A DNA stretch of 32,000 nt from Lachnoclostridium phytofermentans ISDg (GTDB lineage Bacteria > Bacillota > Clostridia > Lachnospirales > Lachnospiraceae), in contig NC_010001.1 of NCBI RefSeq assembly GCF_000018685.1, positions 3,504,038-3,536,037 on the forward strand, written 5' to 3'. Positions 1 through 32,000 of the stretch are shown piece after piece. A program made the position numbers and the translations under genes. Numbering within the stretch: the first letter of the stretch is position 1; every line of letters starts with the position of its first letter. The notes below the pieces were generated by a model, which was not told the DNA's origin, did not search any database, and worked only from the letters and a program-made list of their open reading frames with translations.

Positions 1-348
1 CTTCTACACGCGCAACTAAGATTTTTGGACTAAATGGTTTCGAAATATATTCATCAACACCTAATTCAAAACCTAATAATTCATCTTTCTCATCACTTTT
101 TGCAGTAAGCATAATGATTGGGACCTTAGAATATTTACGGATTTCTTTACATACTTGCCATCCGTCCATCTTTGGCATCATCACATCAAGAATAATTAAG
201 GATATATCTTTTTGTTCAAAGAATATATCAACTGCCTGCTCCCCATTCTCTGCTTCTAATACATCATAGTTACTTCGAGAAAGGAAATCCTTTACTAATT
301 TACGCATTCTGCTTTCATCATCTACCACTAAAACTTTTAGGCGTTCCA
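1..348 (-). CDS. OmpR/PhoB-family response regulator, receiver domain. The gene's 3' end runs off the window start.
   Basis: My reverse translation from the ATG at 348-346 gives MERLKVLVVDDESRMRKLVKDFL...LIILDVMMPKMDGW...MLTAKSDE...ISKPFSP. This has the DD pair, a phospho-Asp in LDVMMP, and the T/K motifs. A GGAGGGA SD lies at 354-360 (minus strand). Confidence 0.85.
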
Positions 349-414
349 TATTGTCCCTCCACTCTTTTCTACAGCATAACAAATATCTATGTAGAATTTG
401 TGAAAACCTTAAAC

Positions 415-609
415 TTAGTTTTCTTTCTCCTGCAATGCTTTTTCTTTTTCAAGTATAGCATTTTCTCTATCTGTTAATTGCTTCTCCCATGCTGAATACT
501 TATCTCGAATCTTTATCTCAGCATCTGTAAAAGGAGAGTTCTTACTAAGTAATACAGATACGAACATTCCAATTATAATTAAAATTAAAAAAGCATTGAT
601 GATACGCAA
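415..609 (-). CDS. Small hypothetical membrane-anchored protein: one N-terminal TM segment plus a charged coiled tail
   Basis: 64-aa ORF with a TTG start (caa at 607-609). It has a hydrophobic N-terminus (IINAFLILIIIGMFVSVLL) followed by a K/E-rich tail. I recognise no family. Confidence 0.4.
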   Translation of the reverse strand: MRIINAFLILIIIGMFVSVLLSKNSPFTDAEIKIRDKYSAWEKQLTDRENAILEKEKALQEKEN

Positions 610-669
610 ATTTCTTAGTTTCGCTTGTAATATATCTTTTTTTGCTTCTTTCTGTACCTCAGACGTCTG

Positions 670-969
670 TTAAAAAGATGTGCTACGTACATAGGAACCT
701 TTTTTCATCTCCGTTGGTACTGTTACAAACACCGGGCTCACCGCTTTATCAGAGAATGCATTCAGTTCTCTTTGTACTTCCCTAAGAAAATTGATTCCGG
801 TCGGAGTAACAAATGATTGCTTTTCGATTAATCCTTCATATAGTTTTTTCAGCTTTTCTCTGTCCTTAAAGTCAGTTCTACCTTTAATATAAGCAATTGA
901 TTCAGCCTCCTTCTTGGCTAAGTCCATCTCTTTCACAGTTGCATACCTATATCCATCAAACTCAAACAA
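670..969 (-). CDS. Hypothetical protein
   Basis: 99-aa ORF with a TTG start and AGGGGGA about 7 nt upstream. I recognise no family. Confidence 0.45.
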   Translation of the reverse strand: MFEFDGYRYATVKEMDLAKKEAESIAYIKGRTDFKDREKLKKLYEGLIEKQSFVTPTGINFLREVQRELNAFSDKAVSPVFVTVPTEMKKGSYVRSTSF

Positions 970-1022
970 TCCTTATTCCCCCTTTTTACAAAATGTGAAT
1001 TATGTTTTTAAAAAGAATTTCT

Positions 1023-1835
1023 TTATTCAACTTCAGAAATTTTTATATTTTCTATCACAACTGGATTCTTTGGAGTTCCTTGATCGTCAGCTTTCTCGGT
1101 ATTTGCGATAGCATCTAACACATCAAATCCTTCTATGACTTGTCCAAATACAGTATGTTTCCTGGTTAACCAAGGGGTACCACCATAGGTTATAAATTGA
1201 TTCAACTCGTTTGAAGATAATTTTACGCCATATGCCTTTTGTACATAATCTATAAAGGATAAATCATAATATTCCTTTGCTAAATCCTTTAAAAGATTGA
1301 CCTGTTCTGAATCAGCTTGTACAATAAAGAACTGACTACCATTCGTATTCGATCCACTATTTGCCATACAAAGAGCACCACGGAAAGGATATAAATCATT
1401 AGAGAATTCGTCTTCGAATGGTTCACCGTAGATACTTTCACCACCAAAACCTGTTCCTAATGGATCACCACCTTGAATCATAAACTCCTCTATGATACGA
1501 TGAAACGTAACTCCATCATAATACCCATCCTTTGCATGTGTTACAAAGTTCTCTACTGCTTTTGGTGCTTCCTTCCCGAATAATTTTATCTTCATCGTGC
1601 CATAATCTTTCACATTAATTTCGGCAATTGTATCACCTTTCTTAACATCTTTAAACTGATATAACTTTTTTGCTTCTTGGGTAAGAGTCGGTTCCTCTAC
1701 AACACCTTCCTTGCCTGGTTCCTCTTGAGTGATGGAGGATTTACCCTCACTGTTTCCTTTGTTTATTAAACCACATCCCACTAAACTAATCGCTATGGCT
1801 CCACATAATATCATAATTCCTAATTTCTTATGCAT
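1023..1835 (-). CDS. Cyclophilin-type peptidyl-prolyl cis-trans isomerase, predicted lipoprotein
   Basis: Cyclophilin motifs are present (FHRIIEEFMIQGGDP, GSQFFI, HTVFGQV). The N-terminal signal has a lipobox-like LVGC. Confidence 0.9.
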   Translation of the reverse strand: MHKKLGIMILCGAIAISLVGCGLINKGNSEGKSSITQEEPGKEGVVEEPTLTQEAKKLYQFKDVKKGDTIAEINVKDYGTMKIKLFGKEAPKAVENFVTHAKDGYYDGVTFHRIIEEFMIQGGDPLGTGFGGESIYGEPFEDEFSNDLYPFRGALCMANSGSNTNGSQFFIVQADSEQVNLLKDLAKEYYDLSFIDYVQKAYGVKLSSNELNQFITYGGTPWLTRKHTVFGQVIEGFDVLDAIANTEKADDQGTPKNPVVIENIKISEVE

Positions 1836-2172
1836 GGTATTCTCCCTTTATTTTTTTCTTATTTATTTAGTATAATAATGTTTGATTAACGTTAGTTTCA
1901 TAAGTAATCATACTGTCACCTTTTTACTTTTGTATCGTATCATATTTTTTTGGAAAATACAACGGAAGTAAACAGTTGCTTATTCTATACACTAATGGTA
2001 GAATAATTTCCATATGAGTACAAATTAAATAGGATGTACAAAAGCGTTTGGTTACCATTCTAAGAATTCCCTCGATTCCTAGTTTTCATGCTAATATATT
2101 TAGAAGGAGTTTTAATCTAGTTAGATGGTTAATCAGAAAGAACTCGAATTTCTTTCTACCACGGAGGTATGG

Positions 2173-2733
2173 ATGTCAAAATTATATTTTAAATACGGTT
2201 GCATGAATAGCAGTAAATCAGCGAATCTTCTGATGATACGCCATAATTATGAGGAACAGGGCTTTAATATTTTATTATTAAAACCTTCCATAGATGACCG
2301 AGAAGGAAAATCAATTATTAAATCAAGGATTGGAATTGAAGCAGAATGCATTATGGTTAAGCCATTAGATTCTATTAAGGATATTTTTCAAAAAAATCCT
2401 GCTGATATTATTATGGTTGATGAAGCTCAATTTCTAACGAAAGATCAAGTCGATGAACTATATGATATTTCTTTTCAAAACAATGTCTTATGTTTCGGTT
2501 TGTTGACGGATTTTCAACAACGTCTTTTTGAAGGAAGCCAAAGATTGATTGAGCTTGCTGAGAGTTTACAGGAAATTAAAACTGTTTGTGCCTGTGGTCG
2601 TAGAGCAACGATGAATGTTCGCTTTGATGAACATGGTAATGTAATTACTCGTGGCGAACAAGTTGACATAGGAGGAAATGATAAATATAGAGCGATGTGT
2701 AAATATTGCTATAATAATCTAACAAAAAAATAA
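2173..2733 (+). CDS. tdk: Thymidine kinase
   Basis: E. coli-type Tdk pattern: LYFKYGCMNSSKS P-loop, VDEAQFL, and C-terminal Cys pairs CACGR...CKYC. I prefer the ATG at 2173 because GGAGG sits at 2163-2167. The ORF track's start at 2125 has no SD. Confidence 0.9.
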   Translation: MSKLYFKYGCMNSSKSANLLMIRHNYEEQGFNILLLKPSIDDREGKSIIKSRIGIEAECIMVKPLDSIKDIFQKNPADIIMVDEAQFLTKDQVDELYDISFQNNVLCFGLLTDFQQRLFEGSQRLIELAESLQEIKTVCACGRRATMNVRFDEHGNVITRGEQVDIGGNDKYRAMCKYCYNNLTKK

Positions 2734-2802
2734 GAGAATGTTAAATTATTATATATATATTCTTAGGTAATCTAATACACCATATTGTTTCTGTAACTAT
2801 TA

Positions 2803-2845
2803 GTGTTAGGGTATGCAAATTTTTTGCATCTCTAACACTTTTATT
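2803..2845 (+). terminator. Intrinsic terminator downstream of tdk
   Basis: Hairpin GTGTTAGGGTATGCA / TGCATCTCTAACAC followed by TTTTATTT. Confidence 0.55.
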
Positions 2846-2917
2846 TATGGAAGGAAAAGTTTGCGAGGTTGCTTTTACTTATTTAATTAATATTGTAATC
2901 TAGATAATTTTTTACAT

Positions 2918-2961
2918 AAAAAAAGAGAACAAAAAGATATTTACATAATCTTTCTATCCTC
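2918..2961 (-). terminator. Intrinsic terminator downstream of ssrA
   Basis: On the minus strand, GAGGATAGAAAGAT...ATCTTTTTGTTCTC forms a 14-bp stem with G-U pairs, followed by a 7-T run. Confidence 0.6.
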
Positions 2962-2970
2962 ATGCTTTAG

Positions 2971-3304
2971 TGGAGATGACGGGAGTTGAACCCGTGTCCA
3001 AAAGCCCTTCCATTGTACTTCTACAAGTTTAGTTGATCTTTTAACATTCCCTACGTCAGACTCGAATCAACACGATTCTGATTTCAGTAGCTTCATGTTA
3101 CGCCCACATACTCAAAGCTTTGTATGAGTCGTTTCCTACATAGTCGATGCCTGGGTCTTAAAGTATAGGTGCTCTAAGTCAGACAGCTGCCATTAGGCAG
3201 CGTATGCTAAATTATCGTTAGCGTTTATATTTATTGTGGATTTAACGCATGCCTACGACTTGCTTCTCCAATTTCAAAACCCCTGTCGAAACCGGTACAT
3301 CCCC
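2971..3304 (-). ncRNA. ssrA: tmRNA (SsrA), about 334 nt, CCA not encoded
   Basis: The minus-strand 5' end is GGGGATGTACCGGTTTCGACAGGGG. The 3' end is GGACACGGGTTCAACTCCCGTCATCTCCA. The acceptor stem GGGGATG/CATCTCC contains the G3:U pair. The internal tag ORF GCT AAC GAT AAT TTA GCA TAC GCT GCC TAA encodes ANDNLAYAA. Confidence 0.95.
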
Positions 3305-3339
3305 AAATTATTACAGTACCTATTTTGAGGTGTGAGCTT

Positions 3340-3368
3340 ATTATAGTATAGTATTAACTTTTTGTCAA
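3340..3368 (-). promoter_or_regulatory. Sigma-A-type promoter for ssrA
   Basis: Minus strand TTGACA (3368-3363), 17 nt, TATAAT (3345-3340), about 35 nt upstream of the mature tmRNA 5' end. Confidence 0.65.
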
Positions 3369-4084
3369 TAGATATTAGGCTGTAGTTTTTTTTACAATAT
3401 TATAATAACAGCTGCAGCTTTTCGTGTTATCGAAGACTGCAGCCGTCACATGTATGAATATACTTTGGGGGCTAAATTAGTTATTGAATATTTCCCTTGT
3501 CCATTTATCTGGCATGGAATTCAGGATTTCTTGAGTCAGTTATCATATATACAGCCAACTGAAACATCAAGCGATGAATTTTCCATCCTGCAATATTCTT
3601 ATTCACCTTATAGGTTACCCGTTTATTATTTACCTCTGCTCTCTCAAAAAACGAATCACTTTGATCTCGAAGAAACAGATTATTAACTCTTTTAATAAAT
3701 TTCTCTTACTGTGTTACTACTTGCAACATGTTTTTAATTTTATGAAATATGACTAGTCCTTTTCCTGACATGTTTTTTCCTGATATGTTTTTTTCATCTA
3801 TCTATATAAATTTTATCCCCTCAAGATTTTTATACCATGTTTTTTCTATTGTCCGGAATTGTTTCTAGCTCTTGATCAACATAGGATTCCCCAACACCAG
3901 TAAATCTGATAATGTATCGTATGTAATAATGCTACTGTAATTTTGGTATTGTTTTACATTCTATAACAGACATCTTAACATTTCCTCATCATGATGTTTC
4001 CTATCTTGCTGTTTCTTATCTCGCTGTAACTAATAGTTAGTAATCAAATGAATGGTAAAGAAAATTGTAACAATTAATATTTTA

Positions 4085-4237
4085 TCATAACTTAACTGGT
4101 AAGTTTACAATAAGACCTGCTTGATCGCATAATTGAATTTGATTTGTAGATTTAGTTTCATTTGAAACTGATGCAAAACATAATAAATTACTTGCCAACA
4201 CAACTACTGATAAAATTACTAATAATTTTTTCCCCAT
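4085..4237 (-). CDS. Small secreted propeptide (50 aa), candidate signalling-peptide precursor for the adjacent XRE-TPR regulator
   Basis: Not in the ORF track because it is under 60 aa. My translation is MGKKLLVILSVVVLASNLLCFASVSNETKSTNQIQLCDQAGLIVNLPVKL, followed by TGA TAA. An AAGGAGAAGGG SD lies 5-8 nt upstream of the ATG. The shape is Sec-type: a KK n-region, a hydrophobic core, and a CFA|S-like cleavage site. The gene is divergent from the regulator. Confidence 0.6.
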   Translation of the reverse strand: MGKKLLVILSVVVLASNLLCFASVSNETKSTNQIQLCDQAGLIVNLPVKL

Positions 4238-4324
4238 ACCCTTCTCCTTATAATATAATTTGATTGATTTATTGATTTCCTTTATGTTATATTGAGTTTA
4301 GCATATAATTTTTGCCATGGATAT

Positions 4325-4338
4325 TGACAAGTATGTCA
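4325..4338. promoter_or_regulatory. Palindromic box TGACA-AGTA-TGTCA, copy 1 (candidate HTH operator)
   Basis: 5-bp inverted arms with a 4-bp spacer, lying in the divergent intergenic region. Confidence 0.35.
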
Positions 4339-4405
4339 CATTGGGGTGATTTAATAATTTCCTTTATGTTTATTTATTTTAGTATATTATTTCTGTCTTG
4401 AAAAT

Positions 4406-4419
4406 TGACAAGTATGTCA
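4406..4419. promoter_or_regulatory. Palindromic box TGACA-AGTA-TGTCA, copy 2 (candidate HTH operator)
   Basis: Identical box 81 bp downstream of copy 1, about 16 nt upstream of the regulator's ATG. Confidence 0.35.
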
Positions 4420-4434
4420 CATTGGGGTGATTTA

Positions 4435-5385
4435 ATGATAACAACTACATTTGGAGCTTTATTAAAAGAAATTAGAAAAACAAATAATATGACACAAGTA
4501 GAAACATGTAAAGATATCTGCTCTTTAAGACAATATGTGAGAATTGAAAATAATACTTCAGAACCTTCGATGTACCTAGTTCAGCTGCTTTCCCATCGTT
4601 TAAATTATGACCTTATTGCTTATTATAAACTTATATACTGCGATCAAACATTGCAAGCAAATACAATAAAAACTGAAGCAGATGTCTTAATTAAAGGTGG
4701 TCAGTATGATGATTTAGAGAAACTTATAAACAGATTTGAAAATTACCCTGAATTTAAAAAGGGTGAAAATCTTCAGTTCATATACTATTATAAGTCGTTA
4801 TGTGCCCACAGCAAAAAAGATTATAACCAAGCGGTACAGTATTGTATTAATGGATTACATATTGAAGATCCAAGTTTTAGTAAAAATCGATTATATGGTA
4901 AAATCAGCTCAAGTATTGGTTTGAATTTATATCATAATCTTGGGTGTTATCTAAATGAATTAGGAAAATTGGATTTATCTATTGATATATGGAATAAGAT
5001 ATTAATCGACATCGAAAAGAAAGTAGCATTAAACTTTTCTTATTATCAATCCTCAATAGAATTTGTAAAACAACTATATTTATCAACTTCCTATAATATG
5101 GGTACACAAAAAACTATATTAAAGGAGTATAGAATGGCTCTAAGTTATTTTGATAAAGGAATTGTATTTGCAAATAAGCATAATTGCTCCTATTATTTAA
5201 CTAATATAGTTAGGCAAAAAATGCGTGTATTATATACACTCAATAGATATGAAGAAGCAAGGGCCTCTTACGACATCTGTATGGGGCTATACTTATTACA
5301 GGGAGATACTAAGGAATTAAGAAGCTGTGAGCAAATTATGAAGGAAGATTATCCAGAGTTATTAAAAATAAAAATGTATGACTAG
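4435..5385 (+). CDS. XRE-family HTH plus TPR-repeat transcriptional regulator, RRNPP-like (PlcR/Rgg-type architecture)
   Basis: The N-terminus MITTTFGALLKEIRKTNNMTQVETCKDICSLRQYVRIENNTSEPS is a typical Cro/C1 HTH. The remaining roughly 250 aa is helical-repeat (TPR-like, Y/L/N-rich). I prefer the ATG at 4435 (GGGGTGA 5 nt upstream) over the TTG at 4405. Confidence 0.8.
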   Translation: MITTTFGALLKEIRKTNNMTQVETCKDICSLRQYVRIENNTSEPSMYLVQLLSHRLNYDLIAYYKLIYCDQTLQANTIKTEADVLIKGGQYDDLEKLINRFENYPEFKKGENLQFIYYYKSLCAHSKKDYNQAVQYCINGLHIEDPSFSKNRLYGKISSSIGLNLYHNLGCYLNELGKLDLSIDIWNKILIDIEKKVALNFSYYQSSIEFVKQLYLSTSYNMGTQKTILKEYRMALSYFDKGIVFANKHNCSYYLTNIVRQKMRVLYTLNRYEEARASYDICMGLYLLQGDTKELRSCEQIMKEDYPELLKIKMYD

Positions 5386-5458
5386 AAACGTTACGAAAAA
5401 TAAAAGTGCGAATAGAAATTACATAAATAAAAGTACGAATAAAAAAGTAATATATAAC

Positions 5459-5496
5459 AAAAACCGTAAAATCCATGCATGGATTGCACGGTTTTT
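5459..5496. terminator. Bidirectional hairpin terminator between the convergent XRE-TPR and receiver genes
   Basis: AAAACCGTAAAATCCATG / CATGGATTGCACGGTTTTT, with an A-run on one side and a T-run on the other. Confidence 0.6.
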
Positions 5497-5522
5497 GTCA
5501 TATATGTATTAAATCGTTTTCA

Positions 5523-5933
5523 TTACCTCGGCAAAGGTACCTGATACATCACATCATGCACCTCATCTATTATACTCATCAAACTTTCAGTACTAAACGG
5601 TTTGGAAACTATATTCGTTATCCCAAGATTGTATGCTTCTCTCATCTTTGATTCATTCACTGTTCCAGATAAAATCGCAACATAAGGCATATCTATTTCC
5701 TTCTCCATTAAGTACCGAACAATATCTAAACCATTTTCATGTTCCAATTTTGTTTGAGAATTAGTATTTAAATTCAGATCAAGAAAGATAAGATCTATCT
5801 TTTCCTCGTCTAAGATCTTAACTGCCTCTTCATAGGTTCCAGCATCAAACATATATAAATTTCTATACTTGCTTAAACTAGATTTTATACCGATTCGGAT
5901 AAAAGCTACATCATCAACAATTAATATATTCAA
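5523..5933 (-). CDS. Stand-alone receiver-domain (CheY-like) response regulator with no output domain
   Basis: 136 aa: VDD near the N-terminus, FLDLNL phospho-Asp, AILSG and SKPF motifs. It has a TTG start with GAGGT about 8 nt upstream. There is no room for a LytTR or wHTH domain. Confidence 0.85.
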   Translation of the reverse strand: MNILIVDDVAFIRIGIKSSLSKYRNLYMFDAGTYEEAVKILDEEKIDLIFLDLNLNTNSQTKLEHENGLDIVRYLMEKEIDMPYVAILSGTVNESKMREAYNLGITNIVSKPFSTESLMSIIDEVHDVMYQVPLPR

Positions 5934-6100
5934 GTCTGCTACCTCATTTCAACATAAATTCATTTTTTTATAAAGCTACTTTTATTAAGATGATATTTAT
6001 AATACCATAATAACAGAAATACTTAAATAATTCAATTGAGTTTCCTTTATATTTCGCCTTGCAGAACCCAAATGATGAGTGCATATTATTGGGCACTCCT

Positions 6101-6140
6101 AAAAAGCAGAGCCTACATGTTTTACAATGTTAGGCTCTGC
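6101..6140 (-). terminator. Intrinsic terminator immediately after agrD
   Basis: Minus strand GCAGAGCCTA-15 nt loop-TAGGCTCTGC followed by TTTTT. Confidence 0.7.
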
Positions 6141-6159
6141 TTCCAAATATCTTACCAGA

Positions 6160-6282
6160 TTATTCAATTAATTCCTCTGGCATTTCATCCTGGCCCAAAA
6201 TCCATATTAAGCATGGATAAACAGAAGTTGCCTCTGCAATTGCTACAAATGCTGTTACAGCTAATAATAAAAGCTTTGTCAT
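6160..6282 (-). CDS. agrD: AgrD-like autoinducing-peptide precursor (40 aa)
   Basis: Not in the ORF track. My translation is MTKLLLLAVTAFVAIAEATSVYPCLIWILGQDEMPEELIE followed by TAA. GGAGG sits 8 nt upstream. It has the three AgrD parts: an amphipathic hydrophobic leader, a single Cys with four hydrophobic residues after it, and an acidic tail with a P-E-E-L motif. It lies directly downstream of agrB. Confidence 0.8.
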   Translation of the reverse strand: MTKLLLLAVTAFVAIAEATSVYPCLIWILGQDEMPEELIE

Positions 6283-6389
6283 ATAAATAACCTCCTTTAT
6301 TAATTATACATTAATGTACAAGCTCATTTTAGCACCTCTTACATAATTTAACAAGTGCTTTATTGGTTACTTTTAACAATATTATTATA

Positions 6390-6965
6390 TTATATTCTAT
6401 CATGCTGAACTTTGAAAATCTTGTACGCCATTGGAGTAGTTAGTGATAATATAAGTAACATCGAGAATAAACACATACTATAAATCTCCATCCAAAGAAA
6501 ACGAATAGAGAAGGTAAGTACCATAGCGATAAAAAATTTAAATTTCAACTCTTTCTTTAGTTCCATCTTACGAATCGGTCTTGCATATGTACCTTGGGGT
6601 ACATATCGATACCATAAAATAAGATTAATCAACCACAAAATTATCTCTAGTTCGATTGTCAATGGTAATGCTTTGGTTATCACAATGATAGCACATACTA
6701 ATAGTAAGGAACTGAAAAAACATAGCATATAATTTTTAACATGTATACCGCCAGAGTAACCCCGGTATAACTTAAGGATAATCATTACTAGCACAGCTTC
6801 TTTCAAACAATGAAACCAAAAAAATATAAACGCAATTAGAAGCGAATAAATTAAGCTGCGTAGAAAATTTTTTGTTTGGTAAACGGCACGTTTAGCTCTT
6901 ATGGGTTCATACCCCTTAGTTGTAATTAATAATTGTTCTAAATTATTGTAAGTAAAATGATTCAA
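6390..6965 (-). CDS. agrB: AgrB-like membrane endopeptidase (AgrD processing and export)
   Basis: 191 aa and polytopic. The motif YRGYSGGIHVKNYMLC places His75 and Cys82 seven residues apart, the same spacing as the catalytic H77/C84 of S. aureus AgrB. TTG start with GGAGG 8 nt upstream. Confidence 0.85.
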   Translation of the reverse strand: MNHFTYNNLEQLLITTKGYEPIRAKRAVYQTKNFLRSLIYSLLIAFIFFWFHCLKEAVLVMIILKLYRGYSGGIHVKNYMLCFFSSLLLVCAIIVITKALPLTIELEIILWLINLILWYRYVPQGTYARPIRKMELKKELKFKFFIAMVLTFSIRFLWMEIYSMCLFSMLLILSLTTPMAYKIFKVQHDRI

Positions 6966-7020
6966 TTATACAGCCTCCTATAAGCATCATCACAAATTAC
7001 GTTCCTTAATCCGAAGTACA

Positions 7021-8361
7021 CTAATTATTTATGATAAGTCGTATCTCAAATTCTCCCTCGCCATCAATAATATCGTAATTAATACTTATATTTTTTCTTA
7101 CCATTTCTTCAATGTTTCTAAGACCAATATGTTTTGATGTTCCGTACTTTAATAACTTACCGTTTTTATCATAGTTCTTGAAATTCTTAGTAGTAAATTC
7201 GAATCGATTATCATCAAATATTAGATTGATATAAACCGTCTTGTCTTCAGTGAAGTGTGCAACTTCAATCGCATTATCTACAATAATGTTGATTAGATCC
7301 ACAAATATTTTGGAATTTATTTTAACATTGCTGCTACCATCATAAATAACCTTTAAGTTCACACCTAATTCCCTAGCATAATCTTGTTTCATACTTAATA
7401 TTGAGGCTACCACAGTGTTTGGAATATTAATATATTTTAACTTATAATTTATTTTATTTTTTTCATCCCATTCCAGTAAGTCTTTTAAAACTGTTCGGAC
7501 ATCCTCAATTTTAAGTTCTTCACAATTTACAAAGAAGTTCACAGCCTGCATCATATTATTGTAACTATGGCCGAAGTAATTTATATTATCGACAAAATCC
7601 TGATGAATCTCGTTTAATTTATTTCTCTCTTCAATTTGACGATTCCTATAGCTTGTGATAATAGATTCATAATAGGTTAATAAAAAAATTGTTGCGGCAA
7701 GAAGTATCGTAAAACAGATTAACATAAATGATTCATTACTAATTCCCAATTTATCATAAATTCCTTCTCCCAAAACAGTAAACGTTAGCATAAGAAATAA
7801 CGTTATACCAAACTTGATGTATTTTACATATCTTTGGGTTCTTTCGCTCTTCGTTTCACAATATCTTATTACTTTCTCATAGATATTATCTTGATTTATC
7901 CACATATAATAAGCTGTAATCAACATACCAAGCATATATAATATTTGACAAATATCACGATGAATTTCTATCGATAATGTAATAGATAATAAATAAAGTG
8001 AAAAATTAGTAATTAATAGAGCTAAAATCTGTAAGAAAACAATTACGACAGTTATTAAAATTCCGGTAGTTATAGATACCACAAGGTTACGCTGATATAA
8101 GCAATAAGTTAAGATAATGATAACAGCTACCGGTATAAATATCATAAGTATTTCACCCATATAAAAAGGTAAATTCATATCCATGTTTAGTTTATAATAT
8201 GACAAACCAAATGAAACAATTGTAAATCCTGCTAATCGACAAATTCCTTTTTTACGAAATAAAGAGCGTATAAAAAACGCTAGTACTAGACAATCTATTA
8301 ATAAAAAAATTGTATCATGCAACATATGTAATTCCCACCTATTTTCTAATTCCTTTAACAT
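7021..8361 (-). CDS. AgrC-like (HPK10-type) membrane sensor histidine kinase
   Basis: About 6-7 N-terminal TM segments. H-box-like EIHQDFVDNINYF, N-box IIVDNAIEVA, and G-box-like TSKHIGLRNIEEMV (GHKL/HATPase_c_5 type). An alternative and probably better start is the ATG at 8325, with AGGTGGG 8 nt upstream. Confidence 0.85.
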   Translation of the reverse strand: MLKELENRWELHMLHDTIFLLIDCLVLAFFIRSLFRKKGICRLAGFTIVSFGLSYYKLNMDMNLPFYMGEILMIFIPVAVIIILTYCLYQRNLVVSITTGILITVVIVFLQILALLITNFSLYLLSITLSIEIHRDICQILYMLGMLITAYYMWINQDNIYEKVIRYCETKSERTQRYVKYIKFGITLFLMLTFTVLGEGIYDKLGISNESFMLICFTILLAATIFLLTYYESIITSYRNRQIEERNKLNEIHQDFVDNINYFGHSYNNMMQAVNFFVNCEELKIEDVRTVLKDLLEWDEKNKINYKLKYINIPNTVVASILSMKQDYARELGVNLKVIYDGSSNVKINSKIFVDLINIIVDNAIEVAHFTEDKTVYINLIFDDNRFEFTTKNFKNYDKNGKLLKYGTSKHIGLRNIEEMVRKNISINYDIIDGEGEFEIRLIINN

Positions 8362-8385
8362 CTAAATAGATTACACTATTTCTAT

Positions 8386-8414
8386 ATTCTACCTTTTTTG
8401 ATTAATTTTGTCAA
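8386..8414 (-). promoter_or_regulatory. Sigma-A-type promoter for the kinase-agrB-agrD operon
   Basis: Minus strand TTGACA (8414-8409), 17 nt, TAGAAT (8391-8386). Confidence 0.5.
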
Positions 8415-8481
8415 AGCAATAACTGACATTTACTAATAAAAATAATAAAAAATAATAAATTCATTTTACCTTATTTTGTAA

Positions 8482-8510
8482 TTGACTTCTCTTCTTTACT
8501 ATGTTATAGT
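8482..8510 (+). promoter_or_regulatory. Sigma-A-type promoter for the csp transcript
   Basis: TTGACT (8482-8487), 17 nt, TATAGT (8505-8510). Confidence 0.55.
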
Positions 8511-8538
8511 TAGAGGGTAATATAAATGCGATTTTGAT

Positions 8539-8596
8539 TCACATATTTTTGTAAGTCATTAACATTTAATGATTTACAAAAATATGTGATTTTTTT
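8539..8596 (+). terminator. Leader hairpin plus T-run (candidate attenuator) in the csp 5' UTR
   Basis: TCACATATTTTTGTAA (8539-8554) pairs perfectly with TTACAAAAATATGTGA (8574-8589). The inner TCATTAA-CAT-TTAATGA extends the stem. Seven Ts follow at 8590-8596. Confidence 0.5.
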
Positions 8597-8725
8597 ATGA
8601 GCTAATCACTCGTAAGCATTAAGTGCAGTCGCTTTTTAGTTTTAGACAGTAAGGTCACTGTAAAGTTTCTTTATTGTTCAAAAGACAGCAAGCTGTCAAA
8701 TATTCAATATTTTAGGAGGTATCTT

Positions 8726-8929
8726 ATGAACAAGGGTACAGTAAAATGGTTCAATGCACAGAAGGGCTTTGGTTTCATCACAAATAGCGAGACTGGTGAA
8801 GATGTATTCGTACATTTTTCCGGTATTGCATCTGAAGGCTTTAAGTCTTTAGAAGAAGGTCAGAATGTAACTTTCGAGATTACTAAAGGCGCTCGTGGTA
8901 TGCAGGCAACTAACGTTAGCATTGCATAA
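8726..8929 (+). CDS. Cold-shock protein, CspA family
   Basis: The 67-aa product [18 protein letters not shown]...VFVHFS carries the RNP1/RNP2 motifs. AGGAGG lies 7 nt upstream. Confidence 0.95.
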
Positions 8930-8948
8930 TCGAATAAAGATTTAAGAA

Positions 8949-8996
8949 AGAGTCTCCGTCTTCAAGCAATAGCTTGAAGACGGAGACTCTTTCTCT
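8949..8996 (+). terminator. Intrinsic terminator after csp
   Basis: Perfect 18-bp stem GAGTCTCCGTCTTCAAGC / GCTTGAAGACGGAGACTC followed by TTTCT. Confidence 0.75.
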
Positions 8997-9049
8997 AGGA
9001 GAATACACTTCGTATTTGAACCTGAAGTGTGAGTGATCATCCTTCGCAT

Positions 9050-9089
9050 AAAAAAAGAGCAAACCATAACTTGGGTTGCTCTTTTTTTT
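9050..9089. terminator. Bidirectional terminator that serves the pyrophosphatase gene on the minus strand
   Basis: AAAAAAAGAGCAAACC...GGGTTGCTCTTTTTTTT. Confidence 0.7.
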
Positions 9090-9184
9090 ATGACAAGGAA
9101 AGTTCGTGAAACATACTTTCACTTGTCATGAAATATTGTTAAGCTAAAAGTTATAAACTTCTTACTACACAATTTTGATTCACA

Positions 9185-10831
9185 TTATTCTTGCATTGCT
9201 GCAACAATCGCAGGAATCAACTGTTTCTTTCTTGATACCACACCATCTAACTTATACCCATTGGAGACTTCCTTAACATGAAAAGCGTTCTCAACTACTT
9301 GATTTGCCATGGAACCAACACAGAGTAATTCCGTTGATTCACGTATAATATTTGTTAACATAAAGAATATCATATCTACTCCATGCTCTTCTCTTGCCTT
9401 CTCAAGATATGGATATAAACGATCCTTGATTTCTGAAAGTTCTAAAGCATTTAAAGAGTTAATTTGTCCTACACCAAAGGTTGTATCTCCTACAGAGAAA
9501 TCTTTATAGTCTTGATAGAAAATTTCATCTGCTGATTTTGATTTTAAATTACTTCCTGCTTCAAATATCTCTCCTGCAAATTCTGTTACATCAACTCCCG
9601 CAATCTTTGCAAGATGTTCTGCTGCCTCTATATCAAACTTAGTACAAGTTGGTGAACGATACATTAATGTATCCGAAATAATAGCTGCACATAGAAGTCC
9701 TGCAATCGATGGTTCTATCTCAACACGATTTTCGCAGTACATCAGATAAACAATCGTTGCTGTACAGCCAAGTGGTTGATTACGGAAAAATACTGGTTTC
9801 ATTGTCTCAATGGTACCTAGACGATGATGATCAATGATTTCTAAGATTTCTGCATCTTCAATTCCGTCCACTGCCTGGTCTTTCTCATTATGATCCACCA
9901 TAATCACTTGTTTTCTTTCCATATTCAATAAGTTACGTCTAGAAATCATTCCACGATAAATTCCTTTATGATCAAGAATAGGGAAATCTCGATTTCTTTG
10001 TTTTGCCATTACGTTCTTTATCTCATCAACGTAAGCATCCGTACGGAAGGTGATTAAATTATCTTGAATCATAAATTGACTGATTGGCATACTCTGGTTC
10101 ATTAATCTTGCAACTGTATACGTATCATGTGGTGTACTTATAATCGTACAGCCTCTTTCCTTTGCCAGTTTCATGATAGTCATAGAAACTTTAGCACCTT
10201 CACATACTACAATACAACCTGCTTTCATCTCAATTGCACAAAGCTGAGATTCATAACGATTTCCTAGAATAACTAAATCATTCTCTTCTATATAATCTTC
10301 CATTAAGTCTGGATTTGCAGCGGCAATTAATACCTTTCCTTGTTCAAAGATTGTATGCTCGTCACCAACCAAAAGAGTACCTTCCAGCGTTTCTAAGATG
10401 TTAATGTAAGGAGTCTTTGCTTCTGCTAGAATACGATTATCATATACTTCCATATAAGATGTAGTGATGTCACCAGTCGTAATAATACCCTTTAATTTTC
10501 CTTTTTCCGTAATTGGTAGAGTTGCAACATTATTTTTCCTCATTAAACTCCATGCTTTTTTTAAGGATAAGGTATCGTCAACTCCTTCTGTTTCTCTTAT
10601 CTCAATATCACGTACTTGTGTCTTAACATCAGCAACATATTCTGGTGGTGTTATTTTAAATCGTTCCAGAATATATTGAGTTTCCGAGTTAATCTGTCCT
10701 GCACGTTTTGCTACATAGTCATTACCTGTTAATTTACGTTTTAATGCTGCATAAGAGATTGCAGAACAGATGGAATCTGTATCTGGATTCTTATGGCCAA
10801 TTACTATTACTTTTTTCGCATTTGTTATCAT
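9185..10831 (-). CDS. CBS-domain-containing family II (DHH/DHHA2) inorganic pyrophosphatase
   Basis: The motifs GHKNPDTDS, a central CBS pair/DRTGG-like insert, VDHNE, DHHRLG and a C-terminal DHHA2-like region are all present. 548 aa. Confidence 0.85.
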   Translation of the reverse strand: MITNAKKVIVIGHKNPDTDSICSAISYAALKRKLTGNDYVAKRAGQINSETQYILERFKITPPEYVADVKTQVRDIEIRETEGVDDTLSLKKAWSLMRKNNVATLPITEKGKLKGIITTGDITTSYMEVYDNRILAEAKTPYINILETLEGTLLVGDEHTIFEQGKVLIAAANPDLMEDYIEENDLVILGNRYESQLCAIEMKAGCIVVCEGAKVSMTIMKLAKERGCTIISTPHDTYTVARLMNQSMPISQFMIQDNLITFRTDAYVDEIKNVMAKQRNRDFPILDHKGIYRGMISRRNLLNMERKQVIMVDHNEKDQAVDGIEDAEILEIIDHHRLGTIETMKPVFFRNQPLGCTATIVYLMYCENRVEIEPSIAGLLCAAIISDTLMYRSPTCTKFDIEAAEHLAKIAGVDVTEFAGEIFEAGSNLKSKSADEIFYQDYKDFSVGDTTFGVGQINSLNALELSEIKDRLYPYLEKAREEHGVDMIFFMLTNIIRESTELLCVGSMANQVVENAFHVKEVSNGYKLDGVVSRKKQLIPAIVAAMQE

Positions 10832-10844
10832 ACATATCCTCCTG

Positions 10845-11309
10845 CTAGAGATTCTTTACCTTAAAGTCTTTCTCCGCTTCTCTTTTCTGATCTTTCTTTG
10901 CAATATCCTGTCGCTTGTCATAGAGCTTCTTACCCCTAGCTACTCCGATTTCCATCTTTACTAGACTATCTTTTAGATAAATCGTTAACGGAACCAAAGT
11001 ATATCCTTTTTGCTGGATCTGACCAACAATTTTATTTATCTGAAATTTATGAAGTAATAACTTTTTAACACGCAATGGATCTTTGTTAAATATATTTCCT
11101 TTTTCATATGGGCTTATATGCATGTTATAAACATAAACTTCCCCATTTTCAATACGCATAAAGGATTCTTTAATACTGCATTTTCCCATACGTAGGGATT
11201 TTACTTCGGTGCCGTGTAATACGACACCAGCTTCATACGTTTCCTCTATGAAATAGTCGAATCTGGCTTTTTTATTATTTGCAATTAGCTTAATACCTTC
11301 TTTTGCCAT
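10845..11309 (-). CDS. smpB: SsrA-binding protein SmpB
   Basis: The product reads [32 protein letters not shown]...[10 protein letters not shown], the classic SmpB pattern. Confidence 0.95.
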
Positions 11310-11331
11310 GTCCTATTCCCCCTGATTCTTT

Positions 11332-13482
11332 TTATTCTTCGATGCGATTTGCCCTACCTACGATAGAAAAATTAATCGTCCGCATCAGTTTGTCAGTATC
11401 CTCAACTCGGATAACGACAGCCTCTCCTAATTTATAGATTTTCTTGGTATGCTCTCCTGTTAACAAATAATGTTCTTCATCATAAATATAATAATCATCA
11501 TGCATATCTGCAAGTCGAATCATACCTTCTACTGTATTCGGAAGTTCCACATACATACCCCAAGAAGTAACTCCTGAGATTACTCCTTCAAAGGTTTGCC
11601 CAATAAATTGGCTCATATACTCAACTTTCTTGAGTTTTTCTACTTCTCTTTCAGACTCATCTGCCCTACGTTCTGCTAAACTTGATTGCCTAGCTACCTC
11701 ATTTAATATGCTCTCATAATGATTGATTCGTTTTTCCTTTAAACCTCCACGTAAGTTTTCCTTTATAATTCTATGAATCTGAAGGTCTGGATAACGTCTG
11801 ATTGGAGAAGTAAAATGAGAATAGTATTTGGTAGACAAACCAAAATGTCCATCACAAGTCGTGGTGTACTTTGCCTGCTTCATACTACGAAGTGTCAATC
11901 TACTAATTAATGCTTCCTCAGGCTTACCATCAATCTTAATTAGTAGTTTCTGCAATTCCTTTGGATGAATTTCATCCTGCCCGATTCTCATGGTATATCC
12001 AAAATTATTGATAAATACACTAAGCTTCTGTATCTTTTCTAAGTCTGGGTTCTCATGAGTACGATAGACAAACGGTAACTCTTGCCAGAAGAAATCTTCT
12101 GCAACAGTTTCATTGGCAATTAACATAAAATCTTCAATAATCTTCGTTGCTTTATTTCTTTCATATGGCTTGATATCTGTAGGTCTACCATCAGAATCTA
12201 ATATAATCTTACTTTCCGGAAAATCAAAGTCAATGGAACCGCGCTTTCTACGCTTTTCACGAAGTATATCTGCTAATTCTAACATTAATTCAAACATTGG
12301 AACAAGTTCTTTATACTCTTCTATCTCTGCTTCGTCATGATCCTCTATGATCTTTTTCACAGAAGTATAGGTCATTCTTCGATCAACATTAATCACCGTT
12401 TCTGCAATTCGATGACCAACCACATTTCCTTTTTCATCTATCTCCATCATACAGGATAATGCAAGACGGTCACTGCCCGCATTTAAGGAACATATACCAT
12501 TCGATAATTTGTGAGGAAGCATTGGAATTACTCTATCTACTAAATATACACTGGTTCCTCTCTTTAATGCTTCCTTATCAAGTGGAGAATCTTCTGTAAC
12601 ATAGTTACTAACGTCTGCAATGTGAACACCTAATTGATAGATATCACCTTTCTTAGATAATGTGATTGCATCGTCTAAGTCCTTAGCATCTTCGCCGTCT
12701 ATGGTTACTGTTTGTAGATTTCTTAGATCTACTCTTCCGCCAATATCTGCACTGCTTACTTCTTCCCCAATACGTTCTACCTGTTTCATTACTTCGTCTG
12801 GAAATTCTGTTGGCAATCCATTTTCTAATATTACCGATACAACATCAACACCAGGGTCGTTGATATGACCAATAATTTTTATAATCTTACCCTCAGGATT
12901 TTTTGTTTCGCTACCGTAATCCGTTAGCTGTACTAATACCTTATGGCCATTTACTGCGCCTTTGGTATGTTCCTTAGGAATAAAAACATCACTATTAAAC
13001 TTTGTATTGTCAGCAATAACAAATCCAAAGTTCTTGCTTTTTTGGAAGGTTCCAACAAGTTCAGTTACGTTTCTCTCTAGGATACTGATAACCGCTCCCT
13101 CTCTTCGTCTTCCACTTTGTTCTTCAAAGATCGCTATCTGTACACGGTCTTTATTCAATGCACCTTTGGTTTCGCTTTCTGGGATAAAGATATCTTCTTC
13201 ATTTTCTTCCCCCTCTATTTTAACAAATCCAAAGCCTCTTGTGGTACCAGAAAATATTCCCGTTTTTATATTACCATTCGTTTCTTTATATCTTCCATTC
13301 CCATCTAGCATAATCTTCCCATCAGATATCAGAGAATCCATAACTATTTTTAAATCATCTCTCTCATCCTTTGGAACTTGAAGTAAACTTGAAAGTTCTC
13401 GAAACTTCATTGGACGATAAGATCTGTCTGTTATTACTTGAAGCAATAACTCTTTTTTATTATTTAATATTTCTTTTTCCAT
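11332..13482 (-). CDS. rnr: Ribonuclease R
   Basis: It has cold-shock-like N-terminal domains, an RNB core (DGEDAKDLDDA, HFGL, YSHFTSPIRRYPD) and a C-terminal S1 domain. I prefer the start at 13482 (MEKEIL...), which has GGGAG upstream. Confidence 0.95.
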   Translation of the reverse strand: MEKEILNNKKELLLQVITDRSYRPMKFRELSSLLQVPKDERDDLKIVMDSLISDGKIMLDGNGRYKETNGNIKTGIFSGTTRGFGFVKIEGEENEEDIFIPESETKGALNKDRVQIAIFEEQSGRRREGAVISILERNVTELVGTFQKSKNFGFVIADNTKFNSDVFIPKEHTKGAVNGHKVLVQLTDYGSETKNPEGKIIKIIGHINDPGVDVVSVILENGLPTEFPDEVMKQVERIGEEVSSADIGGRVDLRNLQTVTIDGEDAKDLDDAITLSKKGDIYQLGVHIADVSNYVTEDSPLDKEALKRGTSVYLVDRVIPMLPHKLSNGICSLNAGSDRLALSCMMEIDEKGNVVGHRIAETVINVDRRMTYTSVKKIIEDHDEAEIEEYKELVPMFELMLELADILREKRRKRGSIDFDFPESKIILDSDGRPTDIKPYERNKATKIIEDFMLIANETVAEDFFWQELPFVYRTHENPDLEKIQKLSVFINNFGYTMRIGQDEIHPKELQKLLIKIDGKPEEALISRLTLRSMKQAKYTTTCDGHFGLSTKYYSHFTSPIRRYPDLQIHRIIKENLRGGLKEKRINHYESILNEVARQSSLAERRADESEREVEKLKKVEYMSQFIGQTFEGVISGVTSWGMYVELPNTVEGMIRLADMHDDYYIYDEEHYLLTGEHTKKIYKLGEAVVIRVEDTDKLMRTINFSIVGRANRIEE

Positions 13483-13610
13483 TCTAACTCCCATCTATGT
13501 GCTTTAGCACACATATAAATCAAGATGTTTAAACTCCTTTTCGTTTTACACTGTTACAGAACTTATTTTTTGTATCATAAGTAATGATATAATAAAATCA
13601 CTAACTAATG

Positions 13611-13720
13611 AGAAGCTATATTATCGGAACCAGTAACGTATTCCGATAATCGGATTTACGGTGCAAAGAACGCACCTTTTTCTAGAATCTGGTTTATCAG
13701 AATCAGCTTCGCATCTTCTC
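13611..13720. other. Unassigned structured element (long imperfect hairpin with two internal hairpins) in the secG-rnr spacer
   Basis: GAGAAGC at 13611 pairs with GCTTC..CTTCTC near 13705-13720. Inside are TATCGGAA/TTCCGATA (8 bp) and GGTGC-AAAGAAC-GCACC. The latter is followed by TTTTT on the plus strand. Confidence 0.3.
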
Positions 13721-13931
13721 ATAAGTTATATTAATTCTTGTTTCTTTTATTATTCGTTTTATGTAGCTTTATTATAATCAAAATCAACAGAAACTTAATT
13801 CTTCTGAATTAAAATACGTGATTTAAATAATTTCTTTTACCTTTTCAAAATATACTCTATTTTGGGCTCTTCCATTATAACATGACATGTGCTATAGCAA
13901 AAGAAAAAAGTGAAAAGTATAACTATAACCT

Positions 13932-14004
13932 AAAAAAACGAGAACAAATGGAACTCCACCTGGAAGCTAACATGCTTCTCTTTGGAATCATCCACTTATT
14001 CTCG
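13932..14004 (-). terminator. Intrinsic terminator after secG
   Basis: Minus strand CGAGAATAAGTGGA...TCCATTTGTTCTCG forms a 14-bp stem with 2 G-U pairs, followed by a 7-T run. Confidence 0.6.
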
Positions 14005-14035
14005 CTTTACATTTTACTTATGTGCAATCAATTTT

Positions 14036-14281
14036 CTACAATCCCCAATTCATATTGAGAACTATAGAAATAACGATGAAAAGTGCTCCTAAAAGCTTTG
14101 TAATCTTAACAAGCGCGCCTTCCATGGAACGTCCTTTGTTCTTTCCCCAATAAGTATCTGCAACGCCGTTGATTGAACCAGAAAGTCCTGCAGACTTACC
14201 TTCTTGCATTAATACAACAACTACTAATCCTAAACAGATGAGAACGTATAAAACTGTAACTATCGCTCTTAATATTTCCAT
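14036..14281 (-). CDS. secG: Preprotein translocase subunit SecG
   Basis: Two TM segments flank the G-rich loop QEGKSAGLSGSI. The ATG at 14281 has AGGAGG 8 nt upstream; the track's GTG start sits too close to the SD. Confidence 0.9.
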   Translation of the reverse strand: MEILRAIVTVLYVLICLGLVVVVLMQEGKSAGLSGSINGVADTYWGKNKGRSMEGALVKITKLLGALFIVISIVLNMNWGL

Positions 14282-14360
14282 CAATAACACCTCCTAAAAG
14301 TCACACTGAATATTTTACCACAATCGCGGAAATAAGACAAGTAGTAACTGATTTTGGAAT

Positions 14361-15905
14361 TTATTTTTTGATTAATAAAGATTTTCCAGTCATTTCTTTT
14401 GGTTGTTCCATCTTCATCATTTCAATTAAGGTTGGAATGATATCAGCTAAACAGCCACCTTCTCTTAAAGTATAGGAATCATCGTAGTTTATTAAAATAA
14501 ATGGAACTGGATTTGTAGTATGAGCTGTAAATGGCTCTCCATTTGTATAGTCTACTAACTGCTCTGCATTTCCATGATCTGCGCAGATAAACATCTGTCC
14601 ATCAACAGAAAGAAGTGCATCATAAGCCCTACCTACACACGCATCCACTGCTTCTACTGCCTTGATCGCTGCATCAGAGATTCCAGTATGACCAACCATA
14701 TCTGGGTTAGCAAAGTTAACGATGATCACATCGTATTTTAGTGATGTGATTGCTTCTACTAACTTATCCGCTACTGCATTCGCACTCATCTCTGGCTGAA
14801 GATCATAAGTTGCAACTTTGGGAGAATTCACTAGGATACGATCCTCTCCTTCATTTGGTGCTTCCACACCACCGTTAAAGAAGAATGTAACGTGAGCATA
14901 TTTCTCTGTCTCAGCAATTCTAGCCTGAGTCTTTCCATGTTCAGCAAGGTATTCTCCAAATGTATTTGTAATTGAAACCTTTTCAAATGCTACGCTCTTA
15001 TTAGGGATTGTAACATCATACTCTGAGAAACAAACATAAGTAAGAGGTAATCTTCCGCTCTTACGAACAAAGCCGTCAAAATCATCTGTACAGAATGCTC
15101 TTGTAATTTCTCTTGCACGGTCAGGACGGAAGTTAAAGAAGATTATAGAATCATTTGCTTTAATAGGAGCAATTGCCTTACCATCCTTAACTACTACAGT
15201 AGGTAAAACGAACTCGTCATTCACGCCTTCTGCATAAGAAGCAGCTACTGCCTCTACTGCATTCGCAGCTTCTACACCCTCGCCATCCACTAAAGCAGCA
15301 TATGCTTTTTCTACACGGTCCCAACGATTGTCACGGTCCATAACATAGTAACGTCCAGTTACAGATGCAATACGACCTACTCCTAGCTCTGCCATTTTAG
15401 CTTCTAAAGCTTCCATAAAGCTCTTACCAGAGGTTGGAGCAGTATCTCTACCATCTAAAAATGCATGTACATAAACATTCTCTAAGCCATGTCTCTTCGC
15501 AAGCTCTAATAATCCATAAAGATGTGTAATATGACTATGAACACCACCATCCGATAATAATCCGAATAAATGAAGTGCTGTATTATTCTTTTTACAATTC
15601 TCTACTGCTTTTATTAACTGAGTATTTTCAAAGAAATCACCATCTTGAATTTCTTTTGTTATACGGGTTAACTCCTGATATACAATTCTTCCGGCACCCA
15701 TATTAAGATGTCCAACTTCAGAGTTTCCCATCTGTCCCTCTGGAAGACCAACTGCCATCCCAGAAGCATTACCTTTTACAAATGGATAATCTTTCATCAA
15801 TTTATCAAGAACAGGCTTTTTGGCTAATGCTATTGCATTACCTTCTGTCTTCTCGTTTAATCCATATCCATCAAGTATCATAAGTACGGTCGGTTTTTTG
15901 CTCAT
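14361..15905 (-). CDS. gpmI: 2,3-bisphosphoglycerate-independent phosphoglycerate mutase
   Basis: The product carries LMILDGYG, GNSEVGHLNMGAGR and ADHGNAE. 514 aa. Confidence 0.95.
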   Translation of the reverse strand: MSKKPTVLMILDGYGLNEKTEGNAIALAKKPVLDKLMKDYPFVKGNASGMAVGLPEGQMGNSEVGHLNMGAGRIVYQELTRITKEIQDGDFFENTQLIKAVENCKKNNTALHLFGLLSDGGVHSHITHLYGLLELAKRHGLENVYVHAFLDGRDTAPTSGKSFMEALEAKMAELGVGRIASVTGRYYVMDRDNRWDRVEKAYAALVDGEGVEAANAVEAVAASYAEGVNDEFVLPTVVVKDGKAIAPIKANDSIIFFNFRPDRAREITRAFCTDDFDGFVRKSGRLPLTYVCFSEYDVTIPNKSVAFEKVSITNTFGEYLAEHGKTQARIAETEKYAHVTFFFNGGVEAPNEGEDRILVNSPKVATYDLQPEMSANAVADKLVEAITSLKYDVIIVNFANPDMVGHTGISDAAIKAVEAVDACVGRAYDALLSVDGQMFICADHGNAEQLVDYTNGEPFTAHTTNPVPFILINYDDSYTLREGGCLADIIPTLIEMMKMEQPKEMTGKSLLIKK

Positions 15906-16024
15906 AATTTATTCTCCTTTTGTTCATTAGAATTATGTCAAAACTTCAAACGGTCAAGTATTTCCGATGTAGTGCTCTTTTCATTTGTTAAAATTTTAGC
16001 AAATGCACCACTTCATTCTTTACT

Positions 16025-16052
16025 ATCATAACATGAATTATTCATTAGTCAA
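16025..16052 (-). promoter_or_regulatory. Candidate sigma-A promoter for gpmI
   Basis: Minus strand TTGACT (16052-16047), 16 nt, TATGAT (16030-16025). Confidence 0.45.
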
Positions 16053-16061
16053 GAGGATTTC

Positions 16062-16115
16062 TATGTCCGCTATTCCTCCTATGTCCATTATTCCTTCTAT
16101 GTCCGTTATTCCTTC
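16062..16115. repeat. 3 x 18-bp tandem direct repeat just upstream of the gpmI -35
   Basis: The three units are TATGTCCGCTATTCCTCC, TATGTCCATTATTCCTTC and TATGTCCGTTATTCCTTC. Confidence 0.8.
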
Positions 16116-16177
16116 CGACGTTTCTAATTATCGTGATGGTTGGAAGTTTTGAAATCATATTTCATCCCATTTATACC

Positions 16178-17533
16178 TTATGACTTATTCCCTAATTCTC
16201 TCCATACAGAACATAACATTGTTACAATGCAGGCAGTTCCTCCAAGAAAATTTGAAATTGGTTCCGCTAAGAAAACTCCATTCGTCCCTAGATGTCCAAC
16301 TCGAGGTAATAAAAGTGTTAATGGAACAACAATAATTGCTTTTCTTAATAAGGAAAAGAAAATCGCATATTTTGATTTTCCAAGAGCGACAAAGGTTGCT
16401 TGCCCTACAAATTGAAGCGACATCATGAAGAATCCAAAATAATAAATTTTCATAGCCGGTACCGCTGCTTTTATTAAATCCGGCTCATGATTAAATAAGC
16501 GTATGAAAAATTCAGGAAACCAATTCAGTAGCCCCCACATAACTAAAGTATAGGAAATCGATGTTACCGCCATGAATTTGATTGCTTTTTTTACACGTTT
16601 ATATTCTGATGCTCCATAATTGAATCCCATCACAGGTTGCGCACTGTTTGTAATTCCGCTTACAGGCATGCTGATGATTTCACGAACAGAATTGATTACC
16701 GTCATTACGCCCACGTACAAATCTCCGCCATAGCTTTGTAATGTGGTATTACAAGCAATCTGAACTGCTCCATTGGTTGCTGACATAATGAATCCAGACA
16801 TTCCAAGTCCGGTGATTGCCTTGACTCGTTGGAGAGATAGTTTCATTGTTTTTCGTCTTAACTTTAAAATTGTCTTTTTTCCAGTTAAAAATTTTAAGAT
16901 CCATAATGCAGAAATCATTTGTGATATTACGGTAGCAATTGCAGCACCTTGAACTCCCATGTCAAATACAAAGATGAGAATTGGGTCTAAAAAAATATTC
17001 GTTATTGCTCCAATTATTACGGAATACATACCAATTTTTCCGAAACCTTGGGCATTGATAAAGCTATTCATCCCTAGTCCTATCATAACAAAGACGCTAC
17101 CGAGCAGATAAATCGAAATATACTGATTAGCAAATGGGTAAGTTGCATCACTTGCCCCAAATAAATATAACATCGGCCGTTTTAGCAGAAAGCAAGCAAG
17201 AGTAATAAATAATCCGGAACTTAGAAGTAAAGCAAAAGAGTTTCCCATAATCGCTTCCGCTTCTTCATTATCCCCTCTTCCCCTTGCTATGGAACATAGT
17301 GGGGCTCCACCCATACCAAACAAATTCGCAAAAGCAATGATGATTGTAATAATAGGGAGTGTCAAACCCATACCGGTTAATGCTAATGTAGCATCTTTTG
17401 GCAACAAACCTATGTACATTCTGTCTACAATATTATATAGAACATTTACTAGCTGTGCTAAAGTCATTGGGATTGCAAGTTTTATTATATTTCCAACTAC
17501 GCTTCCTTTGGAAAAATCATTCGTTTGTGCCAT
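16178..17533 (-). CDS. MATE-family efflux transporter
   Basis: 12-TM profile with the typical MATE N-terminus (GNIIKLAIPMTLAQLVNVLYNIVDRMYIG). The ATG at 17533 is preceded by GGGTGGAAG. Confidence 0.9.
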   Translation of the reverse strand: MAQTNDFSKGSVVGNIIKLAIPMTLAQLVNVLYNIVDRMYIGLLPKDATLALTGMGLTLPIITIIIAFANLFGMGGAPLCSIARGRGDNEEAEAIMGNSFALLLSSGLFITLACFLLKRPMLYLFGASDATYPFANQYISIYLLGSVFVMIGLGMNSFINAQGFGKIGMYSVIIGAITNIFLDPILIFVFDMGVQGAAIATVISQMISALWILKFLTGKKTILKLRRKTMKLSLQRVKAITGLGMSGFIMSATNGAVQIACNTTLQSYGGDLYVGVMTVINSVREIISMPVSGITNSAQPVMGFNYGASEYKRVKKAIKFMAVTSISYTLVMWGLLNWFPEFFIRLFNHEPDLIKAAVPAMKIYYFGFFMMSLQFVGQATFVALGKSKYAIFFSLLRKAIIVVPLTLLLPRVGHLGTNGVFLAEPISNFLGGTACIVTMLCSVWRELGNKS

Positions 17534-17566
17534 CTTATCTTCCACCCTATTTCTGTCTTGATACGT

Positions 17567-17604
17567 AATTACGGAAGGATACTAAACCATACCCTTCCGT
17601 AATT
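17567..17604. promoter_or_regulatory. Perfect 12-bp inverted repeat overlapping the MATE promoter -10/+1 (candidate operator or 5' UTR hairpin)
   Basis: AATTACGGAAGG (17567-17578), 14 nt, CCTTCCGTAATT (17593-17604). Confidence 0.4.
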
Positions 17605-17630
17605 TTAGACCCCTTATTTCAATATGTCAA
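17602..17630 (-). promoter_or_regulatory. Sigma-A-type promoter for the MATE gene
   Basis: Minus strand TTGACA (17630-17625), 17 nt, TAAAAT (17607-17602). Confidence 0.5.
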
Positions 17631-17710
17631 GTTTCTCACTTTTGTAGACCTAAAGTTTCTCACTTTTTATAGCCCTAAAGTTTTTCACTTTTTATAGACC
17701 TAAAACTCAC
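17629..17710. repeat. About 3.4 x 23-25-bp tandem direct repeat abutting the MATE -35
   Basis: The units are AAGTTTCTCACTTTTGTAGACCT, AAAGTTTCTCACTTTTTATAGCCCT, AAAGTTTTTCACTTTTTATAGACCT and a partial AAAACTCAC. Confidence 0.8.
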
Positions 17711-17776
17711 GTAACATAAGAGTAACTAAGCTATATTGTATTTTGACGATTCCTACTCAACTATATCTCTTCTTTA

Positions 17777-18658
17777 TTAGAGCAGTAGTAAAAACGTCCC
17801 CAGTACAATGAAAGCTAATCCAATGAAGGCTTTTTTACTCAGTTTTTCTTTAAAAACAAAATAAGAAAATGCAACGGTAATTACGATGCTTAATTTATCA
17901 ATAGGTGCAACTACGCTCGCTGGGCCAGTCTGTAGTGCTCGATAATAACATAACCAGGAACCACCTGTTGCAAGACCTGATAAGATTAAAAACAACCAAC
18001 TTTTCCGATCTATATTTTTTATAGTATTTTGCTTTTTGGTTACAAACACCACGATCCAAGCCATGATTAATACAACAACGGTACGGATCGCAGTTCCAAG
18101 GTTCGAATCGATATGTTCAATTCCAACTTTCCCAAGTATAGAAGTTAAACTGGCAAAAATTGCAGAACCAAATGCATATAAGATCCATGCATGTCTTTCA
18201 CTGCTCCTATTTTTTTCACTGCTCTTATTCTTTTCACTTCGTTTTTTTTCTATCATCAGGTAGGTACCTGCTGCGATTATGATATAAGCAATAGCTTTTA
18301 CTACAGTTACACTTTCATGAAGAAATAAAAAAGCGAAACAAAACGTTAATACCGTACTAGACTTATCGATTGGAGTTACTTTATTAATATCTCCAAGTTG
18401 TAATGCCTTAAAATAACAAAGCCATGAAGCACCAGTAGATATTCCTGACAATATTAAAAATATCCAGGTCTTAACGGCTATATTACCAATACCCCCTTGG
18501 CTATTCACAAGGAATACCATAATCCATGAGAAGATGAGAACTACAATCGTCCTTAATGCAGTCGCAACATTAGAATCTGTATTTTTAATTCCACACTTCG
18601 CTAAAATAGCCGTTAAGCCTGCAAATAACGCTGATAAAAATGCAAATAATATCCACAT
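17777..18658 (-). CDS. EamA/DMT-superfamily transporter made of two homologous EamA halves
   Basis: Halves 1 and 2 align to each other (WILFAFLSALFAGLTAILAKCGIKNTDSNVATALRTIVVL versus WILYAFGSAIFASLTSILGKVGIEHIDSNLGTAIRTVVVL). I prefer the start at the M15 ATG (18658). Confidence 0.85.
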   Translation of the reverse strand: MWILFAFLSALFAGLTAILAKCGIKNTDSNVATALRTIVVLIFSWIMVFLVNSQGGIGNIAVKTWIFLILSGISTGASWLCYFKALQLGDINKVTPIDKSSTVLTFCFAFLFLHESVTVVKAIAYIIIAAGTYLMIEKKRSEKNKSSEKNRSSERHAWILYAFGSAIFASLTSILGKVGIEHIDSNLGTAIRTVVVLIMAWIVVFVTKKQNTIKNIDRKSWLFLILSGLATGGSWLCYYRALQTGPASVVAPIDKLSIVITVAFSYFVFKEKLSKKAFIGLAFIVLGTFLLLL

Positions 18659-18946
18659 ACCCTTCTTACATATTGAAAAACAATATGTTATCCTTTCCAC
18701 CCATTCGCTTCAATGCACTAATTGAATTGATTTCCTTTTTGTATCCTATGAAATAACAAATCTGTTAATGTCATTATAATTTTAATACAATAGATGAAAA
18801 ATGCAACTATTTTCTAATCGTAGCAATACAGCTGTTTAAGTGTATTGTAACTTTTCTATGAATAGAAAAGTGTCTTTCATACAAGTTTGTTGATATTTAA
18901 AAAATAATTATCATTCAAACTGGTTTGGTTGCTTAGTAAATAAATT

Positions 18947-20932
18947 TTATCGTTCAAACTGACTTGGATGCTTCGCGAAAAAGTCAACTCTTGGTTCCAA
19001 ATATTTAAGCTCGTGTTCTCCTTCTGCGGATATAAAATAAGATAACGGTTCAAACACATGCTCCCAAGAAAAGAACTCTTTCCCGACTTTTAGATATTCT
19101 TGTATCATTTCACAACCTCTTGGCGCAATAGGATGAAGTAATATAGAAGTCGTACGTACACCATGGAAGCAATCAATTAAGAGCTGTTTTAATTTTTCTT
19201 TATCTTCAGATTCCTGTGCCATCTTAATTCCATTCGCCCATCGCTTATTCATAGAACGAATATACGTGTCTAATACATACGTAATACTATGAAACTCATG
19301 ACGATACATATGCTCTTCGTATTTTAAAATCGTATCCTTCGCCTCATCAATTACCTCCTGACTTACAGCTCCTAACGGAAGCTTTCCATCGAAATCAGAC
19401 TGTACCTGATAAAAACAGGAACGAATCAAACGGTTAAACACATTTGTAAGAAGATTGCCATCTTTTAATACCGGATCTGCACCTATCTGTTCTTCTTTTG
19501 GCAAATATACCTGCGGCATAAAGCTAACGCTCTTATTGGCTAATCCTAAACTTAAAAAATGGATTCTCAGTTGCTCATCCGTATAATAATCAAGAAGTTC
19601 ACCAGCCATTGGAGGTTTGATATCAGAACTGCTGCTTGCTTTCTTATCCATAAATAAAATATGATTATTGGCAACAAGCATTGGAAGTTTTACCTTTGCC
19701 ATATCAATATGATTTACCTCCTCACTAAAGAGAACTGCAAACATCGCCATCTCAGCTATTCCATAAAAGTAAATATTATCTTCACCGATAAATTGATACA
19801 CTTCGCTATCCTCATGAAGAAAATAATCCTTCCATAATTCCTCGGCTTTCCCTTGAAGTTTTAAATATTCTCTAATAAATGAAATCGGCGCCCATAGAGA
19901 TTCTGGCCATACCCAAAAGGTTAAATCTTCTTCACCTGGTACCGGAACTCCCCATTCGATATTTCCTGTTAAGCGAAATGGCACTAATGTTTTACCAGTA
20001 CGATAGCGAAGCCCCCCTGCTGCTAAGATATCTTTTGCTCTATCTCTATCATTTAGATTTTTAAATACAAAAGTTACAGAAGGTTTCTTCTCCTCATTGA
20101 TGGTTTCATGCGCTGGTAGCTTTTCTTCTAATTCTTTTAAATCCGCGATTTGCTTTTTTAATACATGCATTACTGGAGGTTTTAAAAATTCTTCAATTGT
20201 ATTTAATAAATACTTTCTAGATACCGTATTCTTTCTTAGCCAATCAATCCTAGTCTGAAGCATTTCTGTGCAGTCTTCTAAACGGAAGTACCAATTATTA
20301 ACCTCTTTCATAATTGGGGTTTTTCCTGATAAAGTGCTCTTTGGGTTTATCAAATCACTTGGCATATACTGATGTCCTAGGGAACATTCATCTGCATATC
20401 CATGTTCGGATTGACACCCTTCAATTGGACATTGGCCTACAACCTGTCTACCATTTAAGAACACATTAAAATCAGGATCATAAAACTGTGTTGTTGTCAA
20501 TTTTTCTAAATAGCCTTGTTCTTTTAACTTTAAAAATACTTCTTCTGATACCTTCTCATGAATTTCACCAGCCTCACCTAGTGCAGAGGCTGCATAAAGG
20601 TTTGGAGATATCTGATATTATTCAAGTACTTCTTTTTGTTTTTCATGATTACTACGAACATAATCTGTGATCGATCCAACATTCTCATTCTCTTCTAGTT
20701 TTTTACGATAGCTTTCCAAAATCGGTGAGCCATAACAATCTGTTCCCGAAACAAATATTACATTTTCCTCTCCGATACGATCTCGCAAAAATCTTGCAAA
20801 GGTATCTGCATGAACAAACATACCACCAACATGGCCAAAATGAAGTTCTTTATTGCCATAAGGCATTCCTGCTGTAACAACTGCGCGCTTTGGAAAAACT
20901 GGACGCGTCTTTTCTTTTTTCCATTCAGACAT
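18947..20932 (-). pseudogene. metG: Methionyl-tRNA synthetase interrupted by one in-frame TAA (20618-20620)
   Basis: Track ORFs 20618..20989 and 18947..20500 are in the same frame. The 39 codons between them (YQISPNLYAASALGEAGEIHEKVSEEVFLKLKEQGYLEKL) are open and continue the MetRS alignment. A HIGH-type motif HFGH is present. The start is the ATG at 20932, directly after the T-box terminator. Confidence 0.8.
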
Positions 20933-21333
20933 AAAAAAATCACCTCTTGCGTTATATTTAGCAAGGGGCGAATGAATTCGCGGTACCACCCTATTTCATT
21001 GATACGTCACCATATCAACCTTATCAAGTACACTTAGATACTCTAGTCCTGTAACGGAGACAACCGTCATAGCATCAATAAAATAAGGCAACAACCATTA
21101 ATATTCTGGTAATCATTAATTCTCTAGTAGCCATTAATATTCAGGTTACCATTATTTCTCCAGTGGTATTCATTAATTCTCTGGTAACCATTAATACTTG
21201 GTATTCCTAATTTTATATCCGTATGCAGCTCCGAGTCTTGTTTCACCATTCTTTCACTACCTTCTTCCACCAACCGAAGGCTCTCTGTAAGTGTTAGAAA
21301 GACTACTCTTCTCTTCCTAGCCTTTTTCTTGTT
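20933..21333 (-). promoter_or_regulatory. T-box riboswitch leader with candidate AUG (Met) specifier
   Basis: On the minus strand, the conserved T-box sequence AGGGTGGTACCGCG lies at 20992-20979, followed by a terminator hairpin and T-run (20970-20933). Stem I-like AGAGA/GAGTA elements are present. GTGAAAGAATGG contains the candidate specifier at 21249-21247. Confidence 0.85.
21093..21202. repeat. About 6 tandem 17-21-nt repeats inside the T-box leader
   Basis: Plus-strand units are AACCATTAATATTCTGGT, AATCATTAATTCTCTAGT, AGCCATTAATATTCAGGT, TACCATTATTTCTCCAGTGGT, ATTCATTAATTCTCTGGT and AACCATTAATACTTGGT. Confidence 0.8.
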
Positions 21334-21339
21334 TTCTGT

Positions 21340-21368
21340 ATTATAGTTTTAATCTTACATTATGTCAA
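21340..21368 (-). promoter_or_regulatory. Consensus sigma-A promoter driving the T-box/metG transcript
   Basis: Minus strand TTGACA (21368-21363), 17 nt, TATAAT (21345-21340). Confidence 0.65.
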
Positions 21369-21557
21369 GGGCTAATCGCTCTATGATTGTTTAATTGATA
21401 CGCTAATCACTTAATTGAATTAGCCTTCTCTTATATTATAAGAATATATTTTAAGAATAACCAAGGTATACTCCTACTAATCCATATTCCGTAATATGAT
21501 ATCATTTTTGTTTATGCTATAATAACACTGATAAATCAAAGTTTGCAGGGGGTATTT

Positions 21558-22265
21558 ATGAAAATCAGATGTGTTTGGGAACATAACGGAAACGATACGC
21601 TCCTTTATTCAGATAACTTTATCGGAGCATATACAAGGGGAAGATCAAAAGATATAGCACTGGAAAAAATGCAAGGAGAAGTGGAATCATATCTTAGATG
21701 GCAAAACGAATTGATCCCTGATTCACTTGTACCAGAGATAGTACAACAAAAGGAAAGTCAATTGCAAATTTGCGATGCAGATTCCGACATTATCTTTGAT
21801 GAAGAAAAGAAACCTTTAACCAAAGAAGAGTATTTACGTTTGAAAGAATTGGCTTTAAAATCTGCAAGCGATTTTTTGAAATTATATGAAATGATTCCCG
21901 ATAAAAATAAAAGCGTTTTACCAAAAAGAAAAACCTTTTATGGTGATGCACCAAGAACAGCTTATGAGATGTATGAACATACCAAAAATGTAAACTCATA
22001 CTATTTCGGAGAGATTAATACTCAAGTTGATAACAAAGGAACAATTTATACGTGTCGAAAAAAAGGATTTGAATTATTGGAGCAGAATTCTAATTATTTG
22101 ATCAATCAATTAGTTGAAAGTAGTTATGATGAGTTTTGGTCTTTGAGAAAAGTTTTGAGACGTTTTATATGGCATGATAGAATACATGCCAAGGCAATGT
22201 ATAAGATGGCTATTAAGACATTTGGCTATAATTCGGTTGAAAATGTATTTAAATTTAATACATAA
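21558..22265 (+). CDS. Hypothetical protein, with a possible DinB-like helical bundle at the C-terminus
   Basis: I prefer the ATG at 21558, which has GGGGG upstream. The C-terminal RRFIWHDRIHAKAMY and YEHTKN segments are His-rich and helical, reminiscent of DinB-type metal sites. The assignment is weak. Confidence 0.55.
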   Translation: MKIRCVWEHNGNDTLLYSDNFIGAYTRGRSKDIALEKMQGEVESYLRWQNELIPDSLVPEIVQQKESQLQICDADSDIIFDEEKKPLTKEEYLRLKELALKSASDFLKLYEMIPDKNKSVLPKRKTFYGDAPRTAYEMYEHTKNVNSYYFGEINTQVDNKGTIYTCRKKGFELLEQNSNYLINQLVESSYDEFWSLRKVLRRFIWHDRIHAKAMYKMAIKTFGYNSVENVFKFNT

Positions 22266-22434
22266 GTTCAAATTTATCGATTACCTTATAAATAAAGGGA
22301 GTTACAGAGAACTAAAATGTTGAATAAAATCTAACACTTTGGTTCCCTGCACCCCCTTTACTTATACGATATTATAGTGGCATACAATTAAATGGTACAC
22401 TATAACATCGTATACTCTATAACATCTTTTATAC

Positions 22435-23181
22435 TTATTTATAATTTACAATCTGTCCAAAGTCAGGTTTTAAGCTAGCGCCACCAACTAAGCCACCATC
22501 GATATCTGATTGAGTAAATAATTCTGGTGCACTTGCAGCTGTAACGCTACCGCCATACTGAATACGAATAGCTTCTGCAGTTGTTTCACCATAAAGCTCA
22601 CCGATACATACACGGATTGCAGCACAAACTTCCTGAGCTTGCTCTGTTGTTGCTACTTTACCTGTACCAATTGCCCAAATAGGTTCGTAAGCAATTACGG
22701 TTGTTGCTGCTTGCTCTGCTGTTACATTTAAGAAAGCTATTTTAATTTGCTGACGAATCCAGTCTATTGTAATTCCTTGCTCTCTTTGTGTTAAGGACTC
22801 ACCGCAACAGATAATTGGAGTAATTCCGTGCTCTAATGCCTTTAATACTTTCTTATTTACTGTAATATCAGATTCTGCAAAGTATTCTCTTCTTTCAGAA
22901 TGTCCAATTATAACATATTTTACGCCGATATCAGTTAACATGTTAGGAGCGATTTCTCCAGTATAAGCACCACTCTCTTCATAAAACATATTCTCAGCAC
23001 CAATAGAAATGTTTGATCCCTTCGCTGCTTCAATTGCAGTTGTTAAAGAAATCGCTGGTACACAAAATACTACGTCTACATCATCATTTTTAACTAATGG
23101 CTTTAATTCTTCTATTAACTTAACAGTCTCACTTGGAGTCTTGTTCATTTTCCAGTTACCTGCAATAATTTTTCTACGCAT
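22435..23181 (-). CDS. tpiA: Triosephosphate isomerase
   Basis: The product carries [26 protein letters not shown] and GGASL. Confidence 0.95.
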
Positions 23182-23317
23182 TGTTTGTTCTCCTTATTCT
23201 TTTTAGTCTATTATGTATGATGGCTGCTTGTTAGGAGCGCATACCGCTTCAAACAAACAGCCATGCATCGACTATTGTATTATAACCAATAAAACTGAAA
23301 AGATTTATAATTTTATA

Positions 23318-24511
23318 TTATTTATCGTTAGCTGCTACTACACCTGGAAGCTCTTTGCCTTCAAGGAACTCTAAGGAAGCACCGCCACCTGTTGAGATAT
23401 GAGACATCTTGTCTCCAAATCCTAACTGATTAACAGCTGCTGCAGAATCACCACCACCGATGATTGTTGTAGCATCAATATCAGCCATAGCCTGAGCTAC
23501 TGCGATTGTACCCTTTGCATAATTAGACATTTCGAATACACCCATTGGTCCATTCCATACTACTGTCTTAGCACTCTTAAGAGCATCTGCATAAAGTTCG
23601 CAAGTCTTTGGTCCAATATCAAGACCTTCTTCATCTGCTTCGATTTCTCCACGGCCAACTATTCTGGATGGAGCATCGTTACTGAACTCTTTTGCAACTA
23701 CTGTGTCGATAGGAAGTAATAAGTTAACACCATTCTTCTTAGCTTTTTCCATCATTTCTTTTGCATAATCGATGTAATCAGCCTCTAATAAAGAATTACC
23801 AACTTCTTCTCCAAGAGCCTTCATGAAAGTATAAGCCATACCACCACCGATGATAAGGGTATCTACTTTATCAAGAAGGTTGTTAATTACGGAAATCTTA
23901 GAAGAAACTTTAGAACCACCAAGGATAGCGACTAAAGGTCTTACTGGATTATTTACTGCATTTCCTAAGAAGTCGATTTCTTTCTGCATTAAGTAACCAA
24001 CTACTGCTGTATCAACAAACTGTGTGATACCAACATTAGAGCAATGTGCTCTATGAGCTGTACCAAATGCATCATTTACGAATACATCGCAAAGGGAAGC
24101 AAGTTCTTTAGAGAAAGCTTCACCATTTTTTGTCTCTTCTGCTCTGTAACGAGTATTCTCAAGTAATACTACATCTCCATCGTTCATAGCAGCAACAGCA
24201 GCCTTTGCATTCTCACCAACTACAGTTGCATCTGCAGCGAATTTAACTTCTTTAGAAAGTAATTTAGCTAAAGCTTCTGCAACAGGAGCTAGGGATAACT
24301 CTGGCTTTGGCTCTCCCTTTGGCTTACCAAGATGGGAGCAAAGAATAACCTTTCCACCATCATTGATTAATTTCTTAATAGTAGGAAGTGCAGCTACAAG
24401 ACGAGTATCGTCTGTAATCTTTCCTTCTTGTAATGGTACGTTAAAGTCACAACGAACTAAAACTCTTTTTCCTTTTACATTGATATCATCAACTGATTTC
24501 TTGTTTAACAT
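23318..24511 (-). CDS. pgk: Phosphoglycerate kinase
   Basis: The product carries [16 protein letters not shown] and [13 protein letters not shown]. The start is at M33 of the track ORF (24511), with AGGAG 8 nt upstream. Confidence 0.95.
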
Positions 24512-24645
24512 ACGTAAAACTCCTTTCTTTATCGAAACAGCGAAACGGCTTCCCCGTTTTTCTGCAAAATTTATTCTAGGTAGGAGATATTTTCTATAAC
24601 AATACACCTATGTGGATGTAAATTCAAGAAATTTCCTAGTAATTT

Positions 24646-24680
24646 AAAAAATGGGTCCGGTCCATAAAGACCGGACCCAT
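24646..24680 (-). terminator. Hairpin plus T-run between gap and pgk
   Basis: Minus strand ATGGGTCCGGTC-TTTATG-GACCGGACCCAT followed by TTTTT. Confidence 0.75.
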
Positions 24681-24693
24681 ACTGGATCTTCTA

Positions 24694-25704
24694 TTATGCT
24701 AATTCAGCGAAGTACTTGATTGTTCTTACCATCTGGCTTGTGTAAGAATTCTCATTGTCGTACCAAGAAACGATCTTAACTAAAGTCTTTCCATCAGGAA
24801 GCTCTGTAACCTTAGTCTGAGTTGCATCGAATAAAGAACCATATCTAATTCCAATGACATCAGAAGATACTAACTCTTCCTCTGTGTAACCAAAAGATTC
24901 ACTAGCTGCTGCCTTCATAGCTGCATTGATGTCATTCTTAGTTACTTTCTTGTTAACAACTGCTACTAACTCAGTAGTAGATCCTGTTGGAACTGGAACT
25001 CTTTGAGCTGCACCGTCTAATTTACCAGCTAAATCTGGAATAACTAAACCAATTGCCTTAGCAGCACCAGTGCTGTTAGGAACGATGTTACAAGCAGCTG
25101 CACGAGCTCTTCTTAAATCGCCTTTTCTGTGTGGTCCATCAAGTACCATCTGATCACCTGTGTAAGCGTGGATTGTAGTCATGAAACCTTTTTCAATTGA
25201 AGCTAACTTGTTTAATGTATCTGCCATAGGAGCTAAACAGTTTGTTGTACAAGAAGCTGCAGAAATGATTGTATCTTCAGCTGTTAATGTATTTTCATTT
25301 ACGCTGAAAACGACAGTAGGAAGATCATCACCAGCTGGAGCGGAGATAACAACCTTCTTAGCACCAGCATCAATGTGTGCCTGAGATTTAGCCTTGGATA
25401 CATAGAAACCTGTACATTCAAGTACAACGTCTACTCCAAGTGTTCCCCAAGGAAGTTTAGAAGCATCTGCTTCAGCATAAATTTTAATTTCCTTACCGTC
25501 AACTACGATAGAAGACTCTTTTGCTTCTACTGTGTGTCCGTCATATCTTCCCTGAGCTGAATCATACTTTAACAAATGAGCTAACATAGCTGGGCTTGTT
25601 AAATCGTTGATTGCTACTACTTCGTAACCTTCTGCGCCAAACATCTGTCTGAATGCAAGACGACCGATACGTCCAAAACCATTAATTGCTACTTTTACTG
25701 CCAT
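24694..25704 (-). CDS. gap: Glyceraldehyde-3-phosphate dehydrogenase
   Basis: The product carries [18 protein letters not shown] and WYDNE. The start is MAVKVAING at 25704, with AGGAGG upstream. Confidence 0.95.
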
Positions 25705-26071
25705 GATTAAATTCCTCCTAAATGAAATTTTATAATATACTGTCATAAATACTAACCAAAGTGGACAGCTATTAATTTATTTCTTGGATTGTTAAGATTT
25801 TGTCAAAGACTAAGCCTGACTATAACCAAAATCCTTCTCTATTTTACCCAATTTGTAATATAATTTCAAGCAAATTTTATTATTTTACTAATTATTAACA
25901 CTTAGGCTATAATTCAACCTTTTCCATTCTTTTTTTTGTGCATTTTATAATTATAATTTTGTTAATAAAAATGATAGGGTTAATAATTAAGCTGACTTAT
26001 TTTTGATTTGTATTGTAACTATTATTAACTTGAAATTATGTTTATATTTCCCTTGAACAAAATGTTAGTAT

Positions 26072-26668
26072 TTATTTAATAGGCCCCATCTTATTGAGTG
26101 GCCATAAACGAAAAATTGCTCTTCCACCGATGTTTTCTTTTTTCACCGGACCTACTTCTTCATAGCGACTATCTAGACTTACAGTTCTATTATCACCAAG
26201 TACAAAATATTCATCCTCTTCTAATGTAATTGGATTCGCCGCAAGACCAGGTTTTCTTATTGGGTCTTTTCCAAAGTCTTCCTTCAGTAATTCACCGTTA
26301 ACAAAGATATCCTCACCAATGATTTGAACTGTTTCTCCTGGCATGCCAATAATACGTTTGATATAATATTCATCATCTCCTTTTTCGTGAGGATAAAATA
26401 CAATCACATCAAAACGTTTTAATTTGTCAAAGTGATAAGATATTTTCTCTACCCATAGATTTTCACCATTATGCAGTGATGTTTCCATAGAGTCACCTAC
26501 TACAATTGTTCTTTGTAGTATATATCTTGGTACAATAAAAGCTGCAAAATACAAGGCCACTATGTAGATTAAGATTTCAAACACAATCCGTTTCCTCGAA
26601 CTCTTTCCTTCTGTGTGTGCCACTTCAGTTTCTAAATCATGATAACCATCTACTTCTTTATCTTCCAT
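26072..26668 (-). CDS. lepB: Signal peptidase I
   Basis: The product carries GDSMETSL (catalytic Ser), YIKRIIGMPGE (Lys) and GDNRTVSLDSR. Confidence 0.9.
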   Translation of the reverse strand: MEDKEVDGYHDLETEVAHTEGKSSRKRIVFEILIYIVALYFAAFIVPRYILQRTIVVGDSMETSLHNGENLWVEKISYHFDKLKRFDVIVFYPHEKGDDEYYIKRIIGMPGETVQIIGEDIFVNGELLKEDFGKDPIRKPGLAANPITLEEDEYFVLGDNRTVSLDSRYEEVGPVKKENIGGRAIFRLWPLNKMGPIK

Positions 26669-26679
26669 GCTATCACCGC

Positions 26680-27285
26680 CTATTTATGTTTTACTATACC
26701 AAAATCTCTAAAAGGCCATATAGTGCACCACGCACGGCCCAATATGGAATCTTGTTTTACTACACCAACACTTGGATCTCTACTGTCTTTACTATTATTT
26801 CTGTTATCACCAAGTACAAAATATTCACCTTCTCCAAGGACGATTTTTTCACCAGCAATACCTGCACTCTTAATGAGATTTTCAAGTCCATAATTCTCAT
26901 CTAAACGTTCTCCATTGATAAGAATTACACTATCCATAATTTGCACTGTTTCTCCTGGTAATCCAATCACACGTTTGATATAGTATAACTCATTATCATC
27001 CTCATAAGGCTGAAAAACAATGACATCAAAACGTTTTGGCTCTGATAGGCTATACGAAATTTTCTCTAAAAGCACATGGTTATTATTATGGAGAGTTGGT
27101 TCCATGGAACTTCCGTTTACTTCAACAGGTTGAATTAGAAAACGCTGTACTAACAACACAACTACAAATATAATGATAAAGTAAGCTACCGTCTCTATGG
27201 ATTGTCGTAAAAACGATTTACCATCCTGCATTCCTTTATCGTTTTCCACAGTTGCTGTCTCCTCTATTTTAATGTCATTACGCAT
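26680..27285 (-). CDS. lepB: Signal peptidase I (tandem paralogue)
   Basis: The product carries GSSMEPTL, YIKRVIGLPGE and GDNRNNSKDSR. Confidence 0.9.
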   Translation of the reverse strand: MRNDIKIEETATVENDKGMQDGKSFLRQSIETVAYFIIIFVVVLLVQRFLIQPVEVNGSSMEPTLHNNNHVLLEKISYSLSEPKRFDVIVFQPYEDDNELYYIKRVIGLPGETVQIMDSVILINGERLDENYGLENLIKSAGIAGEKIVLGEGEYFVLGDNRNNSKDSRDPSVGVVKQDSILGRAWCTIWPFRDFGIVKHK

Positions 27286-27364
27286 AATTTCCCTTTCATT
27301 GGAACAGGCTGTTGCAAGTCGTCCTATAAGACATCTTTACAACAGCCCTCACACTTGTTATAGC

Positions 27365-27613
27365 TTATTCATTTTCATTTTCGTCATCTTCGCTTACGAT
27401 CTTTACTTTAGATTTGTAAAGCTCTTCCACTGCTATAGAAAGTGGTTTATTGCAACTACTTTCTGTTAAAGGTTCTGCACCGTCAATAATTTGTCTAGCA
27501 CGCTTTGCTGTAGCTAATACGATAGAATAACGGCTGTTTACTACTGGCTGTTCGCCTGGTTCTACCTCGCTATTAACTACCTGCATTAAGTCATTATAAG
27601 ATGGATGTAGCAT
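27365..27613 (-). CDS. rpoZ: DNA-directed RNA polymerase omega subunit
   Basis: The product reads NSRYSIVLATAKRARQI, and the gene sits in the yicC-remA-(gmk)-rpoZ context. Confidence 0.9.
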   Translation of the reverse strand: MLHPSYNDLMQVVNSEVEPGEQPVVNSRYSIVLATAKRARQIIDGAEPLTESSCNKPLSIAVEELYKSKVKIVSEDDENENE

Positions 27614-27649
27614 TTTAATATCTCCTTCCTTGACAATCCTTAATTTATT

Positions 27650-27925
27650 TTATAGAGCTTGGAAAACTTCATTGCTTTCTATGCTCTCTCGTTGGTTCAC
27701 ACGATTTGCAATTGTCTCGGGAAGCAATGCTGACAACACAATCTGTCCAGTTTCCATAACAACAACTGCTTTGCATTTTCTTCCACAAGTTGCATCCACA
27801 CAGCTGCCGCTATCTTTTGCATTTTGAACCATTCTTTTTACCGGAGCTGCCTCCGGCCGTATTACAGAAATTATCTTACCTGCATTTACTACATTACCAA
27901 AACCAATATTAATCAGTTTATTCAA
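27650..27925 (-). CDS. remA: RemA/DUF370-family regulator
   Basis: The product reads LINIGFGNVVNAGKIISVI.PE.APVKR. TTG start with AGAGGGGA upstream. Confidence 0.85.
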   Translation of the reverse strand: MNKLINIGFGNVVNAGKIISVIRPEAAPVKRMVQNAKDSGSCVDATCGRKCKAVVVMETGQIVLSALLPETIANRVNQRESIESNEVFQAL

Positions 27926-27937
27926 CTGTATCCCCTC

Positions 27938-28816
27938 TTACTCAATGTTCTGTATCTGTTCTCGTATCTTTTCAATTTCAGTTTTTAAATCGATTGCTTG
28001 ATTCGATACAGCCAAATCATTCGCCTTCGACAAGATGGTATTAGCTTCACGGTTCATTTCCTGAGCAATAAAATCTAATTTTCTTCCTACATTTACTGCT
28101 TCATTCAGAGTGCTCTTCATATTGTTGATATGAGCCCGTAACCGAACTGTTTCTTCATCTACACAGATTTTATCAGCAAATATGGTAATCTCCGTTGCTA
28201 AAACACTCTCATCAATGGAGGTTTCTCCTAATAGTTCCTTCACTTTATCAGACAGCTTTTTGCGATATTCTGAAACGATTTGAGGTTCTCTTTCTTCGAT
28301 AAATTCTACAATCGCTAACATGCCATCTAACTTTGCATGAATATCTTCTAACAAATGCTCGCCTTCTGCGATTCGTGTCTCCACAAATTTTTCTGCAGCT
28401 GCTCTTACTGTTTTCTCTAGCAAATCCCATAGTTCTTGTTCATCCATGGTCTGATCCTCAAGTGTAAAAACATCTGGAAATCTTGATAATATGGAGGCTC
28501 TAACATCATTCTCTATACCAAAATCCCGGCTCATTTTTTCGAGACCGTTATAGTATTCTCTTGCAATATCCTCGTTGTATTTAACGCAAGCTTTACCTTC
28601 CGTGTAATCCTCGTATGTAATAAATACATCGACCTTTCCACGGCTAATATATTGTTTTAGAACGTTTCGAATACCTGATTCAAAAAAGTTTAATTTCTTA
28701 GGCAATTTTACCGAAATCTCAAGGTAACGGTGGTTGACAGATTTTAGCTCTACTATCAACTTACGTTCCCCGGTATCAATCTCACATCTACCAAAGCCAG
28801 TCATACTCTTTAACAT
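27938..28816 (-). CDS. yicC: YicC/YloC-family endoribonuclease
   Basis: The product carries MLKSMTGFGR, SVNHRYLE and the C-terminal REANTILSKA. Confidence 0.9.
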   Translation of the reverse strand: MLKSMTGFGRCEIDTGERKLIVELKSVNHRYLEISVKLPKKLNFFESGIRNVLKQYISRGKVDVFITYEDYTEGKACVKYNEDIAREYYNGLEKMSRDFGIENDVRASILSRFPDVFTLEDQTMDEQELWDLLEKTVRAAAEKFVETRIAEGEHLLEDIHAKLDGMLAIVEFIEEREPQIVSEYRKKLSDKVKELLGETSIDESVLATEITIFADKICVDEETVRLRAHINNMKSTLNEAVNVGRKLDFIAQEMNREANTILSKANDLAVSNQAIDLKTEIEKIREQIQNIE

Positions 28817-29081
28817 ATCAGCTCAATTCCTCTCGTGATAAGTTTGAAAGAAAACTATAAATTTTCTTTCCTACGGATATTTATGCCTGCGTCGTTCTCG
28901 GTGCAAATATCAGCATTCTAAACGCGCATGTTTTCAGTGAAGAAGAATTTCTTCACACTTTGGAATAACTCCTGTGATTCTTAGTTAACCTATTGTCTCG
29001 ATTAGCCATTATCTAAAACATTATATATAAAAATAATTTGTTCGTCAAGTAATTTCTAGTTTTTGGTGATTAATTCCATAC

Positions 29082-30038
29082 TTAATTAAAGTACACTAAT
29101 TTTTCTTTTGGTTCCTCTGCCATTTCGATCTTCTTCGCATAAAGAACCGGTCCTTTTCCGTGATATTCCTTGTAGTATTCAACACGAACCTGCGCTGTTA
29201 ACGTAATCCACATACGGTTCTTTAACTGATCAATAGCTACTGGACCCGCATAATCTGTCTTACATAGGAAGCCAATAAATGCAATATCATCTGCGCAACA
29301 AGTCATTGCAAATCTACCAGGGACAAATGCTCCCTTAGGAAATCGCTCTGTTTTATAAACCATGGCACGAAATGTAATTGTTTTCCCTTGATACATCTTG
29401 GGATTATCCATTGCATGCAAATACCATAGTCCATAGTCTTCATCACATAAGTCAATGTGGTCTGCTGTAATATCAAATGGTAGTACTTCTTCTCCAGCAT
29501 CGGTCGTAACTCCGTCAACAGATTCATATACAATCTCTGCCTTTCGATTTACAGGCTTAATGGTACGTCTAATTGCAAGCTTATCCGTAGATTCATCACA
29601 ACGATTTACTATTACGGTATCAGAATATTTAAATTGTGAAATCATGATGGATTTAAAGTTATTCATATAATTTTGGTAGGTGGACGCATCGATTAAAGTG
29701 ATGATCTGTGCCATTTCAAGTGGCTCAGGTAACTCCATCTCTAAAAATTCTTCGGTATCCCACATACCATTGTACTCTATCATAATCCGCTGAGGTTTAT
29801 AGCGCTCATAGCAACGTTTCAAAAATTCTTCATTAAATTCATCTTGATCCTCTACTACAACCACATCAACCTTTAACTTTGCTAACATAGCTTCGTCATA
29901 TTCTACTTCCCCTTCTTCACAAACAAGGAGTAAGGTTCGGACAGATTCTGTAAATTCTGGGTCTTTCATTGTTTCAAGTACAAATGTACTTTTTCCACTT
30001 TCTAAAAACCCATTGACTAAATATACTGGTATCTCCAT
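29082..30038 (-). CDS. G3E/CobW-like N-terminal domain (degenerate, no CxCC) fused to a DUF1980/TIGR03943-like C-terminal CCxDD domain
   Basis: The N-terminus is VYLVNGFLESGKSTFVLE (P-loop-like). The C-terminus is GRFAMTCCADDIAFIGFLC. I prefer the start at 30038, with GGAGG 5 nt upstream. Confidence 0.7.
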   Translation of the reverse strand: MEIPVYLVNGFLESGKSTFVLETMKDPEFTESVRTLLLVCEEGEVEYDEAMLAKLKVDVVVVEDQDEFNEEFLKRCYERYKPQRIMIEYNGMWDTEEFLEMELPEPLEMAQIITLIDASTYQNYMNNFKSIMISQFKYSDTVIVNRCDESTDKLAIRRTIKPVNRKAEIVYESVDGVTTDAGEEVLPFDITADHIDLCDEDYGLWYLHAMDNPKMYQGKTITFRAMVYKTERFPKGAFVPGRFAMTCCADDIAFIGFLCKTDYAGPVAIDQLKNRMWITLTAQVRVEYYKEYHGKGPVLYAKKIEMAEEPKEKLVYFN

Positions 30039-30138
30039 TTTATCCTCCATGCACCAATTCGTTTGAATATGGCATTTCTATATAGTTGAAAAACTTTACT
30101 TATTTCAACTTCTTCTATTTTCTCTCTTGGAATCCTCT

Positions 30139-31221
30139 TTAAAATAACTCACTGATAGCTTTTGTGTCTAACTGGCTTCCAATCACACAAATTCTTCCTG
30201 TGTAATCTGCTCCTCCATGACGGATCTCAAATTCTCCTGGAACCAAGTCAAAGTGGAACCACTCACCCTCCATTGATGATACAATACCTTTTGCACGTAA
30301 GATAATACCAAGATTCTCTGCTTCTGAAAGGGTGGTAAGTACCTTTTTAAGTTCCTCTTCTTCATACTTATGCGCTGTTTCCATACCCCAGCTTGTAAAT
30401 ACTTCATCAGCGTGGTGGTGATGATGATCATGGTCGTGATCATGGTCATGATCGTGCCCGCAGCAATCTTCATGGTCGTGATCGTGATCATGATCGTGTC
30501 CGCAGCAATCTTCATGGTCGTGATCGTGATCATGGTTGTGTCCGCAGCAATCTTCATGATCATGATCGTGGACATGTCCACATGATTTGCAAATACCTGT
30601 ATCACTTAGCATCGTATCCATTAAATCATTCTGATGTTCAATTGCACTTAAAATCATTTTGCCATCAATTTTATCCCATGGTGTTGTTACTATTGTAGCC
30701 TTCTCATTATGCTCTTTGATTAACGCAAGGCTAGCTGCTAATTTATCCTCTGAAATATCACCGGTACGGCTAAGAATAATCGTTTTTGCACTTTCAATCT
30801 GATCATTGAAAAACTCTCCGAAGTTTTTCATATACATCTTACACTTCTTCACATCAACAACAGCAGTGTAGCTATTTAATACTACATCCTCGGTAAGTAC
30901 CCCAGACACTGCTTTTAATACATCGGATAGTTTTCCTACACCAGATGGCTCTATAATAATACGATCTGGATGATACGTATCAAGTACTTCTTTCAGTGCG
31001 GTACTAAAATCTCCAACTAAGGAACAGCAGATACATCCAGAATTCATCTCCGTAATTTCAACACCAGCTTCTTTAAGAAAGCCTCCATCAATACCGATTT
31101 CTCCAAATTCATTTTCTATTAATACAAGTTTTTCACCTTTTAAGGCTTCCTCTAATAATTTTTTTATTAAGGTTGTCTTTCCTGCTCCAAGAAAACCTGA
31201 AATAACATCTATTTTTGTCAT
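30139..31221 (-). CDS. COG0523 (CobW/YeiR/ZigA-type) metal-chaperone GTPase with a His/Asp/Cys-rich insert
   Basis: It has the GFLGAGKTT P-loop, the GCICCS (CxCC) motif, and the insert HDHDHEDCCGH x3 plus HHHHH. The start is at 31221, with GGAGG upstream. Confidence 0.9.
   Translation of the reverse strand: MTKIDVISGFLGAGKTTLIKKLLEEALKGEKLVLIENEFGEIGIDGGFLKEAGVEITEMNSGCICCSLVGDFSTALKEVLDTYHPDRIIIEPSGVGKLSDVLKAVSGVLTEDVVLNSYTAVVDVKKCKMYMKNFGEFFNDQIESAKTIILSRTGDISEDKLAASLALIKEHNEKATIVTTPWDKIDGKMILSAIEHQNDLMDTMLSDTGICKSCGHVHDHDHEDCCGHNHDHDHDHEDCCGHDHDHDHDHEDCCGHDHDHDHDHDHHHHHADEVFTSWGMETAHKYEEEELKKVLTTLSEAENLGIILRAKGIVSSMEGEWFHFDLVPGEFEIRHGGADYTGRICVIGSQLDTKAISELF
30458..30583. repeat. 3 x 42-nt in-frame tandem repeat encoding (H)EDCCGHDHDHDHD
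   Basis: CCGCAGCAATCTTCATG recurs at 30458, 30500 and 30542. Confidence 0.85.
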
Positions 31222-31568
31222 AGTAATTCCTCCAATCTTGTGCTTTCGCACCTTTTCCTTGCCGATGGTACACTGGTAAGGTTTCTTTATCTTTTCAAAT
31301 TTCCTGCCATACATTATACTTCTCTTTATCAAGTATTTCAATGTCACTACTTAGTGGAAATTATTATATTTTTATTATATTTTCTAGCAGTTTTCATAGA
31401 AACTGATATGATAATAAACTTAATCCAAGTGCATATAGTAATAAGAAATGTACCTATTTATCTGTATACTTACAAAAATACTACCCAATCCCTTAGGAAA
31501 GAGATGAATTGTGTGTAGCTATTGCCGAGTTGTTACTTACCTGAGATGCCTAGCTTCATTGAAACACA

Positions 31569-32000
31569 TCACTTGAATAAACTATTAATAAACTCTTGGA
31601 AGGTAGAGTTTAGTCCTTCTCCGTACACAATCTCACGAACACGAACCGGTTGATCCGTAATGATATTATCTACCCCTAACTGCTTCATACGTTCTATCTC
31701 TGCAATCGAGTTAACGGTCCACGCATGTATTCCTTTACCTAAGCTATGTGCATAACGAATCATTTCTTTCGAAATAAAGCTTGATTTTACACTAAAAAAG
31801 TCTGCATTTTCCCAATTATAAAAATATCCATAGGCAAAAGACATAATATAACCTGTTTTTAGATCCGGATTGAGAGCCTTTACACGCCCAAGCGCCCCAT
31901 AGTTTACTGAACTTAAGACGCACTGCTCTTCCATACCATACTCTTCAATCAGTCGAACAACCTCTTCGACAAGTTGTTTTTCATGGCTATTAATCTTTAA
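31569..32000 (-). CDS. Glycerophosphodiester phosphodiesterase (GDPD family), C-terminal part. The 5' end lies beyond the window.
   Basis: The frame stays open to position 32000 (LKINSHEKQLVEEVVRLIEEYGMEEQ...). The C-terminal IHAWTVN...GVDNIITDQP matches the GDPD pattern. Confidence 0.8.
   Translation of the reverse strand, partial: LKINSHEKQLVEEVVRLIEEYGMEEQCVLSSVNYGALGRVKALNPDLKTGYIMSFAYGYFYNWENADFFSVKSSFISKEMIRYAHSLGKGIHAWTVNSIAEIERMKQLGVDNIITDQPVRVREIVYGEGLNSTFQEFINSLFK

What the first reader, a model, noticed from the sequence alone, without database searches (positions are those of the whole stretch)
5523..8414. Agr-type module with no AgrA: kinase-agrB-agrD operon, then a terminator and a receiver-only response regulator
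The AgrC-like HPK10 kinase, AgrB and AgrD are co-directional and share one promoter (8414-8386). A clean intrinsic terminator (6140-6101) ends the operon. Canonical agr loci pair AgrC with a LytTR-domain AgrA. Here the only response regulator nearby is a 136-aa stand-alone REC with its own TTG start and SD, and no DNA-binding output. I saw no LytTR protein and no obvious paired LytTR direct repeats anywhere in the window. If this REC is the kinase's partner, the output must go through protein-protein interaction or a phosphorelay. That would be an uncharacterised wiring for a thiolactone-peptide quorum-sensing system.
Basis: partly seen in the sequence, partly recalled or inferred. Interest (0 to 1): 0.8.

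Follow-up and report, generated by a model that had tools for sequence, protein, structure and literature searches.

The report
Agr quorum-sensing cassette with receiver-only regulator
This Lachnoclostridium phytofermentans locus is a peptide quorum-sensing (Agr) cassette whose fourth gene is a bare phospho-receiver protein rather than the usual DNA-binding AgrA, and this arrangement recurs in about ten distant lineages, so the signal must leave the system by an unknown, non-DNA-binding route.

Summary
On the minus strand lie an AgrC-like kinase (7021-8325), AgrB (6390-6965), AgrD (6160-6282), a strong terminator (6101-6144) and a 136-aa receiver-only protein (REC, 5523-5933). The window holds no LytTR protein and no AgrA-type repeats.

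The REC is not a chance neighbour. An exhaustive HMMER search found a tiny family of stand-alone RECs. In all 9 further lineages looked up, the REC gene sits directly after agrD; wherever the contig reaches far enough upstream, AgrB and the kinase precede it. The flanking genes are unrelated between lineages, and some contigs look like mobile elements or phages.

Within the genus the REC is the most constrained part (dN/dS 0.04-0.09). AgrD, AgrB and the kinase sensor diverge faster, as in staphylococcal agr specificity groups.

The nearest REC relatives outside the family are multi-REC, hybrid-kinase, GGDEF and Hpt proteins, with no DNA-binding regulator family among the commonest domains.

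One correction: agrD and REC each have their own conserved promoter.

Best reading: a self-contained Agr variant in which AIP leads to kinase, then to REC~P, then to a protein-protein or phosphorelay output. The target is unknown.

A PlcR-like regulator and a secreted-peptide gene lie next door, in this genus only. I found no prior description. It is a new variant of a known kind.

The parts
8386..8414 (-). Promoter of the kinase-agrB(-agrD) transcript: TTGACA-17-TAGAAT.
   Evidence: It is the best promoter-like site in the region, 11 of 12. Both hexamers are conserved in all genus relatives, and nothing is conserved upstream of -35.
7021..8325 (-). AgrC-like (HPK10-type) membrane histidine kinase, 434 aa. 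The ORF extends to 8361, but the conserved SD and start are at 8325. A polytopic N-terminal sensor is followed by a DHp helix with His (H265 in ORF numbering, motif N-x-F-G-H-S-Y-N-N) and a GHKL ATPase domain with N-box DNAIE.
6390..6965 (-). AgrB peptidase/cyclase, 191 aa, with an H75-x6-C82 motif.
   Evidence: Pfam AgrB 84.9 bits, NCBIfam PRK01100, sequence.
6326..6354 (-). Internal promoter in front of agrD: TTGTTA-17-TGcTAAAAT, with an extended -10.
   Evidence: It is conserved in all six genus loci, including the most distant one.
6160..6282 (-). AgrD precursor, 40 aa: MTKLLLLAVTAFVAIAEATSVYPCLIWILGQDEMPEELIE. The predicted core starts at C24. The family motif is C-x-x-[WF]-x-x-G-Q-[ED]-[ED]-M-P-E-E-L.
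   Evidence: TIGR04223 22 bits against a cut-off of 19; family comparison.
6101..6144 (-). Intrinsic terminator after agrD.
   Evidence: Free energy -23.2 kcal/mol, z = -5.1, followed by a U-run. The stem is kept by compensatory changes in relatives.
6007..6035 (-). Own promoter of the REC gene: TTGAAT-17-TGtTATTAT.
   Evidence: The block CAATTGAAT...TTCTG.TAT.AT..TATTATAA is conserved in all genus relatives, as are the SD and the TTG start.
5523..5933 (-). Single-domain response regulator (REC only), 136 aa. The phospho-acceptor is D52, with D7/D8, S89 and K111. It has a long beta3-alpha3 loop at 53-68.
5455..5500 (.). Hairpin terminator between the convergent REC and PlcR-like genes.
   Evidence: Free energy -23.5 kcal/mol, z = -6.1. 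A hairpin-forming stretch is present at the same place in the relatives.
4435..5385 (+). Neighbour found only in this genus: a PlcR-like (RRNPP) HTH + TPR regulator. The mechanical ORF starts at 4405.
   Evidence: Pfam HTH_3 plus TPR. The profile hits PlcR 2qfc at E = 1.2e-9, then ComR and RapF.
4085..4237 (-). 50-aa secreted pro-peptide gene, divergent from the PlcR-like gene (PapR-like). Its C-terminus is LCDQAGLIVNLPVKL.
4325..4426 (-). Two copies (4325-4345 and 4406-4426) of a 100%-conserved box, CCCAATGTGACATACTTGTCA, overlapping the -35 of the peptide-gene promoter.
   Evidence: 2 matches against 0 expected, and none at the agr or REC promoters.

Best explanation
The locus is a self-contained four-gene Agr-type quorum-sensing cassette. 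Its dedicated response regulator is a single-domain receiver rather than a LytTR-type AgrA.

Proposed steps:
1. AgrB (H75/C82) processes AgrD into a cyclic peptide. The core begins at Cys24, CLIWI(L), and may form a six-residue ring.
2. The peptide is sensed by the variable polytopic domain of the AgrC-like kinase.
3. The kinase autophosphorylates on H265.
4. The phosphoryl group passes to D52 of the REC.
5. REC~P has no output domain, so it must act by binding another protein or by passing the phosphate on in a phosphorelay.

What is shown and what is inferred:
- Shown by sequence and comparison: the gene identities, the intact catalytic and acceptor residues, the strict REC-agrD linkage, and strong purifying selection on the REC.
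- Inferred: phosphotransfer from this kinase to this REC.
- Unknown: the downstream target.

In the L. phytofermentans genus the cassette has been split into three transcription units: P-kinase-agrB, P-agrD with a terminator, and P-REC. All three use plain sigma-A-type promoters with no conserved activator site, so classical AgrA-style transcriptional autoinduction is not evident.
For: - Gene identities.
- The kinase is AgrC-like. The PDB profile's best hit is 4bxi. Foldseek's top hits are 6e52, 6e95 and 4bxi. Cassette homologues carry precomputed HATPase_c_5 hits. The invariant H-box, N-box and G-box are present.
- All REC acceptor residues are conserved across the family, and the fold is canonical.
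- Linkage. Every genus relative has kinase-agrB-agrD-REC, with kinase identity 63-80%. An exhaustive HMMER search with the REC profile returns only a handful of close stand-alone RECs. In 9 of 9 further lineages looked up, the REC gene lies 40-71 nt after agrD; AgrB and the kinase precede it wherever the contig extends that far.
- No flanking gene is shared between lineages.
- Selection. REC dN/dS is 0.04-0.09. The kinase transmitter is 0.07-0.19, the sensor 0.14-0.72, AgrB 0.12-0.23 and AgrD 0.29-0.44. This mirrors the conserved-AgrA, hypervariable-agrBDC pattern.
- The REC is not a truncated AgrA. No DNA-binding output family appears among the 25 commonest Pfam families of the 105 next-nearest REC proteins. 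They are multi-REC, hybrid kinase, GGDEF and Hpt proteins.
- No LytTR protein or AgrA boxes in the window.
- The three promoters and the terminator are conserved.
Against: - No biochemical evidence of phosphotransfer exists.
- The rest of the L. phytofermentans genome could not be scanned, so a LytTR regulator elsewhere that also accepts phosphate from this kinase is not excluded.
- The window kinase scores just below Pfam's HATPase_c_5 threshold (21.3 against 22).
- Its H+1 residue is Ser or Asn rather than the acidic residue usual next to the phospho-His (the 'usual' part is general knowledge). Kinase chemistry could therefore be atypical.
- In this genus the REC is transcribed separately from the kinase, which weakens the operon argument locally.
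- No candidate target is co-conserved with the cassette.
- The family is very small: about 10 lineages among billions of proteins.
Confidence: 0.75

Rival explanations
1. The REC is a Spo0F-like entry point. REC~P hands its phosphate through an Hpt or Spo0B-like protein, or directly, to Spo0A, so that the peptide signal tunes sporulation initiation. This is a specific version of the output step rather than an alternative to REC being the partner.
For: - The architecture, a stand-alone REC fed by a sensor kinase, is that of Spo0F.
- The REC's nearest non-family relatives include multi-REC, hybrid-kinase and Hpt-containing phosphorelay proteins.
- Agr systems in clostridia repeatedly affect sporulation: C. 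acetobutylicum and C. botulinum (PMC8748961, PMC3901668), C. difficile AgrD1 'through an unknown regulatory pathway' (PMC11210211), and R. cellulolyticum (PMC8251862 abstract).
- C. autoethanogenum's AgrA-less agr System 1 is followed by a spo0E-like gene.
- Phosphorelays are predicted in many Clostridia (PMC6136694).
Against: - There is no specific similarity to Spo0F. Spo0F is absent from the 23 PDB sequence hits at E <= 1e-3 and is only rank 48 by fold.
- No Spo0B or Hpt gene lies in or near any cassette.
- Whether L. phytofermentans has a phosphorelay was not determined; PMC6136694 does not mention it in its main text.
Confidence: 0.2
2. In the L. phytofermentans genus REC~P binds the adjacent PlcR-like HTH-TPR regulator. 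This would resemble Rap or NprR TPR proteins binding the stand-alone receiver Spo0F, and would integrate the Agr peptide with the RRNPP peptide at one transcription factor.
For: - The REC gene converges on a PlcR-like gene (2qfc E = 1.2e-9; RapF is also hit).
- That gene pairs with a secreted-peptide gene and a perfectly conserved promoter box.
- The block REC/PlcR-like/peptide is kept in all genus relatives whose contigs reach that far.
- TPR proteins of this superfamily are known to bind REC domains (Rap-Spo0F and NprR-Spo0F; general knowledge).
Against: - None of the distant cassettes has an HTH-TPR neighbour, so this cannot be the ancestral output.
- The PlcR-like box is absent from the agr and REC promoters.
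- Adjacency within one syntenic genus can be simple inheritance.
- PlcR itself is not known to bind receivers.
Confidence: 0.1
3. The real output regulator is a LytTR or other DNA-binding response regulator encoded elsewhere. The REC would be only a phosphate sink or modulator that shapes the kinase's signalling, as with CheY-type sinks.
For: - AgrA-less agr loci whose regulators are assumed to lie elsewhere are known: C. autoethanogenum System 1 and phiCDHM1 agr3, and C. perfringens agrBD (PMC12312760 table).
- The rest of the genome could not be searched here.
Against: - The REC is the only regulator that travels with the cassette through about 10 lineages and unrelated contexts, including probable mobile elements.
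- It is the most constrained component.
- A sink without its main regulator would not be expected to be co-inherited so strictly.
- No LytTR-type repeats occur at any promoter of the locus.
Confidence: 0.12

Closest known systems
Staphylococcus aureus agrBDCA (canonical Agr system)
   Same: - AgrB peptidase with the His/Cys motif.
- A short AgrD with a Cys core and an acidic P-x-E-L tail.
- A polytopic HPK10-type kinase whose cytoplasmic module is the best structural match (6e52, 4bxi).
- The sensor, AgrD and AgrB diversify while the transmitter and regulator stay conserved.
   Different: - The regulator is a 136-aa receiver with no LytTR domain.
- Gene order is kinase-agrB-agrD-REC rather than B-D-C-A.
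- There are no AgrA boxes or P2/P3-type divergent promoters.
- No RNAIII-like effector was identified.
- The H-box reads F-G-H-S-Y-N-N, with no acidic residue after the His.
AgrA-less clostridial/phage agr loci with a kinase: C. difficile phage phiCDHM1 agr3 (agrC-agrB-agrD) and C. autoethanogenum System 1 (agrD1-agrC1-agrB1 + spo0E-like)
   Same: - A kinase is encoded together with agrB and agrD, and no LytTR regulator is present in the locus (PMC3901668; PMC8748961).
- phiCDHM1 has the same C-B-D gene order.
- Some cassettes of the present family also lie on phage-like contigs.
   Different: - Those loci are reported to have no response regulator at all.
- Here a receiver-only regulator is a fixed fourth gene.
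- No detectable similarity to GenBank phage records at tblastn E <= 1e-3 for the kinase or AgrB, and only weak generic matches (about 30% identity) for the REC.
Single-domain response regulators (Spo0F, CheY, DivK)
   Same: A stand-alone (beta-alpha)5 receiver with all phospho-acceptor residues and no effector domain. Output must therefore go through protein-protein contact or phosphorelay.
   Different: - It is paired with an HPK10/AgrC-type kinase and a cyclic-peptide synthesis module.
- It has a long beta3-alpha3 insertion (residues 53-68).
- It shows no specific sequence affinity to Spo0F or CheY.
PlcR/PapR (RRNPP) quorum sensing, for the neighbouring cassette
   Same: An HTH plus TPR regulator whose profile hits PlcR. 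An adjacent small secreted pro-peptide co-diversifies with the regulator, at 40-92% against 63-90% identity. A conserved box sits at the peptide promoter.
   Different: The peptide gene is divergent from the regulator rather than downstream. The box sequence is unrelated to the PlcR box. Function is untested.

Membership tests
Agr-type cyclic-peptide quorum sensing | AgrB membrane peptidase (PF04647) with catalytic His and Cys | tested here: met
   Pfam AgrB 84.9 bits against a cut-off of 23. H75-x6-C82 is present in the sequence.
Agr-type cyclic-peptide quorum sensing | AgrD precursor: an amphipathic leader, a Cys/Ser core, and an acidic C-terminal recognition tail | tested here: met
   TIGR04223 22 bits against a cut-off of 19. 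The motif C-x-x-[WF]-x-x-GQ[ED][ED]MPEEL is shared by most of the 13 cassettes, with two more divergent tails.
Agr-type cyclic-peptide quorum sensing | AgrC-type (HPK10) kinase: a polytopic sensor plus a HATPase_c_5 catalytic domain | tested here: met
   The window protein is just sub-threshold (21.3 against 22 bits). Homologous cassette kinases carry precomputed HATPase_c_5 hits, two of them weak. The PDB profile's best hit is AgrC 4bxi. Foldseek's top three hits are AgrC. Multiple hydrophobic helices are present.
Agr-type cyclic-peptide quorum sensing | AgrA: a response regulator with a LytTR DNA-binding domain encoded with the system | tested here: not met
   The only regulator in the cassette is REC-only. 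No LytTR match among the scanned ORFs of the window. The same holds in all related cassettes. The rest of the genome was not searchable.
Agr-type cyclic-peptide quorum sensing | AgrA-box direct repeats at autoinduced promoters | tested here: not met
   0 paired boxes in the window against 0.14 expected. No 9-mer repeats at 19-23 nt spacing in the locus's intergenic regions. Nothing is conserved upstream of the -35 elements.
Single-domain response regulators | Receiver fold with the acidic pocket, phospho-Asp, Thr/Ser and Lys | tested here: met
   Response_reg 62.2 bits. D8, D52, S89, K111 and P112 are invariant and D7 nearly so across the family. The AF2 model has pLDDT 82.6 and TM 0.7-0.8 to many receivers.
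Single-domain response regulators | No output domain | tested here: met
   Proteins are 129-144 aa in all lineages. The ORF ends 23 nt before a terminator hairpin.
Spo0F orthologue | Specific sequence similarity to Spo0F and a link to Spo0B/Spo0A | tested here: not met
   Spo0F is not among the PDB sequence hits at E <= 1e-3. It is only rank 48 by fold among generic receivers. No Spo0B or Hpt neighbour was found. A functional relay was not testable.
cREC receiver (PF20274) | Receiver associated with cyclic-phosphate-processing enzymes | tested here: not met
   PF20274 scores 29.3 bits against 27, but it lies under the stronger Response_reg hit. No such enzyme genes occur in any cassette.
RRNPP (PlcR-like) quorum sensing, neighbouring cassette | HTH + TPR receptor with an adjacent secreted pro-peptide gene | tested here: met
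   HTH_3 plus TPR. PlcR 2qfc at E = 1.2e-9. A 50-aa ORF with a hydrophobic N-terminal segment and a conserved C-terminus. Peptide binding was not testable.

The most novel reading that the evidence does not exclude
A small, horizontally mobile family of Agr cassettes has replaced the transcription factor AgrA with a bare receiver. A cyclic-peptide quorum signal would then be delivered post-translationally into a host (or phage) protein target or phosphorelay, for example the Spo0A pathway. In L. phytofermentans the target might be the adjacent PlcR-like receptor, which would join two peptide languages. This would be the first Agr system with a non-DNA-binding output.
Probability: 0.5. Interest if true: 0.75.

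Novelty: new variant of a known kind. Interest (0 to 1): 0.62.

Why it matters
Agr systems are the model for cyclic-peptide quorum sensing in Firmicutes. All characterised ones end in a LytTR transcription factor. Several clostridial and phage agr loci are puzzling because no regulator is known for them.

A cassette in which a receiver-only protein is the fixed, highly constrained fourth gene shows that Agr signalling can be wired to a non-transcriptional output. It also gives a concrete, small protein to use as bait for finding that output.

L. phytofermentans is a cultivable model plant-biomass fermenter, so the pathway from peptide to kinase to REC to target looks open to direct genetic and biochemical test.

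The apparent presence of the cassette on phage-like or mobile contigs also bears on how mobile elements listen to or manipulate host density signals.

Tried and rejected
1. REC as a truncated AgrA: rejected. Only 138 nt separate the REC stop from the convergent gene. The closest relatives are all stand-alone proteins of 129-144 aa. The next-nearest REC proteins show no LytTR, Trans_reg_C or GerE among their 25 commonest Pfam families.
2. REC as a chance neighbour: rejected by the 9-of-9 linkage to agrD.
3. A conserved partner gene next to the cassette: none found by all-against-all BLASTP of flanking ORFs.
4. The PlcR-like box at the agr or REC promoters: absent.
5. AgrA-type or other 9-mer direct repeats at the promoters: absent.
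6. cREC (PF20274) membership: the hit is redundant with Response_reg and the context does not fit.
7. Word-indexed protein searches with the kinase, the kinase alignment and the REC found only the genus clade and one outlier. The exhaustive HMMER search was needed to find the wider family.
8. The genome-contig scan found 3 loci, all in the same genus clade.
9. The metagenome and IMG/VR scans with the REC alignment returned almost only generic receivers without agr genes.
10. GenBank phage records: no close match to the REC, kinase or AgrB.
11. Literature searches found no description of this locus or of a REC-only Agr partner. The library is open-access only, and Wuster & Babu 2008 could not be read.
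12. A whole-genome LytTR search of L. phytofermentans was not possible with the collections on hand.


Full report
**Source and context.** The window comes from the chromosome of Lachnoclostridium (Clostridium) phytofermentans. The kinase is 100% identical to an NCBI protein of that species on a 4.85-Mb contig. The locus lies in a core region containing rnr, smpB, a CBS-DHH pyrophosphatase, csp, tmRNA, thymidine kinase and glycolysis genes. The stretch 4001-9000 is more AT-rich (27-31% GC) than its flanks (34-38%).

**Observation check.**
- The minus strand carries a 446-aa ORF at 7021-8361. Its real start is 8325, by the conserved SD and by relatives.
- It also carries AgrB (6390-6965), a 40-aa AgrD (6160-6282) and a 136-aa receiver (5523-5933).
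- Pfam and NCBIfam give AgrB 84.9 bits, AgrD TIGR04223 22 bits (cut-off 19), Response_reg 62 bits, and HATPase_c_5 21.3 bits (cut-off 22).
- The promoter at 8414-8386 is the best sigma-70-like site in the region.
- The hairpin at 6101-6144 folds at -23.2 kcal/mol (z = -5.1) and is followed by a U-run.
- No ORF of 90 aa or more that was scanned matches LytTR.
- AgrA-type paired boxes are absent.

The observation therefore stands.

**Is the kinase AgrC-like?**
- An alignment of its relatives shows a variable N-terminal membrane half and a highly conserved cytoplasmic half. The conserved half has an invariant His (F-G-H-S-Y-N-N), an N-box (DNAIE) and a G-box.
- The profile's best PDB sequence hit is the AgrC ATP-binding domain 4bxi. 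This hit is weak (E = 0.034) but ranks first.
- An AF2 model (pLDDT 67) has S. aureus AgrC cytoplasmic modules as its three best Foldseek matches: 6e52, 6e95 and 4bxi, with TM 0.74 to 4bxi.
- Homologous kinases in related cassettes carry precomputed HATPase_c_5 hits, two of them weak.
- An oddity: the residue after the phospho-His is Ser or Asn, not acidic.

**Is the REC the partner?** Within the genus I recovered five further lineages, with kinase identity of 63-80%. All are syntenic and all have kinase-agrB-agrD-REC.

Identities to the window, from the closest to the most distant genus lineage:

| Component | Identity range |
|---|---|
| Kinase | 79 to 63% |
| AgrB | 87 to 55% |
| AgrD | 75 to 46% |
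| REC | 95 to 87.5% |

dN/dS values:

| Component | dN/dS |
|---|---|
| REC | 0.04-0.09 |
| Kinase transmitter | 0.07-0.19 |
| Kinase sensor | 0.14-0.72 |
| AgrB | 0.12-0.23 |
| AgrD | 0.29-0.44 |

This is the staphylococcal pattern of a hypervariable agrB-D-C(sensor) region next to a conserved regulator.

Synteny alone could reflect inheritance, so I looked outside the genus.
- Word-indexed searches found only one outlier (P0012/P0018, about 40% identity). It again has kinase-agrB-agrD-REC, next to a TnpB-like gene.
- An exhaustive HMMER search of 1.84 billion representatives with the REC profile gave only 4 hits below 1e-30. A short list of stand-alone receivers of 129-144 aa topped the ranking.
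- I looked up eight of these lineages (P0019, P0020, P0021, P0023, P0024, P0032, P0038) in addition to P0018. In every one the REC gene lies 40-71 nt after an AgrD gene. AgrB and a HATPase_c_5 kinase precede it wherever the contig extends far enough.
- The kinases are 28-36% identical to the window kinase, over most or all of their length in all but one lineage, and the AgrB proteins 28-41% identical.
- The AgrD peptides mostly share C-x-x-[WF]-x-x-G-Q-[ED]-[ED]-M-P-E-E-L.
- The flanking genes differ in every lineage, and no flanking ORF is shared.

The four genes therefore form a self-contained cassette, and the REC is its regulator.

**Origin of the REC.**
- The 105 next-best REC proteins are multi-REC proteins, hybrid kinases, GGDEF proteins and Hpt proteins.
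- No DNA-binding output family is among their 25 most frequent Pfam families.
- The REC fold is generic.
- It has no special affinity to Spo0F, CheY or LytTR-type receivers.
- It is therefore not a recently truncated AgrA.

**Transcription.**
- In the distant cassettes, REC follows agrD by 40-71 nt on the same strand. Some gaps hold a small hairpin, and I saw no clear intrinsic terminator there.
- In the L. phytofermentans genus the gap is about 190-225 nt. It holds a conserved terminator, with compensatory stem changes, and a conserved promoter, SD and TTG start for REC.
- agrD also has its own conserved extended -10 promoter.
- None of the three promoters has conserved sequence upstream of -35.
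- I therefore see no sign of AgrA-like transcriptional autoinduction.

**Neighbourhood.** Convergent with REC is an HTH + TPR protein whose profile hits PlcR (E = 1.2e-9), then ComR and RapF.
- Divergent from it is a 50-aa secreted pro-peptide gene. This gene is duplicated in strain KNHs2131.
- Between the two genes lies a 21-nt box that is 100% conserved. It is duplicated in the window and found nowhere else in it.
- This is a second, RRNPP-type quorum-sensing cassette.
- It accompanies the agr cassette only in this genus, so it cannot be the general output partner. A lineage-specific REC-TPR interaction, by analogy with Rap/NprR-Spo0F, remains an attractive but weak hypothesis.

**Mobile context.**
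- One cassette lies on a 137-kb, 25% GC scaffold of unidirectional unknown ORFs. That scaffold carries a phage-type clamp loader (phrog_5846, 2e-55) and a D12 methylase.
- Another lies among small unknown ORFs with a NinI-like phosphatase.
- Another lies next to an excisionase-like HTH and a Fic gene.
- Another lies next to a TnpB-like gene.
- GenBank phage records contain no close relative.

**Literature.**
- Clostridial agr loci that lack agrCA, or that split agrBD and agrCA, are known (PMC12312760).
- Loci with a kinase but no regulator are described for phage phiCDHM1 (agr3) and for C. autoethanogenum System 1, which has a spo0E-like neighbour.
- I found no report of a receiver-only partner, and none of this locus.

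**Conclusion.**
- This is a distinct, rare, probably mobile variant of the Agr system whose fixed regulator is a single-domain receiver.
- The signalling steps up to REC~P are well supported by inference.
- The output step is unknown: a protein-protein target, a phosphorelay to Spo0A, or, in this genus, the PlcR-like neighbour.

Noticed in passing
window 4085-5385 (box copies at 4325-4345 and 4406-4426): A second quorum-sensing cassette of RRNPP type. It has a PlcR-like HTH-TPR gene, a divergent 50-aa secreted pro-peptide gene, and a 21-nt box that is 100% conserved across relatives. In the window the box belongs to a tandem duplication with copies 81 bp apart. The peptide gene is duplicated in strain KNHs2131 (L016 13903-14067 and 14148-14369).
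   Followed up: partly
window 8482-8725 (+): The csp gene (8726-8929) has a conserved promoter (TTGACT-17-TATAGT) and a leader of about 200 nt. The leader contains a 24-nt-arm near-perfect hairpin (8539-8589; -27.5 kcal/mol, z = -9.1) followed by a U-run. The block is identical in all six genus loci compared apart from one base, and looks like a leader attenuator or cold-shock regulatory element. There was no Rfam hit.
   Followed up: partly
window 2968-3304 (-): A tmRNA gene (tag ANDNLAYAA) lies about 7.5 kb from smpB (10845-11309). The csp, agr and RRNPP genes sit between them in a low-GC stretch. In strain KNHs2131 an integrase-bearing insertion lies further along on the peptide-gene side of the locus (L016 about 14700-16816). 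This part of the chromosome seems prone to gene gain.
   Followed up: no
window 18947-21327 (-): Methionyl-tRNA synthetase appears split into two ORFs (20618-20989 and 18947-20500), with Pfam profile positions of about 62-118 missing between them. A T-box leader (20961-21327) overlaps the upstream ORF. The cause could be a frameshift, a sequencing error or an unusual gene structure.
   Followed up: no
L026, L027/L028, L029, L014: Several kinase-agrB-agrD-REC cassettes lie on contigs that look like phages or mobile elements. L027 is a 137-kb, 25% GC scaffold with a phage-type clamp loader and a D12 methylase. L026 has a NinI-like phosphatase among many small unknown ORFs. L029 has an excisionase-like HTH and Fic. 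L014 has a TnpB-like gene.
   Followed up: partly
window 7569-7571 (codon of S266; kinase H-box) and alignment A6: In all kinases of this cassette family the residue after the phospho-accepting His is Ser (Asn in one), not the acidic residue usual in histidine kinases. This may mean altered kinase or phosphatase chemistry.
   Followed up: no
L014 4591-4766: In the most distant complete cassette the REC gene overlaps by 8 nt a downstream gene for a small membrane protein (MSNHKYELLALLAGFLVGIGLAQFF...). The gene is cut by the contig end and might be a lineage-specific partner.
   Followed up: no
window 1-340 (-): The N-terminal part of an OmpR-type response regulator runs off the window start. 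It is paired with a HAMP-HisKA kinase in the syntenic locus L009 16108-17302. It is unrelated to the agr cassette.
   Followed up: no
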